A program made the translations under genes and the position numbers. Below are positions 1 to 64,000 of a DNA stretch of 64,000 bases, piece after piece. Under the pieces are notes generated by a model. That model ran no database searches. It had not been told where the DNA came from and worked only from the letters and a program-made list of their open reading frames with translations. Origin of the DNA: Candidatus Poribacteria bacterium (GTDB lineage Bacteria > Poribacteria > WGA-4E > PCPOR2b); contig OZ242326.1 of NCBI GenBank assembly GCA_965208325.1, positions 3,072,001-3,136,000 of the forward strand, given 5' to 3'. Each line of letters starts with the position of its first letter. The first letter of the stretch is position 1.

Positions 1-1553
1 CTACCGAGGAAATAGTGCGCCTCAATCATTTCCGGCTGTAACCTCACCGCGGCCTCGAAGCTGTTCACCGCTGCATCAAATTGACTCTTATCCAGCGCGA
101 TGAGACCTAGTCTATAGTATGGCTCCGCGAGACTTGGGTCTTGCTTGATAACTTCCCGGTAATGACCTGCAGCGAGCTGAAAATCCCCCTGTTTAAAATA
201 AGCATGCGCCAGTCTTAAGCGAATCTGTAATCGATCTGGTTCAAGAGTCAGAAGTTTTTCGTAAGCCGCTTGAGACTCCTCGAATAGTTCAAGTTGAAAT
301 GCGATACTGCCAATATTCAACCACGTCTGCGGGCTGTCCGGCTTCAACCCGGCCGCCTTGCGATAGGAAGAAATCGCCTTTTCATAGTCTTCCCGCCGGT
401 CTGAACTTTGCGCCTTTTTAAGCCAAACCAGCCCCAACCCGCTGTGCACTGAAGCCATATCGGGCTTTAACTCGACCGCGCGCTGCTGCGCTTTAAGCGC
501 CTCTTCCAGTTGTCCTCGGGTAGCATAGATATAACCTAGTCCGTTATGTACTGCTGCGATATCCGGATCGTGCCAAAGTGCTTGTTCAAATTGCTGCAGC
601 GCCGCATCGAGTTTTTTTTCGTGAATGTATTTCCAGCCCAGATTCGACAACGCGGCGGCTTTTTCCCTCCCTTGAGATGCACGCAGAACCGCGAGTTCAT
701 CTACCTGATCGTCCCGCAATTGCCGGAACTTCTTCATCTCCGCTTCTGCTTCCGCTTTTTTGCCCTGCTTAAAATGTAGCAGCGCAAGCCGGTAGTATGC
801 GCTAGTCAATTGAGAGTCAAGACGAATTGCCTCCTGAAACGCACGCTCCGCTTCACTGCCCTCCTCCTTCCGGATGTGGACCAGTCCAAGCCGGAAATGC
901 GCTTCCGCCAAAGAAGGTTCCAAGCGAATCGATTGCCGGTAGTATGCAGCCGCCTGATCAACCCGCCCATACTCAAATGCGACTCGGCCTAGAAAGTAAC
1001 TCACCATGCCCGCGGTCAGCGGACTCATCCGAGATTGCCGCTGGATAACTGAGGACGGTTCAAGCCGATAGTTTCGAGATTTCGACGTCGTCATCAGGTT
1101 AAACGCCTTTTTCCATGCGGTTTCCGCTTCATCATATTCGTGCTGCCGAAACCAAGCCATCCCCAACTGTGCATAGGCTTGAGCCCAATCAGGAAAGTAC
1201 CGAATGGCTTGTTCAAATACATCTATGGCTTTTTCGTAGTGCCGCTGCCGCAAATGGGTTCCCCCCAAGCAGTAGTAAGCAGCCGTGTCATTCGGATCCA
1301 ATCGCAGCGCGCCTTTGAACGTTTCTGCCGCTTCGTCCATAGCGCCCAACGACACATACGCTAGGCCCAGGTTCAGGTGGGCATCAATAGATCCTGGATT
1401 CGCATCGCGTATTTGCTGATATTGAGCAACTGCCTTGTCAAAACGAGATTTACCCTGGGCTGCCGCCATCTTGCCAAAATTCAGCAAGATAACTGTAAAA
1501 AAAGCGCCGATGATGAAATAGGTACAATTTCTTGAAGGCGAGTGATAATTCAA
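1..1553 (-). CDS. TPR-repeat protein with N-terminal signal/TM segment; runs off the window start
   Basis: Not in the ORF track. Manual translation of both ends: TTG at 1553 after GAGGGA gives YFIIGAFFTVILLNF...DAHLNLGLAYVSLG, and the same frame at position 3-32 reads EMIEAHYFLG (TPR-like). Confidence 0.8.
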   Translation of the reverse strand, partial: MNYHSPSRNCTYFIIGAFFTVILLNFGKMAAAQGKSRFDKAVAQYQQIRDANPGSIDAHLNLGLAYVSLGAMDEAAETFKGALRLDPNDTAAYYCLGGTHLRQRHYEKAIDVFEQAIRYFPDWAQAYAQLGMAWFRQHEYDEAETAWKKAFNLMTTSKSRNYRLEPSSVIQRQSRMSPLTAGMVSYFLGRVAFEYGRVDQAAAYYRQSIRLEPSLAEAHFRLGLVHIRKEEGSEAERAFQEAIRLDSQLTSAYYRLALLHFKQGKKAEAEAEMKKFRQLRDDQVDELAVLRASQGREKAAALSNLGWKYIHEKKLDAALQQFEQALWHDPDIAAVHNGLGYIYATRGQLEEALKAQQRAVELKPDMASVHSGLGLVWLKKAQSSDRREDYEKAISSYRKAAGLKPDSPQTWLNIGSIAFQLELFEESQAAYEKLLTLEPDRLQIRLRLAHAYFKQGDFQLAAGHYREVIKQDPSLAEPYYRLGLIALDKSQFDAAVNSFEAAVRLQPEMIEAHYFLG

Positions 1554-1714
1554 GGCCGTCCCTCAACTCCGCACCTGAACACGGTGCACGTTTCGCATCT
1601 CAGAGTGGCAAAAAACACCTCTCCAAATCCATGTGCGCTTGAACGCATGGCACTATCCGTTTCTTATTCTCTAGCAACGCTTATCCGGGGTAATATTGAG
1701 GTGCTAAACTATGC

Positions 1715-2557
1715 CTATCCGGTTGACGCGGGAACTTGTCTATGAAATCCTTTGGGTTTCCACATGATTGGATAACCCGGCGGCCAACCTTCGCCGCCCA
1801 AAACCGCTTTGAATTCATCAGTTAATCCGCAGAGCCAGTAAAACATCTCCGCAGCGTCATACCAATCGCGAAACTGCTGCCGAAAGTTGGGACCGTCTAG
1901 ACTGTATATAGGGGTGTGATCGTGCCCGAAGTCAAAGTCGGGTTCGATAATCCAATCCCGCTGCGGCGGCGTCGTTCGCCAGTAGCAGTATTTCAGCATA
2001 TTACGAATACCGCTTGCTGTGGACTCCGAACGGCGATGCCATATCGAATAAACCGTGAGAAAAATCGATCCTGCGGGCGCGGCGGTTTTAACCCTGCCTT
2101 GAATCCCCCCGTAGTGCGACATCCAACTCTGTAAGCAAAAGAAAAAGTGGGAGCCCGGCACCACTTCCGTGGGCCCCATCTCCACCGGTGCATCCTGCGG
2201 GTAATAGAATACCTGCAAATGATTCAGTTCCGGCGCATAACGTGAGCCGCCGTCGCGGTGCCAATTCTGATTTGGAGCCGGGCATTCCATTCGATGGTTA
2301 GCCATCCCCTTGGGTAGCGCAAAGTTCTTGCCCAGCAATGAACGCACCGCACCCGCTGCCTCGTGATTGAGCAGCACCTCGTCCACAAACCACTCCTCCT
2401 GCAGAAGGGGGCCGTGGCCATGGGTTTCAATGAATTCAAACGTTTTCCGGTTAATCTCATCTGGAACAACGGCCTCCAACATTACATAGCCGTTCTTGCA
2501 GAATTCCAATACCTGCGTATCGGTCAAGGTTGGTTCACAGTCGTTCGTACTTTTCAA
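1715..2557 (-). CDS. Phytanoyl-CoA dioxygenase (PhyH)-like Fe(II)/2-oxoglutarate dioxygenase
   Basis: EFCKNGYVML, WHRD (HxD), GPTEVVPGSH, distal WHR; GGAGG upstream of TTG start. Confidence 0.85.
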   Translation of the reverse strand: MKSTNDCEPTLTDTQVLEFCKNGYVMLEAVVPDEINRKTFEFIETHGHGPLLQEEWFVDEVLLNHEAAGAVRSLLGKNFALPKGMANHRMECPAPNQNWHRDGGSRYAPELNHLQVFYYPQDAPVEMGPTEVVPGSHFFFCLQSWMSHYGGIQGRVKTAAPAGSIFLTVYSIWHRRSESTASGIRNMLKYCYWRTTPPQRDWIIEPDFDFGHDHTPIYSLDGPNFRQQFRDWYDAAEMFYWLCGLTDEFKAVLGGEGWPPGYPIMWKPKGFHRQVPASTG

Positions 2558-2711
2558 AGTAAGCCTCCTCCAAACAAAATTTTACACGAATTTCAGCTTT
2601 TTGTCAAGATCAGCAAACTACATCAATACACTGAAGGATTTTTTTGAAATTTCCAGCGGCATACACTTCAATTGCCATGTTATAAAAATGATAAATTTTC
2701 CTTATCGGTTT

Positions 2712-2736
2712 GTGGGAGAGGCTTCCTAGCCTCGAT
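2712..2736 (+). repeat. REP-like palindrome, family A (GTGGGAGAGGCTTCCTAGCCTCGAT)
   Basis: Identical inverted copy at 17342-17366; near copy at 11331-11355. Confidence 0.85.
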
Positions 2737-2873
2737 CGTAAATCACTCATCGTATAAATGCCCACCCAGAAGATTCCAATTCAGCACAAACTCCGAATTT
2801 TGCTCAGAATGGCAAAGCCGAATTTCTATTGCAATAGGGAGCCTTTCCACGTATAATATTTCGCTTAAAGACT

Positions 2874-2898
2874 GTAGGAGCGATCTCCGAATCGCGAC
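2874..2898 (+). repeat. REP-like palindrome, family B (GTAGGAGCGATCTCCGAATCGCGAC)
   Basis: Identical copy at 12412-12436. Confidence 0.85.
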
Positions 2899-2983
2899 TT
2901 CTTCATTAGCAAGAACTACGTCCAAATCGCGGCATCTTAATACCTAGAAACTTTCCCCGAACCGCGGCATTTATTTTAAACTC

Positions 2984-4744
2984 ATGCAAATCTCGCTCCA
3001 ATGCTTTCCCTCCCAAATGCCAGCCAATAACCGCAGTTGGATCACAACACCCGGCACACGCGTTCAATTCCACGCCTACAGCCTCTTGTTCACAATCTAT
3101 TGCCTTACGCTTTTTCTTGCCAGCACATTCGCTGCCGCGGATGCCGACGTTCAATTCGTCGATGTTACGCAATCTGCGGGCATCCATTTTAATCATGTCG
3201 ATGGGCGAAGCGGACAAAAATTTTTCATGGAAACCATTGGTTCCGGCGCTGCATTTTTTGACTATGATAATGATGGATACCCGGATCTGTATTTCGTAAA
3301 CGGCGCCCCTTTACCGGGATATCAGAGCGCAGAAGCGCCAATCAACCAACTCTACCGAAACAACGGGGACGGTACCTTTACTGATGTAACCGAAAAGGCA
3401 GGTGTGGGCGACACTAGCTACGGGCACGGCTGCGCTGTCGGCGATTACAATGGTGACGGTTATCTCGACCTCTACGTTACAAATTACGGCTCAAATGTCC
3501 TCTTTCGAAACAACGGGGATGGTACTTTCACCGATGTAACAGAGGACGCCCGCGTGGGAGAACCGAAATGGAGCAGCAGTTGTGCATTCGCCGACTATGA
3601 CCGCGATGGAGACCTCGATCTCTATGTTGTCAATTATATTGAGTTTAGAATTGAAAACAACCCATGGTGCGGTCGAAAGGATAAGGGGATCAGAGGCTAC
3701 TGCCAACCTGACGATTTTCTAGGGCTGCCCGATACACTCTATCAGAATAATGGTGATGGCACATTCACCGATGTCACGCGGAATTCTGAAATTTACAATC
3801 CGGACGGGAAAGGCTTGGGGGCGGTGTGGGGCGATTACGACAATGATGGGTATCCGGACATCTACGTCGCCAATGACTCTACAGAGAACTTCTTATTCAA
3901 GAATAAAGGCAACGGCAAATTTGAAGAAGTCGGCTTCTTCATCGGCGTCGCGTTCAGCGACGTTGGTGTCGCCGAGAACGGTATGGGCACAGCTTTTGGC
4001 GACTGGGACAACGATGGGTGGTTGGATTTAACTGTTACTAACTACGCAGATCAGGCAAACACGCTCTATCGTAATGACCAAGCTAGCTTTTTCACCGACG
4101 TGTCGTCCGCGTCGAAAACGGCGATTGTTAGCTATCCATATCTCGGTTGGGCGACAGAATTTATCGATTACGACAACGATGGCTACCTAGACCTGTTTGT
4201 CGCCAACGGACACCTCCACGATAATCTCGAAGAGATGGGACAAGACGGCACCTATGTGCAGCGAAACTTCATGTTCCGAAATAATCGAGACGGCACTTTC
4301 GTTGAAATCTCCAACCAACTAGGTCCCGGCATGCGGCTGGAGGATGTCAGCCGCGGCGCGGCGTTCGCCGACTACGATTTGGACGGAGACATTGATATTC
4401 TGGTAACCAACTCCAACAGCCGCCCCCGCCTCTTGCGCAATGATGGGGCAAACAAGAACAATTGGTTGGCTGTCAAGTTAATTGGAACAAATGGAGTCAC
4501 AGACGCAATCGGTGCGCGTGTGACGCTCAATATGGGTGAATTTTCCCAAATGAAAGAGGTCCGTAGCGGTTCAGGTTATTTATCGCAAAACGAACTTAAA
4601 CTCCTGTTTGGCCTCGGTAAGGCCGCCGCTGTTTCGAACATAGAAATCCGATGGCCAAACGGAGAAAAGCAACACCTAAAAAACATCGTCGCAAACCAGT
4701 GCATCATTATTACCCAAGGCGGCGGCTGGAAGCGAAAAAGATAA
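2984..4744 (+). CDS. CRTAC1-family protein (FG-GAP/VCBS repeats plus C-terminal ASPIC/UnbV domain), likely exported; true start may be downstream
   Basis: Repeated DYDNDGxxDL(Y/F)VxN and LYRNNGDGTFTDVT; C-terminal AIGARV...GSGYLSQ...FGLG...IEIRWP. Confidence 0.9.
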   Translation: MQISLQCFPSQMPANNRSWITTPGTRVQFHAYSLLFTIYCLTLFLASTFAAADADVQFVDVTQSAGIHFNHVDGRSGQKFFMETIGSGAAFFDYDNDGYPDLYFVNGAPLPGYQSAEAPINQLYRNNGDGTFTDVTEKAGVGDTSYGHGCAVGDYNGDGYLDLYVTNYGSNVLFRNNGDGTFTDVTEDARVGEPKWSSSCAFADYDRDGDLDLYVVNYIEFRIENNPWCGRKDKGIRGYCQPDDFLGLPDTLYQNNGDGTFTDVTRNSEIYNPDGKGLGAVWGDYDNDGYPDIYVANDSTENFLFKNKGNGKFEEVGFFIGVAFSDVGVAENGMGTAFGDWDNDGWLDLTVTNYADQANTLYRNDQASFFTDVSSASKTAIVSYPYLGWATEFIDYDNDGYLDLFVANGHLHDNLEEMGQDGTYVQRNFMFRNNRDGTFVEISNQLGPGMRLEDVSRGAAFADYDLDGDIDILVTNSNSRPRLLRNDGANKNNWLAVKLIGTNGVTDAIGARVTLNMGEFSQMKEVRSGSGYLSQNELKLLFGLGKAAAVSNIEIRWPNGEKQHLKNIVANQCIIITQGGGWKRKR

Positions 4745-4807
4745 CACATAGCTCAATCTAAATCTATCTTGTCTCCCGTAGTCTGCATTCCTGAGCGTAA
4801 ACCTCCT

Positions 4808-5128
4808 TCATTCCGGCACATTGATTTCCATACTCAACAACAGAAACGAATATGACTTCCCGTGCATATCGAGCGCTAACGATTTGGTCACCCCGCCCCC
4901 CAAACAATTTTCGAGTACGAAATTCAGCGCTGAAACGTTCGGCACTTCATAGCGTACAATCTCGCCGTGGCAAATGTCTTTGAACAATGCTCGAACCCGT
5001 TCCACCGTGACTTCACGGCACACCAGGTCGTAATCTTCCTCCCGGTACGGGATGACCGACAGATTCACCGCATCTCCTTTATCGCCCGATCGGCTGTGCG
5101 CTATTTCACGTAGTTGGACTCTTTTCAT
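4808..5128 (-). CDS. AtuA-related small ferredoxin-fold protein
   Basis: LREIAHSRSGDKGD...N, RYEVPN..ALNFVL...LGGG...SLxLDxHGK. Confidence 0.8.
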   Translation of the reverse strand: MKRVQLREIAHSRSGDKGDAVNLSVIPYREEDYDLVCREVTVERVRALFKDICHGEIVRYEVPNVSALNFVLENCLGGGVTKSLALDMHGKSYSFLLLSMEINVPE

Positions 5129-5171
5129 CCGCCGCCTCTATATTCAATTCCATTCATATTTACACATGTTT

Positions 5172-5202
5172 CGGTAGGTGAGGTTTCCAACCGCACCTAC
5201 CG
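5172..5202. repeat. GTAG-type palindrome CGGTAGGTGAGGTTTCCAACCGCACCTACCG
   Basis: Near-perfect hairpin in the intergenic region after ppx; may also act as terminator. Confidence 0.7.
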
Positions 5203-5266
5203 CAGTGTATAGGTAATTATAGGTTTTACTTTATTATTGGGAATTAAAACCTTCCCCGGCCAATCT

Positions 5267-6850
5267 TTACTTCGAACCGTTTGGATTAATCGGGGCCGCG
5301 GTTTGCCCATTCACCAACAGACGTACCGCAAGCCCAAACGTATGTGTGAACAGGCGCCCTTTTTCTTGAAGGTGCCAGTTTTCCAAAAGGCATGCGTTGA
5401 GAGATTGTGCATCAATCTCGATGGCATCGTCGTGGATATTGACTTTCACGCCCTGAACAACCGATTTGTGTTGATGGTCTAGTGCATCCGCAATCCGCAA
5501 AATAGCAGCCAGCTTCGTTACCCGTTCCTTGTCTGCAATCGAAAGCGCCTGAAAATGAGCGTGCTTCTGTTCGTTGGGGAACGCTTTGCGATGATAACGA
5601 GCGATATTGGCGATGAGTTCAAGTTGCTGTGGCTGAAGCCCAACAATCTCCGAATTTGATATCAAATAATACGAGTGTTTATGGTGGGCGCTCGAGTTGA
5701 TATATCCGCCAATTTCATGCAGTGTCGCAGCTACACGCAGAAGCATTCGAAATTCCCGTGACAACTGATGCAGAGGTTGCAACTGATCAAATAGTAACTC
5801 CGCCAAATAACGCACCTGTTGTGCATGCCCCACATGAAACTGGTACTTGTGCCCAAGTGCGGCCGCCGCTTTCAAGATTTCCCCTTCTTCCAATGTCGTG
5901 TCCCACGAATTTCGGAAGCGATCGACCATCTCTGCAAGCACACCATCCTTGAGCCCGACATTCGCGGCATATAGCCCTCGCGCACCTACAACATTACTCA
6001 GCACTTCGGTGAGCACTAGGCATGCCGGCAGAATGACGTCCGCCCGATCTGCGCGCATGTCGTACCGATTCATACGTTCACCCACGCTCTGTTTGGAAAT
6101 CTCTTTGACGAAACGCCGAAAATCACGCAATGGAATAAAACTAACATCTTCCGGAAAACCGTTACCTTCGATTTCAGCCATCCCTATTTGTCTGCCAATC
6201 TCTTCAACATTGCCGCCGGTGCCCAGCACCAAATCAATTTTGTAAGTGTTGATTGCATCCAAAGTCGTTTCAAGCAGTTGCTCCATGTAAGCCTTTAGCA
6301 GTAATACCTGAAGGTCGGAGATGGTATCAGTTCGCAAAAAGGTCTCGCACAACCGCACCGTTCCTAATCGCAGGCTGTTGGAGTAGACAATCGAACCGTG
6401 GTCGATGACATCGAACTCAACACTTCCGCCCCCGATGTCGATGACCAGAGCGATTTTGTCGTGCAGATTGATTTTACGGGTTACCGCGATTTGCACCAGG
6501 CGGGCTTCCTCCCCGCCGGAAATTCGCTCCAATTGGATGCCTGAACTACTGTAAATGCGTTTTACAAAATTATCGCCGTTGATAGCTTCACGCGCCGCGC
6601 TAGTCGCAATGGCGCGGGTGGAATGGACTTTCGACCGCTTGAGGACATCTCGGAATTCTCCAAACGCCTCAATCGCTTTCTGGATCGCGTCTTCAGCTAA
6701 AAAACCCGTCAAGAAAACTTCATGCCCTAAACGCACAGGGGCGCGGCATTGATAAATTGGTTCAACGGACCCATCTCCCCGCACTTCAACAATTTTCAGC
6801 CGCATTGCGTTGGATCCAACGTCAATGGCGGCAAACGATGCACTTTCCAT
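5267..6850 (-). CDS. ppx: Exopolyphosphatase / guanosine pentaphosphate phosphohydrolase (Ppx/GppA) with HD domain
   Basis: AAIDVGSNAMR, ATSAAREAxN, DIGGGSVE, RADVI, GLKDG, LHEIG...HHKHS. Confidence 0.93.
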   Translation of the reverse strand: MESASFAAIDVGSNAMRLKIVEVRGDGSVEPIYQCRAPVRLGHEVFLTGFLAEDAIQKAIEAFGEFRDVLKRSKVHSTRAIATSAAREAINGDNFVKRIYSSSGIQLERISGGEEARLVQIAVTRKINLHDKIALVIDIGGGSVEFDVIDHGSIVYSNSLRLGTVRLCETFLRTDTISDLQVLLLKAYMEQLLETTLDAINTYKIDLVLGTGGNVEEIGRQIGMAEIEGNGFPEDVSFIPLRDFRRFVKEISKQSVGERMNRYDMRADRADVILPACLVLTEVLSNVVGARGLYAANVGLKDGVLAEMVDRFRNSWDTTLEEGEILKAAAALGHKYQFHVGHAQQVRYLAELLFDQLQPLHQLSREFRMLLRVAATLHEIGGYINSSAHHKHSYYLISNSEIVGLQPQQLELIANIARYHRKAFPNEQKHAHFQALSIADKERVTKLAAILRIADALDHQHKSVVQGVKVNIHDDAIEIDAQSLNACLLENWHLQEKGRLFTHTFGLAVRLLVNGQTAAPINPNGSK

Positions 6851-6952
6851 ATTTTTCCCTTAACTCCCAACAAATTTACACGCCGTGAGTTTAGCACATC
6901 CCCCTCGCCAGGTCAATTCAATCCAAGCAAACTTGAATTCGCAAATTGTAAC

Positions 6953-7075
6953 CGTAGGGGTGAGGTTCCCTCGCCCACTGACCGGCGTATGCAATCAACT
7001 CCCAACCATGCAGGTTGAACCGTGTGAAATCGCGTCTGATGTGTGAATGACGGGTAGGGCAACCCAACCCCTACG
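6953..7075. repeat. Inverted REP doublet (REPIN-like)
   Basis: CGTAGGGGTGAGGTTCCCTCGCCC at 6953 faces the reverse complement of CGTAGGGGTTGGGTTGCCCTACCCG at 7051-7075. Confidence 0.75.
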
Positions 7076-7178
7076 AAAGGGTTATGTGTTTGTGCACTAC
7101 TCTTAATTGACCGATTGCAGTGAATTGTCACCAAAACCCAATACAAGGATAAGAAATCCTTATTATCCGGCAGACCGA

Positions 7179-7207
7179 TTGACATCAATCCAAAATTCGT
7201 GTAAAAT
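7179..7207 (+). promoter_or_regulatory. Sigma70-type promoter for the eutN pair
   Basis: TTGACA-17 bp-TAAAAT, 45 bp before the ATG. Confidence 0.7.
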
Positions 7208-7252
7208 GACAGCGCTAAACATCAAATAGTATACCCTTCCCCAGCAAGTACC

Positions 7253-7534
7253 ATGGATATTGGAAAAATCATCGGAACTGTAGTTGCCACTCAAAAAGAC
7301 CCGAGCTTAACCGGGACGCGGCTGCTAGTTGTACAACCTCTCGATGCGAACGGCAAATCTGTGGCATCCCCCCTTATCGCGGTTGACCCGCACGGCGCCG
7401 CCGGCTATGGCGATACCATCTATATGGTCACGGGCGGTGACGCCATTGGCGTAATGTCGGGGCGTGAAATGCCCGTCGACGTTGCTGTTGTCGGAATCGT
7501 GGATTCCATGACCGTAGCAAAAGCAGAGGATTGA
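7253..7534 (+). CDS. eutN: EutN/CcmL microcompartment vertex (BMC-P) protein
   Basis: IGKIIGTVVATQKDPSLTGTRLLVVQP...AVD..G...DVAVVGIVD. Confidence 0.93.
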   Translation: MDIGKIIGTVVATQKDPSLTGTRLLVVQPLDANGKSVASPLIAVDPHGAAGYGDTIYMVTGGDAIGVMSGREMPVDVAVVGIVDSMTVAKAED

Positions 7535-7536
7535 GG

Positions 7537-7833
7537 ATGTATATCGCAGAAGTAATCGGTAAGATTGTCTCGGTGATTAAACACTCTGCTTACGAGAATC
7601 GAACCCTATTACTCATTCAACCTTTGAATTTAGAATCCAAACCCGTCAAAACCCCGACAATCGCTGTTGATTACGTCGGAGCCGGCGAAGGCGACATCGT
7701 CCTCGTTGGGGCAGGGCCGGGCGTGGCTCAGGAGGTCTTTGGCGTCCAAGATGCACCGATTAGAGAACTTGTAATGGGCATTATTGATCGATTTGACGTT
7801 GATGCAATTGACGCAACCGGGTACAAAAGTTAG
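7537..7833 (+). CDS. eutN: EutN/CcmL microcompartment vertex (BMC-P) protein, second paralog
   Basis: AEVIGKIVSVIKH...LLLIQP...IAVDYVGAGEGDIVLV...MGIID. Confidence 0.92.
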   Translation: MYIAEVIGKIVSVIKHSAYENRTLLLIQPLNLESKPVKTPTIAVDYVGAGEGDIVLVGAGPGVAQEVFGVQDAPIRELVMGIIDRFDVDAIDATGYKS

Positions 7834-7963
7834 CAAAATGTGAAATCATCTAACACCTTTCTACGTTGTATACTTGCGCACAACATATAAATCGTTCTAA
7901 TCCGGGCGTTAACTGATTATTCTAATCGTCAACTTGCATCAATCAACATAAGGAAACCGTACC

Positions 7964-8731
7964 TTGTTAATTCCATTGCCCAGTCCGCCTCGGGCGGAAA
8001 AATCTTCTAAACTACCTAGCGCAGTGCAGTTGTTAATTGCTGCCAATATCCTCGTTTTTGCGTGTCAGCTCTATTATTGGCATTATCGCGGCTTGAATCT
8101 CTCTTTACATTTCGGCGCTATACCCCAAAGGATTAGCGAATTTATCCTCGTTTTTCCGCAATTGCCGGACTTATCGCGTCCAACCCTAATCACCTCACTA
8201 TTTCTGCACGATACATATAACCTCCAAGGGGGCTTCGTCCATCTCATAGGTAATATGCTGTATCTCTCGGCGTTCGGCCCCAATCTTGAGAATGCAATTG
8301 GACGAATGAAATTCTTCTTTTTTTATCTGCTATGCGGGGTGTCAGCCACTCTCTTGTACGTTGTATTTCACTACAACTCCGACGTACCACTGATCGGCGC
8401 GAGCGGCGCAATTGCCGGCGTGATGGGCGCCCACCTTTTCGCTCGCCCCAAATCCCGTATTCGATGTCTGTTTCTAATTTATATCGTCTCATTGCCGGCA
8501 ATTGTTGTGCTTGTCCCTTGGATACTAGTGCAATTGTTTAATTTTGTTTATCTTTCATCTCAAGATGCTGCAGTGGCTTGGTTGGCGCACATCGGCGGTT
8601 TTTTGGCAGGAATCTTTCTAATAGGCAAATTCCAAATGTCTTGGCGGCCGCCTCGAAAACATGAGACCGCCAATAGCCTAAACCATACATATTCAAATTC
8701 CAATGTCCCTTTGATGAAGATTGGACGCTGA
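7964..8731 (+). CDS. Rhomboid family intramembrane serine protease
   Basis: SLFLH, HLIGNMLYL, GASG (catalytic Ser), AHIGG (catalytic His). Confidence 0.92.
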   Translation: MLIPLPSPPRAEKSSKLPSAVQLLIAANILVFACQLYYWHYRGLNLSLHFGAIPQRISEFILVFPQLPDLSRPTLITSLFLHDTYNLQGGFVHLIGNMLYLSAFGPNLENAIGRMKFFFFYLLCGVSATLLYVVFHYNSDVPLIGASGAIAGVMGAHLFARPKSRIRCLFLIYIVSLPAIVVLVPWILVQLFNFVYLSSQDAAVAWLAHIGGFLAGIFLIGKFQMSWRPPRKHETANSLNHTYSNSNVPLMKIGR

Positions 8732-8854
8732 CCGTTCAAACCGTTCATCATCTCTTCACTGCAACAGAAAACAATGCCATCGGACATTTCATCGTTCCAA
8801 CTGCATGGCGCGATTGGAAAAACCGTAACTTACAAAATATAGGAGACCGATGAA

Positions 8855-10048
8855 TTGACAGGTAATTATCGACATCTGCTTTTGGGGCTGTCGCTTTGTG
8901 TATTTTTGACATCTTTTGCCGTGCGTGATAGTGCAGCCCGCCCGGAGTTTGCAGCGCGGGAAGATAAGGATTGTATTTTCTGCCATATCGATCCCGCTGG
9001 CGGCGGCCCGCGCAACGCTGTCGGACAAGTTTTTGAAGAAAATTACTTCGAGTTCCCTCAAGATTTCGACCCCGAGTCGTTAATGGCTGAGGCGAAAGAA
9101 ATCGCGCAAAGGCTAACAACCGCAGTGGACATTCGCACCGCTTACATCAAGACGACCGATGTCGTTCACGAAGAGGAGATGCTCGCCAACTGTACCTCAT
9201 GCCACTCCTCCGTTGATAGCTTCTTGATGATGCAGGGGGAACTAACCGTCAACGCAGAGGCGTCCGATAAACTCAGATTGACCCTGTCCAACAACTTAGG
9301 CGCAATGCTCAACGCTTTTGCCACCGTCGATGCAATTCCCGAACACCTCTACGTTAAAGTCGGCCAATTCCGAATTCCGTTCGGCCTCAAACAAAAAGAC
9401 CATAACATTCTCGTTAAAGGCGGATACAATCTTGGATCGAACAAACGGGAGGTTGGGATTGAATTCGGCGGTTCATACGGCGGCTTATTCTATAACGCAG
9501 CCGTATTCAACGGTGGAAACGCGACAATCTTCTCCGGCGGCCGCTCAGCCGATGTGGATGAAAACCACCACAAGGCGTGGGTTGCGACTGCGGGCGGCAA
9601 CGTGGGTCCGCTGCGCGCGGGTGTTTCCTATCTGCGCAATAAATCGCGGGATCAGCGCAGCATGACCGTTGGTACGTTTCTGACCGCGGTTCACAAAGAC
9701 TTGGTTCTCGAAGGGGAATTCAATTTTGGCGGAAACTTCCGGGACGGTGAGAGTATCAGTTTCGGGGATGAGGACATTGACTCCAAAGGCTACTATGTCG
9801 GCGCCAAATATCATTTGAGGCGGGGGCTAGTATTGTCGGGCCGCTACGGCCTGTTTGATTCAAATCGAAGGATATTAGGAGATGCCCAACAGCGTGTAAC
9901 AATCGCCGCACAATACACGTTTATGAAGAGTGGTTCCCTTGAGTTGCTCTATTGGCTCAACATTGAGAATGAGAACCGGACCGATAATAATTCACGGCAA
10001 CTTCGAGGCGTAGATCAGCTAATTTTAATGTCCCACTTCTGGTTCTAA
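8855..10048 (+). CDS. Fused c-type cytochrome / outer-membrane beta-barrel (Cyc2-like) with two CxxCH motifs
   Basis: Signal peptide; ARPEFAAREDKDCIFCH; second CTSCH; porin-like YVKVGQFRIPFG and alternating beta-strands; C-terminal HFWF. Confidence 0.75.
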   Translation: MTGNYRHLLLGLSLCVFLTSFAVRDSAARPEFAAREDKDCIFCHIDPAGGGPRNAVGQVFEENYFEFPQDFDPESLMAEAKEIAQRLTTAVDIRTAYIKTTDVVHEEEMLANCTSCHSSVDSFLMMQGELTVNAEASDKLRLTLSNNLGAMLNAFATVDAIPEHLYVKVGQFRIPFGLKQKDHNILVKGGYNLGSNKREVGIEFGGSYGGLFYNAAVFNGGNATIFSGGRSADVDENHHKAWVATAGGNVGPLRAGVSYLRNKSRDQRSMTVGTFLTAVHKDLVLEGEFNFGGNFRDGESISFGDEDIDSKGYYVGAKYHLRRGLVLSGRYGLFDSNRRILGDAQQRVTIAAQYTFMKSGSLELLYWLNIENENRTDNNSRQLRGVDQLILMSHFWF

Positions 10049-10128
10049 AGTAGCATCCACACGCCGTATGCCGTAGACCGCATTACGTAATTATTTTCAT
10101 CATTCCAAATATAAAGAAAGGATTAATT

Positions 10129-10461
10129 ATGTCTGTTGCGCTACGTATTCACAATCGCCGGTTAAAACTTAAGATGACGCAGACCCAGCTCGCGCAGAAA
10201 GCGAATCTGACACCTGCGGCAATATCCCAGTTTGAATCCGGCACACGTAAGCCGTCATTCGATACACTTTCAAGTTTAGCCGATGCCCTGAAAGTTACTA
10301 CCGACTATCTACTCGGCAAAAAGGAACAAGGCTACGACGACCTTTTAGCCGATCCGAAAGTCAGCATCATGTTTCGCGGCATCATGGAATTCCCCGAGAA
10401 AGACAAAGAGACGATGTTTGAATTTTATGAATTTCTCAAAGCTAAAAATGAAAGTGAGTGA
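10129..10461 (+). CDS. XRE-family HTH transcriptional regulator
   Basis: MTQTQLAQKANLTPAAISQFESGTRKPS...LADALKVTTDYLLG. Confidence 0.93.
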   Translation: MSVALRIHNRRLKLKMTQTQLAQKANLTPAAISQFESGTRKPSFDTLSSLADALKVTTDYLLGKKEQGYDDLLADPKVSIMFRGIMEFPEKDKETMFEFYEFLKAKNESE

Positions 10462-11318
10462 AGCAAAGTATTTGCGGACTGAAGATGGCTGGACGAAATT
10501 CCCTTAACTGGTCTAACGTTGCACACGGGCTGTCATACAATTCTCGTCATCCCGCTGAATGTGCGCGTCGCTTGCTGCAAGAGTTAAACATTCATGCCCT
10601 ACCGATTCAGCCCCAAAATATTGCCAAAAAACTTGAGATTGTCATCTGGGAACGCGACATGGAAAGCCAATATGACGGCTGCCTAATGCGGGTCGGAGAT
10701 ACCTGGGGCATACTCATCAACAGCCAGATTCAGTCTCAATCCAGAAAAAGGTTCACTATCGCTCACGAATTGGGGCACTATCACCTGGATCGGGAGGCAA
10801 CCGGAGATCGGCGCTGCCGCGGAGGCGAACTAGGCTTCTTTAACGCACGCGGCCCGGAAGAGCAGCGCGCTAACCAGTTTGCCGTTGAGTTATTGATGCC
10901 ATCCCCGTTTTTTCAGGAGGACGCCGAGAATCTGCCGAACGTCGGCCTAGCCGCAATTGACGCACTCTCCGCCCGTTACGCCACTTCCCTTACCAGCACG
11001 GCAATTCGCTACACCCGATTGAGCCCGCATAATTGCGCTATCGTGTTCTCCGAAAATCGACAAATTAAATATTTCGCCTATTCAGATGACTTTCGCCGAA
11101 ATAGCGACTGTTACCTTGTTAAAAACAAGCCGCTTCACCCGGAGGCGTTGGCATCTTCCCTCGCTGATACCTCGCTTAATGAAACTAGGGACAAACGGGG
11201 GAAGGTGCCCCTGTCATGCTGGTGTCCCGCAAAATCAGACCGGCTAATTATCGAGCATTCTCGCTTCCTGCCCCGCATTAACAAGGTGGTCTCTTTCCTT
11301 TGGATTCCGCAGGATTGA
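10458..11318 (+). CDS. ImmA/IrrE family metallopeptidase
   Basis: RKRFTIAHELGH and ExxANQFAVELLMP; overlaps the XRE stop (GTGA). Confidence 0.92.
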   Translation: MKQSICGLKMAGRNSLNWSNVAHGLSYNSRHPAECARRLLQELNIHALPIQPQNIAKKLEIVIWERDMESQYDGCLMRVGDTWGILINSQIQSQSRKRFTIAHELGHYHLDREATGDRRCRGGELGFFNARGPEEQRANQFAVELLMPSPFFQEDAENLPNVGLAAIDALSARYATSLTSTAIRYTRLSPHNCAIVFSENRQIKYFAYSDDFRRNSDCYLVKNKPLHPEALASSLADTSLNETRDKRGKVPLSCWCPAKSDRLIIEHSRFLPRINKVVSFLWIPQD

Positions 11319-11330
11319 GCACATCGTTTT

Positions 11331-11355
11331 GTAGGAGAGGCTTCCCAGCCTCGAT
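11331..11355 (+). repeat. REP-like palindrome, family A
   Basis: GTAGGAGAGGCTTCCCAGCCTCGAT, 2 mismatches to 2712-2736. Confidence 0.8.
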
Positions 11356-11410
11356 TTACAATCAGACAATCGCCCCATTGTGTAAATATGAACCGATAAC
11401 GCGTATAACT

Positions 11411-12250
11411 TTAGCCGCACTGAGCAATCGCTAGTTTCAACGTGTTTTCTAGCAATATCGCACGAGTCATCGGACCAACCCCGCCCGGCACCGGCGTAAT
11501 GTACCCCGCCGTCTCCTTGACACTCTCGTAATGCACATCCCCGACTAGCCGACCCTCAAGCCGATTGATTCCCACATCAATCACGATTGCACCCGCTTTA
11601 ACCATATCTGCCTTAATCATTTCGGGTTTGCCCGCCGCGACAATCAATATATCCGCGCTTCGCGTCTGTTCCGCCAGATGCCGCGTACGCGAATGGCAGT
11701 ATGTAACCGTCGCATTGCGGTTGAGTAAAATCAACCCAATTGGTTTCCCGACAAGGCTGCTGCGCCCCACGCAAACCGCATGTTTACCTTCGATTTCCTC
11801 GCCTGTTGATTCGATGAGCCGAACAATCCCCGCCGGCGTGCACGGCAGTACGCACTCGCGGTTTATCATCAAATTTCCCAAGTTCGCTGCGCCCAGCCCG
11901 TCTGTATCTTTTTCCGGTGCGATCGCGTCAATTACCGCCTGCCCATCAATCTGGTCGGGGACTGGCATTTGTGCCAGAATCGCGTGTATCTCCTTGCGCC
12001 CGTTCAACGTCTGTATTTGGTCAATTACCTCGTCTTGAGTCGCCCTTTCGCTCATACGGTAAACTTCCGAATGAAAACGAACGCGCTCGCAGTCCTTCTG
12101 TTTGTAATCTACATAAATCGTTGAAGCCGGATCGTCACCGACCTGCACCACTGCAATCCCGGGCGTAAACTTCAGCTTTTTCACTTGCCGCCGCGTCTCG
12201 ATTCGAATTGATTTTGCGAGGCGGTTCCCGTCAATTATCTCTGCTGGCAT
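11411..12250 (-). CDS. folD: Bifunctional methylenetetrahydrofolate dehydrogenase/cyclohydrolase
   Basis: PCTPAG, GRSSLVGKP, VIDVGINR, ITPVPGGVGPMT. Confidence 0.97.
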   Translation of the reverse strand: MPAEIIDGNRLAKSIRIETRRQVKKLKFTPGIAVVQVGDDPASTIYVDYKQKDCERVRFHSEVYRMSERATQDEVIDQIQTLNGRKEIHAILAQMPVPDQIDGQAVIDAIAPEKDTDGLGAANLGNLMINRECVLPCTPAGIVRLIESTGEEIEGKHAVCVGRSSLVGKPIGLILLNRNATVTYCHSRTRHLAEQTRSADILIVAAGKPEMIKADMVKAGAIVIDVGINRLEGRLVGDVHYESVKETAGYITPVPGGVGPMTRAILLENTLKLAIAQCG

Positions 12251-12411
12251 TTATTGATGTCTCTCTCCTCACTCAACTGTACAACATAGGTCAAATCCCA
12301 AAATCACGAATGTCTGAATTCATACGAAAACACCTACAATTATAGCATACGCAACATCCTTCCATCCATACATACTCATGTTTCGGCAAATGACGTTTTA
12401 ACCCCTCCCCC

Positions 12412-12477
12412 GTAGGAGCGATCTCCGAATCGCGACCCTTATTTGAAACGGAGTTTTTTCTTCAAAACTCGGTTTCT
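12412..12477 (+). repeat. REP family B copy (12412-12436) next to a 37-bp palindromic element (12441-12477)
   Basis: The 37-mer ATTTGAAACGGAGTTTTTTCTTCAAAACTCGGTTTCT recurs inverted at 15171-15207 with 2 mismatches. Confidence 0.8.
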
Positions 12478-12935
12478 TAAAGGCACTCCGTACGCGCAAT
12501 GTCCCAATTCCATTGCTGTGACCTCGGAAAAACTCGCACAGCGAAACCCTACGATCAAATGAGCGAATAGCATAGGCGATAGTCTTCTCCCAAATACCAA
12601 ATCCGCCCCGACCCAAACACACCGCAACATATTCCATAACATCAACTGACCGATTCACTGCAGCATACTGTGAATGTCCTAAATCTCCCTTATATTTACT
12701 GCTAATAAATTAGCATGTTTATCCGCTCGAACGACGTACAGATCTTTTTTTCTTGGTTACCTTTTGGTTACCCCACGATTTCAATGAACCCGCACCACAA
12801 GCGGGCCGGTGCATTTCAAAGAAAGGTAACCACTAACCTCAGCCCAACCGGAAATCCGCCATTTTCCCATTGCTCTACGCAACCTCCAACTTCTCATGTA
12901 AACAATGCGCCAGAATCCCACCCAAATTTTACATC

Positions 12936-12964
12936 TTGACATATCAACCATATTCTGGAATAAT
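12936..12964 (+). promoter_or_regulatory. Putative sigma70 promoter for the glycosyltransferase
   Basis: TTGACA-17 bp-AATAAT upstream of GGAG-CATG; supports the start at 12999. Confidence 0.55.
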
Positions 12965-12998
12965 CAAAACAGCCATTTCCGCCAGAAAGCACTGGAGC

Positions 12999-14213
12999 AT
13001 GAATATTCTTTTTCTATCTATCACGGTTCCCTTCCCGCCCAACGATGGCGGACGCATCCGCATATTGAACTTGCTCAAACAGATTGCCTCAAAAAACCGG
13101 ATTTCCCTGCTAGCGCTGGAAACTGCACCGACGGATAGTGAAGGAATTGCCTACCTCCGCGATTTGGGGATTGACGCCCACCTGGTGCAGCGAGCCCCGA
13201 ATTTGCCGCCGCTGCGCCCGAACACGGTTTTACGCGCCCTTTTAAACAGGCAGCCCATTACCGTGGCCCGCTACTATTTCCCGGCATTCAAACAGAAATT
13301 GCATGCGCTGTTGACGCAAAACACCTTTGATTTGATTGACCACGAATACCTGCATACGGCGCCATATCGCGTAAAGGCGAATCTGCCCACGTTACTCACC
13401 GCACATAATGTGGATTCCCACATTTGGCACCGCCTATGTCAACAGACTAATAATCCCGCACGAAAATTCCTATTCTGGACACAGAAATACCTCTTTGAAC
13501 GCTACGAACGCCGAACACTGCCTAAATTCGATGCGATTGCATGCACCTCAGAAACCGATCGCGCTGTACTCCAGAGTATCGCTCCCAATGCCGCCATTGA
13601 AGTGATTCCCAATGGGGTAGACTTGGAATTGTACCAACCAAACCACACGTGTGAGGACGAAGCCGCCCTGGTCTTCACCGGTAGTATGGATTGGTATCCA
13701 AACGAGGACGCCGTAATCTATTTCGCGGATGAGATTTTTCCAATGATTAAAGCAAGGCGGGCAGATGCAAAATTTTACATCGTTGGGCAGCATCCCACGA
13801 ATCGAGTGCAAAAACTAGGGGAGCGTCCGGGGATTATCGTTACCGGGCGAGTCGAAGATACCAAGCCGTACATCGCGCGCGCAACGGTTTACGTCGTACC
13901 CCTGCGGATTGGCAGCGGCACGCGGCTGAAAATCCTTGAAGCGCTCGCCATGGAAAAAGCCGTTGTTTCAACAACGGTTGGGGAGGAGGGTTTAAATCTA
14001 ACGGGCGGTGAAGAAATTATCATCGCTGATGAACCGGTGCGCTTTGCCGATGCCGTCGTTCAACTCATTCGAGATAAACAGATGCGCCGGCAGCTCGGGG
14101 AAAACGGCTGGAAGCGCGTCGAGGCTGATTACGACTGGCGGCGCATCGGTGAGAAATTGCATCGGCTTTACGAATCAACAGTAAAGCAGTGGCCAGCGGT
14201 CAGTGACCAGTAA
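12999..14213 (+). CDS. GT4 family glycosyltransferase
   Basis: MNILFLS..PFPPNDGG, FTGSMDWYPN, GSGTRLKILEALAM..AVVST. Confidence 0.9.
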   Translation: MNILFLSITVPFPPNDGGRIRILNLLKQIASKNRISLLALETAPTDSEGIAYLRDLGIDAHLVQRAPNLPPLRPNTVLRALLNRQPITVARYYFPAFKQKLHALLTQNTFDLIDHEYLHTAPYRVKANLPTLLTAHNVDSHIWHRLCQQTNNPARKFLFWTQKYLFERYERRTLPKFDAIACTSETDRAVLQSIAPNAAIEVIPNGVDLELYQPNHTCEDEAALVFTGSMDWYPNEDAVIYFADEIFPMIKARRADAKFYIVGQHPTNRVQKLGERPGIIVTGRVEDTKPYIARATVYVVPLRIGSGTRLKILEALAMEKAVVSTTVGEEGLNLTGGEEIIIADEPVRFADAVVQLIRDKQMRRQLGENGWKRVEADYDWRRIGEKLHRLYESTVKQWPAVSDQ

Positions 14214-14316
14214 AAAACAGTGGATAGTTGCCAGTGGACAGTGGCTAGTAAAGAACAAGGCTTTTTCTGGATACTGGTCACTGGCTACTGGACACTGGAC
14301 ACCGGTCACTAGCTAT
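14187..14316. repeat. Inverted arrays of tandem heptamers (CAGTGRC-like then CTGGHYA-like)
   Basis: cagtggc cagcggt cagtgac ... cagtgga cagtggc, then ctggata ctggtca ctggcta ctggaca ctggaca ccggtca ctagcta; lies between convergent genes. Confidence 0.85.
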
Positions 14317-15214
14317 ACCAATTATGGATGACGTAAACCGGATCAGAACCTTTGTCGAGCTGAATCACAGCGCTGTCTGCATCCGGTATGAACTCGTTTC
14401 GCAGCGTACTCGGGACATCCGCGTCCAAGTCCGGATCGACTCGCAACGCTGCTAAATCCCAACGTAGATTCTCGCTGCTTGCTACAATCACATGGGGATG
14501 CGCTGCAACCAGTGAGATCCGCTGCAACCCCTCGTTTTTTCGTTCTAATGTCAAATCCGACACTACAAAATGAATCGTTTGGAAAACGTCCCGCATTTCA
14601 GCACGGTAAGCATTCCGAGAAACGGAAAGAGGCTCGCTGCTCCGATCGGCCTGATTCATCAGTGATAGCGGCTGGGTTGAATTAATGGCTTTTACCAGTT
14701 TTTTTGAAAAGACGCCAAAACCGAAGCGCATGAGTTTCAGATTCCCAAGGAAATGGTCGGTTTCATAGCCATTCGACTTAGGCAACCCGCCGTAGATGAT
14801 AATCTGGGCGCAGTTGAATTCCTCTATTGCATAGGCTGCCGCTAATTGTCCATCTGTATAGTCCTTGTCAACCCTGCCAACCCACTCGTGGATAATTCGC
14901 ATGCCGCCTGCTCGGAAACGTTCGATACCGCTCATGGCCTGGACATCATCCAATGAATCGAGATCGCCGATTAGAACCGTCGGGGCAAATTGAGTGCCAA
15001 AGGTCTGATTAACGTTACAAAAACACCGCAACCCTGCATCAGCGCAGATTAATGGGCATCTGTTCTCCAATCCCCATTCAATCTCCTGTCTGTAGAATTC
15101 AGGATGCTCTGAGTCGTAATTGCCGTTAAGGAAGATTAATGCAGGTTTGATAGGGATTTGGCTCCGTTGCAGAAACCAAGTTTTGAAGAAAAAACTCGGT
15201 TTCAAATTACACAT
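14309..15214 (-). CDS. thiN: Thiamine pyrophosphokinase-like protein (start uncertain)
   Basis: ICADAG, IGDLDSL, DKDYTDG, DHFLGNL; contains insertions relative to typical ThiN. Confidence 0.75.
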   Translation of the reverse strand: MCNLKPSFFFKTWFLQRSQIPIKPALIFLNGNYDSEHPEFYRQEIEWGLENRCPLICADAGLRCFCNVNQTFGTQFAPTVLIGDLDSLDDVQAMSGIERFRAGGMRIIHEWVGRVDKDYTDGQLAAAYAIEEFNCAQIIIYGGLPKSNGYETDHFLGNLKLMRFGFGVFSKKLVKAINSTQPLSLMNQADRSSEPLSVSRNAYRAEMRDVFQTIHFVVSDLTLERKNEGLQRISLVAAHPHVIVASSENLRWDLAALRVDPDLDADVPSTLRNEFIPDADSAVIQLDKGSDPVYVIHNWYS

Positions 15215-15311
15215 CTTACATTGAATAAAGAGATTTATGCGGATTAGGTATTAGCCGATTTGAGCTTGTGTTTCAGAAGAATTGAAAGGCGAGTATAGTA
15301 TATCATAAAAC

Positions 15312-15376
15312 CAGTTGCTAGTTGCCAGTGGTCAGTAAAAAAACTGGTCACTAGCCGCAGGCAGCGGGGCACTGCT
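15312..15376. repeat. Heptamer inverted repeat array, same family as 14187-14316
   Basis: cagttgc tagttgc cagtggt cagtaaa ... ctggtca ctagccg. Confidence 0.7.
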
Positions 15377-15426
15377 TTTAGAGCAACTCCCTCTCGGGGT
15401 CGCCCAGACATTGAAAGGAAAAACGA

Positions 15427-16563
15427 TTGTTAACTTGGGGCCGCAATTTTCGGTTGTTGGCATGCGCCGTATTTGGTACCGGCGTGTTTTTCGGAATCCA
15501 GACGGCGCTCTTTTACAACTTCATTGTGGATCGAATCGGTATCGATTCCGTTGAATTGGGCTATATGGAATCGCTGCGGGAAGTGCCCGGCTTCCTCAAC
15601 GCGTTCTTTACCGCTATCACCATCTATTTTGCGCCGCCCATTCTCAGTGGATTTGCCCTCATCGTCATGGGATTTGGGTTGGCGGCATACTCGCAGGCGA
15701 ATGTATTTTTGGAGGTGCTCATCTACTCGTTTGTATGGAGCATCGGCTTTCACGCCTGGCTGCCCCTGCGCGGCGCAATGACGCTAGCCTACTCCGAGGG
15801 AGACGAGAAGGGAAAATGGCTGGGTCAATTGAGAAGCGTGGAGAGTTTTGCTACTTTAGGGGCAATCCTGCTGTGCCTGCTCGCTGTGAACGCCTTAGAG
15901 TTTGAAGGGCTGTTTCAAATTGGCGGCGGGGTAGTTGCAGTCGGCGGAGTAATTCTGATGTTCGCTTCGCGCCAGTTACAAGCTGAACGCGAGCCGCGGC
16001 TTGTGCTTCGAAAACGCTATTGGCTCTATTATCTATTATCCTTCCTTCAAGGCTGCCGCAGGCAAATTTTCATTACTTTTGCGATATTCGCGCTTGTCAA
16101 GGTGTATGGCACCGATAGAAATCTGATTATTAAACTCGTCCTGATTAATCAGGTCGTAGTGCTGGTTGTGGCTCCAATTGCAGGTCAACTTATCGACAAA
16201 CTCGGCGAACGCAAGATGTTGAGCGCCAGTTATATCGGCTTATTTTTCGTGTTCATTGGTTATGCGGTGCTGCATAATGCAAACCATTTGTATATCCTCT
16301 ACTGTATCGATAATTTCTTGTTTATTGGAGGAATCGCGCTAACCACCTACCTGAACAAAATCGCGCCGAAAAGCGATCTCAAGCCAACGCTCGCGATGGG
16401 CGTAACCATGAACCATGTCGCTGCAGTGGCGGTACCGCTAATCGGCGGACTAGCATGGAAACAATTTGGCTATCAAGTTATCTTCATTAGCGGCGCAGTT
16501 TTCGTATTAATCTCGTTGATAGTCACGCAGTGGATTAAAACGGGACGAAGCAGTGCCAGTTGA
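15427..16563 (+). CDS. Major facilitator superfamily transporter
   Basis: About 12 hydrophobic segments; GQLIDKLGER motif. Confidence 0.9.
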   Translation: MLTWGRNFRLLACAVFGTGVFFGIQTALFYNFIVDRIGIDSVELGYMESLREVPGFLNAFFTAITIYFAPPILSGFALIVMGFGLAAYSQANVFLEVLIYSFVWSIGFHAWLPLRGAMTLAYSEGDEKGKWLGQLRSVESFATLGAILLCLLAVNALEFEGLFQIGGGVVAVGGVILMFASRQLQAEREPRLVLRKRYWLYYLLSFLQGCRRQIFITFAIFALVKVYGTDRNLIIKLVLINQVVVLVVAPIAGQLIDKLGERKMLSASYIGLFFVFIGYAVLHNANHLYILYCIDNFLFIGGIALTTYLNKIAPKSDLKPTLAMGVTMNHVAAVAVPLIGGLAWKQFGYQVIFISGAVFVLISLIVTQWIKTGRSSAS

Positions 16564-16634
16564 AAGGCAGTGACCAGTGGCCAGTGTCCTGTTTTTTACT
16601 GGCAACTGACCACTGGCTACTGGCACTGTTTTTT
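16551..16634. terminator. Heptamer-based long hairpin between convergent genes; probable terminator
   Basis: cagtgccagt...cagtgaccagtggccagt is complementary to actggcaactgaccactggctactggcactg, followed by a T6 tract. Confidence 0.65.
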
Positions 16635-17185
16635 CAGTCAAGGATTTTTACATTCCCTAATTTATCAGTAACGGCGACCGCCCCGCCGTCTTCACTAATA
16701 CCAATCGCCACCCCCGATTTCTCATCCCTACCCAAGACACCGACAAAACCACCGTTTGACCCGTAATCGAGCGACGCCACCGGTTTCCCGTCTTTGTTCC
16801 GGACCTCGACAATCCCGCCGTGCTCACCGATACCAAGCCACGCCATCGATTCCCCGTCCTTACCTTTAGCAGTCACACGCCCGCTGTCTTCATCGGATTG
16901 GAGAATCACCCGGAATTCCCCGTCCTTGCCCAAGACTCCGACACGCCCGCCGTGTTCATCACCAATGACACTCACCTTTGCGTCGGTTTCCAGCACGCTT
17001 GCGTATGTACTTGTAGTGAGAATCACCCTCACCTTGCCTGACGCATCAACGACTCTCAAACTTGCGCACTCAATATCCCCGAATTTATCGCGTTGCGCTG
17101 TCACTGACGACACCACCAACGCCGTGATGATACTGCCTACAATACCGCCAATGATACCGGTGATAACCTGATGTTTCGTGTGCAT
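16634..17185 (-). CDS. Hypothetical membrane-anchored protein with ~22-aa beta-type repeats
   Basis: AAGGAG SD before ATG at 17185; N-terminal hydrophobic helix; five units of (E/S)xGGxVxVxxKDG. Confidence 0.75.
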   Translation of the reverse strand: MHTKHQVITGIIGGIVGSIITALVVSSVTAQRDKFGDIECASLRVVDASGKVRVILTTSTYASVLETDAKVSVIGDEHGGRVGVLGKDGEFRVILQSDEDSGRVTAKGKDGESMAWLGIGEHGGIVEVRNKDGKPVASLDYGSNGGFVGVLGRDEKSGVAIGISEDGGAVAVTDKLGNVKILD

Positions 17186-17244
17186 TGTAATCTCCTTTTG
17201 GGTTGGGTTAGCTACGAAAATCAACTTCAGACACTACACCTATC

Positions 17245-17366
17245 GTAGGCGGGGCATCTTGCCCCGCATTCATGTCGCCTGCCCATTGGAATTTCTACTT
17301 TTGAGTCGGGTTAGCTACAAAAATCATCTTAGGTAGTCAATATCGAGGCTAGGAAGCCTCTCCCAC
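17245..17366. repeat. Two REP-like elements
   Basis: GTAGGCGGGGCATCTTGCCCCGC (17245-17267) and an inverted family A copy (17342-17366). Confidence 0.75.
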
Positions 17367-17389
17367 AAGCCAAATTCGGTCGGTTGATC

Positions 17390-20300
17390 TCACTGAAATT
17401 CGCCGCGCACCGTCACGGAACTCGCAATTGATAAGAAATCCCGCCCCTCCTCGACATGGTCGTTGTTATAGCTGAGGCCGAGGTTCAAATTCGCAGTCAG
17501 GCGGGTGCTTAGGTTGTACCGCGTTCGTAACGTCGTCTCGTATCGTTCCGATCTCTCCTCCCGATTCTTGCCATAGTTCTCCCGGCGGATAACCGTAGAC
17601 AACGTATTCGTGAGATCCAAATCGTGCTTGAGAGGGATTCGCCCGAGAATCGGTATTGGAAGACCTCCCTCTAAACGCAGCTTGTAATCAATGCTGAGAT
17701 TCGGCGTGATTATCAACGCCGAACTGTCAATTCCGCCGCCGCGTACCTGGTCTCGCATTGTCATGCGCACACCGAGCGCGCCCCTCGTTGAAGCACCCAG
17801 CGACTGGCTCCAACTGACGGACGGTTCTTGTGAGACACTCTCGTTAATAGTTGTATTGATGTTACTCTGATCCCGCTGCGTATGCCGGTATCTTAGCTGA
17901 AAGCTGGAGTTGGCATTAAACAGCTTGAGATTTCCTTCGTAGCTTACGGTTAGGTTGTCAGACGAAGTGCTTAGCGATTTCGTAAAACCCTTGCTCCGGG
18001 AGACGTTTGTGCCGAGCGACACCCATGACCATGGATCGACCGAAGTGCGAAATCCATACCGGTTTCGCTGCCGAGATTGGCTGCGCTCCGGTGTGTCGGC
18101 TGGTAGTTCCAGAATATCTCGAATTGAGGTTCCCGGTGCCAGTCGCTGAAGGGAGTCTTGCGTATCAAAACTAACATCAGCGTTTAACGCAAGACTCTCC
18201 ATGCTTCGACGAAGTAGACCGAATTGGCCATCACCCTGTTTGCCCTGCCTCTCCTTCAGCTTGCGCTCTAGTTCAGCTTTGTCTCGGGAAATCCAATCTC
18301 CCCTTTGGCTCTCTGCCTCTTCGAGCATGTCCATATCAACGTCCATACGCTCCAGCCGATCCAGCTCGCGTTGCCGTTTCTCTTCGAGTTGTATTTCTTC
18401 TTCAAAGCTGTCGAGTGTCTCTTGGCTTTTGTCCTTCAAATCTATCGCCTTCTCTGTTTGTTTAGAACCATGGAAGTCTATCGCACTCCCTATTCGTTCG
18501 CTTGATCCCTCCCTATTCGGTCTGTCGATCCCGTCCCCAATCGTATCAGTATTCGGCTCTCGGAACAGCCATCCAAACCATACTCTTGGGCGCATGCTAA
18601 GCCCAAAGCGTATATTCGCGTTGATTCGGGCGTTCTTCTGGTCGCGAAACCAGTCTTCACGGAAACTGATGCGGTTGCTGATTGTTGGACGAACGCCAAA
18701 AAAATCGCGGTTCAAACGCGGGTTCAAAGACAGCCGATGTTCACGGCCGCCGATGGTAAACTCCGATTTGGTTTCGGTTGACTCAGGTTCATCCGTAACG
18801 GTTAGGTCGGTTGTTACCGGCGTTGTTTGGAACGGTGTTCCAAAACTAGCCGAACCGAATCCACTTGAGCGATTCAGATTATCGTCGCGCCTTTCGAGCG
18901 TACGGCTAACCTCGTATGTCGGATTCAGGCTAAAACTTGCAACCGGACTGATATTGATTGAAATCGAACCGCTGTCAACTTTCTCGTCTCGGTTACGCCC
19001 ATAACCATAACCAAAAGATGAAAAACTGCTGCCGCCAGACTCTGTTGCCGTTAATGGATCGACCTCAACATCTTCGTGTCGGTACTGCACATCAAGCCCA
19101 AAGATTTGGCCAAGTCCGTATCGGAATGTGGATGTGTAGAGATTGCTAACCTCAGTCCCCTGGCGTTCGTTCCAGAAATTCTGTCGATTGTATGCAAAAC
19201 CTAAGGCAGGCACGAATCGGTGCGGACTAAAGCGCGCAGACAGATCACGGTTATGCGTTCTGCTTTTCCCGCTTTGAAAGGTGCTAAATGATCCGCGGCG
19301 GCTCTCCGTCTCAGATTCCTGTTCGCGGATGGAGTAGGTAATTGGCAGCCAGCGGAAAAGATGAAGATCGGCATCAACATTGTAATCGTTGCTGGTGGTG
19401 CTAAACCCTAGATCCTGCCGGCGTTGACGCCCTGTTTGTCCGGATGAACTTTCAAAATCCTTGTCCTGTCTTGCAAATCCGCCGCGGACACTGAGAAAAG
19501 GGCCAAGTTCTATAGACATGTTGGCGCGCCGCGCCCAGCCCGACCGTACAAGCGGATCACTCAAGTGGATTTCGTTTACCCAAACTTCCCCGCCAACCTC
19601 ATATTCCGTGTCGTTGCGAATGCCGACCAAAATTCCGCCAATGCTCTTAATTGAGAGTTGCGTACTGTTTGTACCACGGACGGCAAACCCATCCGGATGG
19701 CCGTCGGTTTCGTTTGTATCGACCGGCTCATTCATCTCCCCCTCAATGGTGTCAAGTGATTCTTCCTCCTGTGCCGCAGGTAGGTTTAAATCTGGGTACT
19801 CATTCCGTTTCACATCCTCCAGATCGATTTCTATCAGCTCCCATCCCTCAAAATCAATCACGCGCGTATATTCATAAAAGTCGTTAAGATTCTCAAAGAT
19901 ATTCACCCCTTCCTCCGGTTCCCGACTCGGTTCATCAAAGGACCCCGATGAATAAAAGGACGATCGGTAATTGGTGCGAATGCTCGGCGCCAGCCGCATC
20001 ACAAACGTGGAGTAACTCTTGTCGCCGTAAATCCACAGCTTGAGTTTATCATGTTTTGAGAAATCTTGGCCCTCGCCCTGCCGAAGACCCCGCAACTTTT
20101 GCGAAGTAACCCCGAAAGAACCCGGTAGTAAATTGTAGGTTAAAGTCAGCGTTTGTTCGCGCTGTTCCTGTTGGAATCCAAAAACACTGCTCGAAACAAA
20201 CGGATGGAGTTTCTTAAATGCCTTGTTGTCTTTAATCTGGTCGTAGGCATCTTGATAATCATCAAAGTTATAGTTGTCTTTCGTGGCAACAGTAAACACT

Positions 20301-23300
20301 TCTGCCGTCTCAGTTACAACGTTTCCCTGCTGAGTGACAACACCCTGTTGCCATTGGTTTCCTACGAGCTCGATTGAAGCCCACTCAAAAGCCCCATTAA
20401 CAGTGCCGGGGCGGTTCTTCCGCAGCCAAAAACGCAGGTGTTGCACAAACCCCAAGTTTGGGAGACGGCTACCCGCAGACGCCGCTTCCCGCAGCGGAAT
20501 GCTCAGGAATGTCCAACCGCTCTGGTTACGTTTCTTGACCCACTCCTCCGGAATATCGTTCAAGGGGATGGCAATCTCAAGGTAGGCGTCGATTGTGTCC
20601 AGAACCCCGTCGCCGTTCAAATCTTCAGTATCGAACTCTTTATTGTCCGCGCCAACCCGCCTCGGCTGGAGAGTAGCATTGTAATCCCATCCTTCATCTT
20701 CGCCGGTATCTAGCGACCCATTCGCACTGAATTTCTGAGAAGGGGGTAAATTTTCCAAATCTAGGTCAAGCGTATCAACTTTCCCGTCCCCGTTAGTATC
20801 TTCCAGACTCTTCGGAAGGTCTTCGGAATCAAGTCGGTTGTCAAAATCGCTGTCCTCGCTGACAACACCGAGATCGAGATATAACGTAACATCATCATCG
20901 CCGCGCACACGCAACCAAATTTCTAACGCCTCTCGATCGGAAAAATCAGCCCCAGAAGCTGATAGTCCATAAGAAAATCCACCCCATTCTTCAATGACAT
21001 CCGTAAAATCATACCCGACCTCCATCACAAGACGCTGCTCCGTCGATAGTGCGAAAGGGTTAATGGAGGATGCCGGTACGTCACGGTTCCGCATGTAATT
21101 GCCGACAGCCTTGGAATCGTCTTTATCTCTTAGCAGGACGCGAAAGAGCGCGCGATTCTCCGGTGTCAATTCCTCTATGAAGGGCGGACTGCAAACCCGC
21201 CAACTATGCTTAAACGTAGACACGCTTGTCGCCTCTCTCGCGCCTTCCATGCTATCAATTAACGCGACTCCTACGCTGTTGGGGTTGTTATGGGAGAATG
21301 CTGTCTCGCCGCTGAAATCAATCGACAGTGGAAAGTGCTTCACGGTAACAAAAGGCATTGGATTGAACAGCCATGCAAGGTTGAAGCTACGCCCGAAGCT
21401 CGTATTGACGTTGAAAGCTTGCAGACGATTCGGCGCATCGTTCACATCAGGAATACGGCTCGGCTTCTGCCCTGTATTCAGAATATAGCCCGTTGACAGG
21501 CTAAATCCCTTTCGGAATACCGGGTTAAAATACGAACTTGCGCCCGTGTAAAGCCGCCGCCGGGAACGTCCGCCCAAGCTTGAGTAATCGCTGCCAAATC
21601 CGCCTCCAAAACCGCCGCGACCGAATTGATTGCCAAAACCGCCAAAGGAGGTTCCCTTCCCAAAGCTATTGCTCTCTTCGCGTCTATCAAGACCGCCGCC
21701 TAACCGGTCAAATCGATTAGATTGATCTTCCTCGGCGGGCGTCTTCGACTTGGGAACGTAAGCGTATTCCAACCATACGCCAGCGACGGTTTGCTGCAAC
21801 GCGCTGCCGAAAGGCGTGCGCTCAAATTCAACCTCGATCTCGTCATATTCATCAAGCTTGGTAAAGAAGCGCAGGCTCCCCACCTCATAAATCATTGTGT
21901 AATCAATATCACGCTGTAGCAGCCGATTGTTAAGGCGCACCTTTTCGCTGCCGGGAATCACAAAGAGACCCACGTTGTAAGTTTCGGATTGGTAGGCGTA
22001 GTCGCACACTATTGTGTACACCTGATCACTGGGACGCGGGTTTTCGAGGTAAATCAGTTCGTTGTTCAGTTGCTCACGGAACGGGTAGTACGGGCTTGCC
22101 GGTTCTTCGATTACAAACGGCCGCAAGCTGGGAAAGATTAGAAGGCCGCGGTCAAAATCAATAAACTCCGGATCTACAACACCATCCCCGTTCCTGTCTA
22201 GTCCAAAGATTTGAATATAAGGAGTCGGTCCGTCAGGTGTATCGAACGCTTCACTGCCGCCCTGCTGCCAGATTGCAATCTGATAATCGCGAGGGTTGAT
22301 ATTTCGGTTGCCGAGGCTGTACACACGGCGCGCTTCAGTGCCGCGCAAACTTTTTTCTTTGAGGACGACGTAACCAACTTCTTCGCCCTCTTCATCAATC
22401 GAACCATCGCCGTTTTCATCTTCAAAGACATTACCCGGTTTCCCTACAACGCCTCCGCCATCCCCTAGATACTCATAGGCAACGACAATTCGGTAACTTG
22501 GTGAAATTTGCGTTAGGAATTCAATCTCTCCAGTTTCATAATCGATGTTATAGTCCTGGCCCGGGAATTGGAGGTTGAAATATCCCTGCACCGTCCGCTG
22601 GCCGCCTTGATTGTTGCCCGCAACGTTATCATCAATGTAAATTTCTTCGCTCCCTTTTTTTATTGGAGGATAGGAGCCGTGGAGGAGGCCGTCTTCTCCC
22701 AGTGAGATTGAGTAGAAACGCTCTTTTACGTAGTTTGCATCCGGAATCTGAACGCCTCCGCCATACCCCGAACCCGCACGCCTTGATTGTCCGCTGAAGC
22801 GGCGTGTCTCGGATATGCCTTTGCTGCGTGAACCAAACGCCGTCATTTTGACATCACCCAACGCCGCCACAGCTTCGAGCCCGAATAAATTCCGGTTGAC
22901 GTTCAGGAAACGAGTGTTTGGCAAATTCAGCGTAATATCGCCGAAAGAGAGTGTTTTGAGGATGCTGTCGTGTCCGCCCTCGTACCACACGCGAATTTTC
23001 TGTTCCTTTGCACCGCCGAATCCGCCGCTGTAGCCTCCATAGCCGCCATAACCGCCACCGAATGCATCACCGGAATCGCTATAATCAACCTCGACGTGTG
23101 TATGTTCCCCGACTCGACCGTGCAGGCCGACTTGAAGGGTTTGTCGGATAGTCGGTCCGGAGGCGCGGGGTACACCCCCAAAACGGGTCGTTCCAAAACC
23201 CCCGCCGAACCCACTGCCGTAACCGCCGCCGTAGCCGGTACTCCCATAGCCTCCGCCGAACCCACCCCCGAAATCGTCATAGCTGTCGTAGCCGTAAGAA

Positions 23301-23956
23301 GAGGTCAGTCCGAGATCCAGCCCAGAACCGAAACCGCCCTGGTACCCGCCCCCGAAGCGGTTAATGTCGCCCTGGCCGAAGTAGTGCGTATGATTCATTT
23401 CAACAGTTACCGATTTGTGTCCTGTAATCTGCAAAGTAGAATTCAGAGGCAGTACCAACCCTTTCTCTTCCTTTCCTGGCTCGTCATCGCGCAGTCGGTA
23501 CAAATCTCGAGGTTTAATCGCGAAGGGAGAATCCTTCCACCGCCGCAGCGCTTCAAGGTATGGCGTCACCATCTCTAGGGACGGATCTTCTTCCGGTGTG
23601 GACTCGAGTCCTGTATCCACTTTCCATGGATCGGCCCATTTTTTGCGCGGGGTTTTATGCTTTCTGAAAAAATCGAGAGCGGGCGCCTTACTTTCCGAAG
23701 ATGATTCAAATTTCTGCTTCACCGACTCATCAGAATCCTCTTCTACAAAGGTCTGTGAAGTGCCCTCAGATGCCTCCGCTCTGTCCTTTGGCGGCACCGT
23801 TCGGAGTTCCAAATAGCGATGGGTTAAGGCAGCATCTTTGCGGACAGGTTCCGCCTGGACGCGGGTGATAGAAGAGATAATTAAAATCACTCCGGAAGCG
23901 ATAAGCGTGAAGCGCGGAACGGAACGTACCGTGATGGGATTTGTTTTAGACTTCAT
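17390..23956 (-). CDS. SprA/Sov-like very large outer-membrane protein
   Basis: 2188 aa; FGDITLNLP...LFG, GSEKVRLNNRLLQRDIDY, DSMEGA, DLGVVSED, DTEDLNGDG, GEVWVNEIHL; C-terminal beta-strands ending GEFQ. Confidence 0.72.
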   Translation of the reverse strand: MKSKTNPITVRSVPRFTLIASGVILIISSITRVQAEPVRKDAALTHRYLELRTVPPKDRAEASEGTSQTFVEEDSDESVKQKFESSSESKAPALDFFRKHKTPRKKWADPWKVDTGLESTPEEDPSLEMVTPYLEALRRWKDSPFAIKPRDLYRLRDDEPGKEEKGLVLPLNSTLQITGHKSVTVEMNHTHYFGQGDINRFGGGYQGGFGSGLDLGLTSSYGYDSYDDFGGGFGGGYGSTGYGGGYGSGFGGGFGTTRFGGVPRASGPTIRQTLQVGLHGRVGEHTHVEVDYSDSGDAFGGGYGGYGGYSGGFGGAKEQKIRVWYEGGHDSILKTLSFGDITLNLPNTRFLNVNRNLFGLEAVAALGDVKMTAFGSRSKGISETRRFSGQSRRAGSGYGGGVQIPDANYVKERFYSISLGEDGLLHGSYPPIKKGSEEIYIDDNVAGNNQGGQRTVQGYFNLQFPGQDYNIDYETGEIEFLTQISPSYRIVVAYEYLGDGGGVVGKPGNVFEDENGDGSIDEEGEEVGYVVLKEKSLRGTEARRVYSLGNRNINPRDYQIAIWQQGGSEAFDTPDGPTPYIQIFGLDRNGDGVVDPEFIDFDRGLLIFPSLRPFVIEEPASPYYPFREQLNNELIYLENPRPSDQVYTIVCDYAYQSETYNVGLFVIPGSEKVRLNNRLLQRDIDYTMIYEVGSLRFFTKLDEYDEIEVEFERTPFGSALQQTVAGVWLEYAYVPKSKTPAEEDQSNRFDRLGGGLDRREESNSFGKGTSFGGFGNQFGRGGFGGGFGSDYSSLGGRSRRRLYTGASSYFNPVFRKGFSLSTGYILNTGQKPSRIPDVNDAPNRLQAFNVNTSFGRSFNLAWLFNPMPFVTVKHFPLSIDFSGETAFSHNNPNSVGVALIDSMEGAREATSVSTFKHSWRVCSPPFIEELTPENRALFRVLLRDKDDSKAVGNYMRNRDVPASSINPFALSTEQRLVMEVGYDFTDVIEEWGGFSYGLSASGADFSDREALEIWLRVRGDDDVTLYLDLGVVSEDSDFDNRLDSEDLPKSLEDTNGDGKVDTLDLDLENLPPSQKFSANGSLDTGEDEGWDYNATLQPRRVGADNKEFDTEDLNGDGVLDTIDAYLEIAIPLNDIPEEWVKKRNQSGWTFLSIPLREAASAGSRLPNLGFVQHLRFWLRKNRPGTVNGAFEWASIELVGNQWQQGVVTQQGNVVTETAEVFTVATKDNYNFDDYQDAYDQIKDNKAFKKLHPFVSSSVFGFQQEQREQTLTLTYNLLPGSFGVTSQKLRGLRQGEGQDFSKHDKLKLWIYGDKSYSTFVMRLAPSIRTNYRSSFYSSGSFDEPSREPEEGVNIFENLNDFYEYTRVIDFEGWELIEIDLEDVKRNEYPDLNLPAAQEEESLDTIEGEMNEPVDTNETDGHPDGFAVRGTNSTQLSIKSIGGILVGIRNDTEYEVGGEVWVNEIHLSDPLVRSGWARRANMSIELGPFLSVRGGFARQDKDFESSSGQTGRQRRQDLGFSTTSNDYNVDADLHLFRWLPITYSIREQESETESRRGSFSTFQSGKSRTHNRDLSARFSPHRFVPALGFAYNRQNFWNERQGTEVSNLYTSTFRYGLGQIFGLDVQYRHEDVEVDPLTATESGGSSFSSFGYGYGRNRDEKVDSGSISINISPVASFSLNPTYEVSRTLERRDDNLNRSSGFGSASFGTPFQTTPVTTDLTVTDEPESTETKSEFTIGGREHRLSLNPRLNRDFFGVRPTISNRISFREDWFRDQKNARINANIRFGLSMRPRVWFGWLFREPNTDTIGDGIDRPNREGSSERIGSAIDFHGSKQTEKAIDLKDKSQETLDSFEEEIQLEEKRQRELDRLERMDVDMDMLEEAESQRGDWISRDKAELERKLKERQGKQGDGQFGLLRRSMESLALNADVSFDTQDSLQRLAPGTSIRDILELPADTPERSQSRQRNRYGFRTSVDPWSWVSLGTNVSRSKGFTKSLSTSSDNLTVSYEGNLKLFNANSSFQLRYRHTQRDQSNINTTINESVSQEPSVSWSQSLGASTRGALGVRMTMRDQVRGGGIDSSALIITPNLSIDYKLRLEGGLPIPILGRIPLKHDLDLTNTLSTVIRRENYGKNREERSERYETTLRTRYNLSTRLTANLNLGLSYNNDHVEEGRDFLSIASSVTVRGEFQ

Positions 23957-24244
23957 AGAATCTGGGAATGGAACACGTCGTTAGTTTGTAACCACGGTTC
24001 TAAATGAATTGATAACGATAAGGCTAGGGATTAAACGGGAAAACGAAAAGGCTAGTTTACCGCGGGAATGGAAGATTGGGAGGTGAGTGAGGCAATCTTG
24101 CCCTTCTTGATGCCTTTAAGCGAATATGGTAGAATCCTCAGGTGGTTTTTGTGTACAGAATCCGAATCAAGACTAAAGAAAATACATAATCAAGCGAACC
24201 ATTCCCTCTTGAGATCCGCCTAATAACGTGAAGAGATTTTAACA

Positions 24245-25918
24245 ATGAGTCGAATCCCAGACAGAGAACTGATTAAACGGAGTATTGATGGTGACAGCCA
24301 AGCTTTCTCGATCCTGATAAAACGCATTGAGACGCCGCTGGTGAAACTTGTCAAATCCAAAATCCCTGACACTGCATCTGCCGAGGACATTTTACAAGAA
24401 GTTCTTTTGGATGTGTGGCAAGGTTTAAAGGGACTTCGGGACCCGGACAGGTGGGCTGCATGGGTCATGCAGATTGCTCGGAACCGATGCCATGATTTCT
24501 TCCGGTTAGCTCAGCGTCGAGAAGCGCCCATGGCGAATAGCGATCTTGAACCCATCCTCAATAGACGAAGCCAACACGGCAGCTTTCAGGCTGATCTGCT
24601 TGATACTGTGCTCCAAACCCTGTCCCATGCGCCGCCGGATCATGTCGAAGCCGCTCACCTATTCTATCTCGAAGGTTTAACCATAAGACAAATTGCAGTG
24701 CAGTTGGGAAAGCCGGAAGGAACAATCAAGCGATGGCTTTCACACACCCGTAGTTTTGTTAGGAATCGCCTCGGATTGAGGCAGATGAGAATCGAAAGGA
24801 GGAAGACCATGACTTCCGCTAGCCCTTTAACCGGCAACTACCCTCAACAGAACACCCTCTGTTTACCGCCCGGCGCCGTCGCCCGGTTCGGCAAATACGG
24901 AAAGGATCAACCAGTTCAACACTCTCAAGAGATTAACCGTTGGATTGCCGCTTTTTCACGCAATGGGAAACACCTCGCCGGTCTCGACACAGACTACTCC
25001 CTGACGCTGTGGGATATTGAAAACGGGAAAAAAATCCGGACATTCGAGCAGGTGACAGGGCATAGTTTGCATGTTAATTTATGCCGAGGGGAAACTGTAA
25101 CCTGCTCATCCGATGGGCGCTTTCTGGTTATCAGTTTTTTTACAACCGGCGGGCAAGAAACAGTCAGATTGTGGAATGAGGGGGCTATCGCGGACTTCAC
25201 GCCGGAACAACCTGTATTTGCTGCGGCGGTATCACCGGATGGCCAACACATGGCAACTGGCGGCTGGGATAGAACAGTCACACTCTGGAATGTGGAAACC
25301 CAAACTGTCTATCGATCTCTGACAGGTCATACCGGCGAAATCTATGTGCTTGCGTTTTCGCCCGATGGAAAATTTCTAGTAAGTGGAGGAGCGGACAATT
25401 GGATAGAACATCCAGAGAGTGTAACTAGAAACACAGACGGTGAACTTGTGTTTATAATGAAAGAGGGTAAATCTCATTTTTTTACCCCTGATGAGAACCA
25501 TATTGACAAAACCGCCCGAGTTTGGGAGGTCGCCACGGGCAAAAATATTGCCACGCTCGAAAACCCGTCCCAGGTTAGAGCGGTTGCGTTTTCACCTGAT
25601 GGACATCACGTCGCAGCCGCTTCAAATGAACATGTTAATCTATGGCATACAGGGACATGGCAAAATATAGCGGCTCTCGATGTCAGAAAGGTTTCGTATA
25701 TTGCGTTTTCGCCGGACGGCTCCCGCCTCGCCACCGGCGGAACTTTGCCGGAGCAAACCATTAGGCTGTGGGATGTAGAATCTGGGAACCTCGTTGCTGA
25801 ATTTTCAGGACATAATAGCCAAGTTGAATCGCTCGCCTTTTCCCCCGATGGCCGTCTGCTTGCAAGCGGCAGTTTTGACCGCTCTATCTTGCTGTGGGAT
25901 GTCACACCGTACTCCTAA
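24245..25918 (+). CDS. ECF sigma factor fused to a WD40 beta-propeller
   Basis: AEDILQEV..W...IARN (sigma2), LTIRQIAVQLGKPEGTIKRWL (sigma4); GH....LAFSPDG...SG..D..LWD repeats. Confidence 0.9.
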   Translation: MSRIPDRELIKRSIDGDSQAFSILIKRIETPLVKLVKSKIPDTASAEDILQEVLLDVWQGLKGLRDPDRWAAWVMQIARNRCHDFFRLAQRREAPMANSDLEPILNRRSQHGSFQADLLDTVLQTLSHAPPDHVEAAHLFYLEGLTIRQIAVQLGKPEGTIKRWLSHTRSFVRNRLGLRQMRIERRKTMTSASPLTGNYPQQNTLCLPPGAVARFGKYGKDQPVQHSQEINRWIAAFSRNGKHLAGLDTDYSLTLWDIENGKKIRTFEQVTGHSLHVNLCRGETVTCSSDGRFLVISFFTTGGQETVRLWNEGAIADFTPEQPVFAAAVSPDGQHMATGGWDRTVTLWNVETQTVYRSLTGHTGEIYVLAFSPDGKFLVSGGADNWIEHPESVTRNTDGELVFIMKEGKSHFFTPDENHIDKTARVWEVATGKNIATLENPSQVRAVAFSPDGHHVAAASNEHVNLWHTGTWQNIAALDVRKVSYIAFSPDGSRLATGGTLPEQTIRLWDVESGNLVAEFSGHNSQVESLAFSPDGRLLASGSFDRSILLWDVTPYS

Positions 25919-26017
25919 CATGGACAACTTCACGCCTGCCCGGAGTCCAGCCGAGATATGACAATTGGGCACACCCGCTTTTTGGAAAACTGTTTTGCAC
26001 GGAAAATCAACCTCATA

Positions 26018-27238
26018 ATGAGTTGTATCTCAGACAGAGAACTGATTAAACAGAGTATTGACGGTGACAGCCAAGCTTTCTCGATCCTGATAAAACGCGT
26101 TGAAGCGCCGCCGAATTATGCCGAAGCCGCTCACCTATTCTATCTCGAAGGCTTGACCATCAGACAAATTGCGGTACGGTTGGGGAAGCCGGAAGGAACC
26201 ATCAAGCGATGGCTTTCCCACACCCGTAGTTTTGTTAGGAGCCGCCTAGGATTGAGGCAGATTAGAACCGAAAGGAGGAAGATTATGACTTCCGATGCGC
26301 ACGAATCCGAATATTACCAACGTCGAGCGCTACGCGATATCGCCGCCTGCCGCGAAGACGGGGCAGCGTCGCTCAACCTGAAAAATCCCGTTGGGTCAAA
26401 AGAACTCCCCAGTGAGGTGTGGACACTGACTCAGTTGAAAGATCTCTCGCTGTGGTGGAACAATCTTGAGAGCATCTCAGAGGAAATCGGAAGATTGAAG
26501 CACCTGGAAAGTCTTTATGTAGAGAGTGACCAACTCAAACAGTTGCCAAACCAGATTGTTTCCCTGTCACGCTTGAGGCATCTGGAAGTTATTGGCGGCC
26601 AAATGACTGAATTGCCGGCGGACTTCTGCCGTCTTAGTGCATTACGGACGGTTATTTTCCAGCGCACGCAACTCCAGGAATTGCCCGCCAGCTTTGGGGA
26701 TTTAAACCGCCTTGAAGTCGCTGAGATGGACAATAACCAGTTTAGTAAGTTACCGGACGAATTGAGCGGATTGACCAATCTCCGCGTGTTAACGCTGCAA
26801 AGCCACCAGCTTTCGGTGTTACCCAAAACATTAGGTCAGCTCTCCGCTATGGAAGAACTGTATCTTGACTACAACCACTTAGATAGCTTACCCGAGGAAA
26901 TTTGTAATCTTCGAAACCTTGAGACGCTAGCCATAGCGAATAACCAAATTCACTCGCTGCCGCCGTGCATAGGCAATTTTTCCAAGCTACAGTATCTTTT
27001 CGTAGAGTCAAATCAGCTCGCGAATATTCCACGAGAAATTGGGCAACTTACCGAATTACGGGAGTTGGCGTTGAGTAACAATCAGTTAACTTCCTTACCT
27101 AAAGCGCTTGCAGACCTCCCAAACTTGCAAATTTTAAAACTCCACGACAATCCCCTGCCTGACCGGTTGATTCAGGCAGCGGAAAACGGAATTGATGAGT
27201 TTCGTCGGGCGGTCGCGGAGGTCACCTGTCAAGTTTAA
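26018..27238 (+). CDS. Truncated ECF sigma (sigma4 only) fused to a leucine-rich repeat domain; alternative start at 26285
   Basis: N-terminal region is a near copy of 24245-24815 lacking 297 bp; then LxxLxLxxNxLxxLPxxI repeats. Confidence 0.85.
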   Translation: MSCISDRELIKQSIDGDSQAFSILIKRVEAPPNYAEAAHLFYLEGLTIRQIAVRLGKPEGTIKRWLSHTRSFVRSRLGLRQIRTERRKIMTSDAHESEYYQRRALRDIAACREDGAASLNLKNPVGSKELPSEVWTLTQLKDLSLWWNNLESISEEIGRLKHLESLYVESDQLKQLPNQIVSLSRLRHLEVIGGQMTELPADFCRLSALRTVIFQRTQLQELPASFGDLNRLEVAEMDNNQFSKLPDELSGLTNLRVLTLQSHQLSVLPKTLGQLSAMEELYLDYNHLDSLPEEICNLRNLETLAIANNQIHSLPPCIGNFSKLQYLFVESNQLANIPREIGQLTELRELALSNNQLTSLPKALADLPNLQILKLHDNPLPDRLIQAAENGIDEFRRAVAEVTCQV

Positions 27239-27392
27239 CTGAATCGTAGAGCAATAAATCAATAAGTTTTCAACTATTCGAATTTGGGAATTCGTGCTAT
27301 AATCTATGAAGTGTGCGTCCTTGTGCAAATGATGTAAGCGGGGAACGAGTATAGTTCGCCGATAATATCTACTGCTAGTGACGGGAGGTTAT

Positions 27393-28358
27393 TTGAAAGC
27401 TGCTCAAATAGTTGCGCCGCGTCAATTTGAAGTCATTGACATAGGCGTACCCGATATTTCCTCGGAACCTAAAGGCGCAGTGCTTATTAAAGCCCGTCTC
27501 AGCGCAGTCTGCGGAACGGATATGCCGTATTTTTCGATGGAACACCCGGCGGCCGATTATCCACTTACGCTGGGGCTGTCCATCCATGAGTGCATCGGAA
27601 CGATTGCTGCAAGTAAATCCGATCGCTTCAAGGAGGGTGACGCTGTGCTTGCGCTTCCGAACGAGATGCGCGGACTCTCAGATTACTTTTTGTCGCATGA
27701 AGATGTCACCGTCCCGCTGCAAAAATTCAATCGCGGCGATTGTATTTTGATGTCACAACCGTTAGGCACCGTCATCTGGGCATGTCGGAAGTTAGGCAAT
27801 TTACTGCATCAGCACGTCGTGATTGTGGGTCAAGGGCCAATGGGTTTGATCATGGCGCATATGTTGAGTAATCTCGGTGCGAAGACGATTATTGCGACAG
27901 ATTTGCTGGATTATCGTCTAGCGGTCTCAAAACAGATGCGCGCCACGCACATAATCAACGCAAGCAAAGAAGACGCGGTTGCCCGTGTTGCCGAGCTGAC
28001 ACATGGCAAGATGGCAGATCTTGTGGTTGAAGCGGTGGGACACCAGACGGAGACAATCAATGACTGCCTAAATCTCGTGAAGCCAGGCGGGACAATCCTT
28101 GCGTTTGGTGTGCCTGATGACGATGTGTACGATTTCCATTTTGGCGGCTTTTTCCACAAAAACGTGCGTTTCATTGCATCGGTTGGACCAGATGTCCAGA
28201 ACGATTTCCCGCTGGCGATGGATATGATCTCGCAAGGACGTATTGATGTGTCGCCAATCATCACTCATAATCTACCGTTCACTGAAGTACAGCGGGCGTT
28301 TGAGTTGTCCCTTTATAAAAAAGATGGCGCAATCAAGATTACCCTTGAATATAATTAA
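27393..28358 (+). CDS. Zinc-binding (MDR) dehydrogenase
   Basis: VCGTD, HEC, GQGPMG, VVEAVG; GGAGG before TTG at 27393; TGCTATAAT extended -10 near 27294. Confidence 0.9.
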   Translation: MKAAQIVAPRQFEVIDIGVPDISSEPKGAVLIKARLSAVCGTDMPYFSMEHPAADYPLTLGLSIHECIGTIAASKSDRFKEGDAVLALPNEMRGLSDYFLSHEDVTVPLQKFNRGDCILMSQPLGTVIWACRKLGNLLHQHVVIVGQGPMGLIMAHMLSNLGAKTIIATDLLDYRLAVSKQMRATHIINASKEDAVARVAELTHGKMADLVVEAVGHQTETINDCLNLVKPGGTILAFGVPDDDVYDFHFGGFFHKNVRFIASVGPDVQNDFPLAMDMISQGRIDVSPIITHNLPFTEVQRAFELSLYKKDGAIKITLEYN

Positions 28359-28511
28359 CCCAACCGATATGCCTGGATGGGAGGAAGAGTCGTGCGGAAG
28401 CAGGAGGATGGAAGAAATTACAACCTGAAAGCGGCCGGAAGAAGAAATAGGCTGATTGCTGAAATTGCATTTTAACCCGCATCATGCAAATCGTCAGGTC
28501 TAAATTTGCGT

Positions 28512-29567
28512 TTATTGTTCCAACGGCAAGTGGACAATCCGCCCTTCGCGGCTGGATTTATAGATGGCAAGGATAATCTCAACTGCTTTTCGCCCCTCGC
28601 GCCCATCAACAAGATGAGGCGTATCGGAATTGATACTGTGGATAAAATCTGACATTTGCCGTCGATGGTTAGCATGCTTAATTTCTCGCGGATCAGCCGC
28701 ACCGCCTCCTCCTGATTGTCTCGCCGCATATTTGCGGCGTATCTCGGCATCTTCCGGCAACTCCGGATGGAACTCCCAAGTTGTAATATCTTCTTCTTCC
28801 AAAATGACCGTGCCGCGGCTGCCGGAAATCTCAATACGTTTCAAGAACCCTGGGTATACAGCGGTTGAACCCTCAATGATTCCCAAGGCGCCGTTTTCAA
28901 AACGTAGAGCAGCAACAGCAACATCCTCGACCTCGATTCGCTCATGCGCCAATGTACTCGTGAATGCCTGTACCGCTTTGACAGGCCCCATGAAGTATTG
29001 GAGGAGATCGATGGCATGAATGGACTGATTCATGAGTGAGCCGCCGCCGTCAAGTTTCCACGTGCCTCGCCATCCGCCGCTGTCGTAATATGCTTGCGAA
29101 CGGTTCCACTTAACGTAAGCGTCGCCCAAAGTAAGTGTCCCGAAACGGCCGGAATGGATTGCCTCCTTTAACAACCGACTCGCTTCGACAAATCTCGAGT
29201 TAAAGATTGCACATAAACGCACCCCGGCTTCGTCACAAGCTTGGATGATTTGATCGCACCGATCCAATGTGATTTCCAACGGCTTTTCAACAATGACATG
29301 TTTGCCGGCTTCCGTAGCCGCGACTGCCGCCTCCAGATGGACACCGCTAGGCGTGCATACACAGACGATGTCGAGGTCATCGCGTTTGAGCATCTCACGG
29401 TAGTCCGAATAGCCGTCCACATGATATCTATCTGCTAACCGCCTAACGTTTTCGGAATGTTGGGAACTGACGGCGGCTAATTGCCCAAGGTCTAGCTCTG
29501 CGATTGCCGCCGCATGGACATCCGCAATCATGCCGCAGCCGATAATTCCGAAACCATAAGTTTTCAT
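28512..29567 (-). CDS. Gfo/Idh/MocA family oxidoreductase
   Basis: GIIGCGMIA, GKHVIVEKP, GGGSLMNQSIHAID. Confidence 0.93.
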   Translation of the reverse strand: MKTYGFGIIGCGMIADVHAAAIAELDLGQLAAVSSQHSENVRRLADRYHVDGYSDYREMLKRDDLDIVCVCTPSGVHLEAAVAATEAGKHVIVEKPLEITLDRCDQIIQACDEAGVRLCAIFNSRFVEASRLLKEAIHSGRFGTLTLGDAYVKWNRSQAYYDSGGWRGTWKLDGGGSLMNQSIHAIDLLQYFMGPVKAVQAFTSTLAHERIEVEDVAVAALRFENGALGIIEGSTAVYPGFLKRIEISGSRGTVILEEEDITTWEFHPELPEDAEIRRKYAARQSGGGGAADPREIKHANHRRQMSDFIHSINSDTPHLVDGREGRKAVEIILAIYKSSREGRIVHLPLEQ

Positions 29568-29662
29568 GTCAATGACCGCCTTGAAGCAAGTAACTCTCAA
29601 GATTTTACGAAAAACTTCATTTCATATAGTAAATTGATTGGAGATGCGCAGGATTAGTCATC

Positions 29663-30238
29663 ATGAAAAAGCTAATCATGGCGTTCTGCCTAATTGTGAC
29701 GATTGGATTCATCTGGATCTGGCACCATCAAATTCAGTTTAACGATCAGTCGCGCAAAGCCTTTTTTCATCTGAAGAGCGGCGAATTTGACCAAGCAATC
29801 AATGCTTATACTATCGCCATCAAGCATAAAAAGCGTACTCTCTTTTTTTCCAAAGCCCCTTCCCTATATAACAACCTCGGTCAAACCTATCTGAGTAAGG
29901 CACAATATGATGAAGCGATCGCAGCTTTCAAGCATGCCCTCGAAATCAAACCGGATTCAGTGGAAGTTTATATCAATCTAGCAACGGCTTACCTGAAGCA
30001 GAATTTGCCTCGCCGAGCACTCGAGGCGTGTCAGCAGGCCATCCGGATTGCCCCTCGCTCTCCCTTCGCCCACTACAACTTGGCTTGTGCTTACGCGCTA
30101 GCCGACGACCCTGCAAAAGCGATTGATTCCCTGAAAAGTGCAATTGAGCTGGACAAACAAATAATAAAGTACGCGCAAGAAGAAAGGGCGTTCGATACGC
30201 TTCGTTCACACCCTCAGTTTCCAAAATCCAATCCCTAG
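29663..30238 (+). CDS. Membrane-anchored TPR protein
   Basis: N-terminal TM; YNNLG, YINLA, HYNLACAYA TPR units. Confidence 0.88.
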   Translation: MKKLIMAFCLIVTIGFIWIWHHQIQFNDQSRKAFFHLKSGEFDQAINAYTIAIKHKKRTLFFSKAPSLYNNLGQTYLSKAQYDEAIAAFKHALEIKPDSVEVYINLATAYLKQNLPRRALEACQQAIRIAPRSPFAHYNLACAYALADDPAKAIDSLKSAIELDKQIIKYAQEERAFDTLRSHPQFPKSNP

Positions 30239-30325
30239 CCAACAACCACCCTTCCAATATCATTTCCGAAATTAAAAACAACGAGCAGTGGCGAGTGCTC
30301 AATTGCCAGTTAAATGTGTTTCTTG

Positions 30326-31054
30326 CTACCCACGGTTCACTGGCTGCCGGCCGCTGTTTTTTATCTTACTTCCATATCGGCGAGACAACGCTTCTAATCC
30401 AATTTCACCCTTAACAGCAACAGATTCAATCTGCCCATTCAGTAAAAAAAGGAAACGCGAACCGGCTAGATATCCCAGTTCTGTATCGTGGGTCGTGAGC
30501 AGAACGCCTTTACCACTTGCACGCTCTTTCTCAATCAACCTGAGCGCAATCTCTTTCGCCGCCGCATCGAGTCCCGAAAACGGCTCATCAAGAAGGAGGA
30601 TACTCGAATCATGTATAAGGGCTTTGGCAATCATAAACCGTTGCATCATGCCGCGTGAGAAGATTCGGACGGGTTCGTGGGCAAAGGCGGTGAGTTCAAC
30701 ATCGGCGAGGATTTCAGAGATTCGCCCTTCCAAATCATCAATACCGTAAATCCGTCCGAAAAATTTTAGGTTTTCATACGGACTTAACTCGCGATAGGCA
30801 AGCGGCTCGTGGAGCACCAGTCCTAATGATTGACGAACGCGCTGGGGTTCAGCAAGCGCATCTACATCGCCAATTTGTAGACTGCCAGAGGTGGGTTTGA
30901 TTAACGTGGCGAGAATCTTGACGAGTGTTGTTTTGCCCGATCCGTTTGGCCCAAAAATCGAAACTACTTCGCCCGGCTGGACGACAAGATCCACACCGTT
31001 TAAAATGTTCCGATGACCATAACATTTCGTGATTTGCCTTGCTTGTAAAAGCAT
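30326..31054 (-). CDS. ABC transporter ATP-binding protein, CcmA-like
   Basis: GPNGSGKTT, FSRGMMQR, LLLDEPFSGLD, TTH; no permease gene adjacent. Confidence 0.85.
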   Translation of the reverse strand: MLLQARQITKCYGHRNILNGVDLVVQPGEVVSIFGPNGSGKTTLVKILATLIKPTSGSLQIGDVDALAEPQRVRQSLGLVLHEPLAYRELSPYENLKFFGRIYGIDDLEGRISEILADVELTAFAHEPVRIFSRGMMQRFMIAKALIHDSSILLLDEPFSGLDAAAKEIALRLIEKERASGKGVLLTTHDTELGYLAGSRFLFLLNGQIESVAVKGEIGLEALSRRYGSKIKNSGRQPVNRG

Positions 31055-31114
31055 CCTCGGTACATATTAAAATAGGACCAGAACACAATTAGCCCCAACG
31101 GGATTTTTTTAGTG

Positions 31115-32518
31115 TTAAAACAAATCACGCATTGAGCGTCGGCGATCTTCTTCCACTTGGTCCTGAAATTCCTCATCGCTTGGTCGTTGCCACGCGGTTG
31201 GTACACGTGATGTGTACTGCGCCACCTCACTCTTCCGCTTGAATACCCGAAAATACTCGAACCGCGTGAGTGTAGGAGGAATATTGCCCGGACAAAGCGC
31301 ATGCAAACCAACCTGAACCGGATCGCCCATGCCGACATGTGTTTTTCCGCAGCTTTGCCAGTTCGTACCATCAGAACTAGCGAATCCAGAGAAGAGATTC
31401 CCTGTGCGTTCAAGTCGAAGGAAGAGCGCCCTTCCTCGATTATGACTCGCCGACACGCCTATCAATCCCGTACCGCGGCCAACGAGGGAGTAAACTCTAT
31501 TCATATGCCGTTCAAAACGAACATCGCCTCTGAACGCGTGGGGAGCGGAAGTTTTCTCTAACCTAACGAAGGCATGCGGCCCTTTCCATACAATGAGCCC
31601 GCCGTGTTCTCTCTGCTCAGGGGTTACGCGAATCCGGCACTCAATGGCAAAATCGCCAGACACCTCCATTAATAGACGCGGGGCATCCATGTTGCCGCCA
31701 TGTCCCGGTGGACTGCCGTGCCATAAATCCTGTCCGGGCTGAACATGCATTTCTAGATATCCCTGGCTCTCTGACCACGTACCGCCGCCATGGGGATCCT
31801 CCCATTTCCATTCCGGGCGCATCTGGTTGCCGATGAATTCATCTTCAAAGACTATCTCAGGAAATTCGCTGGAGGAAGACCAGCCTTCAATCTTAATTGA
31901 GGAAATTGTATCTCCGAAATTCTGAGGCAGCACGTGGAGGTTTTCAATTTCCTTTTTATAATCCTTAGGTTCCATCTGGATTCGTACTTGAGCACCTTCG
32001 AAGTTCGTATGTTGGTAGAGGATCACCTCCGCGCCATTAGGTGGAAAATCTGGGCCCTTGAAGATGCGAACAGAAGAAACTGCGTCGTGAAGACCTTGTT
32101 CCCAGTGGACAATATCACGCAACACTGTGATTTTCTGGCCCTGAAAATCTATATGCTCATAGCACTCGACAATCAGGGGAATCGTTCCCCATTCGGGACC
32201 AACAGTCTGTAAAACCGACCCGAAACTAATCGAGGAGACGATATCTCCAAAGTCGTAAGCCATTTCATGCAAATTCGCATAAATCCCCGGCCCAAGCGGC
32301 AGCTTTCGTCCTTTGAAATCGGCGTGTTCATGAAGGATGGCTTTATAATTTGGACTTGATGCAAAATTGGGCCCTTTATAGACTCTCAGAGAGGAGATGT
32401 TATCTTGAAACCCAATTTCTGCTGTTGACCGGACCGGCTCGATTACAAACCCTTGTCTACCTTGGAAATCATGGTGTTGGAACACCTCAACGACTAGACG
32501 TGGTATTACGACTGGCAT
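31115..32518 (-). CDS. Beta/gamma-crystallin domain protein with a C-terminal concanavalin-like (DUF1349-type) domain
   Basis: Four (F/H/Y)(Q/E)HxxFxG...DxxSS motifs; C-terminal DLW...DAPRL...GL..W...LRLERTG...SSDG.NW...VGL. Confidence 0.8.
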   Translation of the reverse strand: MPVVIPRLVVEVFQHHDFQGRQGFVIEPVRSTAEIGFQDNISSLRVYKGPNFASSPNYKAILHEHADFKGRKLPLGPGIYANLHEMAYDFGDIVSSISFGSVLQTVGPEWGTIPLIVECYEHIDFQGQKITVLRDIVHWEQGLHDAVSSVRIFKGPDFPPNGAEVILYQHTNFEGAQVRIQMEPKDYKKEIENLHVLPQNFGDTISSIKIEGWSSSSEFPEIVFEDEFIGNQMRPEWKWEDPHGGGTWSESQGYLEMHVQPGQDLWHGSPPGHGGNMDAPRLLMEVSGDFAIECRIRVTPEQREHGGLIVWKGPHAFVRLEKTSAPHAFRGDVRFERHMNRVYSLVGRGTGLIGVSASHNRGRALFLRLERTGNLFSGFASSDGTNWQSCGKTHVGMGDPVQVGLHALCPGNIPPTLTRFEYFRVFKRKSEVAQYTSRVPTAWQRPSDEEFQDQVEEDRRRSMRDLF

Positions 32519-32728
32519 GTCTTCCCCCGCGAAATACGATTTTTCAGATTAGGTTATTCTAGTAGTTTTCACCCGACCGGTACAGAATCTAACTGTTTCT
32601 CTCTTTTTCTCCGAGGCGAGGTATTCGTACCTCTCTGTTGTTTCAGGTTGAGTTGGTATCCTTTTTCCTGTTTTCCCGTAGGGAAGTTAGAATACTCCAT
32701 ACAGTGATAAAGTAGTGTCATCTTTAAG

Positions 32729-33553
32729 CTATGATAGGTAACGTTCCATGCGCGACCTGCATTCTTGGGCGACATCCACCGGATCCCATTCCCAATGCTT
32801 GGGGCTGACAAGCTCACAAGACCATATCCCATCAAACCCTGTCGATTTGACCGCACTGACCCACTCATCAATCGGAATTTCACCATCACCAGGCAGGTAT
32901 CCCCTAAGCTCCGCCTCATTCCATGGAGTACCTGTTTTGTGCGCCACCCCATCGCAGAAATGAACCGAGTAAATCATTGCACTATCCAACTTTGCCACCT
33001 CGTCAGGCGTCGTACCGCCTCCAGCGTAGAGGTGCCAAAAGTCGATTACCATCGCCACGTTATCCCGTTCAGCCTCTTCAATAACCTGCAAACTCTGGGA
33101 CAGAGAGTAGATTGGCGCCCAAGCGATGGGTTCAAATTGAAACCTCACGCCGTGTTGCTTCCCAATATCTGCGATATCGGCGACGTTCCTAGCTGTCAGC
33201 TTCAATATCTCGCTCCACGGCCTCCTTTCAAGGCGGCAGAAAGCCACAATCTGAATGGTCGGGCATTGGATGGTTGCAGCGGCAATGCAGAGCCGCTCCA
33301 CTTCCGTGAGCAGTTGGCCGCGCTCTCGACCATCCACACGGTCAATGTCTCGCACTGAATTAATCATGACAGGCCGGACATCGTTGGCCTGAAAGATTGG
33401 GAGTAATTCCTCAGCTTTAAATCCTTGGTCCAAATAACGTAAAAGCTTGCCCACTTCAATTTCTAACGCCTTATGGTTAGTCTCGAAGGCAACCCGGATA
33501 TCAGTGATTAAATTGCAGTACATTATGGACACACCATGCAACGCAATGATCAT
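32729..33553 (-). CDS. Sugar phosphate isomerase/epimerase (xylose-isomerase-like TIM barrel)
   Basis: FEPIA, IDFWH, VHFCD, LPGDGEIP, GFDGIWSCE. Confidence 0.87.
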   Translation of the reverse strand: MIIALHGVSIMYCNLITDIRVAFETNHKALEIEVGKLLRYLDQGFKAEELLPIFQANDVRPVMINSVRDIDRVDGRERGQLLTEVERLCIAAATIQCPTIQIVAFCRLERRPWSEILKLTARNVADIADIGKQHGVRFQFEPIAWAPIYSLSQSLQVIEEAERDNVAMVIDFWHLYAGGGTTPDEVAKLDSAMIYSVHFCDGVAHKTGTPWNEAELRGYLPGDGEIPIDEWVSAVKSTGFDGIWSCELVSPKHWEWDPVDVAQECRSRMERYLS

Positions 33554-33931
33554 TTATTTTTCCAAGATAAATTCGCACCCCAGTCCATAAGTGATTGAAT
33601 CGTCCATAACCAACGCCGTATTGGGAAAACTGATAATGTGCCAGCCGTCGCGCATTGCTTCAATGACGGATTGATACGGTAGTTCAGTTCGATTAGATGG
33701 CAGCGGAATTCGCCTCCCATTGGCATAGAGCGACATACCCAAAACGGGAGATTCAAGCTCTGTACTTGCCGCCTGAATATAAAGAATATCCTGAACATGT
33801 CGCTCGACCTCGTCCAGCGCGTCAATGATTGTCTGCAGGTCATCACGCGTCAAACTACCTTGCGCCAGTTTATTGCGGCACTTCTCAAGTTGGTTTCGGA
33901 TGTGCGTGAGATGCGCTGTCGGTACCGGCAT
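33554..33931 (-). CDS. Conserved hypothetical small protein, paralog of 34909-35268
   Basis: Shares QxxLYxQ, PYxSxxxAMRDGW, FPNxALxMDxSxTYGLGCEFILEK with its paralog. Confidence 0.85.
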   Translation of the reverse strand: MPVPTAHLTHIRNQLEKCRNKLAQGSLTRDDLQTIIDALDEVERHVQDILYIQAASTELESPVLGMSLYANGRRIPLPSNRTELPYQSVIEAMRDGWHIISFPNTALVMDDSITYGLGCEFILEK

Positions 33932-34013
33932 GAATTGCCTTGATTGGTGATAGGTTGGTCAATATCGTCAGAGGGCGACTCACATGACACGTAACCCGCG
34001 CAAATAGTACATG

Positions 34014-34853
34014 CTAAGTTAAGTCGGCGGGCAGGCCCGGACAAAACCCTCTCGCATGCGCCGCGGTTGCTGAAGCAGGCCAGGCAAGTCCGCCAATCCA
34101 TTCGTAGTTATTCAGTTCGCCGCGTAGCCATAGGTACATCCTTGCAGCATCGTGGCAGACGCGCGACCAGTCACGGCGGGGTTCTGGCGAACCCGTTGCA
34201 AAGTCTGCATTCTCCAACCTGAAATCCGGATCGATAACCCAGTCGCGCGCCGGCGCGGCGGTGCGCCAATAAGTATACTTAATCAGATTTCGAATTCCCG
34301 CTGCCGTAGCAGTAGTGGCACGGTGCCAAATAGAATAGACAGTAATAAAAATGGAACCAGCCGGCGCAGCAGTCTTGCGGGCGTCAACAATTGAATCAAG
34401 GTGTTTCATAAAATGGGAAGACATGGACAGATGGTGGGAACCTGGCAACACTTCGGTTGGCCCCATCTCAAGAGGCGTCGCTTGAGGGTAGTAAAACACC
34501 TGAAGGTAATCAACATTCGGCGCACGTTGCGAACCATCGTCACAATGCCAACCGCCGTTAATCTCTCTAGGGCAATGGACACGATGGTTGCTGATAGTGA
34601 GCGGCATTCCATAATCACGGCCGAGTAGGGACCTCACCGCACCTGCCGCCGGCGCGTTGCACAAGACTTGATCGACAAACCATGCCTCTTTCAGGAAATC
34701 GTTTGGGTTGCCTTCAGGATGCGCATCGCAAAAGGCCATGACTCGCTCATTAATCTCGTCGGGTACCACTTCCTCCAACATGAGGTAGCCATATTTACAA
34801 AACTCAATAATTTCATGGTCTGTGAGCGTGGGTTTGCAGTTATAGGTTTTCAT
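34014..34853 (-). CDS. PhyH-like Fe(II)/2OG dioxygenase
   Basis: WHCD, QVFYYPQ, GPTEVLPGSH, WHR. Confidence 0.85.
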   Translation of the reverse strand: MKTYNCKPTLTDHEIIEFCKYGYLMLEEVVPDEINERVMAFCDAHPEGNPNDFLKEAWFVDQVLCNAPAAGAVRSLLGRDYGMPLTISNHRVHCPREINGGWHCDDGSQRAPNVDYLQVFYYPQATPLEMGPTEVLPGSHHLSMSSHFMKHLDSIVDARKTAAPAGSIFITVYSIWHRATTATAAGIRNLIKYTYWRTAAPARDWVIDPDFRLENADFATGSPEPRRDWSRVCHDAARMYLWLRGELNNYEWIGGLAWPASATAAHARGFCPGLPADLT

Positions 34854-34908
34854 CTCATTCCCATAATGAAGAGTGTTTGCCCACAGACCCGATTACGGGC
34901 GTTTTAGC

Positions 34909-35268
34909 TTACTCCCATTTTTCTAGGATAAACTCGCAGCCAAGCCCGTATGTGCGTGATTCGTCCATCAACAACGCCAAGTTGGGGAATTCAATAATCC
35001 GCCATCCATCTCGCATTGCATCAAGCGGTGAGTTATATGGCCAATTGTCTTGATCCGGTGGTTCAGTAATCTGACCATCCACAACCATGGTGCAACCGTG
35101 GGCGCCTGACCCGACGGAAGTCCCTCCGGTTTGAAGGTAGAGCAAGTTTTGGCGTTTCGGTTTTGTCTCATCAAGCGCATCAAGAACTGCGGACAGGTCT
35201 GCTTCGGTAAGCGCATCCTGTCTCAGCGCTTCAATGCATTGTTCAATTTGTTGCTTTACCGTTGCCAT
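34909..35268 (-). CDS. Conserved hypothetical small protein, paralog of 33554-33931
   Basis: GGAGG SD; strong C-terminal identity to the paralog. Confidence 0.85.
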   Translation of the reverse strand: MATVKQQIEQCIEALRQDALTEADLSAVLDALDETKPKRQNLLYLQTGGTSVGSGAHGCTMVVDGQITEPPDQDNWPYNSPLDAMRDGWRIIEFPNLALLMDESRTYGLGCEFILEKWE

Positions 35269-35379
35269 AAAGTATTCCCTCCATATTAACTTTTACCGCA
35301 TCAGTACACTTGGTTCGACCATTGGTTAAAATTAAACTAAAATTCCAAGGTTTCAATTACTACAAAAGTTTAGACTAGG

Positions 35380-36198
35380 TTACCATTGCGGCGGACCAGA
35401 TGGAAACCCATATGATTTTTGAATTTGGTTAGCCTGCGAACCCGAATAGGGCCAAGCTTGACCGCCCATTGTGCGAAATCCGTCCCCATTGCCGCATAGC
35501 CAGAAGAACTTGTGCGCCACAAGTTTCGCTGTCCCATGTCCGCCATAGTTCGCCGTGTGGAAATCAAAGTCTGGTTCGACAACCCAATCCCGTTGGGGAG
35601 GCACTGTTCGCCAGTAACTCCACTTTAACATATTTCTTATCCCCTCGACGGTAGACTCGCCCTTGCGGTGCAGGATTGGATACATCGTAATGAAAACTGT
35701 GCCCGCGGGCGAGTCCATTAGGCGCCCTCCACGCCATGCTATATCTCGCCCTGTCGGCGCTAAATGCGAACCGGGCAAAATTTCAGTCGGTCCCATCTCT
35801 GGCGTGACATCCTTCGGATAATAGAACACCTGTAAATAATTGACTTCGGGACCGAACACCGAGTCGCCGTCGTGATGCCACCCCTGCGCAGGAGCAGGAC
35901 ATTTTGCACGGTGATTACTCATAAGTACCGGCAAACCGACATTCCGCCCGAGTATTGACCTCACAGCGCCTGCTACCTGGGGATGAAGCAGCACATTCTC
36001 AAGAAACCAATCCTCAAGAATGATTTTGCTTGGTTCTCCGGTCGGATGTTCGACTAGATATTCGTCTGTTCGCTGATTAATTGCGTCTGGAATGACACTT
36101 TCCAGTACGATTGCGCCGTGACTACAGAACTCCAATACCTGAGAGTCCGTCAGTGTAGGATCACAATCAAAAGTTCTCGTCTCTTTATCTAGCTTCAT
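35380..36198 (-). CDS. PhyH-like Fe(II)/2OG dioxygenase
   Basis: WHHD, QVFYYP, GPTEILPGSH, LHR. Confidence 0.85.
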   Translation of the reverse strand: MKLDKETRTFDCDPTLTDSQVLEFCSHGAIVLESVIPDAINQRTDEYLVEHPTGEPSKIILEDWFLENVLLHPQVAGAVRSILGRNVGLPVLMSNHRAKCPAPAQGWHHDGDSVFGPEVNYLQVFYYPKDVTPEMGPTEILPGSHLAPTGRDIAWRGGRLMDSPAGTVFITMYPILHRKGESTVEGIRNMLKWSYWRTVPPQRDWVVEPDFDFHTANYGGHGTAKLVAHKFFWLCGNGDGFRTMGGQAWPYSGSQANQIQKSYGFPSGPPQW

Positions 36199-36273
36199 TG
36201 TGGATCCACCTCCACTTCTTTTTTATAAACTCCTAACCGAGGTCCTCCGTATACCATTATCAATCCATCAGCC

Positions 36274-37164
36274 TCAAACCTTAATTTGGTCTTTTATTGG
36301 GCTTATCGGAAATCTGTAGAACCCTTGGGGCGGATATATCTGTGCCGAGGATCGAGGTGGCGGGTAGCCCATGGGCCAATCTTCACCGCCCACCAACTCC
36401 CGGAGTATACTCATATCCCCACACAACCAGCAAAACATCGCCGCGGCATCATACCAATCTCGGAATTGCTGCCGGGGGACGCCGCCGAAGCTAAATTGAG
36501 CCATAGCGAAATCAAAGTCCGGTTCGGCAATCCAATCCCGCTGGGGTGGCACCGTTCGCCAGTAGCAGTATTTCAACATATTACGGAGTCCTTGCGCAGT
36601 GGACTTAGAGCGGCGATGCCAGATGGGATAGGCTGTGATGAAAATAGTACCAGCCGGAGAAGCCATGCGAAGTCCCGATCGAATGTTGCCGTAGTGTTGC
36701 ATCCAACTTTGCAAGCAAAAGAGGAAATGGGAGCCGGGTACTATCTCCGTAGGACCAAGCTCTACAGGGGTATCTTGTGGGTAATAAAATACCTGCAAAT
36801 GATTTGTTTCCGGGCCAAATCGTGAGCCGCCATCCCGGTGCCAGCACTGCGCCGGTGCCGGACATTGCAGCCGATGATTTGCCACGCCAACCGGAAGGCC
36901 GAATTCCTCGCCTAGAAGCGACCGTACTGCACCTGCCGCCTGCGGATTGAGAAGCACGTTCTCAATGAACCAATCCTCCTGTCGAAGAGGTGCCTGTCCA
37001 TGCTTTTCAATGAATTCATAAACTCTCCGGTTGATTTCGTTCGGAACGACACCTTCGTACACCAAGTAACCCTGTCTGCAGAAATCGAGTACTTCCGTGT
37101 CGTTAAGTGTAGGCTCGCAGTTAGCTGTTTGTAATGCCTTCTTTCCAATTTTCACCGGCTGCAT
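36274..37164 (-). CDS. PhyH-like Fe(II)/2OG dioxygenase
   Basis: WHRD, QVFYYPQD, GPTEIVPGSH, WHR; closest to 1715-2557. Confidence 0.85.
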   Translation of the reverse strand: MQPVKIGKKALQTANCEPTLNDTEVLDFCRQGYLVYEGVVPNEINRRVYEFIEKHGQAPLRQEDWFIENVLLNPQAAGAVRSLLGEEFGLPVGVANHRLQCPAPAQCWHRDGGSRFGPETNHLQVFYYPQDTPVELGPTEIVPGSHFLFCLQSWMQHYGNIRSGLRMASPAGTIFITAYPIWHRRSKSTAQGLRNMLKYCYWRTVPPQRDWIAEPDFDFAMAQFSFGGVPRQQFRDWYDAAAMFCWLCGDMSILRELVGGEDWPMGYPPPRSSAQIYPPQGFYRFPISPIKDQIKV

Positions 37165-37401
37165 TGCTATCGGTCTCCGTCTTAAACGCGAAAATTACTC
37201 TCGTGGTTCAAAGGCGGTATTATACTATATATTGAGTCATACTGCAACCAATAAAAGGATAACATCTGTGATTCATCCAATCTCAAGTAGCGTGTTAAAT
37301 TTTGCCGAAGGTGACCTTTTTACGCGTGACCGCTAAAGTACCCATGCTAAACTTGAGCAATTCCCACGAATACGAGAGGTACATTTACACGACGCCACGC
37401 A

Positions 37402-39216
37402 CTAATTCGGTTCAAGATTGCCCTCGCCCACCAGCGCATCCAAAAAGAACACTTTCCAGTGAACCTCTTCCAAGTTGACCGCCGGCGAAAGGTAGAGCGG
37501 AAACGAATAAAGCGCTCCAGACCGAACGGATTTCATTGGTACTCTCGCCGTAATCACGGATGTAACCACCGATTCACCCTCGGTTACGGAGATTAGCGGC
37601 GCCATCACACTTATCACGTCGTCTGGAACAGCGATGATATCCCAATACCTTGGATGTACGGGATTCGGCAATACAGCCAAACGAAACGCTACGTTCTCGC
37701 CTAGTCTAGTACTGTAGGCGTAAGATGTTGTCTTTTCGATTGATGAGAATGGTTCCGGTTGCACACTGGGTACAAGAATAACTTGTTCGACGGCCGTTCC
37801 AAAATTTGGAATGCTGAGTTGTGCCTTCCCATCCCCGATCAACGGCATGCGGCGAACGGCAATCGGCTGAGAAGATTGTAGTTCAATCACCCGTATTTGG
37901 TAAGCGTGCTCCCCATCAGTCTCAATAGCGATGTTCAATGATCCCGCCCCACCCACGGCTGACAGGCCTATATAGTCTGCCGCATAGGCAGCAAGCCTGT
38001 TTCCGGTAACGGCAACCGGATGAGACTGATGGTTACGGTGGAGCTGCAGATTCAGATGCTCGTTTCTATAACCATACTGGCCTTCTGCAAAATCGGAGTC
38101 GTCCAAGAAGTTCGCTATCTTCCAGTCGGAAAAGATGGTTGAAAACCTCTTCGTTACGCCGCGCGAATCTAACGCATTATTGATACCGGTAATTCCATTT
38201 CCACGCTGTTTTACAACGGCCGCGATGGTTTCTGCGCCGCCGTAATGTTCGTGGAGATACAGCATCCACATATACGCCGCGCCATAATGCGATAACTGGC
38301 TGCGAGATCCATGCGGCCAATTGACCAATGATACACTCGCATTTCGTTCAAATGGTATGACATGGTCTTCAACACTGTATCCACAGATAAACATGGCGTA
38401 ATCAGAACACCCTTCATTGACCCAAATCTCTTCGTCTTTGTCCTGCTGCCAGTGAATAAGGTGCTGAAATTCGTGCGCTAATACTCCCAACCCCTTTTCG
38501 CCTCCAGCATCTAGGGGATGGGTGTCAACATAAATCATGTCGCGCTCATTGCTATGCACCAGTGTGCCGAATTCCGGATGTCGAAGCACCCCCCGCTGTT
38601 GATCGACGGGGCTAAAAAATCCACCTATAAATCCGCCGCTGACTGTCGCGAGATCGCGAATGTCTAGTAGGAGAATATAGATTTTATCCTCACCGTCAAT
38701 GTTGGGGGGAGGTCCAAATAGTGCAGTCTCAATTTCGTAAATACCCCGCCCTAAATCGGCCGGTGTCGCGTCGTCAAACGCGTGCCGGACAGCCTCAACG
38801 GTCGCCGCATTCACAGTCTGTCCCCACTGTGAATCTTCGACGAAAATGTAGCAGAATGTTCCAACTTTTTGTAATGTCGATTGAACAACATATTGTTCGC
38901 GCTTTCTAAAATCAATTGAGAAGAAAGATTGGCGGCTTCCTACTGCCAGTTCGGGTACGCACGGTTGAGCAGGCACAGAAGTATCAACAGGCGGGTTCGG
39001 GAGAGTGATAGATTTATCGTCAGTATCTACATCTAAGACTATTTCGCTACTTACCCATACGTTCGATCGGTCATAAAAAAAGGGAGTACCATCAATCCAG
39101 CCATGAACCGTTGGCACTCCCAATACCGTGAAGATAATTGTAATATGCCGCAATGCGAAATGCGTAGAACGAGAAACGTAAAGTTGGATTGGATTTGCCG
39201 TCATTCTTCTCCTCAC
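37402..39216 (-). CDS. Secreted zinc metallopeptidase (M30/hyicolysin-like)
   Basis: LAHEFQHLI followed by WVNEGCS; FG.PP.IDG..KIYILL.DI, GGFF; hydrophobic N-terminus. Confidence 0.8.
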   Translation of the reverse strand: MRRRMTANPIQLYVSRSTHFALRHITIIFTVLGVPTVHGWIDGTPFFYDRSNVWVSSEIVLDVDTDDKSITLPNPPVDTSVPAQPCVPELAVGSRQSFFSIDFRKREQYVVQSTLQKVGTFCYIFVEDSQWGQTVNAATVEAVRHAFDDATPADLGRGIYEIETALFGPPPNIDGEDKIYILLLDIRDLATVSGGFIGGFFSPVDQQRGVLRHPEFGTLVHSNERDMIYVDTHPLDAGGEKGLGVLAHEFQHLIHWQQDKDEEIWVNEGCSDYAMFICGYSVEDHVIPFERNASVSLVNWPHGSRSQLSHYGAAYMWMLYLHEHYGGAETIAAVVKQRGNGITGINNALDSRGVTKRFSTIFSDWKIANFLDDSDFAEGQYGYRNEHLNLQLHRNHQSHPVAVTGNRLAAYAADYIGLSAVGGAGSLNIAIETDGEHAYQIRVIELQSSQPIAVRRMPLIGDGKAQLSIPNFGTAVEQVILVPSVQPEPFSSIEKTTSYAYSTRLGENVAFRLAVLPNPVHPRYWDIIAVPDDVISVMAPLISVTEGESVVTSVITARVPMKSVRSGALYSFPLYLSPAVNLEEVHWKVFFLDALVGEGNLEPN

Positions 39217-39265
39217 CTTATTCCGCTCGTTCTCCCACCCTTAAACCTAGCGGTTATCTCTTCGT

Positions 39266-40774
39266 CTACCGTTCTTCACTCTCCCCATCTTCCAATCTTA
39301 TCAATTTTTCCTGTATTTTCACATTGTCTGGTTCAAGTTGAATCGCTTTACGCCAAGCTGCAATTGCTTTCTTTTTGTACCCGACCTTCAGATAGACTTC
39401 GCCAAGATGATCCTGGATTTCAACGCTGTTGGGTATGTAGCTGACAGCCTTTTCAAGATGCTCTAGCGCGGCGGTCAGTTTCCCTTGCTTGAAATATGCC
39501 CAACCCAAACTATCAAGGTAAGCTCCATTTTCCGGTGATTTCTCCAGTGCTTTCTTAATGAGTTCAACAGCCTCGTCTAGATTGGTGCTATATTCCGCAA
39601 AGAGATAACCCAGTGCATTATATCCCTCGTCACGATTGGGAGCTAGTGCAACGACTTTTCTGAGATAGAGTTCGGCTTTCTCGAAGTTCCCACGCGCCTG
39701 ATAAGAAAGTCCAATCCAATAGTTTGCATCTACGTTGTCCGAATCTTCATCTAAAACCCCTTGTAATACCTCTATTGCTTTTTCTTCATTCGACAAATAG
39801 GTATAGAGGCTTCCAAGACGAGTACGAAAAACCGTCAGCCCGTAATCGTACTTGTCTCGCTCTGCTGGATGAAGCCGGCGTAGTTCTATATAAGCATTGA
39901 TGCCTTTTAATAGATTTTCTTCCGCGATCTCCGCCGTGTTTGTTGTTCCTGACTGATTCCAAATTTGATTTTCTAGTTTTTCATATTCTGCAATATATAG
40001 TTTCCCCAGTTCTTGATACACCTGCGCCATATTTCGATCAATCCTGACCGCCCGCTCATAAGCGGATATCGCTTCTTCATTCTTCCCCAAACCCTTGTAA
40101 GCATCACCGAGTCCCTTATGGTATATCGGCTGATAAGATTCGATACGCGTCAGTTCCTTGAAAGCGTGAACCGCTGATTCATAATCCTCTCGGTTGTATG
40201 CAAGAGTACCAAGATATCGATGGGAGTCAACGAGGCATTTAACAATAATACCCCCAAAGTATACTGTAGCATGATTGGAATTGAGTTCAATCACTTTCTC
40301 GAATTCTGCTACGGCATCGTCCAAATTTCCAGTGCTATTTTTTTGCCGCAGTATTAAAATATAACCCAGCAGAAAATGGGGAGCTGGCATTTCTGGATTT
40401 ATCGCAATCGCCCTGCGGCATTCCTTTTCGGCCGCTCTGATGTTTTGCAAGTCTATCAAAAGACTCGCAAATTGAGTATGTACAAAGGCAGACTGCTCAA
40501 ATTCTCTCAAAACCTCCTCATATGCCCTTTTCACATCAGACTGTTGTTTATCGAACCTCAGGTAATTTGATCGTAGGTAAGTTGCCCAAGCTAGTTGCGA
40601 ATAAACACGGCTCGCCTTTTCATACACACGGTTTAACGCTGTGTGATTTACACCGGGCGGATCGCCGCCCATCATATCGGCCCGGGTCAAGGAAACTGCA
40701 AATACTACCAAAATAATGTAATGCGCTATACGTAAAACGTAAAACATGAGAACAGATGAGATCAATCTTACCAT
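39266..40774 (-). CDS. Exported multi-TPR protein
   Basis: Many TPRs; C-terminal YNALGY...YLDSLGWAYFKQG...DHLGEVY. Confidence 0.88.
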   Translation of the reverse strand: MVRLISSVLMFYVLRIAHYIILVVFAVSLTRADMMGGDPPGVNHTALNRVYEKASRVYSQLAWATYLRSNYLRFDKQQSDVKRAYEEVLREFEQSAFVHTQFASLLIDLQNIRAAEKECRRAIAINPEMPAPHFLLGYILILRQKNSTGNLDDAVAEFEKVIELNSNHATVYFGGIIVKCLVDSHRYLGTLAYNREDYESAVHAFKELTRIESYQPIYHKGLGDAYKGLGKNEEAISAYERAVRIDRNMAQVYQELGKLYIAEYEKLENQIWNQSGTTNTAEIAEENLLKGINAYIELRRLHPAERDKYDYGLTVFRTRLGSLYTYLSNEEKAIEVLQGVLDEDSDNVDANYWIGLSYQARGNFEKAELYLRKVVALAPNRDEGYNALGYLFAEYSTNLDEAVELIKKALEKSPENGAYLDSLGWAYFKQGKLTAALEHLEKAVSYIPNSVEIQDHLGEVYLKVGYKKKAIAAWRKAIQLEPDNVKIQEKLIRLEDGESEER

Positions 40775-40793
40775 TTCAGTTTCCCTTTACACG

Positions 40794-43244
40794 CTATTCC
40801 TGCGCACCGCTTCCATTTCCAGAAATTTTACCAACATCAACGACAATTTCATCTGGACGCAGAGCCATCAGACGAACGCCTTGCGTATTTCTGCCAATTG
40901 CCCGTATGTCGCTTACAGGGATTCGAGTCACCATACCGTTCGAACTTATGAAAATCAACTCATCATCATTCGATACCATTTTAACGGCGACGACGGTACC
41001 GTTTCGCTCGCTTGTTTTAATAGCGATTACTCCCTTTCCGCCACGCGCTTGCAATCGATATGCCTTCAAGGAAGTTCGTTTCCCATAGCCGTTTTCCGTA
41101 ACAACTAGCAGCATTAGCCTCTCATCCGCGGCAGACACCATTCCAACAACAAAATCATCATCCGCTAAACGAATCCCCCGCACCCCTGCCGCTGTTCGCC
41201 CCATACTACGGACTTCATCCTCATTAAAGCGAATCGACAGTCCGGATTTCGTCACAAGGACGACCTGGTGGTCTCCTTCGGTTAACTGTACTTCAATCAA
41301 CTTATCTCCTACATCAAGATTAATGGCGATAATTCCAGCGGAGTACGGCCTACTGAAAACGTCGAGGCTGCATTTTTTTACAATCCCATTTTGAGTTGCC
41401 ATGAAAACAAACCGATTTTCGTCAAACTCCCGTACTGAAACAAACGCTGTAATTTTTTCGTCATTCTCGACCCGTAAAAGGTTGACAATGGCTCGACCAA
41501 TTGATGTCCGGCTGCCCTCGGGAATCTGAAAGACCTTAAGCCAATAACATTTTCCGCTATCCGTAAAGAATAGGATATACTGGTGCGCGGAAGCAACAAA
41601 TATGTGTTCGACGAAATCTCCTTCCTTTGTCCCCATCCCCATAACTCCGACGCCGCCTCGATGCTGGCGGCGGTAGACCGAGATTGGCATCCGCTTGATG
41701 TAGCCAGTGTGTGAGATAACCACAACCATCTCTTCATCGGCAATCAAATCTTCAATATTAAACTCTTTGACGGCATCAATGATTTCAGTTCGACGTTCAT
41801 CCCCGTATTTGGATTTTAATTCTAATAGCTCGGTCTTGATTATGTCGGTAATTAACATCTCACTTTCGAGAATGGCTTTCAGTTCTTCAATCTTTTCCAG
41901 AAGATCGGCGTATTCGTTATTGATTTTCTGTCGTTCCAAGCCGGTCAACTGGCGTAATGTCATTCCCAATATCTCATTGGCTTGTATTTCCGACAGCGAA
42001 AAAGTTCTGATCAATTCATCCCTCGCATCTTGCGGATTGTCCGCTGTCTGAACAATCTCGATTACCTCCTCGATTTGATTCAACGCTATACGATACCCTT
42101 CCAGAATGTGCGCTCGTCTCTCGCATTGATCCAAATCAAACTGAGTTCGACGACGAAGAACTTCTCTCCGGTGTTCAAGATATGCCTTAAGTATCTCTTT
42201 CAGAGGCAATACTTTCGGAATTCCGTCGACCAAGCACAACATAATCGAGTTGAAGTTGCTCTGCATCTGGGTGTGCTTGTACAATTGATTCAAGATGACT
42301 TGTGCAATCTCGCCCCGCTTCAGTTCAACAATAACACGTATTTCCCGATCCGATTCGTCACGTATGTCCGAAATCCCGGTGATTGTTTTACTTACGACCA
42401 GTTCATACATCTTCTCAAGCAACTGGTTTTTCTTGATTTGGTACGGTATTTCTGTAATGACAATCTGTTCCTTTCCCCCTGCCAACCGCTCAATCACAAC
42501 TCTTGCCCGGACCGTGATACTCCCCTTGCCAACTGTATACGTTTCGCGAATGCCGTTTTCGCCGACAATCAAACCTGCTGTCGGAAAATCGGGGCCGGGA
42601 ATGCATCTCATCAACTCTTCAACCGTGGCAGCCGGATTCTCAAGAATTAAAATTAAACCATTGACAATCTCGTTTAAATTATGGGGTGGGATTCGCGTGA
42701 GATATCCGACGCCGATTCCAGTGGTGCCGTTGACAATCAAATTAGGTAAACATGCCGGAAGCACTGTGGGCTCGGTCGCCGATTCCTTGTAGTTCGGCTG
42801 AAAATCTACAGTATTCTTGTGAATGTCCGCCAGCATCTCATCAGCAACTGGCATTAACCGGCATTCTGTGTAACGCATGGCTCCAGGGGGATCATCATCA
42901 ATCGAGCCAAAGTTCCCCTGTCCGTCAATTAACGGGTAGCGCATCGCAAACTCTTGCGCTAACCCGACCAATGTGTCGTAAATCGGACCATCTCCGTGCG
43001 GATGAAAATTTTTCATCACCTCGCCGACAACCGCCGCACACTTATCGTAAGGACGATTAGCCGTCAGATTGATCTCGCCCATAGCATAAATAATGCGCCG
43101 CGTGCTCGGTTTCATCCCGTCTCTTACATCAGGAATCGCCCGGTTCGTATTGACGCTCATCGCATAGGTCAGGTACGATTCCTTTAACTCTTCCTCAATG
43201 TATCTCGGAAGGATATTTTGGTTTTCTCTATCTGATGTGAGCAC
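40794..43244 (-). CDS. gyrA: DNA gyrase subunit A
   Basis: PDVRDGMKP, HPHGD, AMRYTE, GyrA-box QHRGGVG, C-terminal pinwheel repeats. Confidence 0.98.
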   Translation of the reverse strand: MLTSDRENQNILPRYIEEELKESYLTYAMSVNTNRAIPDVRDGMKPSTRRIIYAMGEINLTANRPYDKCAAVVGEVMKNFHPHGDGPIYDTLVGLAQEFAMRYPLIDGQGNFGSIDDDPPGAMRYTECRLMPVADEMLADIHKNTVDFQPNYKESATEPTVLPACLPNLIVNGTTGIGVGYLTRIPPHNLNEIVNGLILILENPAATVEELMRCIPGPDFPTAGLIVGENGIRETYTVGKGSITVRARVVIERLAGGKEQIVITEIPYQIKKNQLLEKMYELVVSKTITGISDIRDESDREIRVIVELKRGEIAQVILNQLYKHTQMQSNFNSIMLCLVDGIPKVLPLKEILKAYLEHRREVLRRRTQFDLDQCERRAHILEGYRIALNQIEEVIEIVQTADNPQDARDELIRTFSLSEIQANEILGMTLRQLTGLERQKINNEYADLLEKIEELKAILESEMLITDIIKTELLELKSKYGDERRTEIIDAVKEFNIEDLIADEEMVVVISHTGYIKRMPISVYRRQHRGGVGVMGMGTKEGDFVEHIFVASAHQYILFFTDSGKCYWLKVFQIPEGSRTSIGRAIVNLLRVENDEKITAFVSVREFDENRFVFMATQNGIVKKCSLDVFSRPYSAGIIAINLDVGDKLIEVQLTEGDHQVVLVTKSGLSIRFNEDEVRSMGRTAAGVRGIRLADDDFVVGMVSAADERLMLLVVTENGYGKRTSLKAYRLQARGGKGVIAIKTSERNGTVVAVKMVSNDDELIFISSNGMVTRIPVSDIRAIGRNTQGVRLMALRPDEIVVDVGKISGNGSGAQE

Positions 43245-43295
43245 GTTCTACCCTACTTCTGTTACAGTTGGTGAGTACAAATCCTTTTCTACCTA

Positions 43296-45764
<2,469 letters not shown>

Positions 45765-45857
45765 TCATTTGATATCTATTGATGAGCCGGGTAGGAGATT
45801 AATATTTCGAGAAGATTGTTACTTCTTTTTCGGACTCAAAGTTGGTAAAATCTGTCC

Positions 45858-46439
45858 CTATGAGGAACCGCGGCCGCGCTCAGGAGAATCAGTATCGTGA
45901 TTAGGTTGATTCTGGGAGGAGATGTAACCGGATTTCGACTGGACATCATCAATAACAGCGCGTTGGCTCTGTTTCATAAAAACACGTTTTAAGCACGCTT
46001 TCAACTCTGTATCCTCTACTTTGGCAACCTTACGATCGATTCGCTCCATAATATAAGGGGTAAGTACAACTTTTTCTAAACTATTTAGACGCTTGGAGGG
46101 CTGACGAGGTTGCATCTTTCGGGTACTAGGCTTGATAGGCTTTACAAAAAACTGCAAATCTGTCACTGCGGTTTTGCCAACAGTATGGTTGATTTTTTCA
46201 GTGACATGCTGCTTAAGTAACGAAAGCTCAGTAATCAAAACGGAATTCACCGCATAAACCGTTAACTTACCGTTAAACAGTGATATGGCTCGAGTATTGC
46301 GCGCCACAGGTTCTCCCACGGCACTATCCCAGGCAGCAAGCACTTTCGCCTCAAGTATTTTACGATCGTAACCATATTCGCGCAATAAGTATGAAAGGAT
46401 ATTTTCAATTTTATGCGTGTTGTCTGATAACTTGTCCAT
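45858..46439 (-). CDS. dciA: DUF721/DciA family helicase-loading protein with C-terminal extension
   Basis: AWDSAVGEPVARNTRAISLFNGKLTV...ELSLLK; position between recF and gyrB. Confidence 0.8.
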   Translation of the reverse strand: MDKLSDNTHKIENILSYLLREYGYDRKILEAKVLAAWDSAVGEPVARNTRAISLFNGKLTVYAVNSVLITELSLLKQHVTEKINHTVGKTAVTDLQFFVKPIKPSTRKMQPRQPSKRLNSLEKVVLTPYIMERIDRKVAKVEDTELKACLKRVFMKQSQRAVIDDVQSKSGYISSQNQPNHDTDSPERGRGSS

Positions 46440-47733
46440 TTTTTATCGTTAAAATGCAGCTGTCTTCCAGAGATTCGGTCCAAACCTCCCGCCGCGTCGA
46501 AGTGATAAATGTCTGTGAATTTAATCGTTGCAGCATATCAAACAAATATGCCGAACGCATCTCATCTAGTTCCGAGATAACATCATCTAGCAATACAACT
46601 GGCGCTTTATCTGTTATTCCACGAATCAACTCTAACTCACCCAATTTTAAAGCTAAAGCAATCGTCCGTTGTTGTCCCTGTGAACAGAAGGATTTGGCAT
46701 CCTGGCGTTGCAAATATTCGCCTCTCCCTGTTTCTAGCGTCAGTTTCAAATCGTCCCGGTGGGGACCTACGGACGTCGTCCCACGGAGTATATCTTGCGA
46801 TCGAGAACAAGATAGAGCCTTTAAGTATTCATCCACGGCTTCGGATTGGCTAATGGAGTCAATACCTTCGAGAGCTTCCGGTGGTTGGTACTCCACGACA
46901 AGTGTTTCACTCCCACCGGTCAGTTCACTATGTTTTATTTGCGCATACGTACTCAACTGCCTTAGCATTTTACTTCGAGTTTGTATAATAGAAACACCAT
47001 CGTCAATGAGTAGTGAATCCCAAGCCTCTAAAAGATCGCTTCTGGCTTGATTTGCCCGAATTTGCTTCAGTAGCTCATTTCGTTGCTTGAGCGCAAACTG
47101 GTAATTTTGCAGATGGTTTAAGTACGCCGGACTGAGTTGAGATATTAGTATATCAATAAAACGTCGGCGTTCGGATGGCGCCCCTTTTACTAAAGTAAGC
47201 GATTCGGGTGAAAAGAAAACGACATTGAACTGTCCAATCCACTCGGAAAGCTTCCGTTGAAGATCTCCATTCAGCTTAAACCGCTTTTTGCCATTCGATT
47301 CGTTCGAGACTTCCAGAGTCATATTAAGCGAGTCTAGATCCTGGCTTTCGGGCTTAGACGAAGTTGAATAGCAATTACTAATGTCGGCAGATGCCTGGCA
47401 TCCTTCAATATAGCTAGATTGAACTGCCGAGTTTGAGAGCGGGGATTCGTGAATTAGATTAGAATGAGTGCCGGTGGGCTGAGTTCGTGTAGTCGCATCG
47501 CAATCAGGCGCAATCATACCTTTTAGATAAAACCAGTTCTCGTTATGCCGTATTAGCTCAACATCTGGGTAGGTGCGGTGGGATTTGGCTGTGCTAAGAA
47601 AGTAAATCGCCTCCAACAGGCTAGTTTTACCCTGTGCATTTCCGCCGACAATCAGGTTACCTTTATTCGGAAATTCAATCTCGCAATCTACATAAATCCG
47701 AAAGTTACGTAACAGAAGGTAGTTTAATCGCAT
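46411..47733 (-). CDS. recF: DNA replication/repair protein RecF with an internal insertion
   Basis: NFR, GGNAQGKTSLLEAI, RRRFID, GPHRDD, SQGQQR, LLDDVISELD. Confidence 0.96.
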   Translation of the reverse strand: MRLNYLLLRNFRIYVDCEIEFPNKGNLIVGGNAQGKTSLLEAIYFLSTAKSHRTYPDVELIRHNENWFYLKGMIAPDCDATTRTQPTGTHSNLIHESPLSNSAVQSSYIEGCQASADISNCYSTSSKPESQDLDSLNMTLEVSNESNGKKRFKLNGDLQRKLSEWIGQFNVVFFSPESLTLVKGAPSERRRFIDILISQLSPAYLNHLQNYQFALKQRNELLKQIRANQARSDLLEAWDSLLIDDGVSIIQTRSKMLRQLSTYAQIKHSELTGGSETLVVEYQPPEALEGIDSISQSEAVDEYLKALSCSRSQDILRGTTSVGPHRDDLKLTLETGRGEYLQRQDAKSFCSQGQQRTIALALKLGELELIRGITDKAPVVLLDDVISELDEMRSAYLFDMLQRLNSQTFITSTRREVWTESLEDSCILTIKNGQVIRQHA

Positions 47734-47765
47734 CGTTTTAACGAGTAATGTCGGAGACCTTCGGC

Positions 47766-48869
47766 CTAGCTTTCAAGCCTCATAGGCATAATCAAGCCGA
47801 GATGATTATCTTCGCCTACAGGTTTTAAAACCACGGCACTCAACGGATCCTTGAATTCCATCGCCACCTCTTCAGTTTGAATATGCCGTAACACATCCAT
47901 CAGAAAACGTGCATCAAATGCGATTTCGATACCGCCATTGCTGCTTTTGAAATCTATAGTTTCCTCAGCCTCTCCCAATTCCGGCGTTTTTGCAGAGATA
48001 TTGACTGCGTTTTCATCAACGTCCAATCGGATGGAGAAATTTTTTGGGTTTGAGAACAAAGCCACACGCCTCAAAGCACTGAAAAACAACTCCACATCAA
48101 GCACAACTTTCCCCTCGTTGTCTTTCGGGATAATTTGCTCGTATTTAGGGTATTCCCCTTCCACCAATCGAGAAGTAAGGGTTGCAACATCATCCGCGAA
48201 AATGATTTGATTTTCCCGCAAACAGACGCGTATCTCCTCCGATTCGGCAAAAGTCTTGACAATTTCACGGACTGCTTTGAGTGGCACAATTATCCCTATG
48301 GGTTCTTGCGGCGTTGGTGTCAATGGACCATTTGAAGCGATAGCCAAACGCCGCCCGTCTGTTGCAACCATCTGAGTAATTTCGGGCGTCAAATAAAAGT
48401 AAAGCCCGTTAAGAAAATACCGCGTTTCCTCAATGGAAGCTGCAAACTCCGTTTTGTAAATCATTGATCGTAGAACTTCGCCGTTTATTGTAAAAAAATC
48501 GTCCTTAATTGTAGGAAGATTCGGGAATTCGTCATCGGGCAAACCAATCATTTTGTACGTACCTTGGGCGCATGCAATTTCAACGCGATCGTTTGCTGTT
48601 GTAGTAAACCTAATTTCTGCCGGCGGAAGTTCGCGTGCAATTTCAGCAAGTTTTCTGGCGGAGAGAGTGATAGCCCCCCCGTCGGATATTGTCCCCGGAA
48701 CAATCATCCGAATACCGACCTCCAAATCTGTTGATGCAATCACAATTTGATCGCCGGTCGCATCAATTAAAACGTTTGATAATATGGGCAGCGTGTTTCT
48801 TCCAGCAGCTACACTCTGTACTACTTGTATTGCTTTTAGCAAATTTTCCTTTTCGAATATTAGCTCCAT
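47766..48869 (-). CDS. dnaN: DNA polymerase III beta sliding clamp
   Basis: LPILSNV, STDLE, VATDGRRLA, GEYPKY, LIMPMR. Confidence 0.98.
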   Translation of the reverse strand: MELIFEKENLLKAIQVVQSVAAGRNTLPILSNVLIDATGDQIVIASTDLEVGIRMIVPGTISDGGAITLSARKLAEIARELPPAEIRFTTTANDRVEIACAQGTYKMIGLPDDEFPNLPTIKDDFFTINGEVLRSMIYKTEFAASIEETRYFLNGLYFYLTPEITQMVATDGRRLAIASNGPLTPTPQEPIGIIVPLKAVREIVKTFAESEEIRVCLRENQIIFADDVATLTSRLVEGEYPKYEQIIPKDNEGKVVLDVELFFSALRRVALFSNPKNFSIRLDVDENAVNISAKTPELGEAEETIDFKSSNGGIEIAFDARFLMDVLRHIQTEEVAMEFKDPLSAVVLKPVGEDNHLGLIMPMRLES

Positions 48870-48969
48870 TTTTTCCCCCTTAAAGTATGTTATTAAAATT
48901 TCAAATTACTTTTAATCGCTAGGTTACGGTCAAGCAATCCCGTCTTCATTTGGGAGTACTGTACTCTTG

Positions 48970-49185
48970 ATATTATAAATTTATATAAAAATTAAAGTAA
49001 TAGTAGTAGGTGTGGAAATGTGGATAACTGCTGAAATGCTAAATAATTATTGGGTTGCGATGCTGGGTAAAAGTTGTGGATAATTAATCGAATATCCACA
49101 ATTTTTGTACATCTCTTTATTTATCCACATTTATCCACCAACTATACACAAAGTTATACACATGCTTATCCACAAGTTATACACA
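48970..49185. promoter_or_regulatory. oriC: oriC, dnaA-dnaN intergenic part: DnaA-box cluster, DnaA-trios and AT-rich unwinding element
   Basis: TGTGGATAA at 49019 and 49075; TTATCCACA at 49121 and 49166; TTATACACA at 49154 and 49177; near-matches at 49092, 49131, 49142; TAATAGTAGTAG at 48998-49009 next to an AT-rich tract. Confidence 0.92.
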
Positions 49186-49542
49186 TTATTTTTTGTTCGA
49201 AGTTTTGCTAAAATATAAACCCGACTGGTAAATATTGTGGTACGGTTCGCTATCGAGACTGATGGCGTAGTTATTATTGTTGCTATCGTCAAACCGCTGC
49301 CTGTTGATAGAAATTCTTATTAACGCAGCTATGGAGATAAAAATTACAATTGCAATGCAACCGAAATGGTATTTTGCGGATAATGCAGTAGGTGTTCAGT
49401 GCGGGAACATCCGACATGAGAAACTTCACGAGGCAAATGCCATTATTAGTTTTTGCAACACGACAGCGCGATGGTATGTAACTATTTGGTCTCAACCAAC
49501 AACAAAAGGGCTCAAATATTTGATGTATCGGCATTAGTTAAG

Positions 49543-50886
49543 TTATTGTATATCAGCAATCAATAATTTGATATCCTGCTCAAGTTTTGTATCGTGTGGT
49601 ATCCTTTCTTGGATTTTATCGCACGCATGGATAACGGTGGTATGATCCTGCTTATTGAAAGCAGCCGCAATTTCTTGCAATGACATACTTGTCAATTCTC
49701 TACAGAGATACATCGAAATTTGCCGCGGGTAGACGTAAGCCCGGTTTCGCTTGGAAGATTTCAGGTGCGATATCTTTAATTCAAAATAGTTGGCGACAGC
49801 TTCTTGTATATCATCGACGGTGATAGCTCTATGGTGAACGACAGGCGATTGTGTAGAGAGAGGGCCTAACACTCGCGCCGCAAACTCAACAGTTAATTCT
49901 TCCTCACGGACACTACTCTCCATAACGAGGCGATTGAGTTTGCCTTCAAGATCGCGGATGTTAGTTTGAACCACTTCAGCAATGTAACTTAAAACACTAT
50001 CAGTAATATTTTCATATCCATAGTCTTCGCACTTCTGGCGCAGGATAGCCAGTCGTGTCTCAAATTGCGGCGGATCGATATCTGCTACCATGCCGCACCC
50101 GAAGCGAGACGTAAGTCTTTCCTCAACAGTTTCAAGGTTTCTGGGTGGGCGGTCACTTGTCATCACGATCTGATTCGAGTTCAAATGTAACTCGTTGAAG
50201 GTGTGGAAGAATTCCTCCTGTGTGCCCTCTTTGCCCCGTAGAAACTGGATGTCATCAATCAAAAGCACGTTTGCTGTTCGGTATTTGTTACGAAAATCCT
50301 GCGCAGTTGTCCGGGCGGAAATAGAATCAATGTATTCGTTCATAAAGATTTCAGAAGTCACGTAAAGCACTTTGAGGTGTGAATGATGTGCCTGGATATA
50401 ATTGCCAACTGCATGTAGCAGGTGCGTTTTCCCCAACCCAACTCCGCCATGGATGAATAGCGGGTTGTGTTTATCTCCGGGTTCTTTAGCGCAGCCAAGT
50501 GCAGCAGCATGGCTCAAACGGTTACTGGCTCCAACGACAAATCGGTCGAACGTGCACTTGGGGTCTAGGCGGGTTTCTTTAGCGGGAAGTACGGAGGTTG
50601 CGGCAGCGGCGGACGAAAAACCGGGAGTCGAATTATTATCAGGCTGAACCACGGTGATGTTAAGCCTGCATCCCGTCCCCACGAACTCTTCTAAGTATTC
50701 GTTTATCGATGTTAGAAATCGATCGTGTATTTGCTCTTGTGTGAAGAGAGCTGGCACTGATACAGTGAACTGACTGTCGGTCAGGGTAATAGGTTTGGTC
50801 TGTTTTAGAAAAATATCCTCGCGCGCAATGTCACCAAGTTCAGATAAAATTTGCATCCAGATGTCATTCGGGCTCTGCTGCATCAT
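49543..50886 (-). CDS. dnaA: Chromosomal replication initiator DnaA
   Basis: NPLFIHGGVGLGKTH, LIDDIQF, QEEFFHTFN, DHTTVIHA. Confidence 0.99.
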   Translation of the reverse strand: MMQQSPNDIWMQILSELGDIAREDIFLKQTKPITLTDSQFTVSVPALFTQEQIHDRFLTSINEYLEEFVGTGCRLNITVVQPDNNSTPGFSSAAAATSVLPAKETRLDPKCTFDRFVVGASNRLSHAAALGCAKEPGDKHNPLFIHGGVGLGKTHLLHAVGNYIQAHHSHLKVLYVTSEIFMNEYIDSISARTTAQDFRNKYRTANVLLIDDIQFLRGKEGTQEEFFHTFNELHLNSNQIVMTSDRPPRNLETVEERLTSRFGCGMVADIDPPQFETRLAILRQKCEDYGYENITDSVLSYIAEVVQTNIRDLEGKLNRLVMESSVREEELTVEFAARVLGPLSTQSPVVHHRAITVDDIQEAVANYFELKISHLKSSKRNRAYVYPRQISMYLCRELTSMSLQEIAAAFNKQDHTTVIHACDKIQERIPHDTKLEQDIKLLIADIQ

Positions 50887-51057
50887 AGTATTCCTAGATT
50901 CATTTGTGCGGGGAGATTACGGCACCATATGAGAGTTTCATTAAAGCTGTGTTAAGCAAAGTAAAACACATCAAGGTACTAATACAGTTGGCTATGCAAA
51001 CATTTTTAATTAACTGTGCTGAGGTGTATTGGCGGGTAAATGATGAGAGAGGGATTT

Positions 51058-51088
51058 ATATCCACAAGTTATTCACAACTTATCCACA
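51058..51088. promoter_or_regulatory. DnaA-box triplet upstream of dnaA (second oriC part and/or dnaA autoregulation)
   Basis: ATATCCACA (51058), TTATTCACA (51069), TTATCCACA (51080), at 11-bp periodicity. Confidence 0.85.
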
Positions 51089-51369
51089 AAATTTATACGA
51101 CCTAGAAACGTGGTAGTAGTAGTACTTTGTATAGCAAAAGAAGAGTATAAATGTCGGAAAAAATGATGGTCGAAAATCCCACTAAATTTTAATTACGGTA
51201 CGATTATCGTCTTAAATACACCTTGCGCAAAATAACGTCTCAAGAATGTCTGACCTTATGTACATTGCCGCAACGCTGCCCACGAAATAAGATGCAACTA
51301 AAGTCCTAGTATATCATGAATCGGAACTTTGCGCAAGATGTAAATCGAACTTGTTGAAGGGGATTAAAC

Positions 51370-51399
51370 TTGACAAATTCTGATCGAATAGACTATTAT
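51370..51399 (+). promoter_or_regulatory. Putative rpmH promoter
   Basis: TTGACA-18 bp-TATTAT. Confidence 0.55.
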
Positions 51400-51440
51400 T
51401 CCTCTGCTTTTCGCAGATTAATCTAGGAAGGAGCGAGCTA

Positions 51441-51575
51441 TTGAAACGTACATACCAACCTCACCGCCGCAAACGAAAAAACAAATTTGGCTTCCGTAAA
51501 CGGATGTCCTATCGGGATGGGAGAAAAATCCTGTCTCGAAGACGGGCGAAGGGACGAAAAGTGCTCAGTGCCTAA
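51441..51575 (+). CDS. rpmH: 50S ribosomal protein L34
   Basis: Below ORF-track cutoff; TTG after AGGAG gives [44 protein letters not shown]. Confidence 0.97.
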
Positions 51576-51601
51576 ATTTCATATCTAGAGAATGCTTGAC
51601 G

Positions 51602-52603
51602 ATGATACTGCCGCCCGGAAAGCTAAGTATAGATTTCTTGCAGGAAATTCTACCCAAACCGCAGAACGAAAACCGCCTTCTCGCGGGACCAACCATCGGC
51701 GAAGATGCTGCAGTTATTGACTTTGGGGAAACTTGTCTTGTTGCGACGACAGATCCAATTACGTTTGCAACTGAAGAGATTGGTTGGTACCTTGTCTGCG
51801 TAAATAGCAACGACATTGCGACGATGGGCGCAGTTCCAAAATGGTTGTTAGTGTCCATTCTCTTGCCCGAAAATCAAACAACCGAGGATTTGGTTCGTAA
51901 GATTATGCTGCAAATAACGTCGGCATGCAGACAATTTAACATTACGCTATGCGGCGGGCATACTGAAGTCACTTTCGGCTTGGATCGGCCGATCGTCATC
52001 GGACAAATGCTAGGCGAGGTCAAAAAGGAGAACTTGATTACTGCAACAGGAGCTCGCGCGGGGGACGATTTAATACTAACCAAAGGGATTGGCATCGAAG
52101 CGACAGCAATAATCGCGCGTGAGCGAGAGGAATATTTGTCTAACCGATTTTCGCCTGCATTCTTGAAACGGGCGAGAAGCTATTTGACAAATCCCGGCAT
52201 TTCAATCTTGAAAGAAGCCGCAATTGCTGCCGGCATCAAGGGCGTTCATGCGATGCATGATCCAACTGAAGGCGGTGTGGCGACGGCAATTCACGAGTTA
52301 GCGTATGCAACGAAGCTTGGTGCAATCCTTTGGGAGAAAAGACTGATTATCTCGGAAGAGACCGAACAACTGTGTGCAGAATTTCACCTCGATCCGTTGG
52401 GCGTTATCTCTTCGGGGGCATTACTCATTGCCGCGGCGCCAGCGTATACCAAAGAAATTTTGATTGCCCTATCTAACCAAAATATCTCTTGTGAGGTAGT
52501 TGGTCAATTATTAGCTCCGGATAGCGGTCTCTGGCTTGAGACCGACGGCCAACGCCGTCCGCTGCCTATTTTTGAAACCGACGAGATTACTAAGATTTTA
52601 TAA
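51602..52603 (+). CDS. AIR synthase-related (PurM/HypE/ThiL superfamily) protein
   Basis: GKL, GEDAAV, TTDPIT, NDIATMGA, GGHTEVT, AMHDPTEGG. Confidence 0.88.
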   Translation: MILPPGKLSIDFLQEILPKPQNENRLLAGPTIGEDAAVIDFGETCLVATTDPITFATEEIGWYLVCVNSNDIATMGAVPKWLLVSILLPENQTTEDLVRKIMLQITSACRQFNITLCGGHTEVTFGLDRPIVIGQMLGEVKKENLITATGARAGDDLILTKGIGIEATAIIAREREEYLSNRFSPAFLKRARSYLTNPGISILKEAAIAAGIKGVHAMHDPTEGGVATAIHELAYATKLGAILWEKRLIISEETEQLCAEFHLDPLGVISSGALLIAAAPAYTKEILIALSNQNISCEVVGQLLAPDSGLWLETDGQRRPLPIFETDEITKIL

Positions 52604-52713
52604 ATTTTTGTATTAGTCAATGAGAAGGTTGACACTGCCGACTATTTCTCACTTGGTCAAAATTTCCAGATTCAGCCTGGATGTCGGACTTAGCGCGGGC
52701 GCAAATCACCTGA

Positions 52714-52745
52714 CCCCCTCTAGCTCCCGCTTAGCAAGGGGGAGG
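52714..52745. repeat. Short palindromic element CCCCCTCTAGCTCCCGCTTAGCAAGGGGGAGG
   Basis: C5...G5 stem in the intergenic region; single copy in this window. Confidence 0.4.
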
Positions 52746-52909
52746 ATTTTCCGATGCAAGCATCAATGTGCGCAAACTATCCTCTTGACCATTACAGATT
52801 TTATAGATTGTCCAAGTTTAATTGCCGGATTTTCTATCCAAAGGACTAGATGTTGGTTAATGAACAACAGCGCATGGAGGCGTGATTTGGAATGTCCGGA
52901 GTGATGTAA

Positions 52910-54160
52910 ATGCCCAGAGAGTTTGATGTCCCACACTTCTACCGAAGTTCCATCATTTCCTTCGTCAAAAAGTCGCGCCGCATTACCGATCCGCGAAAGC
53001 GCGATCTCTCCCCTTCAGTGTTGGAATTTGGCCCGGTTCGTTTCAAAATTGCGAGACATTTCGGATTCTGTTACGGGGTTGAAAACGCTATTGAGATTGC
53101 CTACCGTGCGCTTGAAGAAAATCCGGATAAACGGGTGTTTCTACTGTCGGAAATGATCCACAATCCGCGCGTGAACGCAAATTTGCAACAGCGTGGCGTG
53201 CAATTCCTCTGCGACACCGCGGGCAACCAACTCATTCCATTTGACACATTGACGCCGCATGATATTGTCATTGTGCCAGCATTTGGAACCACGCTGGAAA
53301 TACAAGCTGAACTAGATCGGCGCGGCATCAATCCCTATGCGTACAATACTACCTGTCCTTTTGTCGAGAAGGTTTGGAAAAAAAGCAGAGAGATAGGTCT
53401 ACAAAATTACACCGTTGTTGTCCACGGTAAGCGGTACCACGAGGAAACGCGCGCAACGTTTTCTCATGCTATAGCGGAAGCGCCTGTAGTCGTGGTGCGC
53501 GATTTGGAAGAAACGAAAAACCTCGCAAAAGTTATACGCGGGGAAGCATCCGCTGCATTTTTCTTTGCGTGTTTCGAGGACCGTTTCTCTCAGGGCTTCG
53601 ACCCGAATCTCCATCTCCAGCGTATCGGCGTGGTTAATCAAACAACGATGCTCGCTACTGAGACACAGGCAATTGCCGACCTGCTTCGGCGAGCGATGGT
53701 TGATCGGTATGGCGAGGAAAATATTGACGAACACTTTGCCGACGCGAAGGACACGCTTTGCTACGCCACGAAAGAAAACCAGGATGCAACTATTGCCCTT
53801 ATCGAAGACGGCGGCGACTTGGCAGTAATTGTAGGGGGATACAATTCCTCCAATACTAGCCACCTGGTCGAACTGTGTGAACAAAAAATGCCGACCTATT
53901 TCATCTGCGACGCCGACGAAATGATCTCGCCAACACGCATTCGACACTTAGGGATCGACACAAAAACCGTGCGTGAAACAGAAAATTGGCTTCCAATGAA
54001 TCCTCCCGGTTGCGCCCCAATCGACATCGTCCTCACAGCAGGTGCTTCTTGTCCCGACGCCCTACTCGACGAAGTGTTGCGCAAAATTATCTCTTGGTTC
54101 CCAGAAGCCTCTTCAATTGATACTGTGCTCGGTCCTTACCACGATCAAATGTTAGATTAA
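52910..54160 (+). CDS. ispH: 4-hydroxy-3-methylbut-2-enyl diphosphate reductase (long form)
   Basis: FGFCYGV, IHNP, TTCPFV, HEET, NQTT, DTLCYAT, GGYNSSNT, TAGASCP. Confidence 0.96.
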   Translation: MPREFDVPHFYRSSIISFVKKSRRITDPRKRDLSPSVLEFGPVRFKIARHFGFCYGVENAIEIAYRALEENPDKRVFLLSEMIHNPRVNANLQQRGVQFLCDTAGNQLIPFDTLTPHDIVIVPAFGTTLEIQAELDRRGINPYAYNTTCPFVEKVWKKSREIGLQNYTVVVHGKRYHEETRATFSHAIAEAPVVVVRDLEETKNLAKVIRGEASAAFFFACFEDRFSQGFDPNLHLQRIGVVNQTTMLATETQAIADLLRRAMVDRYGEENIDEHFADAKDTLCYATKENQDATIALIEDGGDLAVIVGGYNSSNTSHLVELCEQKMPTYFICDADEMISPTRIRHLGIDTKTVRETENWLPMNPPGCAPIDIVLTAGASCPDALLDEVLRKIISWFPEASSIDTVLGPYHDQMLD

Positions 54161-54258
54161 ATCATAATTCTGTCTGTTGCGAATGATACAGTCGGACATC
54201 AGGACAAGCATATCCCCACCGTCTAACGATAGCCGCTTCAGCAACAATTCATTCAACC

Positions 54259-57200
54259 TCACTTCAACATTGTACAATCGAATACCATACCGACGCTTCC
54301 CTGGAATTTCACTCGCACACGGTCTTTATCTCGCGTGAGCTCAATAGGAATGCCGTAAGTTACATCAAAAAATTCACCGGGGTGATTAATGTTGAGGGTT
54401 TGCCTAGCAATACGCGAATCCTCCACAAAAATGTCAAAAGTACGCCCATCCTCACTGCCCCAGTAGGTAACGCTTAGCGTCATCGGTACGTCTGCACGAA
54501 CAGCCAACTCGTAACTAAACCAGCCGCCTTCTGATGTGTTTCGCCAGTGCCGGCCCATGTGTTGTGAAGCTGAACTGTGTTCGCTCTCGAGCTTATGTAA
54601 ATATTCGGACTCAATATTCGAAATCACCTTGACTGTATCGACGGTTCGCCTCAATTTTTCCTTTCTTTGTTGGTCTTCGGCTAAATAGTCTGCATGGGCT
54701 TTGCTGCCTCGTTGGTATACACGCCAATAAAGCGCGTAGCGATCATCAAATAGTTGATAAAACGGGATGAGCGCCACGTCTTCATTTTGCCCCACGGTGC
54801 GAAAGGTCAGCCGTTTTCCTTCGACCGGCTGTATCCATTTATTAAGGTCATCCGAATCGGCAATGAGAACTGGCGCATCAACCGGCTCCATCATACTCGC
54901 CTCACCAGCTTTGACGCTGGGGACATCTTCCTTACCTAGCTCACCTGCCAACACCAACGGGCCATACATAATGGCGGTGAGTGTTTCATCGTCCGGCATG
55001 GGGTGTAAATGTAGACTCATCGGCAAACGCAGTTTCAACGTGTCGCCATCCTCCCATATACGTTTGATCGTCAAAAAATCTCCGTGACTGGAAAAACCTT
55101 CCAGTGAATTGCCGTTGAACAACATCTCGCCGCCATGTACTGCCCAGTAAGGTATGCGAAAATGTATGGAGAATTCGATAGGGGCCGCTAATGACAGTAC
55201 AATTTGAGTGTAATCCTCTTCAGGAAAGTTGGTTTCCTGGCGTAGGTGGAGTCCCTTTTCTCGCCACGACAACTCTGATGCTATAAACTGGTTAATGTAA
55301 AGTTCGTCGCCATGATGGAAGTAAATGCTGTCGCCAGATTTGGCGAATGACTCGATTCCTGTACCTACACAGCACATGAAGGCGTCTTTTCGTTCTGGGG
55401 TGTCGTCGCTTTCAGGCATGCTAAAGCATTTGAAGTAACCTGAAGCCATAGGTACATACCACATCAACATGCCGTCATCGGGATTTTGCGTGGGGAGAAT
55501 CCCGTTGAATAACGCTCGTTCATAGTAATCCGCATATCGCGCACCGGCAGTCCATCCAAAAAGATGGCGCGTCAGTTTCAACATGTTGTAGGTCGTACAG
55601 GATTCATGCGTTCGATTGCTTAGTTGGCACGACAATTCATTCGGCTGTTGCCAGTGTTCATGATCCGTTGATCCGCCGGTAACATACGAGCGGGTATTGA
55701 CAATTTGATTCCAAAAGAAATGAACAATGTCGTGATAACGCTTCTCGCCGAATAGTTCATAACGGTGGGCAGCGCCAAGAATTTTGGGTATAGTCGAGTT
55801 GCCGTGAAGCCAGATTAAGATGTCATCGTCGCCTTCAGCTAGCGGGTCAAAGACTCGGTTGTGCTCAAATCGCATAGCCAATCTCAGATGATCCCTGTCT
55901 TGGGTTACGGCATACAGTTTCAACATCAGCCCCTTCATCCCGCCGTGCTCTATGTTAAGTACCTCCTGCAAATGATCTTCATCCAATCGATTTATACGCC
56001 ATTTTGCCCATGCGGCCATCTTTTTGAGCACGTCCAACGCTTGTTGGTTCCCGATAAGATGGTACACGTTATAAAGCCCATCCATTATTTTATGGATGAC
56101 GTACCATGACACTCTTGAGATGCCGATACGTCCAGGCTCACCGGCTTCGATGTCGTCAAAGTAATCTTCCGGAAATGCGCTGAGATAACCGCCTTTAATG
56201 CCCTGTTGACATTTTGCCAATTCCGCTACTATATAATTGGCTTTGTCCTTGAGCACGCCATCGTCGGTGCTGACATACATTAAGGCGCAGGCTGTGAGGT
56301 AATGCCCTATGAAGGCGCCGCGGAGGATAAAATCCGGACTTTCCCATCCGCCGAGCGGCTCGGCGGACGACGGTATACCCGCCGTTACGCGAAACATGTG
56401 CAGCAGCCGGTCCGCATCTAGTGCATGAAGGTATTTGCCGTCTCGCAGCATAGCATCTTTAAACGGGCCATCGTTCAAACGCACGTGCTGCAAATCGAAT
56501 GGTTGGGCTTGTAATTGTATGGGATTGGCGCTTGGAACGTGGCCGCTGCGGACGGATGCTTTTTGGCCAGTTGGATAGAAAGGGTAGAAATCATTATTGG
56601 GAGTAATGTCAAACACTTCATCTCCCCGCCAACTGAGCGTATATTCCATTTTGTCAGTGATTTCAACTTCTTGATGTACCGGTAACTCGTATGATAAGTC
56701 AATATTGCCCGGTAAATTTTCTTTCGGGATAACGATAAAATCACCAATTTTGTCTGGCGCAAACTCTTCATCATTTACGGTCACGCGAACTGAGTCTTTG
56801 GGCGTCCACCGAGGTATCCTTATAAACGTATTTTCCTGGTTTTTGGGACTGATTTTAACCTTCGCCTGATGCGACCTCGTACTTGTGATTTTTAGGTTTT
56901 CATCTTCGTAATCGAGATGGAAGTGAATGGTTAATCCTTTATCGTCGCCTACGGCGATATGATGGTAGATATCAATGAGCGAGTGTAAAGCGGCGGCGGT
57001 GACATCGGTGACGGATTGTTTGCCCGCATGCGGCATGGCGTGCAGGCCGCCAATAGCGCCGATAATGCGGTCTCTCACATCGGCCTGTGCCCCATCCGAA
57101 TTGGACGGTTCCAGCGGAGGACTATCGGTAATCTGGGAAGGAATGAGGCGGGCTCTGACGTTATGTTCAACATCGTCGAGAAACTCGCTGTAGCCGTGGC

Positions 57201-58155
57201 GAACGGCGAGCCAGAGCGCAATCTGAGCGGCGTCGCCCGGAGAAGTGACTTCGCCTTTGTGGGCACTATCGTCTCCGAGATCATGGCATGTGTAGCCAGA
57301 TTTTTTGACAATCTTTGGAACGGTTTCTCGATAAGTGTTAGCGACCACATCAATATACTTGTGTTGGCCGGAGATTTCGCCAAAGCGCAACAGCCCGCGC
57401 AGCGTGTTTAGATAGGAGTGCGTATGTCCGCGCATGATGAAAGGGTCTTCGGTGGCGTCCCACCTTGCGTGGTAGCGTCCATCTGGCCTGGTGGTTTGAG
57501 CCAGGTGATATCGAGCGAATTTCTCCGCGAGTTTCAACGCTAAGGCGTCCTTTGATACTTCATAGTATTCGATCAGCGCTTCAATCAGGCGGCCGTGGGA
57601 TACAACTGCGGAAAGCGCCCAAGCAGATTGGATGTCGGGGCTGCCGGCTTCTCTATAACGATGGGTCGCTTCGACATTCCAGATGCCTCTGCCAGGGTCC
57701 GCCTCCCAACGTTCATAGGGATAGAGAATACGGTCGATGGACTCCAACATCAAATGCGCTTTTTCAATCGCCCATTGGTCGTTACGGTATTTGATAAGTC
57801 CGGTGAGGGCTAGGAGGCTTTCTCGCGGCGAATGGAAGTCGAGTATTTCACCGTCGACGCGGGGCGTGTCGAGCGGGCGGAGGCACAAATGATCCGAATT
57901 GTCGTAAAACCGCTTTAGGTTCTGCAGCATGGCTGCTTCTATATCCGGCGGAATTTTGAAGCCCGTAGCGTCTTCCAAACGGAGCAAAGCATCCCACCAT
58001 CGACCGATATTATGACCCGGACCGAAGAAACGGATTTCTGAACCGTAGTCGTTACCCACGAAAATCCAGAAGTTGGGCAAATAGTTTTCATCCGGCGAAA
58101 GCATATGAATTAAATTTTGCCCTGCTAAATTCATGGACTCCTTCAAATTCACCAT
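54259..58155 (-). CDS. Two-module glycoside hydrolase: divergent N-terminal GH127-like module plus GH127/GH146 beta-L-arabinofuranosidase-like module
   Basis: C-terminal half: GHYLTA, EHGGM, HGNSTIP, ESCTTYNMLKL, DYYERALFN, CCVGTGIES, YGPLVLA. N-terminal half: GRWWDAL, HTHS, FIRIPRW. Confidence 0.8.
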   Translation of the reverse strand: MVNLKESMNLAGQNLIHMLSPDENYLPNFWIFVGNDYGSEIRFFGPGHNIGRWWDALLRLEDATGFKIPPDIEAAMLQNLKRFYDNSDHLCLRPLDTPRVDGEILDFHSPRESLLALTGLIKYRNDQWAIEKAHLMLESIDRILYPYERWEADPGRGIWNVEATHRYREAGSPDIQSAWALSAVVSHGRLIEALIEYYEVSKDALALKLAEKFARYHLAQTTRPDGRYHARWDATEDPFIMRGHTHSYLNTLRGLLRFGEISGQHKYIDVVANTYRETVPKIVKKSGYTCHDLGDDSAHKGEVTSPGDAAQIALWLAVRHGYSEFLDDVEHNVRARLIPSQITDSPPLEPSNSDGAQADVRDRIIGAIGGLHAMPHAGKQSVTDVTAAALHSLIDIYHHIAVGDDKGLTIHFHLDYEDENLKITSTRSHQAKVKISPKNQENTFIRIPRWTPKDSVRVTVNDEEFAPDKIGDFIVIPKENLPGNIDLSYELPVHQEVEITDKMEYTLSWRGDEVFDITPNNDFYPFYPTGQKASVRSGHVPSANPIQLQAQPFDLQHVRLNDGPFKDAMLRDGKYLHALDADRLLHMFRVTAGIPSSAEPLGGWESPDFILRGAFIGHYLTACALMYVSTDDGVLKDKANYIVAELAKCQQGIKGGYLSAFPEDYFDDIEAGEPGRIGISRVSWYVIHKIMDGLYNVYHLIGNQQALDVLKKMAAWAKWRINRLDEDHLQEVLNIEHGGMKGLMLKLYAVTQDRDHLRLAMRFEHNRVFDPLAEGDDDILIWLHGNSTIPKILGAAHRYELFGEKRYHDIVHFFWNQIVNTRSYVTGGSTDHEHWQQPNELSCQLSNRTHESCTTYNMLKLTRHLFGWTAGARYADYYERALFNGILPTQNPDDGMLMWYVPMASGYFKCFSMPESDDTPERKDAFMCCVGTGIESFAKSGDSIYFHHGDELYINQFIASELSWREKGLHLRQETNFPEEDYTQIVLSLAAPIEFSIHFRIPYWAVHGGEMLFNGNSLEGFSSHGDFLTIKRIWEDGDTLKLRLPMSLHLHPMPDDETLTAIMYGPLVLAGELGKEDVPSVKAGEASMMEPVDAPVLIADSDDLNKWIQPVEGKRLTFRTVGQNEDVALIPFYQLFDDRYALYWRVYQRGSKAHADYLAEDQQRKEKLRRTVDTVKVISNIESEYLHKLESEHSSASQHMGRHWRNTSEGGWFSYELAVRADVPMTLSVTYWGSEDGRTFDIFVEDSRIARQTLNINHPGEFFDVTYGIPIELTRDKDRVRVKFQGSVGMVFDCTMLK

Positions 58156-58182
58156 TGTGTAATCCTCCCCCTTTCAGTAAAA

Positions 58183-59157
58183 CTACCCAAAGGCGACGCC
58201 CAATTTGACGCTCCGTTCAGGGTGCTTGTCCATCTCTATGTAGGCTTCAACCGAATCTTCAAACGGCACCACCGGGTCAACAACGTCTTCGCAGTCAAAT
58301 CTGCCGTCTTCCAGCCACTTCCAGCAGGTTTCGAAGATACGTTTGAAATCCCAACGCGGATGATCGCGGTTCGGATCGCTGTTGGCGCGTGCGAAGATGA
58401 TGTTAGGAATGTTGACATGTGCGACAGCACCGAGGTCAAGTCCGCCTGTACACATTTTCGCGCGTCCAGCGTATACGATTGTCCCTTCAAACGCGACGCC
58501 GCGAAGCGCATCATCAAGGGCTTCGTACACTGCACTCGTTTCTACAGCCACATCAACGCCAAGTCCGCCAGTCGCTTCTTTGAGTACCGCGCCGGTATTT
58601 GAGTCAGTGGGATCAATGACAAGTTCCGCCCCAGTCTTTTCCGCGACCTTCCGCCGTCTTTCGAGCGGGTCGACGGCAGCGACAAAATCAGCCCCCGCAA
58701 TGCGTGCCATCTGCACCGTCATCAACCCTATTGCGCCAAGTCCAAAGACAGCCACCCTATCACCAACGCGGACCTTTCCATCACGAATCGCAGACATTGC
58801 GAAGTGCGCCGGATCATAGCAGACCGCCTCTTTCCACGTCATCCGGTCAGGCATCTTAACGACATTCCCAGCAGGCAACGTATGCGTCTCCCTAAGATGT
58901 CCGTGGTTGGAGACGCGTTCCCCAATCTCGCAACCTTCAACCTCTTCCCCGATTTCAATAATTTTTCCGACGTACATATTCCCAAGGCCCATCGGAAAAG
59001 TTTCGCCGTCGTGTGCGTAGTATGCTGTGAGTTCGGTGCCGCGTTTGGGTGAGCCGAACTCGACTTGAACCCGCACACTGTCCGCAGGAATGGGACCATC
59101 TTCATACTCTCTCAAGACCGGCTGACCGGGGGCAACCGCGACTAATTCTCTTGGCAT
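58183..59157 (-). CDS. MDR-family (zinc-binding type) dehydrogenase
   Basis: GTE, GDRVAVFGLGAIG, GVDVAVETS; AAGGAG SD; TGCTATAAT on the minus strand near 59288-59296. Confidence 0.87.
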   Translation of the reverse strand: MPRELVAVAPGQPVLREYEDGPIPADSVRVQVEFGSPKRGTELTAYYAHDGETFPMGLGNMYVGKIIEIGEEVEGCEIGERVSNHGHLRETHTLPAGNVVKMPDRMTWKEAVCYDPAHFAMSAIRDGKVRVGDRVAVFGLGAIGLMTVQMARIAGADFVAAVDPLERRRKVAEKTGAELVIDPTDSNTGAVLKEATGGLGVDVAVETSAVYEALDDALRGVAFEGTIVYAGRAKMCTGGLDLGAVAHVNIPNIIFARANSDPNRDHPRWDFKRIFETCWKWLEDGRFDCEDVVDPVVPFEDSVEAYIEMDKHPERSVKLGVAFG

Positions 59158-59172
59158 CTCTTTCTCCTTAAA

Positions 59173-59197
59173 GTAGTAGGCACGCGCCGTGTGCCGT
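59173..59197 (+). repeat. REP-like element GTAGTAGGCACGCGCCGTGTGCCGT
   Basis: GTAG plus palindrome; degenerate copy at 10050-10074. Confidence 0.65.
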
Positions 59198-59577
59198 AAA
59201 CCTAAAACAGGCCATTAATTAATGCGGAATCTGCGAACAATGCATCCGACGGTGAATTGCTTTCCGCGCCTCTTGACACACGCCATATTATAGCACGATG
59301 CGTGGATTTAGTTAAGACGATTTGTGTACGTTTAACAGCCGCTTGTTCAACAACTTTCGAACCGGTTTCTTTTTCCCATTACGCAGGAATGATATAATCG
59401 CCGGACTCAATGCGGCATCGAATCACATTGTTTAGGTGTGTACGCCCAAGAACTTGGTTAGCTTTTCAGTTTACCATTCACCGTAATCGTGCTAAAATGG
59501 AAAAAATTCCGGTGTATCAATTGAGGTCGGACAGCAATTGTAATGTGACAAACCGATAAAGGAGAAACGCACGTAAA

Positions 59578-60552
59578 ATGAGACGAGTTGGTTTTGGTGA
59601 CTTCGTTTATGAAGAAGTTCGGGAATGGGGACAATTTCCTGCGGACTGGCCCTTCGAAGATAGTCCTGGCGTTGCTGTTGATTCACAAGATAGAGTTTAC
59701 GCCTTTACCCGCGAGACAACCGGTATGGTCGTGTTTGACGCAGACGGCGCCGTCTTGCAGACGTGGGGGAGGGACAAATTTAAGCGGCCGCACGGCATAT
59801 TCATTGGTCCGGATGATGCGATTTACTGCGCTGACGATTGGGGTCATTCGATTAGGAAATTTACGACTGACGGCGAGCTGCTCATGGAAATCGAGACCAA
59901 AGACCATCCTGCGGATACCGGCTATGTGTGGGGGGACCAGGCATCAGCCGTACGGCGCGGAGGCCCGCCGTTTAACTTTCCGACGTGGGCAACCCTATCG
60001 CCGGAAGGCGATTTGTACGTAACCGACGGCTATGGCAACGCTCGGGTACATAAATTCACCGCCGACGGCGAGTTGCTCTTTTCGTGGGGTGAACCCGGCG
60101 ACGGCCCGGGCCAGTTTGTCACGCCGCACAGTGTCTGTGTAGATAAAAGCGGCTTAGTTTATGTTGCTGATCGGCAGAACCTTCGCATTCAAGTTTTTAA
60201 TTCGCAAGGTGAATTTATCAATCAATGGAGCGACATTTATTGGCCTTGCGATATGTGCCTTGATCCTAACGAGAATATGTATGTCGCGGAGGTCGGCGGG
60301 GTGTTCATGAGCTCGGGCAAAGTTCCCGATCACGACAATCCGTCGGCGCGAGTGACCGTGCGCAACTTGAATGGTGAAATTTTGTCTGAATGGGGGGCAG
60401 CCGATCCACTTGGGGAAGGCAGATACTTCGCACCGCATAGCATCGCCATTGACTCGCAGGGTAGCCTTTATATCGGTGAAGTTTCGACATCATACACCGG
60501 CGGCGCCGCACCCGCTGATTGGCACGCGTTTCGCAAATTCGCTAGAATCTGA
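59578..60552 (+). CDS. NHL-repeat protein (peptidyl-alpha-hydroxyglycine alpha-amidating lyase-like)
   Basis: PGVAVDSQDRVY, PHGI, YVTDGYGNARVHKF, GPGQFVTPH, YVADRQN.RIQVF. Confidence 0.9.
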   Translation: MRRVGFGDFVYEEVREWGQFPADWPFEDSPGVAVDSQDRVYAFTRETTGMVVFDADGAVLQTWGRDKFKRPHGIFIGPDDAIYCADDWGHSIRKFTTDGELLMEIETKDHPADTGYVWGDQASAVRRGGPPFNFPTWATLSPEGDLYVTDGYGNARVHKFTADGELLFSWGEPGDGPGQFVTPHSVCVDKSGLVYVADRQNLRIQVFNSQGEFINQWSDIYWPCDMCLDPNENMYVAEVGGVFMSSGKVPDHDNPSARVTVRNLNGEILSEWGAADPLGEGRYFAPHSIAIDSQGSLYIGEVSTSYTGGAAPADWHAFRKFARI

Positions 60553-60635
60553 CAAATCAGTTTCACTTTCATCAGCCCAACATTGAGCGCAAGTAGAAGC
60601 ATTCCTGACTGAGAAACGCGCGAAAGGAGGAATCT

Positions 60636-61868
60636 GTGTCTGAAAGCGACAGAACCACATTAGATCGACACCTGCTTTCGCCCGAATTCTATGCGAATCC
60701 GTATCCAATTTACCACCAGCTACGCGACGCCGATCCAGTACATTGGAGTGATGCCTGGAACAGTTGGGTGCTTACACGCTATGATGATGTCACTGCCACG
60801 CTGCGTGACTTTTCCCGCTTCTCAAATGTGGGCCGGATTGACCTGTTTCTCGAACAGTTGCCAGAGAACGGACGGGAAAAAATGGGGCCCCTCAAGGGGC
60901 ACTTTTCAAGGGCGATAACGCACTTGGATCCGCCGGATCATACGCGAATCCGGAAGTTGTTAAAAACAGTCCTTTCGACGCGCTTAGTTCAGAGCATGCG
61001 CCCGCGTATTGAAGCGCTTGTGGACGAGCTAATCAGTGAGGTCAAAGACGCCGGACGGATGGATGTCATTCGCGATTTTGCCTATCCACTGCCCGCCATT
61101 GTGCTCGGTGAAATGCTCGGCATACCGCCGGAAGACCGCGACCAATATAAGAGATGGTCAGACGATATCGGTGTAGGACTTGTTGGAACAGGCCGCGCCG
61201 CGCTGGACAACGTTGAGCGGGCACGGCAAAGCCTGTTCGAACTGACAAATTATCTCCGCCCGCTTGTCACAGAACGCCGCCAACAACCCCGGAACGACCT
61301 CATCAGCAACCTTATTGCCATTGAGGTGAGGGGCGATCGACTCACCGAAAGCGAGCTGTTTTCAACCTGTATTACACTTATCCTCGCCGGGCACGGGACG
61401 ACAACCAACTTGATTGGCAACGGCTTACTGGCGTTGCTGCGTCACCCTGACCAACTAGAAACTTTGAGAAACGACCCGGCTCTAATAGAAGTGGCTGTGG
61501 AGGAACTGCTGCGATACGATAGCCCGCTCCAGCGGATTTGGCGGATGGCTACGGAAGATGTCGAGATTGACGGTAATCAGATACGCAAGGGACAGATTGT
61601 CTTACCGACGATGGGCGCCGCGAATCGTGACCCGTCAGAATTTTCCGAACCCGACCGGTTGAATATCAGGCGGCCGGATAATCCACATGTTGCACTCGGC
61701 ACCGGTATCCATCTATGCGTGGGCGGGCCGCTAGCCCGCGTGCAGGGCGCAATTGCCATTAACGCGCTGCTCCAACGCCTGCCTTCGCTGCAGCTTGAGA
61801 CGGAAGCACTAGAGTGGGAACCAAATCTGTTTCACCGCGGCTTGAAATCGCTGCCCGTTGTGTTTTAA
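60636..61868 (+). CDS. Cytochrome P450
   Basis: DPPDHTRIR, AGHGTT, EELLR (ExxR), AANRDP, GTGIHLCVG heme ligand. Confidence 0.96.
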   Translation: MSESDRTTLDRHLLSPEFYANPYPIYHQLRDADPVHWSDAWNSWVLTRYDDVTATLRDFSRFSNVGRIDLFLEQLPENGREKMGPLKGHFSRAITHLDPPDHTRIRKLLKTVLSTRLVQSMRPRIEALVDELISEVKDAGRMDVIRDFAYPLPAIVLGEMLGIPPEDRDQYKRWSDDIGVGLVGTGRAALDNVERARQSLFELTNYLRPLVTERRQQPRNDLISNLIAIEVRGDRLTESELFSTCITLILAGHGTTTNLIGNGLLALLRHPDQLETLRNDPALIEVAVEELLRYDSPLQRIWRMATEDVEIDGNQIRKGQIVLPTMGAANRDPSEFSEPDRLNIRRPDNPHVALGTGIHLCVGGPLARVQGAIAINALLQRLPSLQLETEALEWEPNLFHRGLKSLPVVF

Positions 61869-61900
61869 GGGCGGTTGCGCATTGTCAGGCTTTATTAAGA

Positions 61901-62050
61901 TTGGAGTTACGCAGTTAAACGTCCAAAGGTTCGTAGTAGGGCAATTTATTGCCCGTTTCTACATAAAACAATATGTCAGGTCAAGGAAGTAAACAACCTG
62001 CCGGACGCGCAATAAATTGCGCTACTACAAACTGAACTGCGTAAGTCCTA
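61901..62050. mobile_element. Putative MITE carrying an inverted REP doublet
   Basis: Terminal inverted repeats TTGGAGTTACGCAGTT / AACTGCGTAAGTCCTA, flanked on both sides by TAAGA; internal GTAGTAG palindromes at 61933-61956 and 62005-62028. Confidence 0.7.
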
Positions 62051-62094
62051 TAAGATTAGATTTTGATGATGTACGAGCAATTTCGTTCTAGGTG

Positions 62095-64000
62095 TCACCG
62101 ATCCGGCTTGAGCATCAAGGTGTGTACGGGCGGGCCCGGCAGGAAAGCGTGAGCTTCTCCTTTCACCCAGTGCTTATGTCCATCCCTGTAATTTCGCGAC
62201 AGTGGGTGCCCCGACTGACCGCCGGGCATGTGTAATATGCCGTCTTCGTGCCGTCCCGGTGAGACGACGAATCGTTCAGACGCACCAAAGTCCGGTTTCG
62301 TGACGCGGACGCAAAACGTCCCTCCCGGTTGTAAATCTTGCGCCATGTTCAAATATTTGCCCAATACCGGGATGCGCCGCCCCAATGGATGGGTAATATC
62401 TGACGCGTTGATTCGACCCCAAGTCAGTTCATCAAGCGCAATTATATGGTATTCACGATATAACTGTTGAAGCACCTCTTCCAACTTGACGCGTATCCAC
62501 ACCTCCCAATTTGGGTAGCTGGTATCCGGAATCAGCTCGGGCACCTGCTCTGTGAGCATCATCCGAAGCGGGGGTTCGATGGTACGCCATGTAAAGACGA
62601 AGTTTTCATCCACTTCTTTACAGCGAGCCAAGAATGGCGTAAACACATCAGTCGCTAAGCGTTGGTGGAAGTGAACGAGTACACCGTAGCTGACGCTGTC
62701 CGCCGCTGCTTTACCGTTCCACGCTTCGATATGGCGGCGCACGGCTATCAGCTCTGGCGCATTCGCAAGAGCCTCGTTCGTCAACACTGAAAGCGCAAGC
62801 TGTTGGTAGAAATCGTAGAAATGGCTGGTTGTATCCAACTGTAGTTGGAGCATATCGGCTTCCGTAATTTGATCCATCTCACTTAGGCGTTCGTTGATTC
62901 GGTAGGCGCGGTAGCTGTTTGAGTAATTGTGACCGATTATATGCGGGTAGTCTTTGCCGAGCGTCCGATTGTTCGCGGTTACCAAGAATCCCGCAGGCGG
63001 ATCTATCACGCTCGGCAGCTCTTCCGGTGGTATGTAGCCTTCCCAACCGGTTTTCCCATCCGCCCAAGACTTGCTCGTAGCGCCGTCAAAGCCATTTCGA
63101 ACGGGCGTCCTGCCGCAGTAAGTCCAAGCAATCCGTCCGGTGTTGTCAGCTATGGCGGCATTAAGCGGCGGTCCTCCGGAACGATTCATGACACGAATAG
63201 CATCTTCAAGCGTGTCGGCTTCATCAATGTGTAACAAGCCGATGTCCACGGCTTGCGGCTCAAGTGCGGTCCAGTGTATCGCAACAGGTTGCCGCATCAG
63301 CGCGGTTTCGCTGACGGGACCCCAAATTGTCAGCTTAACAGGATGTTCAACCGCCGCGCCGCCTTTAACCCGAATGGTTTCGTTCACAACCTCAAATCGT
63401 TTCCAGCCAGCGGGTGTCATATACTCTTCCGGGTTTTCGGGGTTTAATTCTAAGCCGACAAGATCAAGAAAATCGCCGCTGATGTTTGTGAATCCCCACG
63501 CCACATGCCCGTTAGAACCGGCGACCACGCCGGGGACGCCCGGCATAGCCACGCCCGACATTTCAACATCGCCGTAGCGAAGTGCGGCGCGGTACCAGAT
63601 GTTCGGAACGCTAAGCCCCAGATGCATATCATTGGCAACCATGGCGCGTCCGTCGCTGGTCTTCGACTTTGCGGCAGCCCAGTTGTTCGATCCGACACGC
63701 GGCTGTATCTGAACCAACCCTGCGCTTTTGCCGGTCGGCGCGGATGCGCCGCGGACTGAAGCCAGCGCTTCAATAGGAATCGATCGGATGGGGCGATGAG
63801 AATGTTTCCCGCCCAATAAAACGGTCGTATAGTCGTCTGTATCAGGGGTCAGAAATTCCACAACCTCCGGCGGAAGCGATGCCGCCATGACGCTCAGCAT
63901 CCTTTCATCTTCCTCGCTATGCCGGGTTAAATCCTGAAATATATTCAGCATCACCAAGATGCTGTCTTCGACTGTCCAGGGTTTGGGCCGATAACGCAGG
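62095..64000 (-). CDS. Penicillin acylase family Ntn-hydrolase; 5' end lies beyond the window
   Basis: GSNNWA nucleophile site, ANDMHL, GFTN, TANN, PGGQSGHPLS; frame stays open to 64000 (LRYRPKPWTVEDS). Confidence 0.93.
   Translation of the reverse strand, partial: LRYRPKPWTVEDSILVMLNIFQDLTRHSEEDERMLSVMAASLPPEVVEFLTPDTDDYTTVLLGGKHSHRPIRSIPIEALASVRGASAPTGKSAGLVQIQPRVGSNNWAAAKSKTSDGRAMVANDMHLGLSVPNIWYRAALRYGDVEMSGVAMPGVPGVVAGSNGHVAWGFTNISGDFLDLVGLELNPENPEEYMTPAGWKRFEVVNETIRVKGGAAVEHPVKLTIWGPVSETALMRQPVAIHWTALEPQAVDIGLLHIDEADTLEDAIRVMNRSGGPPLNAAIADNTGRIAWTYCGRTPVRNGFDGATSKSWADGKTGWEGYIPPEELPSVIDPPAGFLVTANNRTLGKDYPHIIGHNYSNSYRAYRINERLSEMDQITEADMLQLQLDTTSHFYDFYQQLALSVLTNEALANAPELIAVRRHIEAWNGKAAADSVSYGVLVHFHQRLATDVFTPFLARCKEVDENFVFTWRTIEPPLRMMLTEQVPELIPDTSYPNWEVWIRVKLEEVLQQLYREYHIIALDELTWGRINASDITHPLGRRIPVLGKYLNMAQDLQPGGTFCVRVTKPDFGASERFVVSPGRHEDGILHMPGGQSGHPLSRNYRDGHKHWVKGEAHAFLPGPPVHTLMLKPDR

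Follow-up and report, generated by a model that had tools for sequence, protein, structure and literature searches.

We describe a putative cytochrome-porin, encoded in a 64,000-nucleotide stretch of a Candidatus Poribacteria genome (the window), that to judge from its sequence derives from a large and unannotated family of one-haem cytochrome-porins, the two-haem form being specific to Poribacteria. A two-haem relative of Cyc2 with its second site on a predicted surface loop is previously undescribed, and the most likely function of the protein, to which we assign a probability of roughly 55%, is that of a two-haem conduit for electrons through the outer membrane (OM). Poribacteria are a major uncultured phylum of sponge symbionts and are regarded as heterotrophic; the gene is annotated as hypothetical everywhere.

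The gene and its product

The features of the gene are collected in Table 1. The TTG start codon is plausible, as the first CxxCH motif of homologs likewise lies at about residue 40, and a scan of positions 8500 to 10300 for promoters and terminators yielded nothing convincing at either end of the gene. The putative signal peptide is suggested by a hydrophobic stretch, a helix at residues 5 to 19 of the AF2 model and low pLDDT at residues 20 to 28, and conservation in the alignment begins at A28, immediately after it. An earlier note on this DNA had reported a signal peptide, a CIFCH motif at residues 40 to 44, a C terminus ending in Phe and a CTSCH motif at residues 113 to 117 (nt 9191), and all four were found at these places in the 397-residue reading frame. 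The host genome holds a single copy of the gene.

Table 1. Features of the cytochrome-porin gene; positions are those of the window
Feature	Position	Strand	Remarks
Cytochrome-porin gene	8855..10048	+	Open reading frame with stop codon; 397 aa; two CxxCH motifs
AGGAG, Shine-Dalgarno-like	8841..8845	+	9 nt 5' of the TTG start
Signal peptide (putative)	8855..8935	+	aa 1-27; probable cleavage near DSA/AR
Haem-1 module	8936..9112	+	aa 28-86: AxPxFA, 6 residues, CIFCH, DPAGGGPRN; three short helices
First CxxCH (CIFCH)	8972..8986	+	aa 40-44
16-strand beta-barrel porin domain	9113..10045	+	aa 87-397; AF2
Loop L1	9155..9217	+	aa 101-121; joins strands 1 and 2; bears the second putative haem site
Second CxxCH (CTSCH)	9191..9205	+	aa 113-117; clade motif C-x-S-C-H-S-S-[VI]-D
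Loop L3	9374..9445	+	aa 174-197; conserved PFG...DHN; short AF2 helix at aa 186-190
C-terminal SHFWF	10031..10045	+	aa 393-397; resembles an OM beta-signal; conserved His at -4

In the N-terminal haem module, CIFCH is flanked by A28-R-P-E-F-A33 upstream and by DPAGGGPRNAVGQVF downstream, and the AF2 helices span residues 30 to 36, 55 to 62, and 73 to 82, with pLDDT values of 75 to 87. Four residues, C40, C43, H44, and G49, do not vary across 146 family members, in which P30, P47, G51, and R53 each reach a conservation of at least 90%; the consensus that follows the first CxxCH is P-x-G-G-G-x-R-N, and the query reads H44-I-D-P47-A-G49. Ccm genes and a respiratory chain are present in the host genome, in which three matches to PF01578 (CcmC/CcmF/CcsA-type) exceeded the cut-off and one haem-copper oxidase and several multihaem cytochromes were found; a RuBisCO_large match, weak and partial at 49 bits, was not accepted as a sign of autotrophy. 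Two CxxCH motifs in an exported protein and the presence of haem attachment genes are the marks of a c-type cytochrome, and we infer that both sites would be occupied by haem.

Structure prediction, which the earlier note had proposed as a means of confirming the barrel, returned one with 16 strands (mean pLDDT, 85.8; pTM, 0.83). In the model, the strands are antiparallel, turns of 2 to 4 residues follow the even-numbered strands and long external loops follow the odd-numbered ones (L1, 21 aa; L3, 24; L4, 22; L6, 13; L8, 17), and the chain ends on an aromatic residue, as in 16-strand porins; this is the classic porin pattern of loops and turns, and it places both termini in the periplasm. A Foldseek search with the model gave 320 PDB matches at an E value of <=1e-3 (top E, 1e-12), 16-strand porins first, and the best VIA-align scores were those to OprP (2o4v; Z, 24.6) and OprO (Z, 24.3 and 24.1), within 1 Z of other porins. 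The query thus shares a barrel fold with OprP/OprO, OmpF, OmpC, Omp32, and OmpU (Z, 22 to 24.6; rmsd of ~3 Å over 270 to 290 residues), and with OprP/OprO and the general porins it has in common the loop and turn pattern and an L3 that bears a short helix, but those proteins possess neither haem sites nor an N-terminal cytochrome module. In sequence searches, a match to Porin_4 fell below its cut-off (E, 4.7e-5; 23.8 bits versus 27), a search of NCBIfam with the query gave no match, and the ESM Atlas placed it in unnamed "porin family" clusters, in one of which 20% of members carry Porin_O_P.

By analogy with general porins, L3 is probably a constriction loop that folds inward. Its conservation is 0.88, and its H183 is retained in 129 of 146 family members and lost together with M126. 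H394 is kept in 128 of the 146, the terminal residue being aromatic or hydrophobic, and the C terminus reads SHFWF or SRFWF at all 80 species-level genome loci found with alignment A2 (the 80 loci referred to throughout).

A weak profile match linked the query to MtrB (6r2q_B; E, 0.023). The MtrCAB, MtoAB, and PioAB systems likewise pass electrons through haems in or at an OM barrel and have a lipoprotein cytochrome as a partner (MtrC), but they enclose a separate decahaem protein within a 26-strand barrel, whereas the query is one polypeptide with 16 strands and two haem sites; on the strand number and the fused haem module, membership of an MtrB/PioB-type complex was rejected.

A second haem motif on the first barrel loop

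In the AF2 model, strand 1 comprises residues 87 to 100, spanning AVDIRTAYIK, and strand 2 comprises residues 122 to 135 (FLMMQGELTVNAE), so that the second CxxCH lies between the first two beta-strands, as had been proposed from the sequence. Homolog alignment bore out its conservation as well. All 121 proteins compared (the query and 120 homologs, 55 to 94% identical, among the matches listed) carry both motifs, and so do all 80 loci, where the two lie 72 to 74 residues apart; a pairing kept to this degree is not due to chance; within alignment A2, the second motif is present in 35 of 36 rows. C113, C116, and H117 are found in 100% of 37 two-haem rows and in 0% of one-haem rows, and the core of L1 (residues 111 to 121) is as conserved as the strands (0.82 versus 0.80), the values for L4, L6, and L8 being 0.44 to 0.63.

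This pattern bears on the possibility that the second CxxCH binds no haem and instead forms a disulfide or metal site that stabilizes L1, in which case the product would be a one-haem protein. Haem at site 2 is predicted from the motif, and a haem on the surface loop of a barrel is without known precedent; nevertheless, a disulfide has no need of a histidine, H117 is invariant together with C113 and C116, and the exact CxxCH spacing is maintained at all 80 loci. Furthermore, three other members of the family have acquired a second CxxCH independently and at other positions, from which it follows that haem number can evolve in this family. We regard a haemless second site as very unlikely.

The sidedness of L1 is a more delicate matter. 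The earlier note had placed the second site on the outer face, and both strand parity and the lengths of loops and turns in the predicted topology point to an extracellular L1. We favor a loop that stays outside, rather than one folded into the lumen, although L1 is the least confident stretch of the barrel region (pLDDT blocks of 74 and 67). Were L1 to enter the barrel, both haems would lie within the pore, with haem 2 stacked near haem 1, and several observations are compatible with such an arrangement: long porin loops such as L3 of the general porins fold inward, as textbooks describe; the model is only moderately confident in L1; and M392, the sole Met or His other than H117 that is specific to the two-haem clade, faces the lumen by side-chain alternation and sits on the last strand, which adjoins strand 1. 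Some VIA-align rows also begin at residue 29 or at residues 52 to 53, a hint, from end points only, that the N-terminal module lies partly in or at the barrel. Set against these points, L3 and the N-terminal haem module would probably leave little room for a second haem beside them, and we consider the lumenal arrangement possible but doubtful.

Origin and distribution of the two-haem clade

The homolog search returned 345 homologs of the query. When the loop columns were left out of the tree, all 37 two-haem rows fell, together with one secondarily one-haem row, into a single clade (SH-like support, 95) that is nested among one-haem relatives, and the median length of L1 is 23 residues in two-haem members versus 13 in one-haem members. 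These sequence comparisons indicate that site 2 arose once, as an L1 expansion of about 10 residues, within a one-haem cytochrome-porin family. Longer, fused forms (696 to 2000 aa) were not found, which is weak evidence.

A match to the cytochrome-porin occurs in 161 of 176 Poribacteria genomes and in 128 of the 133 of high quality, mostly as a single copy, and the gene is nearly part of the core genome of the phylum. The sequencing runs listed as containing the query sequence are sponge metagenomes, with no RNA run among them.

Relationship to Cyc2

Our criteria for Cyc2 were taken from Keffer et al. (2021; PMC8406198), whose available extracts specify a signal peptide, the motif AXPXFAR[Q/K][T/Y] just upstream of a single CXXCH, PXL downstream of it, a 16-strand OprO/OprP-like barrel, a length of at least 365 residues, matches to the FeGenie HMMs for Cyc2 clusters 1 to 3 and an Fe(II)-oxidizing activity. 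The query has the signal peptide, the barrel and, at 397 residues, the length, and it retains AxPxFA and, probably, its distance from the Cys of the first CxxCH. It departs from the description in having two CxxCH motifs, as do all 121 listed proteins; in reading A-R-P-E-F-A-A-R-E upstream, the pattern P.FAR[QK][TY] being found in 0 of 116 sequences (the query and 115 full-length representatives); and in having, with the rest of its family, PxG in place of PxL. The designation "Cyc2-like" in the earlier note therefore holds for the layout, in which a signal peptide precedes a haem module and a 16-strand barrel, and fails for the published motif, and for that reason we have not filed the query as a Cyc2. 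By sequence, the family is built like Cyc2 and set apart from canonical Cyc2 by the published motif description, the absence of which weakens any transfer of Cyc2 function. Pfam and NCBIfam contain no Cyc2 model, and the PDB sequence set contains no Cyc2 chain.

The likeness is nonetheless substantial. Cyc2 of Acidithiobacillus ferrooxidans, Cyc2PV-1 of Mariprofundus, Cyc2TAG1_1 of Ghiorsea and Cyt572 of Leptospirillum all fuse a haem c module to a 16-strand barrel in a protein of about 400 residues, as the query does; the query family differs in bearing two CxxCH motifs to the one of Cyc2, the additional motif being in L1, in its conserved partner of c'-beta/P460 fold (see below) and in its host, a sponge-associated poribacterium. 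A genuine Fe(II) oxidase of the Cyc2 type, acting in energy conservation or detoxification and merely tuned by its second haem, would account for the shared architecture, for the partial retention of AxPxFA...CxxCH...P, for a barrel closest to OprP/OprO, which the extracts of PMC8406198 report as templates for Cyc2 and for Cyc2PV-1 in particular, and for the haem-copper oxidase encoded by the host. Relatives of the query also adjoin genes for small periplasmic redox proteins: next to the one-haem relatives, a cupredoxin or CxxCH protein is encoded at 20 of 67 loci, much as cyc2 of Acidithiobacillus adjoins rus and cyc1 according to the part of PMC10654088 at hand. Published surveys are divided, in so far as their accessible text goes: FeGenie cyc2 matches are tabulated for one Poribacteria metagenome-assembled genome (MAG) (PMC12482716), whereas another FeGenie survey lists cyc2 in six MAGs, its Poribacteria MAG not among them (PMC10367259). 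The latter is indirect evidence against Cyc2; a contig of the surveyed Poribacteria MAG (locus L030) carries an ortholog of the cytochrome-porin with 71% identity. The missing P.FAR[QK][TY] motif, the PxG, the occurrence of the sequence in sponge metagenomes and not in iron habitats, and a conserved partner whose fold is neither that of Cyc1 nor that of a rusticyanin-type carrier all argue against a Cyc2-type oxidase, which we hold to be quite improbable.

A P460-like lipoprotein gene commonly accompanies the two-haem clade

The earlier note had remarked that no partner cytochrome is adjacent. This is correct for the window and the three closest genomes, but at 67 of the 80 loci the cytochrome-porin gene is immediately preceded by a co-directional gene of the Cytochrome_P460 family, and the surroundings of this pair are of two unrelated kinds. 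The product of the P460-family gene matches PF16694 (E, 3e-12; 47.5 bits versus a cut-off of 27); 62 of 67 partner proteins have a lipobox and all 67 a single, C-terminal CxxCH, and the tether comprises 30 to 150 residues rich in Pro, Gln, and Glu. Phmmer searches of the PDB placed it nearer to McCP-beta and Thermus cytochrome c'-beta (E, ~2e-5) than to P460 (E, 0.08), and its predicted structure is rich in beta-sheet, the top eight Foldseek rows all being c'-beta or P460 at E values of 0.09 to 0.36, none at <=1e-3. The partner thus resembles cytochromes c'-beta and P460 in its PF16694 domain, its C-terminal haem motif and its beta-sheet-rich model but differs from them in being a lipoprotein on a long tether, encoded by a gene that is coupled to an OM cytochrome-porin. 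Rhomboid, EutN, HTH, and M78 genes in the neighborhood were rejected as functional partners, being conserved at only the 3 closest of the 80 loci.

The pairing is specific to the two-haem clade; among one-haem relatives, a P460 partner was limited to one weak match in a separate set of 80 loci. The pairing is not obligatory: all 7 genomes of one family (f3) encode the cytochrome-porin and none of the 7 the partner (E<=1e-25), three genera (g25-27) have the partner and no cytochrome-porin, and in the genus of the window the two genes are unlinked. At 19 of the 80 loci, a membrane protein with two CxxCH motifs is encoded downstream of the cytochrome-porin. The host genome encodes orthologs of both the P460-like partner and this membrane protein, each unlinked to the cytochrome-porin.

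Haems in proteins of the c'-beta/P460 fold are as a rule five-coordinate and bind ligands instead of shuttling electrons, and the partner may therefore catalyze a different chemistry. NO and hydroxylamine are plentiful near the ammonia oxidizers of sponges, and one could envisage a nitrogen oxide unit in which the partner binds or converts one of these compounds while the cytochrome-porin admits the solute and supplies or removes electrons. Membership of the Cytochrome_P460 Pfam family, nearest solved relatives that are NO-binding cytochromes c'-beta and hydroxylamine-oxidizing P460, the tight and clade-specific pairing and the occurrence in sponge metagenomes are all compatible with such a unit; no catalytic residue, such as the lysine cross-link of P460, could be mapped in the partner, however, and the partner is nearer to c'-beta than to P460. 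Periplasmic P460 enzymes, moreover, are known from textbooks to work without an OM cytochrome, and family f3 manages with a cytochrome-porin and no partner. On balance, we judge a nitrogen oxide unit to be unlikely. Literature searches yielded no paper joining Poribacteria with cytochrome P460, and a search combining cytochrome P460, lipoprotein and porin gave nothing relevant in the text that it covered.

Discussion

In the two-haem conduit that we prefer, the Ccm system would load haem onto both CxxCH motifs in the periplasm, prior to insertion of the barrel. Electrons would pass between haem 1, situated at the periplasmic end of the barrel or within it, and carriers in the periplasm, of which the likely one in Poribacteria is the c'-beta/P460-fold lipoprotein on its long Pro/Gln/Glu-rich tether, and in some lineages a membrane-bound cytochrome with two CxxCH motifs may also take part. 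Haem 2, on L1, would carry the path on to the cell surface, so that an external donor or acceptor would be spared the descent into the pore that has been postulated for Cyc2 with its one haem. The flow of electrons and its direction, the substrate and a physical association between cytochrome-porin and partner are all elements that we infer, and Fe(II) as the substrate would be a model borrowed from Cyc2 only. A haem 1 at the periplasmic mouth and a haem 2 atop the barrel may be separated by a gap too long for a single tunneling step, and we know of no precedent for a barrel that enters the membrane with a covalent haem already in place on a surface loop.

More tentatively, and with appreciably less confidence than we attach to the conduit itself, we suggest that the protein may be a single-polypeptide, two-haem wire with covalent haem c on a surface loop and that it belongs to a phylum-wide, trans-envelope redox module. 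Such a module would consist of the cytochrome-porin and the tethered lipoprotein of c'-beta/P460 fold, joined in some lineages by a dihaem cytochrome of the inner membrane. To our knowledge, this would be the first case of a covalent haem c displayed on the surface loop of a beta-barrel.

Our literature search found no description of a two-haem Cyc2 or of a diheme cytochrome-porin in the text available to it. In the retrieved portions of PMC8406198 and of a 2026 review (PMC13741234), Cyc2-type cytochrome-porins are treated as strictly one-haem proteins, and from the single haem it is deduced that the Fe2+ open to oxidation by Cyc2 is limited to dissolved ions reaching the inside of the pore. 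A naturally occurring protein with two haems, one of them on an outer loop, would put that logic to a direct test, and, if it does carry two haems, the query would show a way in which a minimal porin-cytochrome can be extended toward the cell surface. The question is testable, since the protein is a small single chain and the E. coli expression route used for Cyc2 should be suitable.

If the proposal is correct, the electron exchange of sponge-symbiotic Poribacteria would extend to donors or acceptors outside the cell, or to the host matrix, while the substrate stays outside the pore. Should the cytochrome-porin prove to be a conduit, extracellular electron exchange or nitrogen oxide chemistry would be a general and overlooked trait of Poribacteria.

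Protein and predicted structure

The cytochrome-porin gene is an intact open reading frame with a TTG start codon and AGGAG 9 nt 5' of it. The hydrophobic N terminus leads into A28-R-P-E-F-A33, six residues, CIFCH (aa 40 to 44; the haem 1 site) and DPAGGGPRNAVGQVF; a second CxxCH, CTSCH (the haem 2 site), follows, and the protein ends in ...SHFWF, so that the signal-like N terminus, both CxxCH motifs and the C terminus are all where an earlier note, made from the sequence alone, had placed them. Pfam returned only a subthreshold match to Porin_4 (E 4.7e-5, 23.8 bits versus a cut-off of 27), and there was no meaningful match in NCBIfam and none in the PDB sequence set.

The porin-like strands described in the earlier note were recovered as a predicted 16-strand porin barrel by AF2, run on a 146-row family alignment (mean pLDDT 85.8, pTM 0.83), and by Foldseek and VIA-align. 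Connections past even strands comprise 2 to 4 residues and long loops follow odd strands, L3 containing a short helix, as expected of a textbook porin, in which turns on the periplasmic side are short and the loops outside are long. An arrangement of 16 strands puts both termini on the periplasmic side and L1, between strands 1 and 2, on the cell-surface side, and the predicted topology thus supports the outer-loop position proposed earlier for the second CxxCH. Foldseek matched the model to 320 PDB entries at E<=1e-3, with 16-strand porins at the top; the best VIA-align match was OprP (2o4v; Z 24.6, rmsd 3.1 A over 284 residues), followed by OprO (Z 24.3 and 24.1), and these lie within 1 Z of BpsOmp38, Omp32 and others and are therefore tied with them. 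Keffer et al. reported OprO and OprP as the templates for Cyc2PV-1 (PMC8406198).

Features of the cytochrome-porin, its window neighbours and genes elsewhere on C1, the single contig of the genome
Feature	Position	Strand	Remarks
Cytochrome-porin gene	window 8855-10048	+	397 aa
Second CxxCH	aa 113-117; nt 9191-9205	+	CTSCH
N-terminal module	aa 28-86		additional to barrel; three short helices, pLDDT 75-87 (AF2)
Barrel	aa 85-397		AF2 and structure matches
Strands 1-8	aa 87-100, 122-135, 140-147, 150-161, 165-173, 198-208, 211-218, 241-250		AF2
Strands 9-16	aa 253-263, 267-280, 283-296, 310-322, 325-335, 344-357, 360-370, 388-396		AF2
Long loops past odd strands	L1 aa 101-121; L3 174-197; L4 219-240; L6 297-309; L8 371-387		AF2
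EutN/CcmL vertex genes	window 7253-7534, 7531-7833	+	Pfam E 6.6e-25, 9.1e-22
HTH_3 (XRE-type)	window 10129-10461	+	
Peptidase_M78 (ImmA/IrrE-like)	window 10458-11318	+	
Giant ORF	window 17390-23956	-	2188 aa; weak, subthreshold SprA_N match, E 5.2e-5
Partner lipoprotein ortholog	C1:2583530-2584279	-	same FLSC-GDEGE lipobox; unlinked
Membrane-cytochrome ortholog	C1:415957-417126	-	70% identical; unlinked
Haem-copper oxidase and cytochrome c cluster	C1:3417655-3428664		
L002	C1:2973494-2976076		860-aa ORF, 11 CxxCH, MtrC/MtrF-like domain
L003	C1:864591-865826		8-haem protein
L189	C1:855049-855525		weak, partial RuBisCO_large match, 49 bits, profile positions 14-173, in 512-aa open frame
L023	C1:136960-137511		PF01578 match with one in-frame TGA inside matched stretch

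Conservation and origin of the second haem site

The second CxxCH in L1 is strongly selected. A word-indexed search found 345 homologs, the best 120 of which are 55 to 94% identical to the query, 366 to 406 aa long and, where named at all, called 'hypothetical protein [Candidatus Poribacteria]'. The earlier note had left conservation of the site to an alignment of homologs: it is kept in 121/121 proteins (the query and these 120), at all of the best 80 species-level genome loci, 72 to 74 residues from the first site, and in 35/36 rows of an alignment of the two-haem clade, where the deletion in the sole exception, P0131, falls precisely on the loop. Members of this clade share the motif C-x-S-C-H-S-S-[VI]-D. 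Among 30 crown-group rows, mean conservation of the L1 core (aa 111 to 121) is 0.82, alongside 0.80 for the strands, 0.83 for the N-terminal module and 0.88 for L3, whereas the remaining external loops are less conserved (L4, 0.44; L6, 0.63; L8, 0.62).

An exhaustive search of 50%-identity representatives gave 462 clusters at E<=1e-3, 103 at 1e-10 and 14 at 1e-30. From 150 of the 462, the dropping of 35 fragments (<330 aa) left 115 representatives, with one CxxCH in 106 and two in 9; the second site is at the query's position in 6 of these. P0143, P0173 and P0259, from three unrelated branches of the one-haem family, have their second CxxCH elsewhere, within the N-terminal module and about 25 residues past the first; it is unrelated to that of the query, and their sequences make haem number in this family seem evolvable. 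The loop between strands 1 and 2 has a median length of 13 residues in one-haem members (n=106; range, 7 to 43) and 23 in two-haem members (n=37; range, 22 to 37). In a 146-row FastTree tree built with the loop columns left out, the 37 two-haem rows and P0131 fall into a single clade (SH-like support 95) surrounded by one-haem groups, which argues that the second site was gained once and lost once; FastTree was the sole tree method, its support is local only and its root is arbitrary.

Across the 146 family sequences, the mature N-terminal consensus is A-x-P-x-F-A-A-R-x-G-x-x-C-x-x-C-H-V-x-P-x-G-G-G-x-R-N, and C40, C43, H44, G49 and G170 are invariant. M126 (127/146), H183 (129/146) and H394 (128/146) are kept whether a member has one haem site or two. 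Loss of M126 goes with loss of H183 (both missing in 17 rows, M126 alone in 2, H183 alone in 0), and H394 varies independently of that loss. Apart from H117, M392 alone among Met and His residues marks out the two-haem clade (92% versus 18%). M126, H183, H394 and M392 are candidate axial ligands or a candidate metal site.

Distribution, gene neighbourhood and candidate partner

The cytochrome-porin was matched (E<=1e-10) in 161 of the 176 species genomes of the phylum and in 128/133 of high-quality ones, mostly as one copy per genome. By family, it occurs in f1 (28/28), f2 (11/11), f3 (7/7), f4 (109/112), f7 (1/1), f9 (1/1) and f8 (3/8, weak matches), and in 0/7 genomes of f5, f6, f10 and f11 together. 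A genome-collection scan found a relative in 304 species genomes; the titles of the best 80 of these loci read Poribacteria in 79 cases and 'uncultured bacterium' in 1. Sponge metagenomes from 12 studies contain the DNA stretch.

The window has a rhomboid protease gene 5' of the cytochrome-porin gene and an overlapping HTH_3/Peptidase_M78 pair directly 3' of it, with two EutN genes further upstream; such neighbours recur in just the 3 closest of the best 80 loci. The EutN/CcmL microcompartment vertex genes are in tandem and overlap, and no shell-protein gene was seen adjoining them in the window, which also holds a giant ORF.

The earlier observation that no partner cytochromes are adjacent is correct for the window itself but fails elsewhere: at 67 of the best 80 of 304 loci, de novo clustering of mechanically called flanking ORFs revealed an upstream same-strand gene of some 200 to 300 codons, starting 481 to 1,960 nt before the cytochrome-porin start and belonging to the Cytochrome_P460 family (PF16694; E 3e-12, 47.5 bits). 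The genes that flank it form two unrelated contexts, MR_MLE...SDR/EngA and MarR-ECF sigma-FtsY. All 67 products have a single C-terminal CxxCH, and 62/67 have a lipobox pattern, after which comes a linker rich in Pro, Gln and Glu, some 30 to 150 residues long. By sequence, the solved structures closest to them are those of cytochromes c'-beta (E about 2e-5), and P460 proper reaches only E 0.08; the ortholog from this genome gave an AF2 model of modest quality (mean pLDDT 68), for which the eight leading Foldseek matches were all c'-beta or P460 proteins, with 0/8 at E<=1e-3. At 19 of the best 80 loci, all in one lineage, the gene directly downstream encodes a membrane protein of 379 aa with two CxxCH. 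The partner (E<=1e-25) is present in 151/176 genomes and tracks the cytochrome-porin in f1 (28/28), f2 (10/11) and f4 (108/112); it is found in 0/7 genomes of f3, and genera g25 to g27 have the partner and lack the cytochrome-porin.

Around one-haem relatives (80 metagenome loci, with the cytochrome-porin ORF called in 67), a same-strand redox ORF lies within 600 nt at 20/67 loci (cupredoxin at 6, CxxCH at 15, both at one), and many of the 67 have no redox neighbour. The cupredoxin gene directly adjoins its relative at L110, L116, L123, L134, L136 and L141, an arrangement that recalls the cyc2-rusticyanin pairing of Acidithiobacillus. P460-like genes were not seen beside the relatives at these 80 loci, bar one weak match.

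Genome capacity

The 4.7-Mb genome has three PF01578 matches over the cut-off, all Ccm/Ccs-type haem-handling proteins, one haem-copper oxidase gene beside a cytochrome c gene cluster, and ORFs with 11, 8, 8, 6 and 5 CxxCH; haem c proteins can thus be made and linked to respiration. L002, L003 and the oxidase-side cluster are possible further parts of an electron transfer network. One PF01578 match, L023, contains an in-frame TGA, and the product of L189 may be a RuBisCO-like protein.

Relation to Cyc2 and proposed role

The description 'Cyc2-like' holds for the architecture, but three published defining features of Cyc2 failed: Cyc2 has one haem site and this protein two, P.FAR[QK][TY] matched 0/116 sequences (the query and 115 representatives), and PxL is replaced by PxG. 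On these published sequence features, we therefore place the protein among the fused cytochrome-porins, as a variant outside Cyc2 as currently defined. In the literature searched, subscription journals apart, neither a two-haem cytochrome-porin nor a porin paired with P460/c'-beta is described. As indirect evidence, a FeGenie survey reported cyc2 in six MAGs, its Poribacteria MAG not among these (PMC10367259); the contig of that MAG (locus L030) carries the cytochrome-porin gene. A table in another paper credits a single Poribacteria MAG with cyc2 [2-3] (PMC12482716), which may or may not be the gene described here.

For one-haem Cyc2, the published proposal is that the haem module closes the barrel at its periplasmic end, and hence that Fe2+ must enter the pore (PMC8406198, PMC13692758, PMC13741234). 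We read the poribacterial protein as an outer membrane electron conduit of the Cyc2 kind plus one relay, and for this we infer haem at both sites, an L1 that stays outside and haems within tunnelling distance, and likewise any direction of flow and any substrate. Haem 2, on L1 at the other side of the membrane, could take electrons from, or give them to, something outside the cell and pass them to haem 1, which would hand them on to carriers in the periplasm. Because of the gene pairing, the best candidate for such a carrier is the c'-beta-like lipoprotein on its tether.
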